Source of the DNA: Calcarisporiella thermophila CBS 279.70
Lineage: Eukaryota; Fungi; Calcarisporiellomycota
Assembly: GCF_041956535.1 (NCBI RefSeq)
Contig: NW_027192192.1
Span: forward strand, 87,793-151,792
DNA length: 64,000 nt
Direction of reading: 5' to 3'
A program made the position numbers and the translations under genes. Below are positions 1 to 64,000 of the stretch, piece by piece (within the stretch, counting starts at the first letter, position 1; every line of letters starts with the position of its first letter). The notes below the pieces were generated by a model that was given only the letters and a program-made list of their open reading frames with translations, did no database searches and was not told the origin of the DNA.

Positions 1-2
1 TT

Positions 3-3000
3 CTATGTAAAGGTTCAACAGAGGCGCCCGAAGAAAACTCGAATATTATTGAAGAACTCGTATCGTTGCTTTTTCCTACTGTAATATTCTTCATTAGAGG
101 GGGCCTGTTTGAAGATGCTGAATATCTAGCCAAGCTGGCATTTTCTGCTTCGAATGCCACAAAGCACCCACTCAATTTGGCAAGAGCTGAGAGCTGTCTA
201 TGCTATCTTTTTTCGGCAAAAGGAGATTTCATTTCGGCGGAAGAGCACTGCAGAAATGCTTTGGATATTCGCAAGAGAATGTTAACGGTCGGACACAAGC
301 TCACACGATCCTCTCTGCATTACTTAAAATTCATCTTGGAAAAATTGAAAATGGCGGATGGTACAATATTCGAGGAAATCGGGAATGCCGATTATATTGC
401 AAAATCACCAACGGTAGAATACGAATTTGGAAGAGTTGATTTCACACCCCTTCACCGCTTTGTTCGGTACTATGAATGCGAACACGTACATAAATGTGCC
501 GAGAGATATAAGTGTTTTGTGGATACAGGCGACGAAGAAGGAACAACTCCTTTACATTTGGCAGCGCAACTGGGTAGAGTCGAAGTAGTGAGGATGTTGG
601 TATCTGAGTTCGGTGCAAAAGTGAACATCAAAGACGAAAATATAAGGACTCCGTTGCATTTGGCAGCGCAACAAGGTATGGGTGAAGTAGTGAGGGTGTT
701 GGCGACTGAGTTGGGTGCAGAAGTGAACATCAAAGACAAAAATGGTAGAACACCTTTGCATTTGGCAGCTGAAGAGGGTAAGGATGAAGCAGTGAGATTA
801 TTGGTGACCGAATGCGGCGCACAAGTGAATATCAAAGACATCGAGATAAAAACTCCATTGCATTTGGCAGCGCGAGGAGGTATGAACGAAGTTGTGAAGA
901 TATTGGTGACTAAGTTCGGTGCAATTGTGAATGTCCAAGACAGATGGGAAAATACTCCGCTGCATTTCGCAGCGTATAAATGTAGTTGCGAAATTGTAAG
1001 AGTACTGGGAGCCGAACTTGATACAGAAGTGAGTATCAAAGATGCACAGGGAAATAGCCCACTGCATTTGGCAGCACAATGGGGTAAGGCCGAAGTAGTG
1101 AGGATGTTGGTGACCGAGTTCGGTGCAGAAGTAAATAGAAAAAACTGCAGGGGAAACACACCACTGTATTTGGCTGCACAAGGAGGTAGTGACGAAGTTG
1201 TGAGGATGTTGATCGAGTTCGGTGCTGAAGTGAATATTAAAAACAAAGTGGGAGAAACCCCATTGCATTTCGCAGCGCAAGGAGGTAGTGACGAAGTTGT
1301 GAGAATGCTGGTGTCCGAGTTTGGCGCAGATATGAATATTAAAGATACCGAGGGAATAACCCCGCTTCATAGTGCAGCACAAGGAGATAGTGGCAAAGTT
1401 GTGAGGATGCTAGTGACTATGTTCGGTGCAGACGTGAATATTAAAGACAACGAGGGAAACACTCCACTGCATTGGGCAGCTCGAGAAGGTAGTGGCGAAG
1501 TTGTGAGGATGTTAGTGACTGAGTTAGGCGCAGATTTGAATATCAAAGACAATTGGGGAAGCACTCCACTGCATTTGGCAGCACATAGTTGCAGTGGCGA
1601 AGTTGTGAAGATGCTGGTGACGATGTGCACCGCTGAAGTCAATACCAAAGACGCAACGGGAAGCACACTACTGCATTTGGTAGCAGAGAGAGGGATGGAC
1701 GACGTTGTGAGGATGTTAGTGACCGAGTTCGGAGCGAATGTTAATATCGAAGACAACTCGGGGAAAACTCCACTTCATTGGGCAGCGCATAAATGCAGTT
1801 CTGAAGTTGTGGAGATGTTGGTGACCGAGTTCGGTGCAAAGTCAAATATCAAAGACAGGTGGGGATGTACTCCATTGCATGTAGCAGCAGATATGGGTAG
1901 AGACGATAATGTGAAGAGGATGGTGATCGAATTGGGGGTAGATGTGAATATCAAAGACAGTCACGGGCATACTCCATTGCATCGTGCAGCAAGTGAAGGT
2001 ATGGACGGAATTGTGAAGATGTTGGTGACCGAGTGCGGTGCAGAAGTGAATATCAAAGCCGATCGGGGGGCTATCCCACTGCATTGTGCGGTGTATAAGT
2101 GCAGTGGCGAAGTTGTGAAAATGCTGGCTACAGGCTTCGATGCAGATGTGAACTTCCGAAATCAAGATGGGAGTTCTCTGTTGCATATGGCGGCTCAGTC
2201 GGGTAGGGACGCTATTGTGAAAATACTAGCGACCGATTTCGGCGCAGAAGTGAATATCAAAGACAATTGGGGAAGAACGCCACTGCATTTGGCATCGAGG
2301 AACTGTAGGAGCGAAGTTGTGAAGATGTTAGTGACCGAATTCGGCGCAGACGTGAATATTAAAGATAGCAGGGGATGCACCCCGTTGTTTCATGCAGCTC
2401 AGGGTAACGATGAAGTTGTGAAGACGTTGGTGACGGAGTTGGGTGCAGAGGTGAACATTAGAGATGCAGAGGGGAGTTCCCCGTTACATCTAGCAGTTCA
2501 GTGGTGTAGGGACGATACTGTGAAGATGCTGATGATTGAGTTCAAAGCAAAGGTGAATATCAAAGACAAGTGGGGAAAAACACCGCTGCATTCGGCAGCA
2601 CAGATTGGCAGAGACGGTATTGTGAGAATGTTATTGACCGAATTTGGTGCAGACGTGAATATGAAAGACGATCTTGGAAGAACCCCGTTGCATGTGGCAG
2701 CAGTGTATGGTAGAGACGATATCGTGAAGATGTTGGTGTGCGAATTCGGCGCAAAATTAAATATTAAAGATGAAGAGAAAAACGCTCTGTTGAGTATGGC
2801 ATTGCAGAATTGTAAGGACGATATTGTGAAGATGTTAGTGACCGAATTTGGTGCAGACGTGAATATAAAAGACAATGATGGAAGAACTCCGTTGCATTTG
2901 GCAGCAGAGTTGGGCAGAGATGTTATTGTGAAAATATTAGTGACCGAGTTTGGTGCAGATGTGAATATTAAAGACGCAGAGGGAATAACTCCACTTCATT

Positions 3001-3182
3001 ATGCAGCACAAGGTTGTAAGGACGATGTTGTGAGGATGTTAGTGACCAAATTTGGTGCAGACGTGAATATCAAAGACAACTGCGGAAGAATTCCGTTGCA
3101 TATGGCAAGCCGGTGGTGTGATGACGATGTTGTGAAGATGTTGACGACTGAGTCCGGTGCACAGAAGAATACCGAAGATTAA
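3..3182 (+). CDS. TPR-like plus ankyrin-array protein (26 ANK repeats), 5'-truncated by the window edge; possible NLR-like receptor C-terminus
   Basis: The frame is open from nt 3 (LCKGSTEAPEE...), so the listed TTG at 66 is not the start. A TPR-like segment (GDFISAEEHCRNALDIRKRML) is followed by 26 G-x-TPLH-x-AA ankyrin units. No introns within the window. Confidence 0.9.
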   Translation, partial: LCKGSTEAPEENSNIIEELVSLLFPTVIFFIRGGLFEDAEYLAKLAFSASNATKHPLNLARAESCLCYLFSAKGDFISAEEHCRNALDIRKRMLTVGHKLTRSSLHYLKFILEKLKMADGTIFEEIGNADYIAKSPTVEYEFGRVDFTPLHRFVRYYECEHVHKCAERYKCFVDTGDEEGTTPLHLAAQLGRVEVVRMLVSEFGAKVNIKDENIRTPLHLAAQQGMGEVVRVLATELGAEVNIKDKNGRTPLHLAAEEGKDEAVRLLVTECGAQVNIKDIEIKTPLHLAARGGMNEVVKILVTKFGAIVNVQDRWENTPLHFAAYKCSCEIVRVLGAELDTEVSIKDAQGNSPLHLAAQWGKAEVVRMLVTEFGAEVNRKNCRGNTPLYLAAQGGSDEVVRMLIEFGAEVNIKNKVGETPLHFAAQGGSDEVVRMLVSEFGADMNIKDTEGITPLHSAAQGDSGKVVRMLVTMFGADVNIKDNEGNTPLHWAAREGSGEVVRMLVTELGADLNIKDNWGSTPLHLAAHSCSGEVVKMLVTMCTAEVNTKDATGSTLLHLVAERGMDDVVRMLVTEFGANVNIEDNSGKTPLHWAAHKCSSEVVEMLVTEFGAKSNIKDRWGCTPLHVAADMGRDDNVKRMVIELGVDVNIKDSHGHTPLHRAASEGMDGIVKMLVTECGAEVNIKADRGAIPLHCAVYKCSGEVVKMLATGFDADVNFRNQDGSSLLHMAAQSGRDAIVKILATDFGAEVNIKDNWGRTPLHLASRNCRSEVVKMLVTEFGADVNIKDSRGCTPLFHAAQGNDEVVKTLVTELGAEVNIRDAEGSSPLHLAVQWCRDDTVKMLMIEFKAKVNIKDKWGKTPLHSAAQIGRDGIVRMLLTEFGADVNMKDDLGRTPLHVAAVYGRDDIVKMLVCEFGAKLNIKDEEKNALLSMALQNCKDDIVKMLVTEFGADVNIKDNDGRTPLHLAAELGRDVIVKILVTEFGADVNIKDAEGITPLHYAAQGCKDDVVRMLVTKFGADVNIKDNCGRIPLHMASRWCDDDVVKMLTTESGAQKNTED
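526..3165 (+). repeat. Coding tandem repeat, mostly 102-bp/34-aa ankyrin units
   Basis: Recurrent DNA core gttgtga(g/a)gatgtt(g/a)gtgaccgagttcggtgcaga(a/c)gtgaatat(c/t)aaagac; 26 units counted from the translation. Confidence 0.9.
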
Positions 3183-3906
3183 GATTTCTGGTATTCATAA
3201 TACTCAACAAGATCAAAAATATTGCATTTTTTTATGTTTGCTAGTTTTTAATTCTATGACAAACAAAAAGAAGTTTATATAAATTTTTAATCTTTAGTTT
3301 ATGCTTTCACGTGAGTTTAATTCACCGACTCAATTATCCCTTGTTAACTAATGCATGGAGGATTTTTTGACCGGGTTTTCGGGATGAGTGTTAATTTGCC
3401 TACTAAGGATTTTGTTGAATTAAGGATGCAATAGTTACAGCCATGATTGCTTCATCAACACAGACTTAGGAAGGCTGCTTTTTCGTGTATGTTCATGGCC
3501 AAATCATGCACAACAACAAGTTTAATAGAGTTTAATGATTCGATCAAGCTTAGTGGCTATGAATATCACACAGGCCATGAGGGAACTGAAAACCCAAAAA
3601 GGAAAGCTGCGCCTGCCCTCAACCCACCCTAAGCGACCGTTTCATTGGCATCCAGCCTATTAACTCTATTTTTCCAACTCAGAGACCTTCTCGTACACCA
3701 TAACCAGAAATAGGATTAATTTATTTGATTTTCTCTTTTCTCTGTTACGCATCTTGTGTTGCAGCACTTGCATCCCCGCCGTTCCATCCTCTATTTACAG
3801 CTAGCAGAATCTACTTGGAAGATCTCGCCTAATTCTTTCTTTCTTAATATCATCTCTCCTAATTTTTCCTTCCTTAATATAATGAGAATATTTCCATCCT
3901 GTCATA

Positions 3907-5746
3907 ATGCGAGAAGATCCTGACAAGCTTCCCTTGGCTGTTAATGCAAAGCTCGATAAAAAATGCAGTCTGCTATCGTTCCGTTTCTACACCTTGATGA
4001 CGACTCTCGGGCTGTTCTGCGTGTTGAGCCTGATATCTTTTCGAACCTATTTAAGCAATGTCGACCTGGGTAAAATAGTTAGGCTCGATGAATCGTCGAA
4101 GATGGTGCACGATGCATCGGAAACCGTTACGGCAAGAGTCGAAATTAACGCGGAAGTAAAAGAAGATCCGTGGACTGTTTTTAATAATGGATGCAGAATA
4201 GTGAACTTTGAAGCATTGTGAGTATCCTGCAAAGCATCTATATGGGCCGAGACGTGTTCTTATTCCTCATTAACTTTGTAAAATAGAATAGAAAATGAGG
4301 GACTCGGAAGTACAAGCACGCCGGTAGCCTTGCTCACTGTCGGAGGAAAGGTGGTGCGGAAAGACTATACAAATATAACATTACCAGCCACGGTGTGCGT
4401 AATAGTCGCGGTAAGCGTAAAAATAACTTTAATTAGAATATCAAACTCTGATCTCTTATCTCAACATCCTTAAATCCCCTACCTTGTAGCTTCCGGCACC
4501 GCCCCCAAGAAGAAATGACACGGCCTACAGCAAAGTGCATAGCATGCCGCCCGACAGCGTAATGGTGATTGCGCGCGGCGCAGATATCGTCTACCCCTTG
4601 GAAACAGAGCCCGTTGGGAATGCATGGATATACGCCGCGTCTGCATTATTTTTGCATGAAGACGTATATGGTTTCGATATTCAGATCGAGGAGCGTAATT
4701 ACGAATGGAATGCAGAGCCTGGCTTAACCCCACAACCCATCTATCAGCCTCAGCCCATTACTCTCTCTCCACGCGTTCGCGTTAAACTCCCACAGACAGA
4801 GGAGAAGGTGTTAGAGCTGCCACAGCGCAAGCCGTGTAATGCGCTTTCAGACATGCGAGGGCGATGGGTGAAGCAGGAGCGTCTATATCGGGATAATGCA
4901 GAGGACCCTTGGGCGACTCTTTCGTCACAGCCGGGCTGGAATCATGTCGTAGACGAATTCGGATATGTGTTTGTACCGGATCGATGCCGTTTGCATTTTT
5001 ATTCCCAAGAGAACGCATATCAGTGTTTGTCCAACCGGACCTTACACGTATACGGTGACTCTAATATGCGGCGTTCACTACGTGCGCTTCGCTATGGCAA
5101 TGCATGGTGTCCAGTGGGTCATGATATTTGTGACTGTGACGATACATTGGAAGACAATGTGATACCCCACCCCAATCCTTGGATAGTTCAACCCACCGTG
5201 CCTCTAGAAATACCTGAGACGGGGGCCAGCGTTTACTACCATTTCATAGGCGGCTTGGTCCGCCAGAACCTTCCGTGGGGTTATTTCCTCCTCGATTCGG
5301 CTACCTCTAGTGCCCGAACCTTACCTCGCGCAGATCTTGTTGTTGTGTCAACAGGAAACTGGGATTCGGCTTTCACTGAATACTCTGTGTATGAGCAGGC
5401 GCTGAATCGATTTGTGCATGCCGTTGGAAAGGAGTATGCGGGCACGCCTGTTATTCTTCGCCCTCCACAGTCGTTTTGCTGCTTCACCACGCCGGGCAGG
5501 CACTGGACGCGGTTGCGGATGGAGCGGTTCCGGCGGTTAATCCGTGAGAAAATGCGTGAAGCTAACATTACAGCGGTCTGGGATACGGGTGTGCTGGGAA
5601 TGCGGCCTGAAGTGGTGCAGGCGTCGGTTTGCGAGAATTTTGGGAATCATGCCCACGCTTCGTTTGTGCGCATGGAAAACCAGCTATTGTTGAATATGAT
5701 TTGTGAGCAGCCGGGGATGAATTTTGTGTATGGCCATCGCCAGTAG
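3907..5746 (+). CDS. Type II membrane SGNH/PC-esterase (NXPE/TBL-like) glycan O-acyl-modifying protein; about 3 exons (~3907-4217, ~4289-4410, 4490-5746)
   Basis: N-terminal TM helix (TLMTTLGLFCVLSLISF); C-x6-GRW...F-x-P-x2-C...CLSNRTLHVYGDSNMR (GDS motif); G-x-WD block; C-terminal His (GNH). Donors gtgagt at 4218 and gtaagc at 4411; acceptor tgtag ending 4489. Confidence 0.7.
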
Positions 5747-6000
5747 TGCTAATGCCTTCCTTACTTGTGAAATAACCTTCGCTATGATCCTTTCATTATA
5801 TCCTTGCATCCTTTCTTTTCTTTTCGTTCTATTTGTATGTTATCGCTATTCTAATGTACTATAATAGAAATCCTTTTTTAACTGTGACGTCGATTTAAAG
5901 AATTTCGAGTTTCTGAAGTTGTTGCCCAGTGGCGGCACTTTTTATATATATTTTTTTTATTTCAGCTGTGCTCCACCTCCCATCCGACAAAATAATTCCA

Positions 6001-7833
6001 ATGAAGATGGCTGTGAAGCGAAATCGCCCCTACAACTCTCAACCCGTTCCGGTGAGTATATCATTTTAGCTTTTCTAGCCTATTTTCCCTCTGTTTCTCT
6101 CATGAGCCGGGGGAGTAAAATATTCGAGCCGGAATTCATGGGCATTTATGAATCACTTTATGCACCCTGCACTATCGCAAAACATCCTAATACTATTATA
6201 TTTTTTTTACATCCAGTCCAAATTAGAGACCCAATGGGATCAGGTAGTGACCCCGCGGCGCTCTGCACGCATTCAGGAGCTTCATGAACGAAATTCTAAT
6301 AAGCGAACAGAGAAAGTTTCGTCTGAATTACCCACGCCACCTTTGTCTGCCACTAAGGAGAGCAGTGGTGAACTGCAAGGAGGGTTATCTAGCCGTCATC
6401 GCAAACACTCAGTTAGTACACCAACTCCCCGCAATAAGCCGGGCAAGCGTAAACGAGGAAACAAGTCAAATTATAAAAGAGTTAAAAGAGCGAAGCACGA
6501 AGTTGAGGGCATAAATCGTGTGAAAGATGAGGAAGATTCAGAAGAAGGGGAAGAAGAGGCAGAAATGCTGTTTAGAAAGAATGGGACGCCCGCGAAAAGG
6601 GCTTACGGGCAAGTTAGAAAGGTGGACAAGGGAAAGCGGAAAGCTTCATCTATGCTGTTGATGGATTTGCCAAATGAGATGCTACTATGCATTATAGACC
6701 TTTTGGCAACTCCGAGTCAGCTTTTCAATATCGGAATGACATGCAAGAGGTCTGTTGCCTCAGTGTTATTTCTTTTTGGAGTCGCCCTATTCTTAGAGTC
6801 CATTTGCTAACATTTTCTTTATGCGGTTCTCCAGGCTATATTCTCTTACCTCGATTGATTATTACTGGCGACCGATAGTATTTAAGTTACATGAACCTAG
6901 TGCCAAGCATTTTTCTTACGGTGGTAGGGCTCCGGACATCCCAGATGGAGGGTACCGCCGCTTCTTATGCGATCTTGCCGATTCAGATTATTGTTTCCAC
7001 TGTGGTTGTCGTGCCGTGATGAAATACGAGCTTGGAGAATTGTGAGTTTTTTATCTTTGGAATATTTCTAAGATGTGGCTACAAATATGATTTCTTCGCC
7101 GCTGAATGCTCATGGTTGCATTAAACTCATTAGGGGCGAGCGTATCACCCAGCAATTCAAACGCCGTTATTGCAAGGGCTGCCAAAAGACGGAGTTGATC
7201 AACAAGACCAATGCAAAAGAGAGATATTTAGTCACGGACAAACAGCTACAGAAAATTCAGTACGTGGAGAAAAAATGGTACGGGAAACCGTCGTATCTTT
7301 TCCTCAGGTCAGCGGTAGGTTTTCTATTTTTGCACTTCCATTCAAGACCTGTGATTTATATTCTATGGAATCGTTCTGATCATGCGTATGTATTTTTGAA
7401 AAAGATTGAGGCTCTTTCGATTGAGCGCTGGGGTACCTTGGAAGCAATGGAAAATGAAAAGTTAAATCGCAGGCCCAGATTCCACACCTCCCGCTCTCGC
7501 TTCACCTACTTTGAATTTGGCTACGGATTCGACATTTGGCCAGGATTTGACGAGGATTATTTCTACCACGACGGGTTTTACTCAGATGAAGAGTATTTTT
7601 CATCCGAATATTCTTTCAACGACAATGATGTGTGCCCCCACTGTGGAGAGGTACACACGCCTGGCGCCTTTGAAATCGTGGACTTTTTAGCCGCGGATGG
7701 CTCGAATTCATCCGCATCTGCCACTGTATCCTTATCTAGCCAGAACGATGAGTCAGATGCTTCGCAAAGCGCTGTAGGTTCTGCACCCCTTGGGATCACC
7801 GCAAACTCTGCCAACACCGAGGGAAACAACTAA
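6001..7833 (+). CDS. F-box protein with a Cys cluster and an XPA/Rad14 C-terminal-like domain (multi-exon)
   Basis: F-box LMDLPNEMLLCIIDLL...IGMTCKR; CFHC and CKGC pairs; LINKTNAKERYLVTDKQL...YLFLRS...IEALSIERWGTLEAMENEK resembles the XPA DNA-binding subdomain. ATG at 6001, donor gtgagt at 6052. Confidence 0.7.
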
Positions 7834-8335
7834 GATAGATGCTGATTTCTCATATAATCGGGCTATGTCAAGCGGCTTCTCAAATGCAGCGGGTATTGTT
7901 TAACCAAGCTTCGAATGCTCCACTCATGAGCTGGAGGTTCACTTCATATACTGCCTAAAATTTTATCACCTCCAAAAAAGGGTGGTTTAGGCTACAACTC
8001 TTCCCTCATTTTTGCGGACTTTATACAAACATTTGCTAAAGCTTCATCGTCCTTGTTTGAATGGCTTCTCTGTATTATTATTTGGACTACATTTCCCTTC
8101 TTTTTTTATTTGATTCTGCTTTAGCTTTCGTCTGTGTGAACTGGCATATTACACTTGTTCTTTATTTTTTTTTCTCAGTCGTATTGAATATGACAAGAAA
8201 TGAACCCCAAGAATGAGAAATGTCCCCTACCTATTTGAAACCGTCGAAAACGTCATCATCGTTTCGTCATCCTTATTTTATAGGGTCGTTTAATTTGTTG
8301 CTTTTTTATTATTTTTCGTTAGATTACAATATATA

Positions 8336-9981
8336 ATGGGTAAGAAAAATAAGAAGAAGGAGCTTAGACCTTGGTGCTGGTAAGTGGGGATGATGCGTCC
8401 GAGACGATCGTGCTTGGATTGATTTGCTCTCGATTACCCGATTCACTCCATGGACATCTATTTATCCTTTCTAGGTATTGTGAGCGTGATTTCGAGGATG
8501 AAAAGGTGCTTATCCAGCATCAGAAGCTAAAGCACTTCAAATGTCCTTATTGCGTCAAGAAACTGAGCACAGCAGGTGGATTGGTCATCCATGTGGGGCA
8601 GGTTCACAAAGAAACGGTGACAGCGTGAGTGTTTATGTTCATTCAAACAATTGTTCTTGTTCTTTTTTTTCTAACTCCAAATTATTTTACATTTTAATCA
8701 GAGTTCCCAATGCCTTACCCGGGCGAGAGACGGTTGATATAGAGATCTTTGGAATGGAGGGAATTCCAGACGAGGATCGTGTAATTTATGAGCTTCGCAA
8801 ACAACAGGAACTAGGGGGTGACACAGGGGCGCAACAGCAACCACCAAAACGTCCTAAGTATGACAATTCAGCAGTGGGATTCGATCCGCAACAAATTCAA
8901 CAGCAACTCGCACAGCATCGAGCAATGCAACAAGGGCTTCCGTATCCACAGCCTGCTGCTGGAGCTCCTGCGCCTCCCACAAGCGCACCGCCAGCAGCAG
9001 GTTATCCGCCCGCCGGGTTTCCTCCCGCTCCATATAATGGCCCACCAGGACCTTTTGGGGCACCGCCTCCAGGAGGAGTTCCGCCTCAAGGATTTCCCCC
9101 ACGTCCACCTGGTCCACCCTATGCTGGTTCCCCTCCCCTACCCCCTGGACCTTTTGGTGCTCCACCGCCAGGCATGCCTCCAGGAGGAGCATTTGGCCCG
9201 CATCCTCCGCTAGCAAGACCCCCTCTTCCTCCTGGACCAGGTATGCCGCCTATGCCCCCTGGTCCAGTCCCTCCGGGTGGTATGCCTCCTTATCCACAAC
9301 CTCCTTATGGCTACCGTCCTCCAGGAGGTTTCCCACCGGGCGCTCCTCCCCCTGGAGCACCACCGGGTATGCCTCCTGGTCTCGGAGGCGCCCCTTGGGC
9401 ACCCAGGCCAGCACGCCCTGGTCCACCTCCCCCACCTGCTAATGCAACGCCTTCCCCTGTCCCAGGCTCACCTTCCGTATCCACCCCACCTCCCCCTTCT
9501 GCCCCGCGGCCTTCGCCTAGTAATCTCCCGTTCTCTCTCCCTTCTGGCCCAGCGGCCATGACCGCGCCAGCACCAGCCGCTTCCCATCATACCCCAGCTT
9601 CTTCTCAAAGTGTTGCAGGGTTACCGACTGGACCTGCTGCCAACGGAGAAACATTACCACCCACGGCTAAGCAGGCAACCCCCGTCCCCGAGGCAGTGGC
9701 ATCGCCCGGTCCAACGTCGCAGCCGACTGCTGAAGCACCGACTCAAGCTGCACCTGCTGGAAAGAAAGGCAAGAAGATGTATTTGGTGTACGACGATGAC
9801 TCGGTGTCTGTGGTCAGTATTTATTTTTTTTGTTTTACTTAGGCAAACCATTATGGTTTAAATGCCTTTTTATATCATGCGTTTTTATTGCAATCACTTA
9901 TATTGATCCTTTTGTTTTGATATCTAGGAGGAAAAACGTGCCCAGCTGGAAAAGTATCGATATCGAGAAGAGGATGCATAG
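8336..9981 (+). CDS. ZNF207: ZNF207/BuGZ (SUF4-like) zinc-finger protein with a Pro-rich tail
   Basis: Spliced [81 protein letters not shown]; C-terminal [20 protein letters not shown]; 3 introns. Confidence 0.92.
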
Positions 9982-10793
9982 TCGCCTATACACGTATATA
10001 TATTTTTATTCTAACTTTGCATTTCGCCTTCTTAATATGGTTTCTATTCAATGGAGATGAGGGCCGCCCCTTTTTCCGATTTTATGTTTGTAAACACTTT
10101 TTTTATCTCTTCCCTTATTCGTTTTTATTATTTCCACTTTGAAGAGAGGGGGGGGGGGAATCATTTCGACCGGGGGCCACGCTACGCAGAATCGATGTGG
10201 TGAGTTATCTTTTACATTCTTCAATAAAATGAGCAATAATAGGACAGACTTTGTTTTCTTGAAGTTCTCTTCCCACAAAGCTTCTGAAACGACTTCTCTG
10301 GTAAGCGCGTCTCTCTATTCTCGTTCATTTTCACTTGCATATGTGCATAGCTCTATGGCTTGATATGCATTCCTGCTTGCCTTGACGAGGATGATCAAGT
10401 AAGAGAGAGGGTAGTGTTCTCTGTGTTTGTATGTTGTTCTGTTTCCTGGGTGCAAATGCTGAGGAACATTGAAAGGTTATTTATTCCTCCATATGCTCTA
10501 GTGGGAAGCTTGCAATTATATAAAAAGGATAAATCAAGATAAATAAAAAAAATAAGCCAAGAAACAACAAGAACTTGGTAGAAGAGGGGAGAAAGCAGTA
10601 ATTCAAAAAAAAATAATCCAAAAAAAAATCCTTACTATTTGGGATGAAAAGTGCCAAAAAAAAACGGGATATATTCACAGAGGGAGTATGCTTTATATAT
10701 ATTAATATATATGCATGTGTAATGTGAGAGTGGAGAACGGGGGGGGGGGGGGTAGATTTAAAAGTTAAAGTATATATAGAGGGAGGTCACAAC

Positions 10794-13714
10794 TCATTTT
10801 TTTTCAACCGAGATGATCTCTAATCCCGAAAGTACCGCCGGCATTTTCCCGAGAGACTTAAGGCGCACGTCCACCATGCCGGAAGCCGCGTTGACTTGGT
10901 AGGTGAGTGAGAGAATTCCGGCTGCCGAAGATCTTCGGATATCGATGTTTGGGAAAACCAGCTGTCCCTGCACATACACATCCATGGGGCGCATTCCAAT
11001 ATTGAGGTCCTCCTGCGGTTCTAATAGGTGTAGCTTGAGGTCGTAGAATCCGGAGTCGACCGGAACTTGGTATTCGAATTCAGGGCCGAATCGGTAAGTC
11101 TGGTAGACAAGAGAGGGCGCAGTGAAATCGGAGGCGTTGAAGGTACGCAGGCGCCCCGGCGGGATTTCCTCCCACTTGCTTTTACTTCCTATGACGTAGT
11201 GATCCATGTCCCAGAAGATTCCGTCTGCAGAATTGTTTGTCGTGCGTGCCCCGGCGTTGAGTCTAATCTCGGGTCGATAATGCCACTTGACCTCATCGCT
11301 GGCAATCGTTTCTCCCGCGTCTGAGCGCCCTTCAACCCGGATGGTGTTCTCCCCTGGAGACAACTCCACGTCCCAGAAAACTATTGTCCGGTTAGACGGA
11401 ACGTCGCTCGTCGCCACCTCGTTGTCGTTCACCCTCACCACCACGCTTTCTATCCCCTTTCCCAAGTACACTTTCACCTCATTTTTTCGCAAGTGTCTAT
11501 GCACAAATCTTCGATTGTTGATATACACAAAGGCCTCTTTGCTCCACTGTGCCTTGTAGAACCAGTAGGCGTCCTTTCTAACCCCACGGTCGTAGGTCAC
11601 AAGCCCTTTGTCGTTTCGCCCGGCCCTGTCACCCTCATTGCGCAAATCGATTGCGAAATCAAAAGCATTCCACACAAATTTGCCCCAGATGTGAGGCCGT
11701 GCTTTTAGAACAGCCCAGTGATGTTCATGGACGATGGCCTGCCAGGCTTCCGGGTGATACAACTTTAAAAATTCGGGCCGCTTGTTGCCATCATACCCAT
11801 GGTGGTGAATGGAGGCGCCTGCGCCATACTCGCTCATTGCAAATCGGTATTCTGAGTGGTTGTGGTGGATTTCGTCCAGCCAGGGGCCGACATCCTCAAG
11901 TACGGGGCGGTACCATCCAAAGTACTTGTTGTATCCATGCACGTCGGTGTGTTCCACGACAGGGTCGTCCTCAGGCCGACAACAGTGGGCCATGGTAGTT
12001 AGCCTTGTGTCGTCCTCCTCATGGGCCACCTTGTTCAACGTGGCAAGAAGCGGGTCGGAGTTCATCGGATGCCCCTCAAATTCGAGGCGTGGCTCGTTTG
12101 ATATGCTCCAAAAGAAGATGGAAGGGTGGTTGTAATTCTGCCGGATGAGGCTACGCAGTTGCTCAATCGCATTAGAGGTAAAAGCGATGTCTTCAGTAAT
12201 AAATTTCACAACCGGGATCTCCGCCCACACACACAGCCCCGCTCGATCAGCCAAATCGTAGGTGTGTTGGTCGTGTTGGTAGTGGGCCAGTCGCAAACCA
12301 GTTATTCCTAGCTAAAAATTGTGATGACTTAGAAAACATTGTTATTAAGAGGGGGAGAGATATGCAAACCACCTCGAGAACAATGCTCACGTCCTCCTCG
12401 CGGTCTTGGTCAGAGATAGCCCAGCCTTTATGCTCCCGGTCTTGATGCATGTTTACCCCGTGCAATTCATAGGGGCGCCCGTTGAGGAAGAACCCTTTCT
12501 CGCTATCTACATTGAACCAGCGGAAGCCGACTGGTTGTGCGACATGATCAGTAATCTCTCCGCCGTTCACAACAACCTCCGCGTGAATTTGGTAAAGATA
12601 CGGGTCATCGCGGCCATTCCACAGATGTGGTCGCTCCACCGTTGTGCTCTGCTTCAACTCAGCTTTACCATGGGCAGGTATTGTTTGCGAGGGGCTATTG
12701 AATTGCTTGACCACGCGGCCTTCCATGTCCGTTAAAGTAAATCTGACTGACACCTCCACACTATCTTTGCCGTCATTCTCAACTCGTGCCAGTACATCCA
12801 AGCTCGATTCACGCTCGGTGACATTTCGAGGTGTAGCATAGAGTCCGGGTCCCCCATAGTCCTGCATGGCCAGATGCACCTGGTTCACCGCTACCAGTTC
12901 TACCCCGCGATACAAGCCGCCAAAGAAAGTAAAATCACCTGAGAGAGGAGCAATATCTGGGTCATAAGAGTTGTTCACCCGCACTGCTAGCAAATTCGGG
13001 AGGTTGACTTCCGGGCGAAGGAAAGCTGTGGCATCAAACTGGAACGCATTAAATCCGCCGCGGTTCTGACCGAGGTGGTGGCCATTGAAGTAGACATCGG
13101 TGACTCGGTTGCTGCCATTGAAACGTAGAAAGACCTGGCGAGAGTGCATTTCGGGCGCAATGAACAATTCCCGCCTATACCAGGCAACTCCCCTGTAATA
13201 GTCATCTAATCGAAATGTCGAAAATGATCTCAGCTTAGATTCCGCTGCTAAAAATAGCACCACAAAAATAGATACCGTTGCCGTCTTCTCCGTCGAGTCG
13301 ATTCCAAGAGTGGGGCAAATCAACGCCTCTCCACACCCCACTCTCCTCGAAATCCTCGCTCTCCGCCCCAGGAACATCGACGCGCGCATATCGCCACCCT
13401 CTATTTAAAGAATCAGACAGTCGTAGGGCTCTGAATGGCGGTGTACTCGAGAGCTGAGAGGATTGCGCTTTGGCTTGAATGACAACAATGAGAGCAGAAA
13501 TGAGGACCGTTAGCAAACATGCCCCAAGCACTAGAAGCGCTATGGTTGAGATGCGGATGCGCCTTAGGCAGTCGTGCCAATGCGCTAAGCCCCCTCTTGG
13601 GTCATGGACCGGCTGAAACTTGGATTCTTCGCCTTCGATTTCCTTGTCCTCGTCTCCATCGTCGATGTCTCGGGTTGGGATGGAGATAAAGGGGATTTCC
13701 TCAGCTTGCTCCAT
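10794..13714 (-). CDS. GH2 beta-galactosidase/beta-glucuronidase-like enzyme with an N-terminal TM anchor and a C-terminal malectin-like domain; introns 13206-13275 and 12312-12372
   Basis: GH2 motifs VDLPHSWN, YYRGVAWYRR, GGLYRGVEL, GFFLNGRPYELHGVNMHQD, RLAHYQ, WSISNEP (acid/base) and MSEYGAG (nucleophile). C-terminal RLNAGA...YQTYRFG..FEYQVPV..G.YDLKLH is malectin-like. Both introns are GT-AG and restore the frame. Confidence 0.9.
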
Positions 13715-14597
13715 GGCCGTTGTGATTAGCGTCAAGTCTGTGGATGGACGAGGGCTTGCAAGGGCTTTAGGTTGGAAGGGGCTGGCACATGTAAAAGGCG
13801 GTTGAATACGAAGAGTACAAAAAGAACTAATTGAGGAACCTCCGCAGAATTGTAAACTATTCGGCCATGGTTACACAGCCTTTCTAGGGATTCCATGGTA
13901 ACCCCCTGACGCTCCAGCAAAGGCCCTCGCCTGCTGAAAAGCACCTCCCCGCCTTCCATTCCTTGGGCCGGCGCAGTGTCAAATGCGGGCTGCGGTATTT
14001 GGGCTCGGTAGCGCCCCTCCCAAGTGCACTGAGGGGTTGGGGGCCTTGGGCCGGGGACGCATCTAACTGAATTAGTCGAAAATAAAATCCTTTTGGGACC
14101 GTGCTTAACACCGATTAGCCATTGATTTTCCTCGAGGCTATGCCCGTCTTGTTGCTAGCGAGCCCCATTTCCAAGGGGCCCCCGCCGGCACAATCCTCCG
14201 CGTGATTCAAGCAGATGCAGGTTTTAAGAATGTTTGAAGAAAGCGCCTGTTTGCAAGCTAGGTTGCGATCTCCCCTTCCATCAACCTTATTCTAAAATTA
14301 AATAAAAGGAAGATCGGATAAACTCAGCCTCCCTTGATAGAATTTTGTATTTCTTTATAGTAGACTGATGCTTATAAGTGAAGCAAAGTACGTGATGGGC
14401 ATAGAACCCTTGCCTTAGAGCAGGTTAAGAGTATTTCCACCAGGTTGACTGCTCTGCAATACAGACATTCATTTTGAAAAGGGCCAGTATATATGACGAA
14501 GTTCATAGTTCTAGGAATAGTATATTTAAATAGAGAAAGCTTCTTTTATTCTCGCACACGCTATTAATAAAAGAGGATGTGGGCAAGTGTTTTTGTT

Positions 14598-15282
14598 TTA
14601 CGCAGCCTGCTTCTTGAGCGCGGCGAACTGGGGACCAACAATAGCGCGGCGCTGTTGGATGGAAATAAAAGATTCGTTACCATCCCCGTCGTTAATGATC
14701 TGCAATTCCAGTCTATGGATCACTTACTTGTTTCTTCAACTTCATCAGCTTGAACCGATCAAAGTCTGATGTCTGAGAGCGCTTCTCCCGCTGTTCCAGC
14801 TTCTTAGCCCAGGACGAGGCTTGCCATTTGGCGATCACGCCGGATTCCTCGAATGCCTTCTTCACCACGGAGCTGCCAGTACCACGGGGGATAGTGACCA
14901 CGTAGGGAAGGAGAGTCAGGCGACGGAATGAGTGCTCATGGCGCTTCACACCAGTCGAGGGTCCATCAACGATGGCGCGGCGGTGATCCACGATCTCGAC
15001 AATGACGGCAAGTTTGCCGGCATCAGAGCCAGAGTTGAGCATGACGACGCGGCCGACTTCGACCAAGCGGTTGAAAGAGCCCTTCTAGAAGAGTCAGACA
15101 GACCAAAAATGATAAAAACAAAGTGATAGAGGACACATTAGACCGGACCGATGCTTTCGATTCGAAAATTCATCCATCAGAAGAAACAGCCGGCACACAC
15201 CAAAATTCCATCCGTCGCAAGACCCGCAAGGGGTCATCACAGGGATGCATCTCTGGGATGAGCATAAGGTACTTACCACCAT
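14598..15282 (-). CDS. RPL14: 60S ribosomal protein eL14 (3 exons)
   Basis: MV|KGSFNRLVEVGRVVMLNSGSDAGKLAVIVEIVDHRRAIVDGP...SDFDRFKLMKLKKQ|RRAIVGPQFAALKKQAA*. Confidence 0.96.
15171..15247 (-). ncRNA. Candidate intronic box C/D snoRNA in RPL14 intron 1
   Basis: Minus strand reads CATCC-ct-GTGATGA (box C) ...~55 nt... CTGA (box D)-t-GGATG. The 5-bp terminal stem is perfect, and box D lies ~90 nt upstream of the 3' splice site. Confidence 0.7.
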
Positions 15283-15704
15283 CTTTATCAATTGTAACTA
15301 TGGATGGATGGATACAAAAGGAGAGAGGGAGTTCTATGATGGCAAGCAAGACGAGAATTTTGTTCAGCTATTTAGGTTAGGTTAGATTTGGTCGGTCTGC
15401 AAAATTTCGTCAATTCTTTGTGGCAGACCTCAGCACCCTATTCAAGAATAGGATGAAAATTAGAAAACTTTCATGAAATACAGAGTGAACGTCATTTCCA
15501 GATTCTAATCTTTTAAATCAAAAAGGGGAAAAAAAATGGATTGTGCAAATTGAAATATAAAAAAAGTAAAAGTGGTTAAAAAGGGTCCATTACAGAAGCT
15601 TAAGGTAAAAACTACAGTTCGTAAGTAAGCAAAAGGTATATCTCATAAAAATGGAAGAGGAAAGTATGTCAACTTCCTTTTAAAGGAGTGCTCACTTCTT
15701 TTCC

Positions 15705-18671
15705 CTATATTGACAGCGTTCCTAGCCGTGTCTCTAAATCCGACATCCGCAATCTAGCCTCCTCTATCATCCGAGACTCGAGACTCAGCATCCCTTGTAC
15801 CCGGTCTAACTGGTGTTGGTTCAAGCGCTCTCTCCTCTTCATGCTCTCTCTCGGAGCGGAGTCCAGTCCATTGGCCACGATTTCCCTCTTCATTCCTTCG
15901 AGTGCCCTTTCCATTTTTCGCACCTTCATCTCCAGTCCGTCTTCGCTCCGTATTTTCTCCCTAGCCTCATGAAGCTCCTTAAACCATTGCTCCTCGTGCT
16001 CAGATATCCCGGGTTCATGTTTCTCTATCAGTCGTTGCAGAACCCCATCCGCCCGTTTCGTCAGCATGCTCTGGAGCTCCACCACTTTCCTCACTCTCTC
16101 TCGAATTGCTTCGTTCCTCCTGCGTACACTTTGAATGCGCCGCTGGCCCTCCAGAATTTTGCCAAGTTGTCTTTTGAATTCTTTCACCTGCAGCTCGACG
16201 CGTCTGGAGACGGCTGTTCCGCCCACTATGATGTCGTGAATCTCGCTTCTGTAGCGCTCTACAGTTTGGGCCAAAAACCTCAAGCTCTCTTCGTTCACTA
16301 CAAGCTCACGCTTCAAGGGCGCTGGAACAACGAGTCTAGGCTGTCTAGGGGCTGCGAGTCCTCCCAGGCTCGCTTTGAAAGGAGGAAGTGGAAGCAGGGA
16401 TATATAATGCGCATCATTCGGTATCTCGCTGTGATCAAGATCTTCCGTTTCAGGTTCGCTTTGGACCGCTTGGACAAGTTGTTCTTCGATGGCGGTCACC
16501 AGCGAAGGAGGATCACTTGCTTTCTCGCTGGAGCGGATAGAGAGTTTGATGCCCACAAATTGATAGGCCGAAGTTAGGAGGAGAAGAGAGTATCCTAAAT
16601 AGATATCGTTGATAATGCAAAAGCCAATCATCGGGGTGGATTGTCTAATCCCAAAAAAAAGACCAGCCAAGGGTTAGAAATATTTATAGTACTGGCAATT
16701 ATATTTGGGGGCACTTACGTAGGATCAAGGGTGGTTGTCTGCACGAGACATCTTATATCCGACAAAATCTTTCCGTAAGCGAACTTTTTTAGAGCATCTT
16801 CGCTCTTCATTGAGTCTGCTAACTCGTCCAGCCACCGCTTAATTGTGATCATGTGAGCTCCACGAGAGTGGTAGCAATAAAAGATATCCGCGTAGATAGG
16901 GTCTGCCTCGAGCACTGGGAAATCTTTTGTTTCTTCGTCATCTCCACCATCGACTGTGAAAGAGGTAGTTGAACGGGTGAGCATCTTGCCTGGGATTGAT
17001 TTTGGCTGCTGGGTAGCCCTGCCATTGAGATATACACATTCATACAAAGAAAGAGTAAGCAGCTCCGGTTCATTTAGGCCCGCCATTCCTTCTATGGCGT
17101 CGAGATTCCACATAGCTTCTGCCCTCTCCACTTCCAGGTATACGTTGACGCGCCCACCAGCATAGGCAACTGCCACCACTCCTACCGGCGCTGTCTCCAG
17201 TGACAAAATGTCGCTTGCCTCCTCTTCAATATCATCCTCGGTCTCGTCATTATCATCGATTGCCGATTGCAGGACATAGGGACCTTGGAGATAGATCGGA
17301 TACGGGAAATCTTTGGGAGGTGAAATTACCTCTCGCTCCGACGGTTGCTCCTTAATGTCCGCGATAGTCAATTCATCTTGTCTCAGCTTGCTAAAAACTT
17401 CGTCAAGCCAGCGTTGCTGAAGGGTATATTGTTGATGAAGAAACTCAAAATCATCCGGGTTTTGGTCGGCGAGTTTACTTATTTGGTCGCTCTTGGCTCG
17501 AACGAGACACGCAAGATTCTGTAAATGGGATCGATCGATATAGCTGAAATATTAAAATGGAATTAATGATGCGTCTAATTTTGCTAAAATAAAAATATAA
17601 CTAAATAGTTACCAGCGGCCGGGTAGGACCGGACACATCGAGTATACTTCACCAGTGTTCATCAAAACATAGACGGTGAACATCCCCCAGTCTTGCGTAC
17701 CGTTGCCGATACAGAAAGAGACAGCCTCCCGGAAGCTATCCACAGAGAAGGTCCCTGCCCGGCGACTTGCTGGAAAACGAAGTGTTGTTTCTGGCTCTTC
17801 GATATTTTTCGCCACGTCATATATTCTGTTGCCAACAAGTTTAGGTAAGACGGAGAAGTACAGCTTGATCAATTTAACATTCTAACCTGAGGACACCGTC
17901 ATTGGTGAGAACCATTAAATGTGATCGCTTTTCGCTCAACGGGTGCCAGCGTACTTTCGCAATACGCGTAGAGGAATCTGCATTATGGTAGAAGCTCCCT
18001 ATTGTGTAGGTTCTATAGCGCCAGGCGGAGACATCTCTTCAGTATAAAGTAAAAAAGTAAAAAAAGATTAAACCAGTATATCCGCCATACCTGCAGCTTG
18101 TGTTGTCCAATTGCAGTGACCTTCCACGGGGGAGAACTGCAACGGCAATTTCCTTCGTTCCCGTCAAAGCAATTAGTCTTCCATTTGGGTTTACTGCGAG
18201 CGACTGAATTGTAAACGTAACGTCTGGAATCTCGAGAACCTTAAATAATAAAAGTCCCATGGTCAAAAACATATACCACCACTGATTTCTTTTTTTTTTA
18301 AAAAATAAAAATATACATACTTTGTATTTTTGTTGGTTTATCCAATCCCCATTGTCATGTTTCCTCCCTTCGCTCTCTACCGCATTCTTCCATTCCGATA
18401 GACGTAGAAGCCTTAGCTGAGAGCCAGTCGCGACAAACAAGTCTTCGCCGCTTGTGGTCATGCGAGCTTTCTTTCCCTGGAGGTCATACGCGTTAACCTT
18501 GGCAGAGGCCGAAGCATCGAGAGAACACGGAATGGAGGACACCTCGTAGGATATATTCAGGGATGGCCATGTGTTGTCTTCGGGTGGATAAAGGGGGCCT
18601 TCAGAAACATTAAAAATAGGATGGCGGTAGAGTAGATCGAGCCAAGTTGAATTAGTGGAGAGATCTGGCAT
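15705..18671 (-). CDS. NUP82: Nucleoporin Nup82/Nup88 family (multi-exon)
   Basis: Beta-propeller segments (LAVNPNGRLIALTG..EIAVAVLPR, KVRWHPLSE, W..FTVYVLMNTGEVYSMCPVLP, LQGPY) and a C-terminal coiled coil with ISEHEEQWFKEL. Confidence 0.88.
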
Positions 18672-18878
18672 TGTTTAACACCTTTAGCGAGATCCCTTTG
18701 TGTTTTCTCGCGGCCTTCATGGAGGACATAGTAAAAAAATAAAACTGCGCCTCATATACTTTTTTGAGACATTAAAACTTTATTCATGAAACGAACCGGA
18801 AAACGCGCAACCGTTTTCTCTGCTATCTTTACATCTTTCAAGTACATAATACCAAAACAAACTGAGAAAACACCAACC

Positions 18879-19760
18879 ATGAGCGCATCTACCGGTTCTT
18901 TATCACTGTACATTGTGCGACATGGAGAACGCATAGACCATGGTATTTACTGAACTGAATTGGTTGAGCCACATGGGGAAGATAAATTATTGAATTACTC
19001 ATGGAATTTCCTTTTTTTCTCATCCAATTAAGTCGATAAGACTTGGCTGGATCCTAATCCAATTGGCATACATGACCCTCCATTAACAGCGCGTGGTCAG
19101 CAACAATCCCGGCATACGGGGCGGTTCATCAGTGACCTTATCAAAGAACGCTCTGCATCCGGCCATTGTACTACTGATATCATCGTATATACTTCACCCT
19201 TCCTTCGCTGTGTACAAACAGCCCTTGACATGTCTATTGGTCTTTGCGAGAAGATGAAGGAAGAAGCAGCCGAAAATGGCTCATCAGTGAGAGTTCGATT
19301 AGAGCCTGGCCTCTGCGAATGGCTAGCGGAAGATTATTTCGACGAAGTGCAAACAACGGCAGACCGCATGATTGGACGTCGTCTCGAGGAATACGCGCAT
19401 AACCGAGATGCTAGTGGTATTTTCGACTGGGGCTATAGACCAGTAGATCTACAATTGCCCGAATTTCCAGAGGAGTTTGAGGAGCTTCTTCGGCGATTTA
19501 AACGGGTTGTCCCTCAGATCATACGGGAAAATAAGGCATCAAGCAACCGCAGAGATACCGTAATAGTGCTGGTGACGCACGGGGCCGGTGTGAATGCCGC
19601 ATTGGAAGTGGTGAAGAATACGCCGACCTTGCTGGAAACGGGCTACTGTTGCTTGTCTCGGGCACGGTTGGTCAATTCGGCGGGAGTGGACCGTTGGGTG
19701 GTAGATCTGGAAGTGAGCATGGCTCATCTAAAGAAACTAGAGTCGTTGGGGGGATGCTAA
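18879..19760 (+). CDS. Histidine phosphatase / phosphoglycerate mutase family protein (2 exons)
   Basis: LYIVRHGERIDH|VDKTW..DPPLTARGQQQ, YTSPFLRCVQTA, EPGLCEW and LVTHGAG motifs; intron ~18943-19032. Confidence 0.9.
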
Positions 19761-20189
19761 CGGTGTGAGATGTAGATATTAAGTTTTTTATAATTCTCTT
19801 TTGCTTTCATTTGGTGTTCATAGTAAACTAATCTATGATCTCTTTTTCGCATTCTTATATACGATAATGTTCTTGTTTTCTTGTCTAATTCTCATATGCT
19901 ATTTGTTATTTCTCTTTCAAGCTGACCCCTTATTTAATTCGGCTATTTGTCATTCTATCATCCATGACGTTTTTCCCAATATCAAACTGTATCCTGACCT
20001 CTTCACTGACTCATTGACACGGTGTGGCTCTATAGGCTACAAGGTTCTCAGGAGAGTGTTGATCGAGGGTTGATTTTTTAGCCCGGCCAAAGCTTAAAAT
20101 TCAAAAGCAGTCAAGATCACTCAGCATTGAATAGGTTTCTTTTGCTATTAGGGGGATTGTTTCGCTCTGTTAATTCCTTCAATTCCATC

Positions 20190-23176
20190 ATGGTGGACCG
20201 GATGAATCTTGAGGGGGCAGCCATTTGCGAGGTTTGGAACTGAATATTCACCAGGCTAATCCGCTTTATCCATTTTAACACCGCCCCGCTTCAGGATTTC
20301 CCTGCCCCGGAGACTCGAGACATTCTTTTACCTAATCAGAACGAGCAAGTTTCGCATATCGCGGTCGATGTAAATGTCCCTGCATCTCCATCTTTAGCCT
20401 GTGGTCTTCGCCAATAGGCTCATCTTTATCATTCCATAACCTAATAATGCGCAACTATTGATTAGATCGGAGGATCACTTGCTAAGCTCGTCTACTTTAC
20501 TCTCCGACCCAACGGAACTGAGGGCGGGCGCCTGAATTTTACAAAGTTTGAGACCGAGAACGTCGACAAATGTCTGGAGTTCATCCGCAAATTGCTTGCG
20601 GAGCGTAAGGCTAACGGCAGTGGTGAAGCGGGAAAAGTCGTGATTAAAGCAACAGGGGGTGGTGCCTATTTATTTTACGAAAAATTCCAAAAAGAACTCG
20701 GGATCGAAATTGAAAAGGAAGACGAGATGGAATGCCTCATCCGAGGTGTGTATTTTTTTTTAGTGAATGAGAATAGGATACTAACTCACAGAGCGTCACT
20801 AGGGCTAAACTTTTTTATTACCGAGATACCTTATGAAGTATTCACGTACAGTGAAAACGATCCGATGGTTTTTGAAGAGTCTCCCAATCCGGATTCCCTA
20901 TTCCCCTTCATGGTAAACTAATGGTTACTAAGATTTCTTTATACTATGCCTCTACTTACTAAGATATTCCATCTATGGCAGCTTGTTAACATTGGCTCGG
21001 GCGTCAGGTAAACTTGATCTATGCCCCGAATTGACTCGTATTGTTCTCTTTATACTGATAGTCTATCTATCCTCTAGTATCATCAAGGTAACAGGTTACG
21101 ATAAATTTGAACGGATAAGCGGAACTTCGGTAAGGGTTATCTAGAGTTTATGACCGAAAAGCTTAAATAGTGGGGGTAACATATCCCGTACCTAGCTCGG
21201 AGGAGGCACGCTTTGGGGTTTGTTATCTCTCCTGACTGATGCCAAATCATTTGATGAAATGCTCGAGATGTCGAAACACGGTGACAATCGTAACGTTGAC
21301 ATGCTTGTGGGGGACATCTATGGCACGGATTACTCGCGCATCGGCCTCAAATCCACCGTGATTGCCTCTACCATGGGCAAAGTGTTTCGGCGCAATATAC
21401 GACACAACAAGGACTCGTTCCGGGGCGAGGACATCGCTCGCTCATTATTATATATGGTCAGGTAATGTTTTTCTAGATATGCATTTTATAAAATGACAGA
21501 GGAATGAATATGCCTTCCCCTCTTATTAGTAACAATATCGGGCAAATAGCCTACTTAAACGCAAGAGCCCACAATTTGAAGCGGATTTATTTTGGCGGAT
21601 GTTTTATTAGAGGTGAGATCACTTTTATTCTATATATATTAGTTCTATTGACTTACCTCTGTGGTATATTAGGCCATCCTGTTACCATGAATACCCTTTC
21701 CTATGCTATCAACTTTTGGTCCAAAGGCGAAATCAAAGCCCTCTTCCTACGCCATGAAGGGTACTTGGGCGCCGTTGGTGCATTTCTAAAGTTCGAGACT
21801 GCGCGCCGATCCTCCCGAAAGTCTTTCTCGTTCTCCGAAAATTTTACCATCACGCAGAAGATTACCAGCAACTCTTTGAATGCATACGGAGTGCTAGACC
21901 AGACGCTTCAGAGATTAACCATTTTTCCTATGATTTCGGAGGAAGAAGGAAAAGAGTACCACCCGGACACGGTTGTATTAACCGATCCGAAAGCGCAGCG
22001 ATATTGGCTCGACACCCTGGAAAAAAATTTGGAGGGTATTGTTGAAGTGGCCTTGACCTACCATGAGGATGGGACTGGCCAGAACCGTGAAGAGGTGATG
22101 AAGCGACTTGATTCGTTCAAAGGGCTGTTCCGAGGGCATCTGGCGCGACTGCGTGCCCAACCCAATATGTACGGGAGCTTGACAGTGCGCAACATATTGA
22201 ACTTGCGTGAGCAGTGTTTGCACGAGATAGGGTTTCCCGATATATTTTCCAAGGTGAAGCGCACCGAAAATCTCTCCGCCATCGAGACATTGCCGTCCGT
22301 GCTCGAGAAGTTAGATTCCCTTCCTACAGAAGAAGATCGCTTAAAGCGCATGATAGAAAACATTCTTGCCGGTAAGAAAGAATTAAACTATGGGATCTTT
22401 CTTTATTCCCTTGCCAAACAAACCCATCTGTTTATATATCAGGGAACATGTTTGACTGGGGCAGTTGGAATGTGCTGGAGATGCTCAAGGCCGGTAAATT
22501 GGATTTTGCCACCGCGCGTGATAAAGTCCTGTACTCGGATCGACTAGTAAATTCACCCGCCTTAATACGTCGCCTAATTGAGCATCCACCGTATAAAAAG
22601 GTGGCCATCTTTGTGGATAATAGTGGGGCGGATATTGTCCTGGGAATTATTCCATTTGCACGTTATCTTGTCGAAAGAGGATCGCAGGTGATATTGGCGG
22701 CGAATTCCTACCCTGCAGTAAACGATGTTACGGTAAATGCTAGCATGTTGACGTCCGATGCTACAGTGGATGGCTAACGCTAGCTACTGCTATTATAGTG
22801 CGCCGAGCTAACTCAAATGATGACTAGCATCTCCGAGATCGATCCAATTCTCAAAGACGCGTGGACCCATGGTCGCCTCACTGTTTTCGGCACTGGAAGC
22901 GCTAGCCCCTGCCTCGATTTACGGCGCATTAACGAGGATCTTGCCGATGAGTGCCGCGATGTCGACTTTGTTGTTCTCGAGGGGATGGGCCGTGCCATTC
23001 ATACCAACTACCACGCCCGCTTCAAGTGCGATTCGCTCAAGATCGCCGTGTTCAAGAGCGAGGCAGTCGCCGCTGCATTGGATGCGCGCATATACGACGC
23101 ATTGGTCTGGTGGGAACAAGGCAAGGCGAAGGGAGTCAACGGAACTGCTGTACAACTAGCTGCCGAGTCGAATTGA
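20190..23176 (+). CDS. PANK4: Type II pantothenate kinase fused to a C-terminal DUF89/ARMT1-like phosphatase (PANK4-like; many introns)
   Basis: IAVD|IGGSLAKLVYF, ATGGGAY, EDEMECL, VNIGSGVS, GGGTLWGL, DMLVGDIYG and FLRHEGYLGAVGA; C-terminal GNMFDWG, FVDNSGAD and EGMGRAIHTN. Confidence 0.93.
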
Positions 23177-23644
23177 AGAGTAGCATAATATGTATATGGA
23201 AATATTTATCTCTCTTTCTTAGATATATTAAAACACACTGAACTATTTAATTTAAGGGGTGGCGCTATTTTTTTTAATCGGGTGTTGGCGGAGGTCGCAT
23301 CTTTTGAATCGCTCTTTTGTGACTATTCTCATGATGTTTATTTAATACGTACTTCGGTTAAATATATCCTTTTCATTGAGCTTGGGTGGGGGGCCATCGG
23401 CCCGGGACTCCTCAGCGACACAAGGGTGTTGATAACGAGTGAAGGGGGATATATTGTCCATAAAAATACGAAATGAGGGAGAGTATTCAAACATATGAAC
23501 ATAGGTGATAACTTGTACATGTATATGTAGATAAAGATACGAATATATACTGGTGAAAAAAAATCCAAACATGAGGTTGAGAGCCAAGAAAGGTATAGTG
23601 CGCGCCCCTTTCGCCCCCTTTTAGAGTCTGTATTGATGCAATCC

Positions 23645-24343
23645 CTACGGATACCACAATCTTACGCCGTTAATCACCATGGCCTCATACGTTTCCAATT
23701 GTAACTCGGGCTGCTCCACTTTGGCCGGACAGGGAGGCATCATTTTCATGCTTTGCGGCGACGTCGATAGGTATTGGCGGGGCAGATCGTCTCCGTCTGT
23801 CGGCGGAGATGGAAGACTGCTTTCCATCATGGGGTATTCTAAGTCTACGCGAGTCCACGCATCTTCAAAGTCTAGAAGCTCCGGGCTGGGGAACGACACA
23901 TATACATCACTCAGCGACGAATCGACGGGTAACGGCGTTGGGTCGCTTGTCATTGAGTAAAAAGACTCACAGTCGTCAGCATCATAAAATCCACTGGCTG
24001 TGTCTGAGGGGTATCGCAGTGAATTCGATAATAGCGGAGGGGGAGGTTGCCGCCTCCGGGGTCCTGCGTATGAAAAGGTGGGCTGGTGGTAGAGGGGAGT
24101 GAAGGATACAATAGGCTCAGGGGTGGCGCTGCGGTTCGGAGTGCTTGGTAATGACGATGCAGTGAGGGGAGGATAGGAGGAAGTGCTGGTGTCACGTCTA
24201 CGACGGTTCTGTAATAGGCCGCGTGGGATGAGGTCTGTTACGGGAGGGAGGCTTTCGCTGAGTGCTTTTAGGGTGGGTAAGTACCCTGCCGGCGTTGTCA
24301 TGCTTCGTCTTTGCGGCTGTTTCTGTCCCGACTGGTCTGACAT
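23645..24343 (-). CDS. Hypothetical Ser/Pro-rich, probably disordered protein
   Basis: Uninterrupted ORF from ATG 24343 (MSDQSGQK...) ending YEAMVINGVRLWYP*, with a pyrimidine-rich leader upstream. No recognisable domain. Confidence 0.6.
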   Translation of the reverse strand: MSDQSGQKQPQRRSMTTPAGYLPTLKALSESLPPVTDLIPRGLLQNRRRRDTSTSSYPPLTASSLPSTPNRSATPEPIVSFTPLYHQPTFSYAGPRRRQPPPPLLSNSLRYPSDTASGFYDADDCESFYSMTSDPTPLPVDSSLSDVYVSFPSPELLDFEDAWTRVDLEYPMMESSLPSPPTDGDDLPRQYLSTSPQSMKMMPPCPAKVEQPELQLETYEAMVINGVRLWYP

Positions 24344-25033
24344 TACGAGGAACGAAGAGTCACGCAATTCAACAAGAATTCAGAGGGAGAATTTTATAGA
24401 ACAGGATATATGGCTGTTATATGGTGAGGTATATACACACGGTAGAGAAGAGGGAGGGAGAACTACGAAGAGGTGTGGTAAAAACTGTAAATGAGTTTCA
24501 GAGCTGAAGACAGGAACAAGAGAGGGAGGAACAAAAAGGCAAAGTCGAAGTCACATCTCCTTGCCGCGCTCCCCAAAAAATACTGCAATGGGATGGGAGG
24601 AGACGGGAAAACGTGACTCGCCTGAGAAACTCTAGCTAGCATATTGCAGCTAGGCTGTGCAATTTATTGGCTAACGGCCGTGGAGAGATTGGGAATTTTC
24701 AGAGAATTGATTTTTCGCAGTCGGTATTGTTATTTTTTTGTTTACTGTGCCGTTTGCTCTCTGGGTGCAGACAAATATCAAAAAGGCCTGGCAATTCAAA
24801 CCAAAAGGCACAAGCAATATGGCTGATTGTTTTTGTTTTGTCTCAATAGAGGAAGTAAGTCCTTCCTATTCTGAAAATTGTACCCACCCCCTCTCTCCCC
24901 TCCCCAAAAAATCTCGCCCTCCGTCGCGCAAGGAATTTGTAATCTTCACTGAAGACCGGAATAACATTTTTTTTAGATGTATTTATTGTGCATTTATAAT
25001 AGAGAAATAATCAAAACAAAAAAACACGGGAAA

Positions 25034-26229
25034 TTAGTTCATTTGGCGGATGAGGGCATTGATCCGATCCTCACGGTTGCCAAAATCACCACCCTCCACA
25101 AAGTGACGGAATTTGCGGTCGCGCCAGCCACCGGTTGGGTTGCTTAGCTTGAAGGGCCAGAGGAAGTTGCTGGCCTCCTTGAAGTGAGGGCCGACGGTGA
25201 AAATCTCGTGAATCAAGTCCTCCACGCAGATGATGCCGTGAGCACCGAGCTTCTCCTCAATAATGGCGTTGTCGATGATAGGGATGCGCTGGCGGTCAAC
25301 CTTGGCGAAACCGCGCTTATAGATGAGCTCGCGGACGGTCTTGAGGTTGGGGTATCCCCAGGCAATGTAGGGCTAGATATGTGGGAAAAGCGATAAGTGT
25401 TTTGGGAAAGAAATTTTAAAATAAAAAAATTTAAAATATTTACCTCAACACGCTGGAGCATATTGATGGTAGCCTTGTTAAGCTTCACAAACACACCGTT
25501 GTTGATCTGAAGGAGACGGAGGAGCTGTAAGATCTTGCGGGGCTTGGGGGAAATCTTGTTGATACTAAAAAAGAGAATGCATGAGTATGAGACATTAATG
25601 CATTAGTAGATGGTATATATACCCCTTGATGCGCACAACAAAGGCAAGCTTAGCCTCGGGGGGAACGTAGAAGTTACCCTGGGCCTTGGCCTGGCGGCGA
25701 AGACGGATCTCTGAAAGCTCAGCAGACCGATATTCACGGGCATATTTCTGAGCACGATTGAAAATGACACGGCGCTTCTGGACGGCAGCCTATATCCGAG
25801 CAGGGATGTTATTATTTGCTCTTGGCAAAAAAATATTCAATCAACTACAGAGTGAATGGGTAGAGAATGAAGAGCTTCAGCCCCGAAAGATGGTATTTTT
25901 GCAACAGCATCGCCTAAGCTAGTGCGTGGAATCGGTCCGGAGGACCAAGTTTCATCATATTGCCCAATTCTTCTCCCATTCAGCCTCTGCGTCGACCTTT
26001 TGATTCGCTTACCTTCTTCTTCTCGGCAAGAGAAACGACCTGCGCAGCCTTCTGCTTGTCTTGGGCGGTGCGCTTCTTAAGCAGAGTCTCAGGGACCAGA
26101 ACCTGGTCAGCAGTAGCGACAGTTCTACATAGAAAAACATGGACATCAGCATCCCTTCTCGGCACAGAATTCACTGGGAATTCATGCGGCGAATGGCGGC
26201 TGTGCTGGCCCTACTTACGTTCCAGCCAT
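25034..26229 (-). CDS. RPL7: 60S ribosomal protein uL30/L7 (multi-exon)
   Basis: [11 protein letters not shown]..., [10 protein letters not shown]|[71 protein letters not shown]...[18 protein letters not shown]. Confidence 0.97.
25872..25963 (-). ncRNA. snR39: Intronic box C/D snoRNA, snR39/snR59-like (guides LSU rRNA 2'-O-methylation at the yeast Am807 equivalent)
   Basis: Minus strand: box C ATGATGA (25958-25952), then guide ACCATCTTTCGGG followed by gCTGA (box D 25880-25877). The guide is complementary to LSU rRNA CCCGAAAGAUGGU. Yeast snR39/59 are also hosted in RPL7 introns. Confidence 0.88.
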
Positions 26230-26497
26230 TTGCAGGTTTAACTTAGAAGGGGAAAAGGAAGGAACTTTTGTTTATGACTTCGGCTATCCTATAAAATGAT
26301 TATTGTCAACAAAAATTTTTTGGTGACGTCAGGATTTAAGAACTTCTGACATGACCAATATCCAAGACTTGAAATCTGTAGTTCAGTAATGTTTTCTGGC
26401 TCTATTTTTTAATTTTTTTTAATTTTTTTTAATATTTTAATTTTTATTATAAGTTTTTCAGGTAAAGCTCAGATATAAGTTAGAGTACTATCTTAGT

Positions 26498-26757
26498 AAT
26501 GAAGTAGATGAAGAGTTAAGCAAATTAGTAAACGTAGATGCCATAGATCAATGCTGTCTATGGATATTAAGGCAGTATTGATTGATTGCAGCGTTAAATC
26601 CTGCGTTGCATTTACGAGAGTATGCTAATTTAGAACACCGCTCGCCCTGCAATGAACCTTGGCTAGCAAGTTATTCATTATTTTCCACTTATTCATCGAT
26701 TTCGTTTGCAATATCAAAACCCAGAATGATCAGAAGTGCTAAGGTCATAAAGCAATA
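26498..26757 (+). mobile_element. Degenerate CACTA/EnSpm (Tnp2-like) transposase fragment; left arm of an inverted repeat
   Basis: Frameshifted translation IKAVLIDCSVKSCVAFT / YANLEHRSPCNEP / YFPLIHRFRLQYQNPE*SEVLR resembles the DCC-x-x-SC-x-AFTG-x-Y-x-x-L-x-x-CP-x-C-x-EP...Y-x-PLI-x-RL block of fungal CACTA transposases. Confidence 0.7.
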
Positions 26758-26780
26758 ACATATGCAAATAAACTATCATA

Positions 26781-26896
26781 TTATTCTAGCCTCGCACAAC
26801 CCAGCATCTGGGCTTCAGGTGAACTACAAGCCTGCATGAGTGCACTAGCAGATGCAGTCCGGCCGGGATAAACGACAATCTTGCGTCCCAATCTTA
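26781..26896 (-). pseudogene. 3'-end relic (copy C) of the orphan gene family at 27.3-30.0 kb
   Basis: Translates RLGRKIVVYPGRTASASALMQACSSPEAQMLGCARLE* and aligns at DNA level with 29078-29193. Confidence 0.85.
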
Positions 26897-26994
26897 CTTC
26901 ATTACTTCTCCATGTTACTGATTCCATTCTGGACTATGGACCACCCCGGGCATATTGACAACTTCAATTGCAGAAATATTGTGACTTCCTTTAG

Positions 26995-27255
26995 CTATTT
27001 CTTTATGAACTTATCGCTTTTGAACGTTCTGAGTTCTGATATTGCAAGCGGAACCGATGAATTAGTGCAGAATAAGGGTAAACCTTCGACAATTGTCTTG
27101 ACTGAGTTACTGACTTGCTAGCCCAGGTTCAATGCAATGCGGACGGTGTTCTAGATTAGCATCCTCTCGTAAAGGCAACACAGGATTTAACACAGCAATC
27201 AATCAATACTGTCTTAATACCCATAGGCCTATGCTTAACTCATCATATGCTTCAT
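26995..27255 (-). mobile_element. Second degenerate CACTA transposase fragment, inverted relative to 26498-26757 (right arm)
   Basis: The reverse complement aligns to the left arm in blocks (27113-27228 with 26556-26671; 27001-27075 with 26678-26752) and translates MGIKTVLIDCCVKSCVAFT / ANLEHRPHCIEP / YSALIHRFRLQYQNSE. Confidence 0.72.
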
Positions 27256-27261
27256 CTTAGG

Positions 27262-28146
27262 TTAAATGAGTGCACTAGCAACTGAAGTCCGGCAGGGATC
27301 AACGACGATCTCACACCCCAATCTTAGGGCCTGCTCCACCGCACACCGAGCACACTCAGCCAGTCCTTGACAATACACCTTGAACCCAAAGGCAGAGAGC
27401 ATGTCGGAAATCAACGGCCCGTCCACCTCATCATTCGCCAGCCAAACGTATGACCCCAGCAGCGCGCTTAAATTTCGCTCTTTGATAGAGTCAGACAGCA
27501 CCTCTAGATCAACCAGTCTCCACCCACCAGTGCAGGGTGTCTCCGACTGAGCGTGACCGCATGGTCGGGAACGTCCTTGGAGTACGCCTCGTGATGCTCC
27601 CCATACCTGCACCGGTAATCCAGCACCCGTGATCTGCCACCCTTGGCGCTCTAATTGTGGCTCCCCACATGCCCATGCAGGGGCCTTAACCGCTTGGCCG
27701 CTTAACACAGTCATCCTATGGCTACGCCGGCGATAGTCATTCATGTTTTCGCGGGTGTCCGGATCACTGCACTCACTGCCGCGACACTCACTGTGAAACC
27801 GCCGCATAGTTATGAAATTTTTAACTGCCGATTCAGGTCCCATGCCCTGGTTGACCCACGTATCCAGCCAGGCTTCATCACCGACCACAACAAGGCACAT
27901 GAAGTCACAGTCAATCGCGGACGGCGAGGTGGGAGGCTCCAGCAGTTTCTTGACCTCTGGTGACACTGGCTCGTCCATGTTGGCTTCTTCCTGCGCTCGG
28001 AACCATGCCAATACCTTGCGTGCCTCAGCGTGGGTCATGGGTCCGGGTGAATGACACCCTTTATCTCCGGAGTATGCTTCGAGCTCAGGGATCGGCGTCG
28101 CATAATCACGTTTGAGTATATCAGCTATAGTCTTCAAAGTCGACAT
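27262..28146 (-). CDS. Intronless orphan protein, copy A (~294 aa from the first ATG), with CGH...CARC candidate metal ligands
   Basis: Open ORF. The first in-frame ATG (MSTLKT, 28146) is positionally conserved in copy B (MSSIKI, 30012). Confidence 0.65.
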   Translation of the reverse strand: MSTLKTIADILKRDYATPIPELEAYSGDKGCHSPGPMTHAEARKVLAWFRAQEEANMDEPVSPEVKKLLEPPTSPSAIDCDFMCLVVVGDEAWLDTWVNQGMGPESAVKNFITMRRFHSECRGSECSDPDTRENMNDYRRRSHRMTVLSGQAVKAPAWACGEPQLERQGWQITGAGLPVQVWGASRGVLQGRSRPCGHAQSETPCTGGWRLVDLEVLSDSIKERNLSALLGSYVWLANDEVDGPLISDMLSAFGFKVYCQGLAECARCAVEQALRLGCEIVVDPCRTSVASALI

Positions 28147-29077
28147 ATAGGCAGCCAAAGATACGGAATCACTACTGTACTGGCCTGAAGGGTTTAGAAT
28201 GGTTAGTGCTTGGCAGGAACTGATAATAGTTAATAGACGAGGCACGCACTTTTGCAATGAATCAGAGTATTATCAACCACGCAGTTGTTTGTAGGGTAGT
28301 TGTATGCGTTGCTGACTGTACGGTTGCTAGTTGGCAGTGTAGTTATTGAGAAGAGAAGCTGCAAGTTCACTGCAACCAAGAGTAGGCGCCATACGATTCA
28401 TCACATATTCAGGTCGGATATTCAAAACCAGTTAGACCTAGAAATTTAGATATCGAGGAATCAGCCAAAATTTCAGAACCTCAAACTGTTATTTGGGAAA
28501 ACTACAGTACATTATGAACAGTTGTTAAATCGCGAAAATCGAAATAATTCACATACAAAAATTCGCCTCACGGTTTATATTGCAAATGTATTATATAGGA
28601 TAAATAGGTTGAATGGAGTGTAACTCCTGATTCAAATATAAGAGGATATATATTTAAATGAATCATCTTTTCTTCATATAATCCACCATTAATTGAGAAA
28701 GTATAAAAAAGATGAGCATCTTATCTATTATCTCTATTTTTTATATCTTTGTAAATCAAGTACTAGCAGGCATTTCTGATGATCCTACCCATAAGTTATC
28801 TAAAACAACGGTTTTCAATGGTGTATAAAATCCACTTGTAGAACTTTTAATTTTTACGGAATTATTGAATTTTTTACGAATCTTATTACGATTTTATTTT
28901 TTGTGTAATAAACACTAGTATCATTCGAACTCTACCTGTGTTTATTGCAATGGCCTTGCGTAGAAAACAATCCAGGAACCTTTACCTTCTTCGGTTATGC
29001 CGGTACACGATGACCGCGTTCATTCTTCAGGAAGCAACTCGACAACAACCACGCCCCCCTGCAAGTAAACAATCATA

Positions 29078-30012
29078 TTATTTTAGCCTCGCACAGCCCG
29101 GCATTCAAACCTCAGGTGAACTACATGTTTGCATGAGCGCACTAGCAACTGCAGTCCGGCAGGGATCAACGACAATCTCACATCCCAAGATTAGGACCTG
29201 CTCCACCGCACACCGAGCACACTCAGCCGGTCCTTGACAATATACCTTGAACCCAAAGGCGGAGAGCATGTCGGAAATTATGGGCCCATCTACCTCATTA
29301 TTCGCCAGCCAAACGTATGACCCCAGCAGAGACGTTATATTCCGTTCTCTGATAGAGTCAAACAGCACTTTTAGATTAACCAGTCTCCACCCACCAGTGC
29401 AGGGTGCCTCCGACTGAGCGTGACCGCATGGTCCGGAACGTCCTTGGAATACACCTCGTGATGCTCCCCATACCTGCACCGGCAATCCAGAACCCATGAT
29501 CTGCCACCCTTGGCGCTTTAACTGTGATATCCCACGCGCCCATGTAGGTGCCTTAACTGCCTTGCCGCTTAGCACAGTCATTCTATAGCTACGCTGGCAA
29601 TAGTCTTTCATGTTTTCAAGGATGTCCGGGTCGTGCACTCACTGCCGTGACACTCAGTGTGAAGTCTCCGCATATCACTGAAACACTTGACTGCCGATTC
29701 AGGTCCCATACCCTTGTTAGTCCACGTATCCCGCCAGGCATCATCACCAACCACAACAAAGCACATGGAGTCAAAGTCAATCTCGAACGGCGAGCTATGA
29801 GGATCCAGCAGTTTCTTGACCACCTGAGACACTGGCTCGTCCAGGTTCGCTTCACGCTGCGCTCGGAACCATGCCAATACTTTGCGTGCCTCTGCGTCGG
29901 TCATGGGCCCGGGTGAATAGCACCCTTCATCTTCGGAGAATGCTTCAAGCTCTTGGCTCGGCCTCCCATGAAGACGTTTGTATATGTCCGCCAAAATCTT
30001 TATAGATGACAT
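29078..30012 (-). pseudogene. Orphan gene copy B, with a 1-bp deletion frameshift (~29633) and a premature TGA (29105-29107)
   Basis: Two overlapping ORFs (29608-30123, 29105-29638) align to the two halves of copy A. Junction on the + strand: A ccggatcactgcactc vs B ccgggtcg-tgcactc. Confidence 0.8.
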
Positions 30013-31553
30013 ATAAGCAGGCAAAGATACGGAATCACTACTGCAATGGCCTGGAGAGTTTAGCAAGGTTAATGCTCGGCGGTAACTGACAATTGTTAAT
30101 AAACGAGGTACGCACTCTCGCAATGAATCAAAGTATTTTCAACCAGGCAGTTGTTTGTAGGGTAGCTATATGCGTTGCTGACTATTCGGCTACTACTTGG
30201 TAGCGTTTCTTTTCTTTGAGAAGAGAAGCTGTAAGAAGTTCACTGCAACTGAGAGTAGACGCTACATTACATGTTCAGGTTGGAAATTCCAATTCTGATC
30301 AGACATACAGAATTTAGAAATCGGGGATTCAAATTCCCAGGAGAATCTGCAACTGTTGATATGGAGAGTTTCCAACAAGAATCAGGTAGAATCAAATAAG
30401 AATTATGAATTTTGATTGGCCAAACTATTCATAGCTAAATCCTTAGTGCTATTTGAGAGCCAAAAACTCTATTATCCATGCTTGAGCTTTCATTTTTAGT
30501 GTAGTAGATTCACATTCGCATGTAGTTGTTTTCTATTTACTTGATTTAATATATTAATATATACCCCAAAACTTTCCTTGATATTTACCATAATACTCAC
30601 CTTCGAATCTACTTTAAAGCCCTAAAATCTAACTAGACTTGCTAGTGGCTTTTAATCCACTCCTTGAACCCCCAAAGCTTTAATAAATTGACTAGAGGTT
30701 CGAGAACAACTGATAATAGCCTCAAAGAGAAAAAGGATTTTCTCGCTAACATAATGAACCTCTTTCCTTTGAGGTAATCAACCGTTGCTCTTGTACCTCT
30801 ATCTTATGCTAGGAATTTCTCCCATATTTACAACTTCCCGTAAAAAAACATATCCATGTACATAACCCTTCAAAGAAATGGTAGTCAGGGAATTCGCAGG
30901 AGACTGCCAAGAGAGTGGGATGGAATTTCAGGCTTAAACCAACTCCCTAAGAGTATAAGAATGAAAATACAATACTTTGGCCCCATTGCTTCTTTCGAAC
31001 TCCTCCTGTCCCCTCTTTTTTCTTCTTTTACCTCTTTCCCTTTTCCTCTTTTCCTCTCCATGCGTTCCAGGGACGGTTGTGTCACCCCCTTATTATTCTT
31101 TATGGGCATTTTCTGGTGAATTTCAATTTTCTCTTCAATCTTACTCAGAACCGCTATGTGCAAGTATTGTATTATTTTCATAGGAAAAAGATAAGATCGA
31201 AATTTCTCGATCAATAGGTTCCTCATTTTCCTCCGGTCTGCTGGTCCTTTCATAGTGGAAAACTTGATTAATAGATTTTTCGCTTGAACCCCGCGGTCGT
31301 TTGTTTCTTGAGAGGGTTTCTAAAAAAAAACGAAAGCAACCAGTTGAGAAAATAGCTTTCTGGAATTATTGCTATGAACAATAAATTTTTAAAGATATTG
31401 ACATTACAGATACAACTGATACTTCAATTTAAATTCAGCATATCTCTCAGATTTGAATCTCTCAAGTATCTGAGCTTAAATTTAACGAGTCGAGAGGAGA
31501 GGATGAATAGAGGGTTTATTGCCATTATATAGAAACGGGAAAATCTACAATAA

Positions 31554-34500
31554 TCAGTTCTTTTTCTTCTTATTTGAGTTTTTACTTGCTTTTCCGGAAG
31601 CCGCCACCTCCTCTGATGCTCTTCTCTTTTTGTCTGCTTTCACGTCTCCTTTGACTTCATTCTGGATTCCGTTGCTCACTACAGGCGTAGTCTCTTTCCT
31701 CTTATCGACACTTAGCCCGGGCACAAAAGGCTCCACCAGCTCCATCTTTAACTTTTGTCGCATACCCCCAGCACCACCTCCCTGCAAATCTTCATCCACG
31801 GATATGCACACCTCGACACGCGCAAACAATCGGATGGAGGTCTCTCCGTGTGGCGCATCCAGACTTCCAGTTTGCGGGTTATAGACCAAGGGCGAGTCGG
31901 ACGCTTTCTCAGCAACCGCAGCAGAGGCAGGAGCACTCGTATAGACAATCCCCTCAATGCCGTATTTAGGTACCAGAGTGATGAACCCGTTCTTAAGGAC
32001 CCGTACAACGTATCCCTCTTCAACCTGAGACTTGCCCTTGAAGAACAGGTTGGTGTAGAGTTCGACCGAGCTGCGTGCGGCAAGTTGAGCCATGCGATTT
32101 CGATGATTGAGTACTAAAGAAATTCAACTGATGATGAATTTTATTCGGGAATGGTACTTAAGCAATGAGCTCACCATCACACAGCTCCTGCATTTTGACC
32201 TTGTTGGTGATTTCTTCACCATATTGGAGATCAGCATCGATACAAGCCGAGAGTTGTCGATGTACGATGACATCTAGAATTAAGATACAAACGTTTGTCA
32301 ATCGATTCCAATTGCTAAATACTAAAAAAGGACTCACCTGAGTAACGACGAATAGGTGAAGTGAAGTGTGTATAGATCTCTGTAGCCAAACCATAATGCC
32401 AGTAGTCTACCTCGGGCACCGTACCAGAGCTGAAGTATAACGCTTGCATCATGCACCGTGTTGTCATGATCCGCAACAATTTGTTAAAATACGGATCGTT
32501 TTCCAAAACAGCCTTATCCAGCGAGTCGGCAAGTGCTTTGCTGGTCTCTACATTCAAGGCAACTCCGAACGGCTCAAGTGCTTTTTGCAAGGGCTCGAAG
32601 TTTGTGTCCGGAGGTTTTGGATGACGGCGAAGCATGGAAGAATCCGGGAACTTGGCGTGGATACGTCGAGCAACAGAAATGTTGGCGAGCAACATGAATT
32701 CTTCTACCAAAGCATTCGTCTCCTTCAGCTCCTTCATCTCAACATCAACGGGGTCTTGAGAGTCATTCTCAAGCTGGAAGCGGACTTCAGGGCTTGCCAG
32801 CGTAAGAGCACCACGTTCCATACGACGTGCACGAAGCTTTTTGGCCAAACTATTAAGGTGGCGTAAGCCCTTTGTAATATCATCTTGGAGTCGTCTTAAA
32901 TCGCAAAGATAAAATTTTTGAAGGATTAGAGCTCTGGGAATAAATAGAAAGCACTCTGACGCATAAATAGAGACTTACAAGTCATCAATCCGATTTTGTG
33001 CCTCGTCGTACGTGAAGGAGAATCTGGATCTGATAACACTTTTTGTGAATTTGACATCTACAATTTCTGCTTCCGGGTTCAGCTCCCAGATACAAGAGAA
33101 AGCCAGGCGATCGACGTCGGAACGCAGTGAGCACAAGTCTAGACAATAAATTGGAATAACACCATTATATATAACGAGCTACCTATATTCCACGTGTATT
33201 TAACTCACTCGTTCCCAGTAGTCCAGGAAGCATGTCAATTCTCTTATCGACTAGGTATACTGTGGTTCCTCTGTTGGCGGCCTCGGTATCCATCGCGGTT
33301 CCAGGTTTAACGAAATAAGTGACATCGGCAATATCTAAATCAGGAAGAGAAATGAATCGAGGTACAAGAATCGGATTGCACTTTTTTGTATACTCACGAA
33401 CTCCAACTTCATAGTTTCCGTTCTCGAGCGATCTTACATGCAACGCGTCGTCGATATCAGTACAGCCTATAAAGGACATCCAATAAATTTATTAATGCGG
33501 GCGACACATCAACCTATGTGCTTCTACTCACCGGGGGGATCGATACTGCACACATCTAAGCCTCTGAGATCAATTCGATTTTTCAAGTGTTCATCCTGCA
33601 CCACCCAAGTATCTCCCTCGATGGGGAGATCGGCCAAAACCGTCTTTGAAAATTCGTGGTGAGGTACCTCATGCTCAAGCAATAATACCTCCGTCTCCGT
33701 TTGTTTGTCACCAGCCGAGCCCAAGGCTTTTACAAAGTGTCCAATGGGGTGTCTTAGAAATATGGAAACAATTAAAGCACCGACAAGTAAAAATACTAGA
33801 GAGAATAAGCTTACAAGGACTGCTTCGGCCACGAATCTACAGCAACCACTATTCGCTGTCCAACAAGCGTGTGTGCCTGGCGAGTGCGTATTTTAATCTT
33901 TGGGATGCGGCGGTCGATGGAACGGAAGAATACGTTGTGTGCAAGCGTGGAGCCTTCTGACGTAGCAATGGATTGCTTGTCTATGAAACCACAAAATGGC
34001 CGCCAGCCACGCTTAACAATCCCAACCACCTTGCCAGTCGGTTGGGGAGGATCGGTGGATTCAGCTTCTTCTGCTTTTGCTTCAGCCTCAATTTTTTCAC
34101 TCTCATCTCCGTCTAAAACCTTTTCTTCGTCTAAACTTCAATTAGTGTTGGCCTTGCATTGAAAGCTATTCAGGATCTCCTACCCTCTTCGGTCATGACG
34201 GTCGACGGTGACCGCTTCCATTCTTCTTTAGGTAACAATTCGACAGCAACCACGTCCCCCTGCATAGCGCGATTCAAGTTCTTCCGTCCTAGAATGGTGA
34301 TCGTCCGTTCCTGACCGTCGACCATACCATAGATAGAGCCTTCCAAGAAATTGTGAAGACTGATGCTCAGGGTTCCTTGCTGAAGTCTGCCTGCTTTGAT
34401 GCCCGATTGGATTTGTAAAGGGGTCAAATGCTATATTTACAAACATCGGGTCACTCAATATTGCGTGCTCAATAGTATGTTTAACAAACAAACCTCATCG

Positions 34501-35449
34501 TAAGAAAAATTCTTCTCGTTCGAGGACACCGAGTTTTCTCCTTCCGCAACCATATCCGCCAGTTCAGGAAAATCAGTGAGCATACCAACATAGTCACGTA
34601 CTATAAAAAGGAAAAGAGATCAATCCAACTGAAAAAATTTATCAACCATCCTTGCGCACATTACCTGAACAAGCAAGCACACGATCCTCTCTGGCTTTGC
34701 TACAATTGGCAACGTCATCACTAAGCATCACGGCAGCAACCGGTCGACCTCCCTTAGCTAGTTTCGCGAGATGTTCGGAGTACCATTTTGTGGCCGTGCG
34801 GATGGCTATAATGATATATGTTAACACAATATTGAAAAATGGTATATAAATTTTATGCGTACCTCTGTCATTTCGGTCATTAGGCGACTCATTCGGCAAT
34901 TTTTCAATATATGTTTCCCTAATACGATCGGAAAATAAAGTACATTATTAAACTTGCCCTTTTACATGCACGTGGTTCGATAAAGCTAGATATATACCTA
35001 TGATGTTCATTTGAGAATACGAAGAACCTTCGCTCAGGATCCGAAATAATGGCTCTCAAGCGATTATATATCGCAATCTTAAGATGTCGCACTTCCTCTA
35101 GTACTGTCTGTAGAACAATAACATCACACACCGCCTTGTGCTCCATGATGTCAATCTACAGCCAAAAATGCATGATAAATTTTAAAGAATAACGCAGAGG
35201 GCCATATATAAATACCTGGTTCATGAATACATTAGTGTCTGGTACGATGTAGTGTGATCCAAATTTCGAGACCGATCGCGGCTCTTTATCAAGTAGAACA
35301 TGGGTAGCCGAAGATCCATCCGCGATAGTGGGGCACAGAGTACACCCATCAACACCACACGCGATATCATCTCGCAGATAGTGCTCTTTCACCACCTTCA
35401 CCACATTACCCTTTCTGGTACGTTTAACGAATGCCTTCGACCGCAGCAT
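31554..35449 (-). CDS. DIS3: Exosome catalytic subunit Dis3/Rrp44 (PIN + RNB + S1)
   Basis: [55 protein letters not shown]|[35 protein letters not shown]. Confidence 0.97.
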
Positions 35450-35669
35450 AACGTGAAGGCGGGTTAAATAGTGTGGTAGAGCAATATATTACAAAGTGCC
35501 AAAATGAAAAAATGTGACTTGAAATTTTCCTAGTCACTAATAAATAAATGATGACGGCAATTGGGAGTGACTGTTTCGAGGCTTAGAATTCCCCAGCCTG
35601 AGAATAGGATTATCAGTCGGCCGACTATTACGCGATAGCAAGCGAAGCATTGACACATATACTCCCACC

Positions 35670-38600
35670 ATGTCGCTCTCCCAGTGGCGACAATTCAACT
35701 TCTTTGACACGGAGCTTGTGACAGATGGGTTCGATACTCCCGAATCGTTCCCGGTGTTTCAGGTGAGTAAATCCTAATCTCCATCATTCCGTTGAATTTT
35801 TTTTTTTTGCCACAGCTCAGCCAATGCTAACTCTAATATACTGAATATAGAAAGCAGATATAACGGCTACGACAAGTGGCCGTGGCCATATCATAGTCTC
35901 GGACTCTTCGGGATGCATTCACATTATCGATCGAACATTCAGCGTACTGTCGTTTCAGGCATTTGATGGTGGACGCGTCACTCATCTGAAGCAAATGAAA
36001 CAGAGCAATATATTGGTTGCCATTGGGGTATGCATCTATTTTCATCTTTATTGTTGGTAGTCTACTAATGTTTTCCTCCCGATACATTTGCCTCGATAGG
36101 AGGAGAGTGCTGTTTCTTCTCATCCAATTGTTAAAGTATGGGACTTGGATCGCCAAGAAAAAGGCAAAAATACACCGCTTTGCGTGCGCACGATTCGTTT
36201 ACAGCATGACTCTAAACCATATCCCGTAATTGTTCCTGTTTGTTCACTTGACCTATTCTGAATTAATGTAAAGGTTTTGCATAGGCATCTTGTCTCGCAA
36301 TTCTAGAAAACATGTCACAGATGGCAGTTGGGATGGCGAATGGTTCTGTGATAATCATCCGGGGGGATATCTCACGCGATCGCACCGTAAAGCAAAAAGT
36401 AATTTATGATGGAAACGAGCCTGTAACTGGTAATGGGTATTGAATGCTCTTCTTGTGGCATCACTACTTACTGGGTTTCTCGTAGGTCTCGGATACAGAG
36501 AGCAACACAAGTCGACTACCCTATTTATTGTTACAACCAGTCGTATATATACCTATAATAGCTCTGGAAAGGGGCATTTGGTATGTCACTTAGCTAGATA
36601 AATATGCCATCATGAGATATAAAATTTACACCCATACTTTATTTGGCCTGCAGCAATTATTAGATGAACATGGATGTGGACTTGGGTGTGCTGTATTGAC
36701 AGATATGGCGCAGGAAATGGTCATTGGTCGTGACGAGGTAAATCACTGTACAGAAGGAATCACCCTTCATCCTGTTGATCTAATCTCAACTCTGCTAGGC
36801 AATTTACTTTTACGGGCCAGATGGTCGTGGCCCATGTTTTGCTTTTGAAGGTTTATATTACACGTCCGCTCTATTAAATTAGAGTATTCGTACTAAATTA
36901 CTTTTACCTAATCAGCTCCAAAGTCGTCGCTAACTTGCTTCAAGAACTACCTTATCATTGTGTCCCCACCCATTTATTCAGCGCAAAAGCTCGATGCCTC
37001 CACCCGCAAGGCTTTATCACTTTCCCCGCCTCCTTCCACCACAAATAGTTACGACACCACCACAGTAACGATATTCGACACACAAAACAAGTTCATTGCG
37101 TTGACGCATGAGTTCCCCCAAGGTGTCCGTGCAGTCGTGTGCGAGTGGGGCTATGTTTATGTGATTACCTGCGATGGAAAAGTAATTCCAGTTTTACATG
37201 CCTCAGGCTTGATCATGTACTTACCCTTCATGTTTTGTTTCAGCTCTATGCATTAGAAGAGAAAGACACACCCACTAAGCTGGATATTTTGTTGAAAAAG
37301 AACCTCTACCTACTTGCCATCAATCTAGCGCGATCCCAGAAGTATGATGACACAGGCATTGCAGATATTTTCAAGAAATATGGTGACCATTTGTACAGGT
37401 ATGTGACCCTTTTCTCTTTGTGTTGTGGGAGAGTAACTAATAGGGATTTGTGCAAATAGCAAAGGAGATTATGAAGGAGCCATGCAGCAGTATATCCGAA
37501 CCATTGGGAAATTGGAGCCCTCTTACGTTATTCGCAAAGTATGTGCCAAAAATTTGCTTATCTAGCTGATTTGTTCATAATTCGCTGCTTTGTAGTTCTT
37601 GGATGCCCAGAGGCTCTACAGCCTTACCTCCTATTTGCAAGAGCTCCATTCACAAGGACTTGCCAACGAGGATCATACTACGCTACTTCTCAACTGCTAT
37701 ACAAAACTTAAAGATGTGACGAAACTGGATCAGTTTATCAAGGTAAGCTAATGCACATTAATGAAATCTTCAGTGAGAGCCTTCGATTGATTTTCGGTAA
37801 ATTTTAGTCGAGTAGCGAGTTGAATTTTGATCTTGAGACCGCGATCAAAGTGCTTCGCCAAGCCGGATACTATGAGCACGCGCTGTATCTTTCTGAAAAA
37901 TACACGCAACACGACTTGTAAGTGGCGTGTCAATTCGCAAAGCCTCTAATCCTCCATTTATAATCTTTTCTTCAACTAGATATCTTCAGATTCAAATTGA
38001 ACACATTAAAGATTACGATAAAGCTCTCAAGTATATTCGCCAACTCAAATCCTTGGAAGCCGACCATAATCTTCAAAAATATGGCAAAGTTCTCTTGAAG
38101 CACCAGCCTGAAGAAACTACCTCCCTACTCATCGATTTGTGCACTGGAGTGCTTCATTCTGCCGCTTCAGCCTCTTATCACTCATTCCAATCCCATGGCC
38201 CATCTCCCCCGACATCGCACTCGTTTTCAATTTCTCTCCCGTTTTCTCACCGCCCTAGCATTTTGCGAACAGATAGCTCAGGCTCACTGGGTGCACCACC
38301 GGCACCAGCACCACCGCCTCCTGTTCGAACATCCACGTTAGATACCCGGCCCCCACCCCAACCAACCCGATTCATGAGTTTGTTTGTGGAACAGCCCGAG
38401 TACTTGATTAAGTTTCTGGAGGAGACGGTGAGGAGACGGTGGGAAGAGGTTGAAAAGGCCCCACGAAATGAGGGACCGGAGCGAGTGCTTGTAGACAAAA
38501 CTGTGAGCGAAAGCCACATTGCGGAACAGGAAGAGAAGGAAAAGCGAGCCGTATGGAATACCTTGCTTGAGCTCTACCTAATGGACGACACCGCCAACCC

Positions 38601-39619
38601 CAGCATAGCCCTTGACAACTCATCCGAGCCGCGCCAGTCGAGTTCTCGGCGCGTGGAACGCCGCGAGAAAGCTCTGCGGCTCCTAGTCGATTCCAATGTC
38701 AACTACGATATTAACCAGGCTCTCATCATGTGCCACTTAGCGCGGTTTGATGCCGGTGTCGTCTACCTACTTGAGCGCGAGGAGAAGTACGCTGATATCT
38801 TACGGTTTTGGATGGAAAGAGAGAAACCCGAGCTGGTTATAGAAGGACTACGAAAATATGGGTAGGGGCTCTTGAAATGGATTTCATTCCAACCAAACAT
38901 TTTTTTTTACATCTATATACCCCACACAATCCATAGACAAAAAGATCCGTCGCTCTATCCGCTTGCACTCTCCTATCTCTCTTCCACCCCCTCCACCCTT
39001 GATGCCGCCGATCTCCACCAAGTGCTCACCCACATCAATAAGCATAACCTCCTGCCTCCGCTCCAAATTGTTCAAGCTCTGAGTCAATCCTCCGTGGCCA
39101 CCGTCGGCATGGTCAAGGATTTCCTTGGGAGTAAGATTGAGGAAGAGCGCCGCCGCTGCGATGAGGACACCAAACTCATCCAGAGCTACCGTGCCGAGAC
39201 GGAGAAGAAGCGGCGCGAAATTGAAGAGCTGCGGCGCGAAGCAAGAGTGTTCCAGGTGACCAAGTGTTCGGGATGTGGAGGTCAGCTGGATCTGCCGTCA
39301 GTGCATTTCCTATGCCGCCACTCGTTCCACCAAAGGTGCTTGAATGACGGGGGCGAGAAGATATGCCCGCAGTGTGCTGTTGAGCAGCGGATGGTGGGAG
39401 AAATCAGAGCTGCGCAGGAGCGCAATGCTCAGCGGCATGACCTCTTCTTTGCACAGGTAAATCCTTCACTCTCTGCCCTCTCTATAGAGACATCTTTTCT
39501 GGATACTGGTCGGAAAACTGACATTTCGTGTATAGATGGAGGATACGGACGACGGATTTTCCGTTATCGCGGACTACTTTTCCAAGAATTCATTCATGTT
39601 TGCTCGACTGATCGACTAG
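35670..39619 (+). CDS. VPS11: Vacuolar protein sorting 11 (Vps11/Pep5; HOPS/CORVET subunit)
   Basis: MSLSQWRQFNFFD; LEPSYVIRKFLDAQRLYSLTSYLQELH..GLANEDHTTLLLNCYTKLKD; RING CSGCGGQLDLPSVHFLCRHSFHQRC...CPQC; ends GFSVIADYFSKNSFMFARLID*. Confidence 0.96.
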
Positions 39620-40077
39620 CGTCACCGCTGGCTGAAGGTTGAAACTCAGCCGTCCGTCCGTTTGATGAGTGCTAGATTCTTTTTTCCTATCCTTTGCTCT
39701 CCTAATCTCTCAACCCCCTTTTTTAGCTCGACTTCTTAATAAATAATGTTCCCAATGGACTCAATTAAATATCCACAGCCGATACAGGATTCAGCGAGAA
39801 AACGTCTTGTTTGAAGATCATAAAAACAAGCAGCATAAGAAAAATACAAGTGATCAAGGGTGGAAACTGGATTAATTTGGGGGGGGGGGGAATTTAAATG
39901 GAAGCTCGACACCTATTTATATATATAACAATGGAGAGAGAAAGAAAAAAGTAATATAAAGCAAAATATAGAAGAAAACAAGTAAAAAGCAAAAGCAGGT
40001 GTATAGCAAACAAAAGAAAAACAAAGACATCCTCCATCCTTTATCAACGCATGTCTACTTTGAGTAGGCGAATCCCC

Positions 40078-41279
40078 TCACTTTCCGCATCCTGGGCATC
40101 CTCCAACCTGCTCTGTAAGATTGAATGGCTTATACCGCCCAAAAAGAAATGTCCCCACGGCTATCCCGCCAACAACGGCGAAGAACAAGCCCACGTTAAA
40201 CGTCATTGTGACCAGCATCAGAGCATAGGCAATCGTGGAGTCCACGAATTGCAGGGCCGCTCTCTTAAAGTCCCTGGTCACACCCTCCCGGGTGAAAGCC
40301 GCGCGCAGGAACCTGTGGATCCAACTCTGCTTGGTGAGGCCATCGCTCATGTCCGTGGAGCGGAAGCTCTGCTGAGCCCAGCGGGCTTCCAGGATGCTGC
40401 GAGAGACAGTGAGGGCCTCATAGAGGATGGCAATGATGAAGATTGCAATCCAGGCACCAGCATATTGACCAGGGGTGCGTGGTACCCATTCGCGGAAGAG
40501 GACATAGTCCATCAGACCAGTGTGGAAGTACATGCGCATCTGCGGAGCACTGGTGGAAGACGAGGGATCCGAGGTGCAGTAAGGGAGTTCGGAAGCGGCA
40601 GCGCACATCGTCTTCCATTTTCCACATTGTCTCTATAGGAAATGAACATATAGGAACGTAGTTAATTTCACGTCGAGAAGTATCAAAACACATCCACACC
40701 CACCATATCTGGCATTGCTTGACACAGCTGGCTATATACAGCAAATGGATCGCATTTCGTCATCAAACTTCCCGGCGGCATCTTAGGGCATTTCTCGCAC
40801 CCGTCCATGTCCATCTCCGTGCAAATGCTCCCCACTAGGTCGGAAGCCTCCATTGTGGTGGGAAGACCAGACAGGGCGGGCTGAGCGTCACATTGGGGCC
40901 CACGGGGGGCAGTATAGGTTGCATTGCGGGAGCAGAGCGCCACGTAATTCTTGCATCCTCTCATGCGGGGCATATCGGTGGCACAAATGTCCGCAAGCAA
41001 GGAAAAGGAATTGCAAGATTTGGACGAGCTGAGGTTGGGTGTTTCCTGGCAAGTTTTCTGGACAGTGCAGCCGGACATGAAAGGCATTTCTGTGCACAGG
41101 TCCTTCAAGTCGGCGGCAATAGTTGCTTCATCGAGTTGGAATGAAGCGCATTGCGGGCGACTCATGTCTGCAAGGCACGAAAGATTGGAAGGGGCAGCGG
41201 CGCCCGGATTTTGGGCAGACGCGAACGCCGCCATTAGGAGGACAACGACAACGAACGTTTTCTCCATGGAAGTGAGCAT
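40078..41279 (-). CDS. Ctr-family copper transporter with a signal peptide and a Cys/Met-rich ectodomain (Dictyostelium p80 / Chlamydomonas CTR type); intron 40633-40703
   Basis: Signal peptide; four C-x2/3-M-x1/2-M-x2-C units (CTEMPFMSGC, CATDMPRMRGC, CTEMDMDGC, CQAMPDMRQC); MRMYFH...VLFREW; TM2 YALMLVTMTFN (MxxxM); TM3 GIAVG (GxxxG). Confidence 0.92.
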
Positions 41280-41618
41280 GGCTCTCTTTTCGGCAGAGGG
41301 ATGCAGTTTAGGGCAACCAAAGATGCTACTGACTCGGCAACAATGTATGGGTAAAAGGGAGGGAGAGAGTTTAAATAAGAATGGAGACACGCTAGCCCGG
41401 CAATGCTTTATTTGTCTAGGCTCTCTTTCTTGGTCTATCCACTAAAACACGGATAAATGGAGAACATACAGGTGAGCGTAGGGAAAGCCAACGGTGTACG
41501 TAAAGAGCTGCATTTTATATTTCTCCTATAAGTTGTGCTATGAATCGACAATCAGGCAGTCACATATTCTATTGTATACGGGTTGTTAATAAATGGAGGT
41601 TATTAATTTTAAAATAGG

Positions 41619-41652
41619 ACAGGAATGCTTAAAACATCCGAAACAGGAATGC
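41619..41652 (+). promoter_or_regulatory. Direct repeat ACAGGAATGC x2 in the divergent Ctr / ectodomain-paralog promoter
   Basis: Identical 10-mers at 41619-41628 and 41643-41652; each contains GGAATG (reverse CATTCC, the TEA/ATTS-type core). Function is inferred only. Confidence 0.3.
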
Positions 41653-41818
41653 AGGGGGGGGTCCCCATTGAAATGTTAATTAATCGAATTCCCCCCCCCC
41701 TTCCATTTATTGTTTTGAAGTCAGACAAAGGGTGACAATAACAAAACGAAAGCGAAGCTTATATATTTTTTAAACTTCCTGTCGCGTTCCCACCATTCGA
41801 CAGTTTTCTCTATCCAGC

Positions 41819-42635
41819 ATGAAGACCCCCTCCTGCTTCGTACTTCTTCTCTGCGCTCTGGGCGCCTCTGCACAGCAACAGAACTGCGCCGCCACCCCCA
41901 CTGATGCTAAGTGCGCGGATTACACCCCTGCTAACGCACAGCAGCAGCTCGATTCCATTTGCACGGCCCAAAATAATCTCCCTGCCTGCAGCATCTATGG
42001 CGAGTGCAAAAAGGACACCACGCTCCCCCAGAGCGTCTGCTCCCCCGCGGTGCTCCTCGCCACGGCCTGCACTCGGGACAATGTCACGGCGGCCGATGCG
42101 TGCTCGGAAATTAAGCAGCTGTGCGGCGCCGGCACCGCTGTGAAGCTGTGCTCGCAGGCTGTCCCCGCTCCTTCGGCGAAGGACGCGAGCCGGGACCTCT
42201 ACAGCGCTTGCTCACAGATGCCCGAAATGAAGAGTTGCACCATCTGCCCCCAGAAACCCGACGCAACCACGAATGTGTTCCAGTGCAACGTTATGTCAGC
42301 CTACTCTGCGCTCTGTAACGAGATGGGTACCCATGTAAGTTACCATAATAAGCATCGATCTTCAATGGAAGGCCTCATCCATTAATCCCCTTCCTGCCCC
42401 CATTTTCCAATAGAGCGAGTGCGCCAACTGGAAATCGTTCTGCCAAGCCACCAATAACTTCAAACCCTACTGCTCTGGGGCTGGAAGCAGCGGTGGCCAC
42501 GATATGTCCAATCACAACCACAACGCTAAGCCATCTTCTACCCCATCCTCCACGCCAAAGGCGTCGTCTGCCTCCACCCTTGTATCCACAAGCTGGGGCC
42601 TGATGGCTATTGCACTCGCGGTTATCATTATGTAA
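41819..42635 (+). CDS. Secreted, GPI-anchor-type Cys-rich protein homologous to the Ctr ectodomain; intron 42335-42413
   Basis: Signal peptide MKTPSCFVLLLCALGASA; Cys spacing collinear with the Ctr N-terminus (CSQMPEMKSCTICP, YSALCNEMGTH|SECANWKSFC...PYC); GHDMSNHNH, a Ser/Thr linker and hydrophobic end WGLMAIALAVIIM*. Confidence 0.85.
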
Positions 42636-44624
42636 AAAAACCTTTGCATTTTCTTATTTGTGTCTGTTCCACCGCGCTATGCCTTTGAAATGATCATTTT
42701 GCAGTTGCATTGAGATAGGAGCTCTATTTAAATAAAGTCAGAACTGATTAACATACTTTCGATTCCTGTCAAAAAAAGTAGATACTACTCTGATAGTATA
42801 GTGGGTGCTTCTGAGAATCCGACCGTTAAACTCTCAGGGCTTTGCAAATAAAACAAAAACAAAACAAGTGCTTTATGCAAAGAACGCGACGCTTCGACGA
42901 GCTTCCAGGGAGAAGTGCATTCCCATCGGCTACCTCGGCACATCCCTTGAGTATTCGATTCTGTAGGGTGGTTGCAGCTAGGCCTCTATCCCCTTATTCA
43001 GATTCCGTATGTCTCAGGGGATGACTAATTTATACGCACCGCTCAGGGCCGGTGCGAAGAGCACTACCCATTGCCGCAGGAATGAACTTGGTGATCTCTT
43101 AAACGATATAGTTCTCGGTATATCTTTTCATGCTCTTCCACCTATCTCCCCCATCCCGACATCCATGCTCTAATTGTTGCTCGGGCGCTATGACAATTCC
43201 ACATCCCTATCAGCCAACCATCATTGTTGAATTTAGAACAGCAGCTTGAAGCAGGCGCGGGAGTCAGAATCATTTCGAGTTCCCGTGAGACGACATTGGC
43301 TCAGAGCCGCACCCACGACGAAAGTTGTGTTTAAAGAGAATGTTCGAGGTAGGTTTCTATCACCCAGCAGATGGGATGGGGCAGAGCAACCAGTTTTTGC
43401 AGACGAATTTGACACCTACGGAAATGGAAAGTTGCGAACGCAAAAATCTCTCAAACCATAACTAACCCAAAATTGCGTTTTGGTGTAACGCCGTGACTGT
43501 GAGTTGTTTTCGCCTCCACCAACCACGGGGCAGAAATGAGCGTGGTTATATGGAGAAAGGTTTGAGGTATTTTGGCTTATAAAAAGGCGCCCACCTGCAA
43601 AAGAGTTGAAAATTCTTTCGCAAACTTTTTCTTGCGCACTTCTTATCCTTTCCTTCTACTCTTCCAACTATTCGAGCCTCACTCCTATAGTTTGGTATAC
43701 CCAATTGTGTGCAACTGATGTGCTAGCAGTAGGTTTAGTCTTTGTCTGTAACCCATGGTATTCCCTCTATAGTCTCCCTGGTTATCGCCCCTTGCCTATG
43801 CTTATGGGTGGGGCCACCAGGATTGTGTCTAGTGTCTATTGCATTTAGTATACCCCACATTCATCTACCTCTGCATTCCATGATGAATCATCTCACTGCA
43901 ACCATAGCCAAGTGGTATGACCTAGGACTTTGATACTATCTCTATACCTGCTCTATCTTCGTGATGCCATCAGTGGCTTAGCTATGTCGTCATTTTGGGG
44001 TGGTGGAGTAGTCAATTTAGTGTCCGGAATTTTTTACTCTTGGGGACCACCCTGCGTTCCCAGTGCTTTTTCCTTAGGCTGCATGGTACACAAGCGCCTC
44101 TTTGTGTTTTAAGCATGGGTCTCGCGATCCCACTGTTTTTACCACCCGTTCCACTCCTCTCTATTGTATTTGCCAACGCTTTAGTCGCGTTCATATCGGA
44201 CCTTGTTTGTGAATGTTTTGTTCTCACGCCAAGTTGACTTTCATGCTTCCATGATAGAACTGTGTTCACAAATTAATGCCTCCTAACCTTCCATCCCAAC
44301 GCTAGTAGGGTGATGAGTGGATGGAAATTGACTCATGTTTGATGAATTGCCCTCCACCGCCTGGGTCACCGAGTATAATTGATTAATTAACGTGTTTCCA
44401 TGCCAGCTCTGTGTTTTTTACCCATTTTAACTTTATTACCGGTCGCAGAGCGATGCTTGGGAAGGTCTGATTTTTTGCGCGTGGTATATAAACGCGTCTC
44501 TTTTTATTATCCTACTCTTTACCCCCATTTAAAGTTTGAACGAGCTTTTGACAGGCTCTTTTTCTCTCTATTTAATAAATATCCTCCTTGGATTCATTTC
44601 TTTCCGCTAATAATAATAATAATA

Positions 44625-45325
44625 ATGCTCCGACAACTGTCTCTCGCTACATTGGTGCTGGCAACCGTGATTTCCATGGCAGCGGCCCATGTTACCATGA
44701 ACCCCAATACCAATGCCGCCAACTCGTACTTTGCGAGCGCCTTCCGTGTTCCCCACGGTTGCAACGGCTCGCCCACCACCCTGGTTTCACTCAAGATTCC
44801 CGGTAAGTGATGAGATGAGCCAACGGGAATGGCGGAGCCCCGTCATGCTAAAAAAAACCCTTTCTTCCCCGCGCAGAATCCCTCACCGGTGTGAAGCCCC
44901 GTATCATGGCCGGATGGAATATCACCATCGGAACGAAGCCGCTCGACCCCCCGATCACTGCAGAGGGAGGCAAGACCATCAACACCACCGCCGACACCAT
45001 CACATGGACCAACGGGCTTATCCCGGACAACATGTACGAGGACTTCTGGCTCTCCTTCCGCCTTCCCCCCTACGATGACCCCAAGACCATCAACAATACC
45101 GTCTACTTCCCCGTGTCGCAGCAGTGCCAGGACGGCACCTGGCTCAACTGGACCCAGATCCCCGGCTCGGGCGCCTCGTCGTCGCAGAACCCGGCCCCGT
45201 ACATCAAGCTCACTAACGGCAACACCCCCGCCCAGGCCAGCGAGAAGAAGAGCGACGCCTCGAAGTTGAACGCATTCGCCGGGGTGGCGCTGATGGCGGC
45301 TGTCAGTTCCCTCATGATGCTATAA
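44625..45325 (+). CDS. YcnI/DUF1775-family copper-binding protein with a signal peptide and GPI-type tail; intron 44803-44876
   Basis: Signal peptide ending AAA, then mature HVTMNP...FRVPHGCNGSPTT.VSLKIPE.LTGVKPR.MAGW.I...ITWT.G...DF...FRLP...VYFPVSQQC..G...NW...PAP; hydrophobic C-terminus. Confidence 0.88.
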
Positions 45326-46084
45326 AAGGCGGTCGCCTGTGTCACGTGTGGCTCGGTGTTTTTCGGTGTTCTCTTTTTAATTTTAATATTCCAGAAACAA
45401 TTTTAAGCAGTTTTTTTTTTCTATTTCATTTCCTATTTGCCTCCTCTCTTCCTGCTTCCACTAGGAAGCCATGCAGGGTGGAAGCGGGGATATTTATTCA
45501 CTATGTCCTTATTGCCTATTCTCTCAATTTATGCTTTTCCCCTCGACCCTCTGTGGCTTTAGTCCCCTTATCCACACTGTTTAGTGGTCCCCGATTTGTG
45601 TCGATCTATTATTTCGCCATATTGCTATTCTCTTTGAAAATAAGTCATTTCTACCCATCTTTCCAACTCAGTCGGGTTCCCCAGCGCCGGCAAAGGCAAA
45701 GCGACCTTCCTCTTTGATCTTTTTTCATTTCCAGAAGCTTTGGCATTTACCAACCAGATCGAAAGAAAAGGAACCATGAAATGGGGTCTAGTTCCCCCTT
45801 TCCTACGATTTGTAATATTTGTAATAAAAGACATGGCGGACCCCCTAGCCCTAACGGCCTATTTATAAAAGTGCCGGCTCCCTTCCTGAATCCCTTTTTT
45901 CTTAGAAAAAAATTTTTTCCCAACTTTTTGTTTTGAAAAAGGTTCGACGAGAACTGAAACAGCCTTGAAAAATAGCCTTGGTGTGATTGCTATTTCCCGT
46001 TGTTTTATCTTTCAAGTCTTTCTTCCAGTGCTTCCTCTCTTTTTCCCCTCCTCCATTGTTGACACCAGCATACGACTGCAAAGG

Positions 46085-47394
46085 ATGGTGAAAACGGTTG
46101 TGTCTTTGCTCGCGTTGGGCGGATTGGCATGCGGTAATTATTCCAGCCCATGTTTCTAGCTCTTGCTTCCCGTGCTCTGAAAAGACCATTGGATGGGCTG
46201 TTTGAAGATTTTGGCTAATATATCCCCTTCCCATCTGCGTATGAATTAGCTGCCGTTGACCTAAAGCCCCAAACGGGCCAGCTCTGCTTCCGAAACGAGC
46301 AATTGTGTATCGCCGCACAAATATTGCCCACCGGAAATGCTTTTGAGATGACCTTAATTGCACCGCAGAATATGGGGTAAGAAAACTGCTGCATCCGTCT
46401 CCTTTTGCCAATGTGCATAGCTAAATAACGGTTATGTTCAATTAGCTATGTGAGTGTCGGAATTGGTGAATGGATGATCAATGCCGATATCATTGTGGCC
46501 TGGCCAACCGCCAATCAAAACTACACAATCTCGGACCGCAAGGCCATCGACTATGTCGAGCCCCTGGTGGACAGGCAGCAAGATGCCGTACTGGTGCCCG
46601 AAAAAAGCGGTCTTCAAAACGGCAAGCACTACATCACGTTCCGTCGCCCATTACGGACAGGAGACTCCTCGGACAATCCCGTCGTGGCGGGAACTAGAAT
46701 GGCATGGATATGGGCCTTGGATAGTCAGCGCCCAAGCAGCGCATTTGAAAATGCCACGCTCAACCCCCATGGGAGCGAGGGTGTGGGCCGATTCTCGATG
46801 GCTCTGACCCCCGCCGGGATTGCAGGCACTTCGGTGCAAGCGCGATTTGACATTGGGGGGCTTGCCTTCTTCCACGGGCTACTGATGGCCTTGGTGTGGC
46901 TGGTGGCTGGCCCGCTGGCGGCATTCATTGCTCGCTTCCTGAAGGCGACGATGGGCAGTGCTTGGTTCCCCGGGCACTGGGGCACCGCTACGGTAGGCGT
47001 CGTGTTGACCCTCATTGGGTTTGGCCTTGGAATTGCGGCGACTCGCGGCGCGCACTTCACCACTCCCCACACCATCATCGGCCTTATTGTGGTCATTCTC
47101 ACTCTCTTGCAAGCAGGGTGGGGCATCTACATCGATCGGACCTTTGATCCCTCGCGCGTGAAAACCCCTGCCCGTGACTACCTTCATCATGTAGGAGGCT
47201 ACCTGCTCGTCCTCCTTTCCATAGCCAATGTGTGCTTGGGCTTGCTGGCGTTCGGCCCCGGAAGTGGATGGATCTTTGGGCTCTACGGCGCATGGGTTGG
47301 GCTCATCGTGTTTACGTTTGCGGGCGCGCAGATTCGAAAGACCTTGAGGTCGATGCGGACGAAGGAGGTCGAGGATATAAAATCGCTTTCTTGA
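46085..47394 (+). CDS. DOMON + cytochrome b561 transmembrane reductase (CYBDOM-like); about 3 exons
   Basis: Signal-peptide exon; DOMON GYVSVGIGEWMINADIIVAW...WIWA...LNPHG (Met/His heme ligands); b561 histidines HGLLM, PGHW, PHTIIG and LHHVGG; TATAAAA at 45864. Confidence 0.88.
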
Positions 47395-47929
47395 GGTGTC
47401 CGCCGCCCCATCTATCTCGGCGACTCGTTTTTCTTAAAGTTTTGTCTTTTTGTTTTTGTTCCCACGTGTATTCTTTTGATACGATAGTGTTTTTTATTCT
47501 CCTCCCCACTTCCCTCCTAGCTCTTTAGATACCTCCCGAACCCTGTTTATCTTCTATTTATTCCATCCTATGAAATAGTTGACTATTATTATGGAGGATC
47601 CCGTTTTTCTTAAACATGAAATTCACTGCTGAAAGTATCCAGCTTGGTTCAGATGGCCTTACCCTCCCCCCAAGAGGCGCTGCATCAAGGATTTGGGCAC
47701 ATTTCCAATTTGTTGGCTGAAGACCATCGAATGGCGGAACCTTCCAAACGGACTGTTCCAATCCATTTTCAGGGAAAATTCGATCTTTCTATAGTACAAG
47801 GACGCTAGAGTCCTGTGTTTATTTACTTGAAACCAGGTATAGTAAGTGGTACAGGAATGAACACTTCCAAAAGAAGAAGAGAGGGAAGGGGAGGAGAAGA
47901 GGGGGAGAGAAGGCCGCCCAAAGAACCGT

Positions 47930-48757
47930 TTATAGGTTCAGGTTCTTGAAGACTCTCACCAAATCGAGCAGGCGCTCTTTTGAAGGCGTGGTCGCTTTGA
48001 CGCTGGGATGGGAGATCACCGTCTGAGCATACGCATTCACGCGCTCATACTCTTTTGTCTCCGGGACGTGGAACCCGACTTCTTGGAGAAGCTGGTATCG
48101 AACAAAGAAGGGGGCGGCGGCAATATCGGCGTAGGTGAATTGGTCGCCTAGGAAATAGGGCCCGTTGGACTGTTTGACGAGGGCGTCGTTGATTTCACGT
48201 AAGCCCTTGAGGAACGCCTCGTGCTCTTTTTCGCCTTTCGAGAAGGCCCGGTAGTAATGGGGGGTGACTTTGTTGTCGAGAAGGGCGACAAAGATACGCG
48301 ACTGGGCGCGCAGGAGAGGGTCCTCGACGAAAACAACTATATCAATCAAGATTGCGTCATTAAGTGTCTATGTTTCACAAGCTGTCTTCACATGAGGACA
48401 CGTCGTCCCCTCGCCTCCCCTACTTACCCCTGGTCCTTCCCGTACTTCTCGAGCAGATATTCGACGATGACGAGCGACTCGATGAGGATCGTGTCGCCCT
48501 CCTTAAGGCTGGGAACTTTCCCCTGCGGATTGATCTTGAAATACCTTATATAGAAGGCAAAGGAAGTTAGTTTCCCTTCCAAGGACACCAGCCTGTGGCT
48601 TCATTCATCCGCGTGCATACCACTCGGGCTTGTTATCAAGGTCAATTTCGAACGTTTCGTCCGGAACAATGCCCAATTCCTTCAGCGTGGTAGCTACGCG
48701 ATGCGCGTAAGGGCAGTTGTCGTGGTTATAGAAGTTGATGGCTGATTTAGGCGACAT
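47930..48757 (-). CDS. Glutathione S-transferase, omega-like class (3 exons)
   Basis: NCPYAHRV active site, DLDNKPEW|YFKINPQGKVP, IESLVIVEYL, GPYFLGDQFTYADIAAAPF. Confidence 0.92.
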
Positions 48758-50685
48758 GGTTTTTGCTTTTTTTTTCGATTCAATTGGAGTTGGATAGGAT
48801 GGAAAACACAGCTAATCATGCTCGCCCTCTTTATAGTCTCCTCTTCACAGATTGAAACGACGCGACCTGTGAGGAGGATTGGATCACCAATTTGTCATCG
48901 AATTGGATTTCTAAGCTCCCCATCCTCTTTAGTCATTCCTCGATTCCTAATACGAGCCCGCATTTCAAATAGCCAAATTGTTCCATCACCTCAATCCTAG
49001 CCCTGATACCATAAGATTCTCTCCAAGGTCAGCGCATCAAGGCCCCGAGAAGAGCCTTGATGCGTTGGCGCCTCTCAATCTTTCTTCCACCAAGTTCAAC
49101 CCTAGCTTTAAGCTATGCCGTGTTAAGCAAACAAATTAGCCAGTTGGGATGCATTTCTTGTCTCCAGGGACTGAGCCGTCGCTGTCCTCTTGTGCTCGGC
49201 TTGCAGCAAGCTAAAACGCCATTTTCACACGAAGGAAGGGGAGCTTTTATTGCTGGAAAGCGGCCACGGCCGACATGGATCCATCGCCTATTTGCCCCCC
49301 TCCCCAGTTGACCCCAACTTTGACCAAATTTATTCTAGAACGAGCCTTATTTTGTAAATTAGTTTGCCTCACATTGTTGTTTTCGAATCATGTAGATAAA
49401 CAAACATACAGAGTTCGGTTCACGATCACAGTGAGGTCTAGCGGCTCTACTCTCCAACGCTTGACGTTGCTAGATCCTCGGATTATAGTATAAGCAAGGA
49501 AGAACAAAAAAAAAATAAATGACGCGATCTCTTTATGTATATAGAAAGGGCGATTCAGATTCCGCTCATTGTTTATGTACGAGCGGGGGAGGACAAGCGG
49601 TCTATTTTTCCGCTGAGATGATCGTCAGCTAATAACTTTGCGGGAATTTCTGCCCTATTTCCACAGTATAGCCTGGCACCAGTGATAGGCACCGTCACCC
49701 GATAACAAGGCCCAGCTGAGCCGACAATAGGTAAAGAAGCTGATAAATCGCGCTAGCCATTGTCCCGCTGCGCTCCAATCACGGCCGGCGGCGGTTCGGC
49801 TAGCGATATGCACGCGCAGTTAGCGATCAACCACAGGCGACGATGGGGGTTGAGATGGAGATGGAGCAGGGAGGGGAAACGAGGGTCTCAAGAGTGCGAA
49901 TCATCTCGCCTGAGAGTCGCACGCTTCTCCAGCGCCGGGCACACTCGAGATAGGCCCGGGGCCGCCCATTGGCTGGGTCGGATTAGACGAGTCATCGCGC
50001 AAGAAGGTGCGCCTAAGAGCCGAGATCTAGATGCAAAGCCGATGCCAGGTTTTGGGTTATTGTTCCCGTGCAGGGGGTGGGGCTTTGGCGGCCCACACTG
50101 GCCCGCCCTCATGCGGCGGGCCAAGAGGAAGGAGAAGTCAAAGCAGGCGCGGCGAATACGGGCGAGCCAGTTTGTTTTCGCGTTGTGTATTGTTTTGATC
50201 GCTGCATGTCCCACAACGGCAAAATTTAGAGTTGTAATCTAACGGCCCGATTTCTTCTCACCCTTCATCTCCATAACTCCATATTTGTTCGACTTGTTTG
50301 TTATAACTGAAAGCTCGTTTTTTTTTAATCATATAACTGCGATTACCTGATGCTTGTCCTCCTCCTTCTTCTCTATCCGACTGCTTTTCTATCGCGCATC
50401 CTTTTCCTACTCCTCGGTACTCTGCCTTCTTCTCGCCCCCCCCCATCCCTCCCCCTCCGGCCCTCTCCTACTCTCCCTCATCTCTCTCCCGTACTTCCTA
50501 CTAACTGCGATATTCCGCATCCAAGTTCATTCTTTTTGCGTTCTCCTGCGTATTTTCCTCCTTTCCCTCCGAGCTCTTCCACTGGCAGAAGGCAACAAAA
50601 GAAAGACCGCGGATGCACATTAATTCAATTCAATCTAATAGACGCCCTTAGCATAATCCATCCCCCTTTTTTGAGAGAAAATAAA

Positions 50686-52166
50686 ATGAACCGAGGCAAT
50701 ATCCCACTCTTGATTCAGCAGGTGATCGAGGAGCGTACCGCAACCCTTATCACTTCACGGCCGCCTGCGCTGGTCGCGGCGGAAGAGACGGATGGCTTCC
50801 ACAAGGCGACCACCACACCGGCCCCTGCTGCTTCGCCGCAACTCAACCCGCAGGCTATTTCCAACCTGAACTGGTGGCTGTCGTTCGACCCTTCCATCCG
50901 GTATCAGGAGGACACGCAGCCGGTCCCGCCCCCGCCGCCACCCCCGCTTCTGCATGTGTACAGTGTGCCCGAATTGTGTGAGGACGACGACGACGACGAG
51001 GAGGAGGAGAGCGAGGCCTATTATGAAGACGAGAATGAGGACTCGGCGGAGGATTCAGATGATGCGTCCGAGTGGGACGCCGACAGCCAGACGGACCCCT
51101 ACATGTTTGAATCCCCCATCGGCTCGGGGGAAGGAAACCGCCTGGGAGAGTTGGCGGAGCCTGTGCCTTCCCTTGTGCCGGTGCGGATGGTTCCCCCCGA
51201 CCACGTCTACTCGTTCGATACCCTCGACTCTGTCTTATTCTCCGACACCGGTGACAACGACCACGACCAACAGCCTGACCAGATTGACTTGAGCAAGCAG
51301 CCCGTGCCGGAAGTTGAGCGTCGCCCCTCTCTGTTATCGAAGTTGCTGGGCAGTGGCTCAAGCAACATCTTAGACGCGCAACCGTCAGGCGCACAGCGGG
51401 CGGCCACAAGGGAGCGCGCGCTCTCCATTGACACATCCAGTCTAGAGTCGTATGTTGGACGCGGGGTCCTTGAGGATCTGATGCAAAGACCTTCCAATCC
51501 GACTCCTGAGGATCAGACCCTTGTCTCCTTGTCCAAATACTTTGGCGGCGAAGAGGAGGGATGCTCGGGGCTGCCTCCTAAGGGCACCCCGCTATCCTCT
51601 TCGACGGGTCTTGCCCGTGGCTGCAGCGGCGAGAAGGACAGCCAGGCACCATGGGAGGGCCCATCCTCCCAAAAAGCGGCCGGGTCTTGCCGGGAGACCG
51701 TGAAGCTATTACTCGGAAAAGCTAAGGAGAAGGCGTCCGAAATGGAAGTGACCAAGTCCCACTGGAAGGTGAGTCGTCCTGTGACTTGGCTTTACAAAGC
51801 TCGCCTCTATTTTGTTTGCTAACCCTTTGTGTCTTCATTGCTTAGCCGGACGATCAAGCTTCCTGCTGTCACTTCTGCTATCGCCTGTTCACCCTCACCC
51901 GCCGCCGCCATCACTGTCGGATTTGCGGCGAAGTCTTCTGCTCGCCTTGCTCCTCGGGCATGACACGCTTGGACGCCAACGGCATTCCCGACCCGTCGGG
52001 CAACGCCCCCTACTTCGGTCGCGTCTGTATCAACTGCCACCACCGGTACAAGCTTGGCGACGACGAGTGGGGGCGTTACGGCTGGGCCATGACAGTGCTG
52101 CGCTACGGCCAGCGCGCATTGGCATGGGGGGCTAAGCGAAATTGGCCGGGTTTTGTGCTGGTGTGA
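50686..52166 (+). CDS. FYVE zinc-finger protein with a long acidic, disordered N-terminus; intron 51769-51845
   Basis: Splicing gives KSHWK|PDDQASCCHFCYRLFTLTRRRHHCRICGEVFCSPCS...RVCINC, which contains the WxxD, RRHHCR and RVC FYVE signatures. Confidence 0.88.
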
Positions 52167-53067
52167 AACTCTAATTTGTTTATTATCTGTTACTATTTTC
52201 CTGAATTTCTATTTTCGAGATCCGTGGATCCAGTATTTATACGCGTGCTGTTTTCTTTTTCCTTTTGCCATTGCTGTTGAGTTGCTTTTTCGTTTGCATT
52301 CCTAGTTATTCTTAATTTGCGCAACCGTGTTCTAATATTCTTATGTCTATATTTTATAATTTTAGGTATACTTCATCTTCCCCTTCCTCCCCCTCCTCAT
52401 AGTGTTCTATTTCCTATCATCAATGTCATGGATTTGCTTTTTTTTTTTCCTTTGTTTTATCTCGTTGCACCACTGAATATACCAAATAAAGAGTAGAGCT
52501 TGAACCACCACGGCCTGCGCGTCGGGGACAGGATTGAGGGGAGGGGGAAAGCTCCTTGGGCGAAGCGCAATAGACACCTGTCTTCCGGTTTTCCAAAGTC
52601 CGAGCCTAGATGGTGTTTTCGTATGACAAAGAGCTGCAATGGTCGGAGTAAAAACAAGACAATTCAGGAGCAGGAAGGTGCTATTTTAAATCTACGTGAG
52701 AGTTGCAAACAGGAGACAAGGGCAAAAGCAAATCCCTCTTTTTTGTTTTTCCTCCATTTCTTCCCTCCAACTAAACCAACTACGTCATCGCTGTGTTAGG
52801 ATTTCTCCATCCCAACTGGGTAGTTGGAGAGAGAACTCAAGCTTACCGATTCTTTTTTTTTTTTTCCCTCTTTCCTCCTCCTCTTCCCATTTCTTGTCGT
52901 AGAGATACTTGCTTTTCTTCCCCCCTCCACAGTTTATTGATCGGCCATTCGTGGATACCATCGCTGTACATTTGATTCTGTATTTGGAAAGTTGATTGCG
53001 GTTTTTTTTTTCTTTGTTCCCGCTTCTCAATCTTTCGTCCTCTTTTGCTGTCCCTCTCCCAATTGAT

Positions 53068-54237
53068 ATGTCGTTTCTGGATCAGCAACCCAGCCATCCG
53101 GCATCCAGCTCCGCCAAGGAGCCACTGCGACTCACCCACCCCACACCCTTCCACGTCCAACAATCCCTGCTTCGACAGGAGAAAGAGAAGATCGAGGAGG
53201 AAGATGATACATTTTCTTCGGTGGATCTCACCATGCACTCCCTCTCTCAATTCCACAACTATCCGCTGAACGACTCGTCGATTTCCGGCAATGGGGTTGG
53301 GGATGGGTTTGCGGGGGTCGATCCATCGCTGATGTCGCCCCTCTCCGCCACCCCCATTGGCTCGCCCTCCATTAGTCACATGGAGACTACCTCTCCCTAC
53401 GGCCGATCTCCAGTCAACAATACACTCTACTCGCCCACCGCGGGCGGCGCCGACTTGGGCGGAGATCTCGCGATGGATCCATCTCATTTCGGCGGGATGA
53501 CATTTACTCGTTCGCTGCGACGGCCCACCATGGCATCGACCGCAGGCGGCGAAATAGTGGGAAGCCCCCCGATGTTCCACAGCATGTCTATGCCATCGCA
53601 CGGACCGGGCGGAGGTTGGCTAGGTGGTTCGAGCTTCCAAGAGCACGATGCATTCCCCGGCTCCCATCCGAGCTCATTCGAATTGCGGAGCGGCGGCGCC
53701 GCCATGCTGGCCAATATGGGGGATTCGGACGACCCAGAGAATCAGAAACAGTGAGTATTCAAACGAGTGACTGGAGCATGGTTTGAGGAAGCACGACGGA
53801 CGTTAACTATTCCTTTACCATAGAGCTCAAATTGTATTTGAGAAGAGAAGGCGTAGGCGCGAATCACACAATGCAGGTAATCCTCCGTTTCCGCTCGATC
53901 GACCTTTATGGGGGGCTGTTTCGTAGGATCCTGTGTATTGACCCTCCATTTATTGACTCTTATAGTCGAGAGACGCAGAAGAGATAACATCAATGAGAAG
54001 ATCCAGGAGCTGTCTTCGCTTTTACCAGAGAACTTTCTGGATGGAAAGCCGAACAAGGGCATCATCCTCAAGAAGTCGGTGGACTACATCAAGACCTTGC
54101 AGATGCAGCTCCAGAAGCAGGCCGCGCGCAATCGGGAGCTGGAGGCGATGATGCGGCAGTATCAGAATAATTTCAGTATCAATGACCGGAATCCCAACTC
54201 GGAGGACGGGTGGGGCGCGGGTGCGTCGGGGAGCTAG
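53068..54237 (+). CDS. bHLH-leucine zipper transcription factor, Rtg3/MiT-TFE-like (3 exons)
   Basis: Spliced [12 protein letters not shown]|[21 protein letters not shown]...[33 protein letters not shown]. Confidence 0.9.
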
Positions 54238-55125
54238 TCGACCTGATGGACGGAATGTTTGCCTCGATTGTTTTTGCCTCTTAATTTTTCTTCTTCTTTT
54301 TATATCTTTGGGTTTTTCGTATTTTTAGCTCTCTTTCTGCTGTTTTCTTTTCTTTTTTTTTTTTAATTCTGATTCCCAACCCCTACCTCTTCCCCCCATT
54401 CAACCTACCTTTTTTTTTTTTTCTCCCTCACATTTCCTTTTTTTTTTTTGCTATCCAAGTTCACCATAATTATTTGCTTTCCACCATGTAGATATAGGTT
54501 TCTCTTATTTTTTTTTTCCTTTCTTTTATTGTTCTCGAAGCGATATCTTGCCAGCGTGTAGATATAAGTTTTACCATGTCTTATTTTTAATTGTTTTGGA
54601 AACATAGCGTCTTTAACCATGGAAAATGTCATGGACCCATGAGGTAAATGGATTCGCATTCATGTTGAAGCCTTTTTAAACTATCCTGCTACCTATGCCT
54701 CCTGATGCAAAATGATAAGGCGGGACCTATGGATGATAAAGAAAATAAACTTCACGTGAAGGTCGAGCGTTCCTGAGGCATGTGACGAGATGGCCTTCAT
54801 GCTCACCCTCTTTCTAGTAGGGAGGAAAAACTGTCAAAACTCTAGCAAGTGTATGCAATGCGTACGGTCTGTTTGCACTCTAGGGGCGCATTTTGTTTGG
54901 GTGAACTCAAAGATTTTGACTTCCATCGCTTCTCGACAGCCCTGGTTCAGCAAATTGCTAGACTGATTTGCTCTAGGAAAATGGTGTCGTCAAAATAGGC
55001 GGTATTTACTCAACTGCACCTTTGTCTCAAGCAAGCATCTAATTTTTATTTAATATCTACTTGAAAGGGAAAGGAAGAGGGGAAAGAGAAGGGGATGGGA
55101 GGAGGGGGAAGTGTCCATACTCGAG

Positions 55126-55698
55126 TCAGCGTGAGGAGGCCCCGACGTTATACGTGACTTGTGCATTGGCTCGGTTGGCGAGGGCCAGGCGATGCAGCTG
55201 ATTCTTCTTATCCAACGCTCCACTCGCACCATTGATGACGGCCAAGATCTCGGAGCTCAGCCGTGTGCTGAAATCCTTCTCGGGGCGTTTTGCGGCGGCC
55301 TCCAGCAGCCACACAATGGCCTTCCGTCTCCTTTGGCGTTCTCGAAGCGGGCGTGGGGCCTGCACCACCTTGGAGCCCTTGCGGGTTGCGCTCATGGCCA
55401 CCATGGGGCTAGCCAGCTCGATGGCTTCGCAAAGGATGGTATAGGGATCGGCATTCGTGCGCCGGCGGACCTCCAGCAGAGCCTGGGCGACCAGGCGCTC
55501 GGCTCGTGCCTTCTTGCCATCCTTCATTATGGTATTTACGAGCTGGGAGAGAAGCGGATCATCGCGCAACGGCTTCTGCGTGTCGGGGGCGATGAGTTGT
55601 GAAGAGGGGAGGATGGAGAGGGACTGGGACGCGGGGGTAGTATGCAGCGGTCGTGCGAAGATGCGTGATGTGAGCGGCAGCAATCTTGAGAGGAACAT
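55126..55698 (-). CDS. RSM7: Mitochondrial ribosomal protein uS7m
   Basis: Arg/Ser/Leu-rich presequence; DPLLSQLVNTIMKDGKKARAE...P.PLRERQRRRKAIVWL...KKNQLHRLALANRA. Confidence 0.93.
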   Translation of the reverse strand: MFLSRLLPLTSRIFARPLHTTPASQSLSILPSSQLIAPDTQKPLRDDPLLSQLVNTIMKDGKKARAERLVAQALLEVRRRTNADPYTILCEAIELASPMVAMSATRKGSKVVQAPRPLRERQRRRKAIVWLLEAAAKRPEKDFSTRLSSEILAVINGASGALDKKNQLHRLALANRANAQVTYNVGASSR

Positions 55699-58502
55699 GG
55701 TTGGAAGTGATCAAATCAAAGGAGCTCCGTGCTTCTCTGGACTCTCTACCCCGTCAAGTTATGGAAGCTATGTGGCGCAGCTGTAAATAAATAAAATCCA
55801 GAGTGTATGCGAACGCGGCCAGTGACCGATTTAGAAAAAGAAGCGATATTTTCTTCGGTTTTCAAGAAATCTCTCTTTACACATCATAGATACCTTTAAA
55901 AAAGAGGGGAAAAAAAGAAAATATAGGGAGTAGCTAGGAGAAGGAGCTGTGCGTACAATTTCTTGGGCGCGTTTTTACTATAGATCGTTTCGTAACCATG
56001 GATAAGCGGTCTGCACCCCCAAGTGCACATAACTGAATGAATGCATGCTTGAGTTTATCGGCTGGATCTATGCGTCACTATGGCTATTACAGACTCGCTT
56101 GGACCCTATCAATGAGGTGGAGCGGGTTGCCCTGATGGACGGCCATGCTTGTTTAGCTCCCACTTCATCAGTGCCATTATGTAAATTATGCAGAGGAAGA
56201 GCAATGCTGTCCTCGTAATTCTAGAGGAAGAGTGAGGCTGGCTTTTTTCGATGATGCAAGGAAAACCTTGTGTATTTACGTTTCTTCTAGAATTGGGTCT
56301 CGGCTGCTTCGCGTTGCAACCGATCCTACACAATGAAAACACGTTTCTCGTTTCTAACGCATACAGCTTGCCAGCGGGAAATCTCAAGTGAGCTGGTGCA
56401 TCTTCTCTTGTCCAGATATTACTCGAAGGCAGCTCCACCAGCTTCACGCTTTTTCATATATGCGTGGATACAATAACAGGATAAAGGCAGGGGCATGAAA
56501 GACGGTTTGTTTTATTCCCCCCTCTCCCCCCTAGGATCTTCTTTTTTTGATGGCTGCCTTGCCCCTGACCCACACGATAGAGTCGAAGGAAGAGCGGGGT
56601 GGACCGCCTCGTCCGCTAGCCCGATTTTCCTAGGGAGGAGGCCTCCCGGTGCTACACAACTATGTCAACTTTCTTTAGGTGGCACTATGACTCATCCAAC
56701 GGGGCATCGGGGTAGGAGAAGAGCGCAGCTGTCAGAGACGCCAATCGGAGGGGATGATGTCAGGCGATGAGTGGAGCTGGCGAACGTGAGAAGGACGAAA
56801 AAAAAAACGAGACGTCTTTCGAGGCGAGCGCACCTCGATGGCACTCCAATTGAGCTGCGCGAAGAACCAAGAGATGACCCGTATTTAAAAAACCTTGTGT
56901 TATTCTGCCGCAAATCTTCTCGCCTCATCTCACCTCATGCTTGTTTCCCCCCGCCCGACGACCGGTTCCTGCGAGCAAGCAATGCCGCCCCGAGTGAGAG
57001 GGGGGGGGGACCGGCTGCCTTTCACCTTTCTGCATGATTGTCCTGCCAACGGGCCGCGTTCCCCTGGATGGTTCACTCTCAGGCCCTCACGTGTGAGTTG
57101 TTGTGAAAGAGAAAGAATACGGCTGATTTCCAAAAACAACCTGCCGCGAACCTTTTTTTTAATGAAACCATATTAGATAAGAAAGGTTTCTCCGGCAGGC
57201 TGCCGCTGCCCGGACAAGGACTCGCGTCCTGAAACAAGGAGGGCCAGCAGAAGCGACTTTGTGCTCGCTGTTCACTAAAGAGAAGAACAGCCATCTCCCC
57301 CAGAGGGCTTGCTTGAACGCCGCAGCCAGAAAGGTTTGCTGATTCAGCAAGGTTCTGCGTGGCGACTAGACACGCCGCAAAGCATGCGTAGGCTAAGGCG
57401 GGATAAAATTTAATTAAATATTTCCTAAATGACGCAGCGCGCTATGCTCCTCCGGCCTCCATCACGTGAAGAGGTCGAACCATCGACTCTTGGGCGGTCT
57501 ACGCAGAGCGGGTGGATGCAAGGGGTAGAGAGTCGAGAGCCATGCTCTCGACGCTTCCCTTGTCATGGTTGGCAGAGTGATCCTTACATGGAAAGCGCTT
57601 TTTTTTCCTTAGACACTCCCCTTCAAGATCCGCTCGATTGTGCACACCCAGCTTTGCGTGGAGCTCAGCACGCTCCAGAGCCGGTTATGCAAGGACAGCT
57701 TCCTCGCTTTGATATTATATTGGATGGAGTTACAAGCGCGTGCCTTGTGCATTCCACAGGAAAGGCGGGACTTCTATTATTCTGTCTGTGAAGCGGCAGC
57801 CTATCATTTTTCCTTAAAGCTAGACCATTCATCCGTGACCCTCCCTCCCGCTTTATTGTCCATGTTATTGCCCAGTGAAGGAGTGCAGGGCGATGTTTAT
57901 TTGCATGGATTTGATAAAGTTTGATACTGTTAAGGAACGCTAGACCAGCAGGCACTGGTCGACACCAAGTATGGGAGGGAGGAGGAGGGGAGCAACATGG
58001 CCGCTATCTCAAGGTGGAGGAGTCCTAATGTTCGGTGAATGTCATTGTGAATGCTTGCGATTTGAAATCAGATGAGCACCCCGGCAGATCGGGATTGGGT
58101 TGCCGAGGTTGACTCCCGTGCAAACGAGCGATAGAGATGAGAGAGGGCGGCCGGGGCCGCTTTCCATGGCCGTGCCAGATACCACATGACAGAGTTTATG
58201 AAGAGACAACAAAGCTGCGCATGATTTTTCTCACATTATTAATATGGCTTCTACTGAAGAAATCGAGAGACGAAGAACAACATGATGGGTACTCTATGGA
58301 AGAAAAGAATAAATACACCAGACAGAGAACATGAGGGTATAGCAGGAGTTATATATATAGCAATACGTGAGTGGTATAATAATGAGATGGGAAGGGGGAA
58401 GGGGGAGGAGAGTGCAGGAGGATTGCGGGAACGAGGGCGAGGATGTCCATTTTATTTTTCGGGGGCTGAGTGCTCACAGAGCCGAGTTTTGGTTCGCCAC
58501 GG

Positions 58503-58625
58503 TCACTTGCAACGATGGGCGCGGCAGCCGTCGCTGCGTTGGCGGATGAGATGAATGGTGGCGTGGTGGTAGCGCAAGTCGCCCGGACTCGAGAAAGTGG
58601 CCCCGCAGTATTCGCACCTCCACAT
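58503..58625 (-). CDS. 40-aa microprotein consisting of a single C2H2 zinc finger
   Basis: MWRCEYCGATFSSPGDLRYHHATIHLIRQRSDGCRAHRCK* matches C-x2-C-x3-F-x5-L-x2-H-x4-H. A at -3 (acaATG); TATATAA ~190 nt upstream. Confidence 0.72.
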   Translation of the reverse strand: MWRCEYCGATFSSPGDLRYHHATIHLIRQRSDGCRAHRCK

Positions 58626-58816
58626 TGTATTGGATGGGTATCGTATGGAATGGGATGATAGGGGTATGGGCTATAGCACGGGGGGAGGGGGAGGGGGAGA
58701 GGGGGACGGGGATGGGCGTGAGGGGTAGCGCGCGCGCAAGCGAGGCTTGGTAGAGGAGAAAGGGGGGGGGGGAGGGAAACAGAGTGAAGTGGAGTGGCCG
58801 ACGGCACCACCTACCC

Positions 58817-58823
58817 TTATATA
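58817..58823 (-). promoter_or_regulatory. TATA box upstream of the C2H2 microprotein ORF
   Basis: TATATAA on the minus strand, followed by a pyrimidine-rich leader with no ATG before 58625. Confidence 0.55.
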
Positions 58824-61196
58824 CAAATAAACTGAGTTTGAGTTTCAACGCGACCAAGGCATTTCCCCAAAAAAAGTCTGTGTGTCTCGGGGTTGCAGGA
58901 GAGAGTTGCGGTGATCGTATATGGAATAGAAAACAACCCGCAGGAATGATTGATGGATCATGTTGGAAAAAAAAAATACGTTCGGAGAAGCAGGCTCCAC
59001 GTGTTTGACAGATTGATTGCACAATTGATAGGATTAAATGTCCACAAGAAATACACGCGACCACTGCCATCGCGTACCTTGTTGGCTCCGGCCGGGCTGC
59101 AAGCCCAAATGGGAGCTAAAAAAAAAGCAGCTCATCCGCCGTGCGATGCTAAAAGATTTGCCGGCAGGTTACTCTACAGCATAGAGTCATGGTGGGGGGG
59201 AAACCGTGGCTCAGGCCGCCGCGATGACAACGAGGGCGAGGGGCGGGGGGAGCTGAGTCTGTGTGGGGCGGTAAGAGTTTGAATACAATAAACACACGGA
59301 AATTGGTAGTATGGCGAAGGAAGCGGTGTATGAATCGGTGAGGAGAAGGCTCCTGCGTGAATAATTGGGGATGATATCATCCTGGTGCTTGTACCACGAC
59401 GCCTTCGAAAATGTGGCAGCTTCGATATTAGCACTACATAACGCGTATAGAATCATTATTTGTCAGGAGAAATCTAAGCTCTCCAAGATCTTAGTTACTA
59501 TTTTCCTGCTTCGTGGCATGGACAACGTAAGCCCCTCGCCGCATTATACAGCTCTATAGAACCACATGTCAACCCTAAACTGCGCGCGAGGAGGGGGAGG
59601 CAAAGAAAGGTTAAGTTTTCCCCCCTCTTCCCCCCATGGGAGCCACTCAAGCCCGAGTCGAGCGGGCGTTGATTGCTCGGAAAATAGGTTTGATTGTCTT
59701 ATTAATGCGAGCGGGCTTATGAGCCTACGGGGGGGACTGGGCCGCGAGGTTTGTGGATGGCTTGTCGCCAGGGCTTTCTATTTCAGAAATGGCGCGGTGG
59801 ACTTTTTTTATTACTTTTCGGGGGGGGAATAAAGGTTATTCCCGTTAAGATTGCCTGGATGTAGAACAGAGGAGGGGGTGGTGAAATGAAAACGTCTTGC
59901 ACGATGCCGATTGCGGCCGCCCTCTCCTTGTGTCCACTTGCAAGGTTAGATTGGCTTGAGCCGCTGAGTACGTGGCCACGCGCTCGTCTCCCAGGCGGCA
60001 TGGGAGAACGAAAAAAGCACAAGCCCCAATCTGCCTTTCCTCGCCCTTCCACGCCCCTCTGCCCCCCCCCCCCCCGGCAGCGGCTGTCGGTAGCAAGGAG
60101 TTACAGTCGGTTGCCACGGGATTGGAGGTAAGCGCTGATTGCTTCGAGGCTTCCGCTCGCGCGAAGTTGTGTTCAAACCTTAACCGAAAAGCCGAGCATC
60201 TCCCTCGCTCCCGCCCTCTCCCCTCGCTCCCCTCTAGGCGACCTCGATACAAAGGGGCCGAATGAACGCTTGCTGCCTATTTCGGGTGCCACGTTATGTG
60301 AAAGCCGACGCTGGCGGCCACGGACCGATTTACCCTGGGGGGCAGTGTGAAATTTAAATGCGATTATTCACGAGTAATATAGGAGATTTTGCTTCTCGAG
60401 CAAGCATCTGGAATCCAGGGGGTCACGGTGGAAAAAAAAGAAAATGCATGCAGTGCCGAAAGATACCAGAGAACAAAACAGGACAGAGCAACATTAAAAA
60501 GATATAAATCCCAATATTCCCTCACCCAACCAGCCTCCTCAAACTTTTCCTCCCTCCATTGAGTCATCTCCGGCCATAGTTCCGAGAGCTGTGCTTGGCT
60601 GAGCAGAGCAGGCCTCCAAATTTTAAAGAGAAATGAAGCCCAAGGAGTAGGGCCGAAAAAGCGAAAATGGGCTTGTACGGTTTAGGGTTCTCCAAGCCCA
60701 AGCACGGAAAGGGAGGGGAGGGAAGAGATCTATAGAACAAATAGAAGATTTTCGCTGGTGTCCGAGGGGAGGAAAGCTAGTGGAGGACGGCGCTTGCTTC
60801 GGCTTTTGAAAACGGAAGCAAAGGGGACCCTTGTTTCGCTTTGCTGGGATACAGCTTGTTTACGGATCTCCAGATGTTTGGATACAAGAAAGTAGGTTTG
60901 CGAATTATTCGGAGAGTCCGGCTATAAACATCAAGCACGTTGCTGGCTGAGTCAGAAAATGGGGCAAAGTATATTCTGGATAAACAAAAGAGAAGAAAAC
61001 AAAAATAACATGGAACACGAAGGAAAAGATTAAAGGACATGTGGAGGAAACAAAAAATAAAATAAACATTAAAGAGCTGGGAATAGACAGAAATAAAAAC
61101 TTTTTATATACCGTGACAGGGTCTTGCGGAGATTAAATCGTAATCATGTATATATTTCGACTTTATATATAAAAATAGTGGAGGAGGGTAAGGGGC

Positions 61197-63998
61197 TTAG
61201 TACCGTGCCGCATGCATGCTTACATTGTCAGTACCCTTGGTCGACAAATAACCTTGCCATTCCTCGTCACCGCTGTCTTCGTCGTCCTCTTCCCAGTCAC
61301 CCCTGGCAGGCTCTGATTTTTGAGAAATGGAGAAGTGGTTCGTGCTCCCGTTTTCCAACACTTTCGGTGTTTCCTGTTTAGGGTGGTATCCGGTCCACTC
61401 CTCCTCTTCATCTTCTTCATCCTCCTCTTCCTTCCCTTGAATTTGATCACTTGGTTCCGCCTGAGGTCGATAGCCGGTCCATTCTTCGTCATCGTCATCG
61501 TCATCGTCGTCGTTCTCTTCTTCTTGGGGTGGTTGCACATCATTCGTATGATGTGCTTGAGCTGGGCTCTCCACCTTGTAATTGACCGAGCGATATCCCA
61601 TCCACTCCTCTTCTTCCTCTTCTTCATCGTGGGTGTTGTTTGCAAATGTGATTTCTTCGACGGGTCGCAATGTCGTCCTATTATCCAATGAGTGATAGCC
61701 AGTCCATTCTTCTTCGTCTTCCTCTATCTCTTCCTCTTTAACGTCTTCTCCCGCCCCATTGATAGGCTCCGCCTCTGCTTCCCGTGCAGCATATTCGACT
61801 GGTAATGGTTGGGTCGAAGAAAGATCCTTCATTTGACGATATCCTTTCCACTCCTCCTCCTCCGCCTCCTCGTCCTCTGCTTCTGCTTCTGCTTCTGTTT
61901 CTGCTTCTTGCTCTTCCCTCGTTGCTGGTAAAATTTCTACATTTTCAGAAGAGACCACATTGGCTTCTTCGTTGGCTTGACCATTCGATAAAGCTCGGTA
62001 TCCCTGCCACTCTTCGTCCTCATCTTCTCCATCCTGTTGCTTGGGAAGCGCCTTGCTTGCCTCTTCTATTCCGTTCGCTGATGCACTGGGTTCCCGATTC
62101 GAAAGGTTGGCGGCTACCCTATAGCCCATCCACACATCATCATTCTCCTCTTCCTCTTCAAATGCTGAAACCCTCGACGTGATGGGCAAAAGCTCGGACT
62201 CCTTCTCAAGACTTGAACTTGGTCCAGGTGAAGGCGTGGACGGCAGCTCTGGAGTGGGAGGGGCTTCTGGTACAGCAGCCTGATTTTCCGAGGCAAATTC
62301 ATTCGGCGTCACAGTCGCATCCTTGTTCTCTGCCTCGACAGGTGGCTCTGTAGAATCCGGTGCTTCTGCCACCATTTCGGTTTCGTTGGGAGTTTCGACA
62401 GGTGTAATGGCCACATCATTGGTAAGGGCGGGTGCGAGATTGTTTTGGGATGGTTCGGTAACATCGGTTGTGGTTGGTTCCACATTATCTTCCGGTTGAG
62501 TGGCATCAACATCTGTTGCTGGTGCTGGCTGGGAAGTCAGTGGAGATGGGTGTGCGGGCTCATCCTTTGGCAATGGGCTGCTCTCGGAAGCGACAGCCGA
62601 AGGGATGGAGTCGGAGTGAGAAGCCTCAATCTCCTCTTGCACGGTTTGCAAGCTCCTTTCAAATTCGGTCGGGGTGGCTAGCCGCTCAAGCGTAGCATTA
62701 GAAACGGGCTGGTTCTTGATATCTTGAACAATGGGTTTTATAGCCTCCGCCGATGTCTTCGAGGGTGAGTCATTCGGGGTGAGCGATGGCACCAAGAGAG
62801 TCTCCCCACTGCGTAGAGGTTCCACCATGATGCTCTCTTCAATAAGCTGCTTGCTCGTAAGGTAAACCCTGGACACCAGCCAATGATGCAACGCTAAGTC
62901 TCCGTCGCCCAACAGACGCAAGTCCACCGGGTCGAGCCCGTTCTCCTCAAGCAGCGAGCGAGAGGAGGAGGATGAGGAGAAGGAGCGAGTGAGATCCGGC
63001 CGAGAGCCACTTGTTCCGGCCCCACGCTGACATCGTTCCAGAAGTGAAAGTCCCTCGTTGGCCTTCATGTCTTCGAGGTGGGCCTCCATCCATGGGACTG
63101 CCAAGATTCCTTCCGAGCGCTTTACTGTCGCGCAAACCTCTGCCACTTTCTCTGCCAGCAAAGATTTGTATCTTGCATAATAGCCTTCGGGCGAAATGTA
63201 TTCTTCTAGCACCTTCAAGACTTCTCGGGTACGGCTTGGCACCCGTGACCAGAGCCGTTGCAAGCGGCGCACTTCTGGACAGGTTAGAGCTTTGCACACG
63301 GCAACAAATCCATTGAAGTCCCGGTACGAGTGCAAAAGTCGATCGGCCACTTGTACGTAGGATGTGACCAGATCTTCTGTCGGATCCAGGACTATCAGCT
63401 GGTGCGCAAGACTATGGGTGAGGAATTGGTGAAAATCCACGCACAACTTGACCCCTGCTACTTCTTCACCAGCGGTTCCGCCCTCTGCAGCAGAATACGA
63501 AGCATCGCTATGCAATGCGACTTGGGCAAACAGTCGTGCATCGATGATAGCGATTTGGCGAGCTATGGCATCAGGGCGCCACTGGCTGAATTTCTTCGCC
63601 GATGCAGCCCGAATCCAGGCACGGGTTCGCTCTTGCCGTTGTTGCTCATACTTGACTTGCTCATAGAGCCGCTTTGCTTCAGGAGAAAGGGTGGCTGGTT
63701 TTGGTTTTGTATTTACCATTGCGTTAAGCTTGCGGTCAGCCACAGAGCCTGCATGCATCGACATCAGGAGTTGGCGGACAAGGGGTGAGAGTGGGATCTG
63801 TGGAAGACGAGCATGGCGTCTAGAATGAGCATAGTCGGTTATTGAAGGGCTATGGAGGCTGCTAGTAGACGAGGGTCTGGAGAGCACGGAAGTGGGGGTC
63901 ATTGGGCGCGAAGGCGCTATAGGGGTCGATTGGAGTATTTTTTCCGATTTTTGGAGACATTCGTAGAGTTCTCGAAAGAGAGCGGCAGTTTCGTCAGG
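61197..63998 (-). CDS. Divergent RasGEF (CDC25-like) domain protein with a long acidic repeat tail; 5' end lies beyond the window
   Basis: IARQIAIIDARLFAQV, RDFNGFVAVCKALTCPEVRRLQRLWSRV, ISPEGYYARYK and VPWMEAHLEDM. The frame stays open upstream of ATG 63902 to the window end. Confidence 0.8.
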   Translation of the reverse strand, partial: PDETAALFRELYECLQKSEKILQSTPIAPSRPMTPTSVLSRPSSTSSLHSPSITDYAHSRRHARLPQIPLSPLVRQLLMSMHAGSVADRKLNAMVNTKPKPATLSPEAKRLYEQVKYEQQRQERTRAWIRAASAKKFSQWRPDAIARQIAIIDARLFAQVALHSDASYSAAEGGTAGEEVAGVKLCVDFHQFLTHSLAHQLIVLDPTEDLVTSYVQVADRLLHSYRDFNGFVAVCKALTCPEVRRLQRLWSRVPSRTREVLKVLEEYISPEGYYARYKSLLAEKVAEVCATVKRSEGILAVPWMEAHLEDMKANEGLSLLERCQRGAGTSGSRPDLTRSFSSSSSSRSLLEENGLDPVDLRLLGDGDLALHHWLVSRVYLTSKQLIEESIMVEPLRSGETLLVPSLTPNDSPSKTSAEAIKPIVQDIKNQPVSNATLERLATPTEFERSLQTVQEEIEASHSDSIPSAVASESSPLPKDEPAHPSPLTSQPAPATDVDATQPEDNVEPTTTDVTEPSQNNLAPALTNDVAITPVETPNETEMVAEAPDSTEPPVEAENKDATVTPNEFASENQAAVPEAPPTPELPSTPSPGPSSSLEKESELLPITSRVSAFEEEEENDDVWMGYRVAANLSNREPSASANGIEEASKALPKQQDGEDEDEEWQGYRALSNGQANEEANVVSSENVEILPATREEQEAETEAEAEAEDEEAEEEEWKGYRQMKDLSSTQPLPVEYAAREAEAEPINGAGEDVKEEEIEEDEEEWTGYHSLDNRTTLRPVEEITFANNTHDEEEEEEEWMGYRSVNYKVESPAQAHHTNDVQPPQEEENDDDDDDDDEEWTGYRPQAEPSDQIQGKEEEDEEDEEEEWTGYHPKQETPKVLENGSTNHFSISQKSEPARGDWEEDDEDSGDEEWQGYLSTKGTDNVSMHAARY
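61248..62141 (-). repeat. Eight dispersed acidic-W-x-G-Y peptide repeats in the RasGEF-like protein
   Basis: DDVWMGYR, EEWQGYR, EEWKGYR, EEWTGYH, EEWMGYR, EEWTGYR, EEWTGYH, EEWQGYL. Confidence 0.9.
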
Positions 63999-64000
63999 TT

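Follow-up and report, generated by a model that had tools for sequence, protein, structure and literature searches.

A candidate surface copper-acquisition gene cluster in the early-diverging fungus Calcarisporiella thermophila

Yeast first reduces copper with Fre1/Fre7 and then imports it through Ctr1/Ctr3, and fungal metal-uptake genes can be paired, as in oxidase–permease pairs. In Chlamydomonas, CTRA-CTR proteins import copper and CTR3 is secreted under copper deficiency; in cell-wall-less cells CTR3 does not stay with the transporters. Loss of CTR3 has no phenotype, and CTRA-CTR genes are induced by copper deficiency (bioRxiv 10.1101/2023.10.19.563170). The same study had already named the CTRA domain and its stand-alone copies and placed early-diverging fungi among CTRA carriers; it contains no gene-neighbourhood analysis, GPI anchors or DOMON. 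Bacillus YcnI binds Cu(II), its loss slows growth under copper limitation, and YcnI proteins without the Glu ligand may differ in function or ligand set. The plant DOMON-cytochrome b561 (CYBDOM) protein HYP1, which uses ascorbate, reduces both Fe(III) and Cu(II); the role shown for it in the plant is on Fe(III), and whether its Cu(II) reduction is relevant was called unclear (PMC10784544). These parts are known individually, and no role has been shown for stand-alone CTRAs, eukaryotic YcnI or fungal CYBDOMs. The YcnI literature we searched did not mention fungi or eukaryotes, and the CYBDOM/AIR12 literature we searched described no CTRA-DOMON fusion.

The window analysed here, a 64,000-nucleotide stretch of the C. 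thermophila genome, contains between positions 40078 and 47394 a CTRA-Ctr importer (g1), a GPI-type stand-alone CTRA (g2), a GPI-type YcnI (DUF1775; g3) and a DOMON-cytochrome b561 (g4). All four models are open and GT-AG spliced; the introns are supported only by these signals, by homologues and by the annotation of g3, with no RNA reads behind the models. Spliced models were searched one exon at a time, and joined models served solely for reading, for alignments and for building trees. Across the locus, Pfam recovered Ctr (E 7e-32), DUF1775 (E 5e-22), DOMON (E 3e-12), CDH-cyt, Cytochrom_B561 (E 5e-6) and GST_C. Hydrophobic N-termini are present on all four proteins, that of g2 falling below the 19-residue hydropathy cut-off, and hydrophobic C-terminal tails on g2 and g3; signal peptides and GPI anchors were called by eye and hydropathy, without a predictor. 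The 28-Mb genome has two CTRA genes and one YcnI gene, all of them in the window, and two DOMON-b561 genes, of which g4 is one and the other, 51% identical, lies elsewhere. It also encodes five FRE/NOX loci, which could reduce copper, and three copper-fist genes. The 2-kb gap between g2 and g3 was checked for a hidden gene, and nothing in it convincingly matched another locus. Downstream, on the minus strand, lies a convergent omega-like GST gene with a CPY active site (47930–48757; Pfam), whose second intron, as set by consensus, shifts the reading phase by one base. It had no match in a set of other loci examined or among the genes called at the Mortierellaceae loci, and was rejected as a cluster member because it is not linked elsewhere.

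g1 (40078–41279, minus strand; exons 41279–40704 and 40632–40078; 376 aa) has a putative signal peptide and a single CTRA domain, in which there are four Cys-Met motifs (two strict CxxMxxMxxC and two spacing variants), with a conserved Met ahead of TM1. Its hydrophobic stretches span residues 248–273 and 325–359, the latter covering TM2 and TM3, and it carries MxxxM (331–335), GxxxG (348–352) and a C-terminal CxxC. With 111.5 bits against PF04145 (cut-off 25.3) it meets the criteria of the Ctr/COPT family, and we infer from its sequence, without transport data, that it is a Cu(I) importer of this type. Exon 1 found 400 relatives at E<=0.001. We settled on the donor at 40703, which preserves homologue spacing; donors at 40699 and 40671 result in stops, and 40691, although in frame, would interrupt a conserved motif with four extra residues.

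Divergent from g1 across a 539-bp spacer (41280–41818), a head-to-head layout that is kept in Mortierellaceae, g2 (41819–42636, plus strand; exons 41819–42334 and 42414–42636; 245 aa) is homologous to the g1 ectodomain (25–27% identity). It retains the Met ligands of the C-terminal half and has lost those of the N-terminal half, with one strict CxxMxxMxxC, a second bearing His for Met, and a His/Met patch ahead of the anchor. The full four-motif Met set is absent from g2; only the two C-terminal motifs are found in g2 and its orthologues, and g2 is a reduced CTRA variant belonging to an old subfamily without the N-half Met motifs. Matches to the Mortierellaceae partner genes were stronger (31–36% identity, E 1e-24 to 1e-26). 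In trees, g2 is sister to the CTRA of a Synchytrium CTRA-DOMON fusion (support 99/86), and the two group with the Mortierellaceae partners (89/94), placing g2 nearer to these stand-alone CTRAs than to g1; the long branches of both g2 and the Synchytrium CTRA (about 1.1) are a caveat on their sister placement. Assignment of the g1 ectodomain and g2 to CTRA rests on relatives such as a Volvox multi-repeat protein (E 1e-49) and Dictyostelium and Heterostelium proteins, with a 195-aa Dictyostelium protein among the top matches; the C. reinhardtii sequences themselves were outside the comparison. An alignment of 82 CTRA sequences contains 13 invariant Cys and 6 near-invariant Met. Ten long CTRA matches carried only Ctr and no DOMON, and a local search of all fetched CTRA matches gave no DOMON fusion besides that of Synchytrium. 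A structure predicted from a Mortierella homologue (P0003) rather than from g1 was confident, and fold searches with this model gave no significant match to solved structures, which does not prove a new fold. A confident model without such a match makes the CTRA domain well worth solving structurally.

g3 (44625–45325, plus strand; exons 44625–44802 and 44877–45325; 208 aa) is identical over its full, equal length to the annotated VTP21DRAFT_4130 of C. thermophila (100%) and matches DUF1775 (PF07987) full length (E 6e-39, 134 bits against a cut-off of 25). His22 and Trp151 are invariant in the alignment, Trp151 corresponding to Trp137 of B. subtilis YcnI (7ME6). Cleavage just ahead of His22, leaving it as the mature N-terminus, is inferred. 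The VPHG of g3 aligns with VPSE of Bacillus YcnI, so that Gly45 occupies the position of Glu50 and this ligand is absent; g3 falls in the His+Trp class of YcnI proteins, with His44 as a possible substitute ligand, the latter an inference without binding data. YcnI was found in four early-diverging fungal phyla, and in the YcnI tree the fungal sequences form one group with support of only 59/54; Mucoromycota monophyly was not rejected (p-AU 0.26), and g3 is not among the entries of two supplements of a survey of horizontal gene transfer. Horizontal movement of the cluster as a unit between Synchytrium and Calcarisporiella is unsupported, the YcnI tree keeping Synchytrium with chytrids (88/83), and is not excluded.

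g4 (46085–47394, plus strand; exons 46085–46133, 46250–46376 and 46446–47394; 374 aa) scores 47.2 bits for DOMON (cut-off 32.7) and 27.2 bits for b561 (cut-off 23). Its putative heme ligands, Met69/His167 in DOMON and His202, His236, His267 and His306/307 in b561, were taken from motifs against the HYP1 pattern, without a structure, and satisfy the CYBDOM criteria. The DOMON half is 35% identical to that of the Synchytrium fusion (E 2e-21). Whether g4 is the unit's Cu(II) reductase could go either way; electron transfer and metal reduction are inferred from sequence.

These results bear out most of a first-pass annotation made without database searches. Its four consecutive secretory-pathway genes with metal or redox signatures held in coordinates, models, Pfam and hydropathy, as did its Ctr with CxxMxxMxxC units and GPI-type copy, the Cys-Met domain proving to be the published CTRA. 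Its YcnI with a mature N-terminal His held for His22 and DUF1775, cleavage remaining an inference, and its heme DOMON-b561 held for domains and ligand-type residues, the b561 half being linked in this genome alone. The omega GST that it placed next in line exists and is not part of the conserved unit. Two claims held only in part: the likeness of YcnI to the B. subtilis Cu(II) binder, since g3 lacks the Glu50 ligand, and the "bacterial-type" parts, since YcnI occurs in four early-diverging fungal phyla and any such origin would at most be very old.

The core of the cluster recurs in other fungi. In four Mortierellaceae genomes (Mortierella GBAus27b, a second Mortierella assembly, Podila and Linnemannia) a stand-alone CTRA lies head-to-head with a CTRA-Ctr gene, followed by YcnI, among flanking genes unlike those of the window and without a DOMON gene inside 10 kb. 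The same pair of CTRA genes is present on a metagenome contig, and Ctr and YcnI have adjacent locus tags in Mortierella 14UC. The chytrid Synchytrium has Ctr and YcnI next to a CTRA-DOMON fusion, with Ctr, YcnI and DOMON matching the window in order and orientation. The 404-aa fusion (signal, CTRA, DOMON, hydrophobic tail) bears DOMON heme ligands without a b561 domain, can be spliced in only one way that gives the annotated length, and places the CTRA-DOMON junction within one exon. Flanking genes differ among Calcarisporiella, Mortierellaceae and Synchytrium; the core is retained, with gene order and YcnI side varying. Ctr was missing from the surroundings of YcnI in Umbelopsis, Blastocladiella, Fimicolochytrium, Cladochytrium, Syncephalis and Paraphysoderma (one side truncated), as was YcnI from those of the Basidiobolus Ctr. 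In Fimicolochytrium and Cladochytrium, CTRA-Ctr lies on a different contig from YcnI, and in Syncephalis and Paraphysoderma an HMA (Atx1-like) gene lies near YcnI. A 284-aa gene facing YcnI in Fimicolochytrium and a 577-aa gene in Blastocladiella are not CTRAs; an unannotated 9.7-kb stretch in Cladochytrium had no CTRA, Ctr or DOMON match, and algal- or amoeba-like metagenome contigs with CTRA-Ctr (L024–L026) had no YcnI or DOMON. Linkage thus recurs in two of eight other lineages (rough binomial P 1e-5 to 2e-4), a DOMON neighbour in one of the eight (alone, P about 0.03). Because both CTRA genes and the only YcnI gene lie in the window, and the linkage recurs, clustering exceeds chance. Chytrids split from the Calcarisporiella line 1,401–896 Ma (PMC12592215).

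The spacers provide a regulatory candidate. The 8-mer TTTGACAG occurs 17 times in 12.0 kb of Mortierellaceae cluster spacers and not at all in 17.2 kb of other spacers from the same loci, with 10 further copies in two held-out loci. On this enrichment alone it is possibly a copper-response element in Mortierellaceae. In C. thermophila the evidence is only suggestive: one copy lies at 42766–42773 on the minus strand and another at 44547–44554 on the plus strand, where it precedes the start codon of g3 by 78 bp, the latter having belonged to the motif-discovery set. Neither TTTGACAG nor a Mac1/Cuf1 consensus occurs in the g1/g2 spacer, and no Mac1/Cuf1-type site (Dikarya consensus) is common to the cluster promoters. 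TTTGACAG may resemble the yeast Cup9/Tos8 homeodomain site.

The sequences show that the four genes exist, carry ligand-type residues, are rare in the genome, and recur linked or fused in Mortierellaceae and in a chytrid. That the unit serves copper acquisition, by surface capture and import, is likely, in the absence of expression or binding data; that it forms a conserved surface module of early-diverging fungi working as a four-step relay is the reading we favour by a modest margin, under the same limitation. In this relay, probably induced jointly at low copper, anchored YcnI would bind Cu(II) through its N-terminal His site; g4 would move cytosolic electrons outward through three hemes and reduce it; the Met pairs of anchored g2, whose Synchytrium orthologue is fused to a DOMON, would catch Cu(I); and Cu(I) would pass to the CTRA domain of g1 and then to the Ctr pore. 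The conserved linkage in relatives that the first-pass annotation had set as a check is met in Mortierellaceae and Synchytrium, and its capture–reduce–import module is supported, with regulation, binding and transport resting on sequence inference. "Reduce" is the weakest step, as the b561 half is linked in Calcarisporiella alone. Like that annotation, we found no description of such a cluster in the literature searched.

Several observations weigh against the module: its patchy occurrence, the missing DOMON neighbour in Mortierellaceae, the lack of b561 beside the Synchytrium DOMON, the FRE/NOX alternatives, the second DOMON-b561 gene, the loss of the Glu50 ligand from g3, the ascorbate dependence of HYP1, the want of a common Mac1/Cuf1-type promoter site, the long branches of g2 and the Synchytrium CTRA, and the silent loss of CTR3 in Chlamydomonas.

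The best surviving rival, which we nonetheless consider unlikely, limits the module to Ctr, CTRA and YcnI, with FRE-type enzymes reducing copper and g4 serving iron or other acceptors. In its favour are the four Mortierellaceae genomes without a DOMON gene inside 10 kb, the five FRE/NOX loci, the Fe(III)-reducing role shown for HYP1 (PMC10784544) and the P of about 0.03 that a DOMON neighbour in one of eight lineages has on its own. Against it, Synchytrium fuses a heme-ligand-bearing DOMON to g2's own CTRA subfamily, and this DOMON scores higher against g4 (73.6 bits) than against the genome's other DOMON-b561 (61.6 bits). A second rival, very unlikely in our view, makes the anchored proteins a copper store or buffer, or loaders of secreted copper enzymes, with Ctr a neighbour through shared regulation only. 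CTR3, unretained with transporters in cell-wall-less Chlamydomonas and lost without an uptake phenotype, the loss of half the g2 Met motifs and the possibly distinct function or ligand set of Glu-less YcnI favour it; however, Ctr proteins import, CTRA-CTR genes respond to copper deficiency, Bacillus lacking YcnI grows slowly under copper limitation, and detoxification would pair with an exporter or metallothionein, neither of which is in the cluster. That the genes are chance neighbours, or a neutral remnant of an ancestral order in which g2 arose by local duplication of g1, is all but ruled out: Ctr is absent from six of eight YcnI neighbourhoods and tandem duplication often leaves a domain copy beside its parent, but the core is constant while flanks differ in all three lineages, as do order and YcnI side, g2 is nearer to other stand-alone CTRAs than to g1, the rough chance estimate is 1e-5 to 2e-4, and chytrids split from this line 1,401–896 Ma (PMC12592215).

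Beyond the favoured four-step relay, a bolder reading posits an old FRE-independent relay in which a heme DOMON would give electrons straight to CTRA-held copper, the two parts being encoded separately in Calcarisporiella and fused into a single protein in Synchytrium, with YcnI as Cu(II) collector, CTRA as a helical Cu(I) carrier without a solved relative, and a non-Mac1 factor on TTTGACAG controlling the unit. Taken as a whole, we are slightly more inclined to doubt this reading than to accept it. Linkage over ~0.9–1.4 billion years and the CTRA-DOMON fusion join separately known parts in one job. If the copper module is real, non-Dikarya fungi would acquire copper without the Cbi1/Bim1 route and with an alternative to FRE reductases, and Mortierellaceae would have a candidate copper-response element in TTTGACAG. 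The four-gene set can be rebuilt in yeast.

Compared with known systems, g1 combines CTRA and Ctr as does the CTRA-CTR family, and g2, like the stand-alone CTRAs, is a CTRA without transporter helices, the known members of the two kinds including Chlamydomonas CTR1/CTR2/CTR3 and Dictyostelium P80 with its soluble copy; g2 differs from these in its GPI-type tail, its N-half Met loss and its DOMON-fused orthologue in Synchytrium. g4 shares with HYP1 (PMC10784544) the DOMON Met/His heme pair and a b561 domain with four His at similar spacing; unlike HYP1, it is fungal, linked to copper-uptake genes and without an identified electron donor. The Synchytrium fusion, a DOMON without b561, resembles the DOMON-only AIR12 in this respect. 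With B. subtilis ycnKJI, g3 shares DUF1775, the N-terminal His, the conserved Trp, a C-terminal anchor and a copper-importer neighbour, whereas it is eukaryotic, is interrupted by an intron, ends in a GPI-type tail, lacks Glu50 and belongs to the VPHG class found in many proteobacterial homologues. Its partner is a Cu(I) Ctr rather than the CopC-CopD protein YcnJ, and since Ctr takes Cu(I), the fungal system needs a reduction step. Reduce-then-import and a divergent pair with a common promoter recall yeast Fre1/Fre7 with Ctr1/Ctr3 and paired uptake genes; here the candidate reductase is a b561/DOMON protein instead of an NADPH flavocytochrome, and two surface binders are added. The closest functional analogue is Cryptococcus Cbi1/Bim1-Ctr1 (PMC9258870), a GPI-anchored histidine-brace copper protein acting with Ctr under copper limitation. 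Cbi1 is LPMO-like and g3 is DUF1775, and the system in the window is, unlike its Cryptococcus counterpart, physically clustered, with a second anchored Cys-Met protein and a linked redox gene.

Four spliced genes, g1-g4, occupy window positions 40078-47394 in Calcarisporiella thermophila (Mucoromycota; genome of 28.2 Mb in 116 contigs), with Vps11 as the left neighbour and an omega-like GST as the right. The minus-strand gene g1 encodes a 376-aa protein matching Pfam Ctr; the plus-strand genes g2, g3 and g4 encode proteins of 245 aa (without a Pfam match), 208 aa (Pfam DUF1775; identical to annotated protein VTP21DRAFT_4130) and 374 aa (Pfam DOMON plus cytochrome b561), respectively. Homology searches with spliced models were run per exon, and joined proteins were confined to local scripts. 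The genome contains four Ctr loci, five FRE/NOX loci and three copper-fist factors; both of its CTRA genes (g1 and g2) and its single YcnI gene (g3) lie in the cluster, and g4 has one DOMON-b561 paralogue elsewhere. That second gene (locus L032; G000:C11, about 291900-293000, minus strand) is 51% identical to g4, keeps both DOMON heme ligands and, being unlinked, offers a handy control for copper regulation.

The g1 product belongs to the known CTRA-CTR family. It carries a signal peptide and a Cys-rich domain of 190 residues in which four Cys-Met motifs occur; the MxxxM and GxxxG motifs of Ctr proteins are present too, as is CxxC at the C-terminus. A search with the Cys-rich domain returned 400 relatives at E<=0.001, spread over Mortierellaceae, Basidiobolus, chytrids, green algae and amoebae. 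Strenkert et al. (bioRxiv 10.1101/2023.10.19.563170) have described this domain as CTRA and noted that it also occurs in stand-alone form. The AlphaFold model of a Mortierella CTRA homologue was confident (pLDDT 87, pTM 0.83) and all-helical, and fold searches with it matched no solved structure. g2 consists of a CTRA domain and a hydrophobic tail; its cysteines are retained, but its N-terminal half no longer has the Met motifs. Stand-alone CTRAs of Mortierellaceae (local coordinates L008:5600-6379, L011:3916-4737 and L013:7847-8644 of fetched loci) start with His-x-Gly-His-Asp, at the point where signal cleavage is predicted or immediately beyond it; this could be an additional Cu(II) site, which is missing from g2.

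g3 belongs to DUF1775, outside the Glu-type mono-histidine brace: like B. subtilis YcnI it has the Trp and a His at the inferred mature N-terminus, but Gly stands at the position of Glu50, preceded by His. The YcnI paper allows that His+Trp-type proteins may have another ligand set. In the Bacillus literature, YcnI binds Cu(II) tightly, depends on being anchored in the membrane and helps cells grow when copper is limiting. Homologues are present in Mortierellomycotina, Umbelopsis, Zoopagales, Blastocladiomycota and Chytridiomycota; every homologue listed for the tree has a hydrophobic tail, and nearly all an RVPHGC motif. g4 belongs to the CYBDOMs: its DOMON contains the Met/His pair, and its b561 has four histidines with a spacing like that in HYP1, an Arabidopsis protein that reduces both Fe(III) and Cu(II) (PMC10784544).

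Linkage was surveyed 10 kb either side in eight lineages. In four Mortierellaceae genomes, an unannotated gene (259-273 aa) lies head-to-head with CTRA-Ctr, followed by YcnI; its product is homologous to g2 (31-36% identity, E 1e-24 to 1e-26) and combines two Cys-Met motifs and a His patch with a hydrophobic tail. The order in Synchytrium microbalum is Ctr (minus), YcnI (plus) and a 404-aa gene (plus) whose first half matches g2 (E 1e-16) and second half the g4 DOMON (E 1e-17). Its annotated length is reached by one splice pattern only, under which the protein runs from a signal peptide through CTRA and a DOMON that has both heme ligands to a hydrophobic tail; a single exon spans the CTRA-DOMON junction. 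In a tree of 45 CTRA domains, g2 and the Synchytrium fusion were sisters (99/86) and grouped with the Mortierellaceae partners (89/94), and stand-alone CTRAs of other chytrids, algae and Dictyostelium were placed elsewhere. This placement is good but not final, because both branches are long and bootstrap support is not fully settled. No copper gene was found within 10 kb of YcnI in Umbelopsis, Blastocladiella, Fimicolochytrium or Cladochytrium, nor any near the Basidiobolus CTRA-Ctr; in Syncephalis, an HMA gene and a ZIP transporter adjoin YcnI, and in Paraphysoderma an HMA gene lies near it. Ctr linkage was thus repeated in two of the eight lineages, and some copper-handling neighbour occurred in four. 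Assuming ~10,000 genes, two hits in eight have a chance probability of P 1e-5 (2e-4 if any of the four Ctr genes counts). The first-pass annotation had proposed a capture, reduce and import module followed by an omega GST. Linkage in relatives held for Ctr, CTRA and YcnI (Mortierellaceae) and for Ctr, YcnI and the CTRA-DOMON fusion (Synchytrium); b561 is linked to copper genes only in Calcarisporiella, and the GST is a neighbour without conserved linkage in other fungi.

Other YcnI neighbourhoods were also observed. In Syncephalis plumigaleata (L012:5176-10621), the ZIP has a His after its signal-like N-terminus, and a Cys-rich loop; the HMA gene is Atx1-like (76 aa); this may represent a second type of metal-uptake neighbourhood, with ZIP in place of Ctr. 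In Paraphysoderma sedebokerense (L017:8116-10720), an Atx1-like HMA gene is divergent from YcnI, 1.4 kb away; the contig stops 380 bp beyond YcnI, so further partners are not visible. In Umbelopsis isabellina (L015:7994-9715), YcnI has a redox neighbour: 285 bp upstream of it, and oriented the same way, is a gene for a pyridine nucleotide-disulphide oxidoreductase.

Chytrids split from the main fungal line 1,401-896 Ma (PMC12592215), and flanking genes are unlike one another in Calcarisporiella, Mortierellaceae and Synchytrium. Repeated assembly or transfer could have produced the cluster and is not excluded; as vertical descent is not rejected on the YcnI tree, the most economical history has an ancestral cluster that fell apart in many lines.

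No consensus Mac1, Cuf1 or Ace1 site is common to the cluster promoters. An unbiased k-mer count found TTTGACAG, with 17 copies in 12.0 kb of Mortierellaceae cluster spacers versus 0 in 17.2 kb of other spacers at these loci; the nominal P of 3e-7 overstates the significance, since the motif had been chosen from these very sequences. Two held-out Mortierella-like contigs have 6 and 4 copies adjoining cluster genes. Calcarisporiella has 2 between g2 and g3 (42766..42773, minus; 44547..44554, plus) versus 0.10 expected from the genome-wide rate; the motif is absent from the g1-g2 and g4 promoters and from Synchytrium spacers. From sequence alone, this enrichment suggests co-regulation in Mortierellaceae, and only weakly so in Calcarisporiella. 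GGTACTC also recurs in the Mortierellaceae cluster spacers (L008, L011, L013, L020, L021; 7 versus 1), and both motifs are candidate copper-response elements. The divergent g1-g2 spacer contains two copies of ACAGGAATGC 24 bp apart (41620-41654), possibly a factor-binding pair. Within the 2-kb g2-g3 gap, a TATA-like box at 43579 precedes a pyrimidine-rich stretch and intron-like signals; the region (43579-44380) has no protein match and could be a non-coding transcript or an upstream g3 exon.

Copper acquisition is the likely job of the cluster. Ctr pores carry Cu(I), and eukaryotes first reduce Cu(II) outside (bioRxiv 10.1101/2023.10.19.563170); Met and Cys sites prefer Cu(I). On the simplest reading, in which all four steps are inferred, YcnI (g3) would collect Cu(II), the DOMON heme (g4) would reduce it, anchored CTRA (g2) would hold the resulting Cu(I) and CTRA-Ctr (g1) would import it. 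The Synchytrium fusion is an argument for CTRA and DOMON working close to each other. Reduction is the weakest step, because b561 is linked in Calcarisporiella alone, DOMON is not linked in Mortierellaceae, the genome also offers FRE enzymes and the source of electrons for g4 is not established; the full mechanism with g4 as reductase could as readily prove wrong as right.

The omega-like GST (47930-48757, minus) has a CPY active site. Its consensus second intron (donor 48427, acceptor 48337) shifts the reading frame by a single base beside a four-G run (48428-48431), reflecting either an assembly error or a pseudogene. If intact, a dehydroascorbate-reductase type activity might, speculatively, recycle the b561 donor. 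Elsewhere in the window are an intron-free open frame (1-3179, plus) of at least 1059 aa with ~25 ankyrin repeats, running past the left end; a long exon (10797-12311, minus) encoding a GH2 glycoside hydrolase whose C-terminal domain is malectin, a combination known mainly from bacteria; and two paralogous open frames in tandem (27265-28269 and 29108-30138, minus), neither matching Pfam and the second split over two frames.

The first-pass annotation knew of no such cluster described in fungi, and the literature searched likewise mentioned neither the cluster nor a eukaryotic YcnI, a Met-reduced anchored CTRA subfamily or a CTRA-DOMON fusion; subscription journals were mostly uncovered, so this absence is not proof. 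The cluster resembles Cryptococcus Cbi1/Bim1-Ctr1 (PMC9258870) and Bacillus YcnI-YcnJ in its inferred working, but is the same system as neither.
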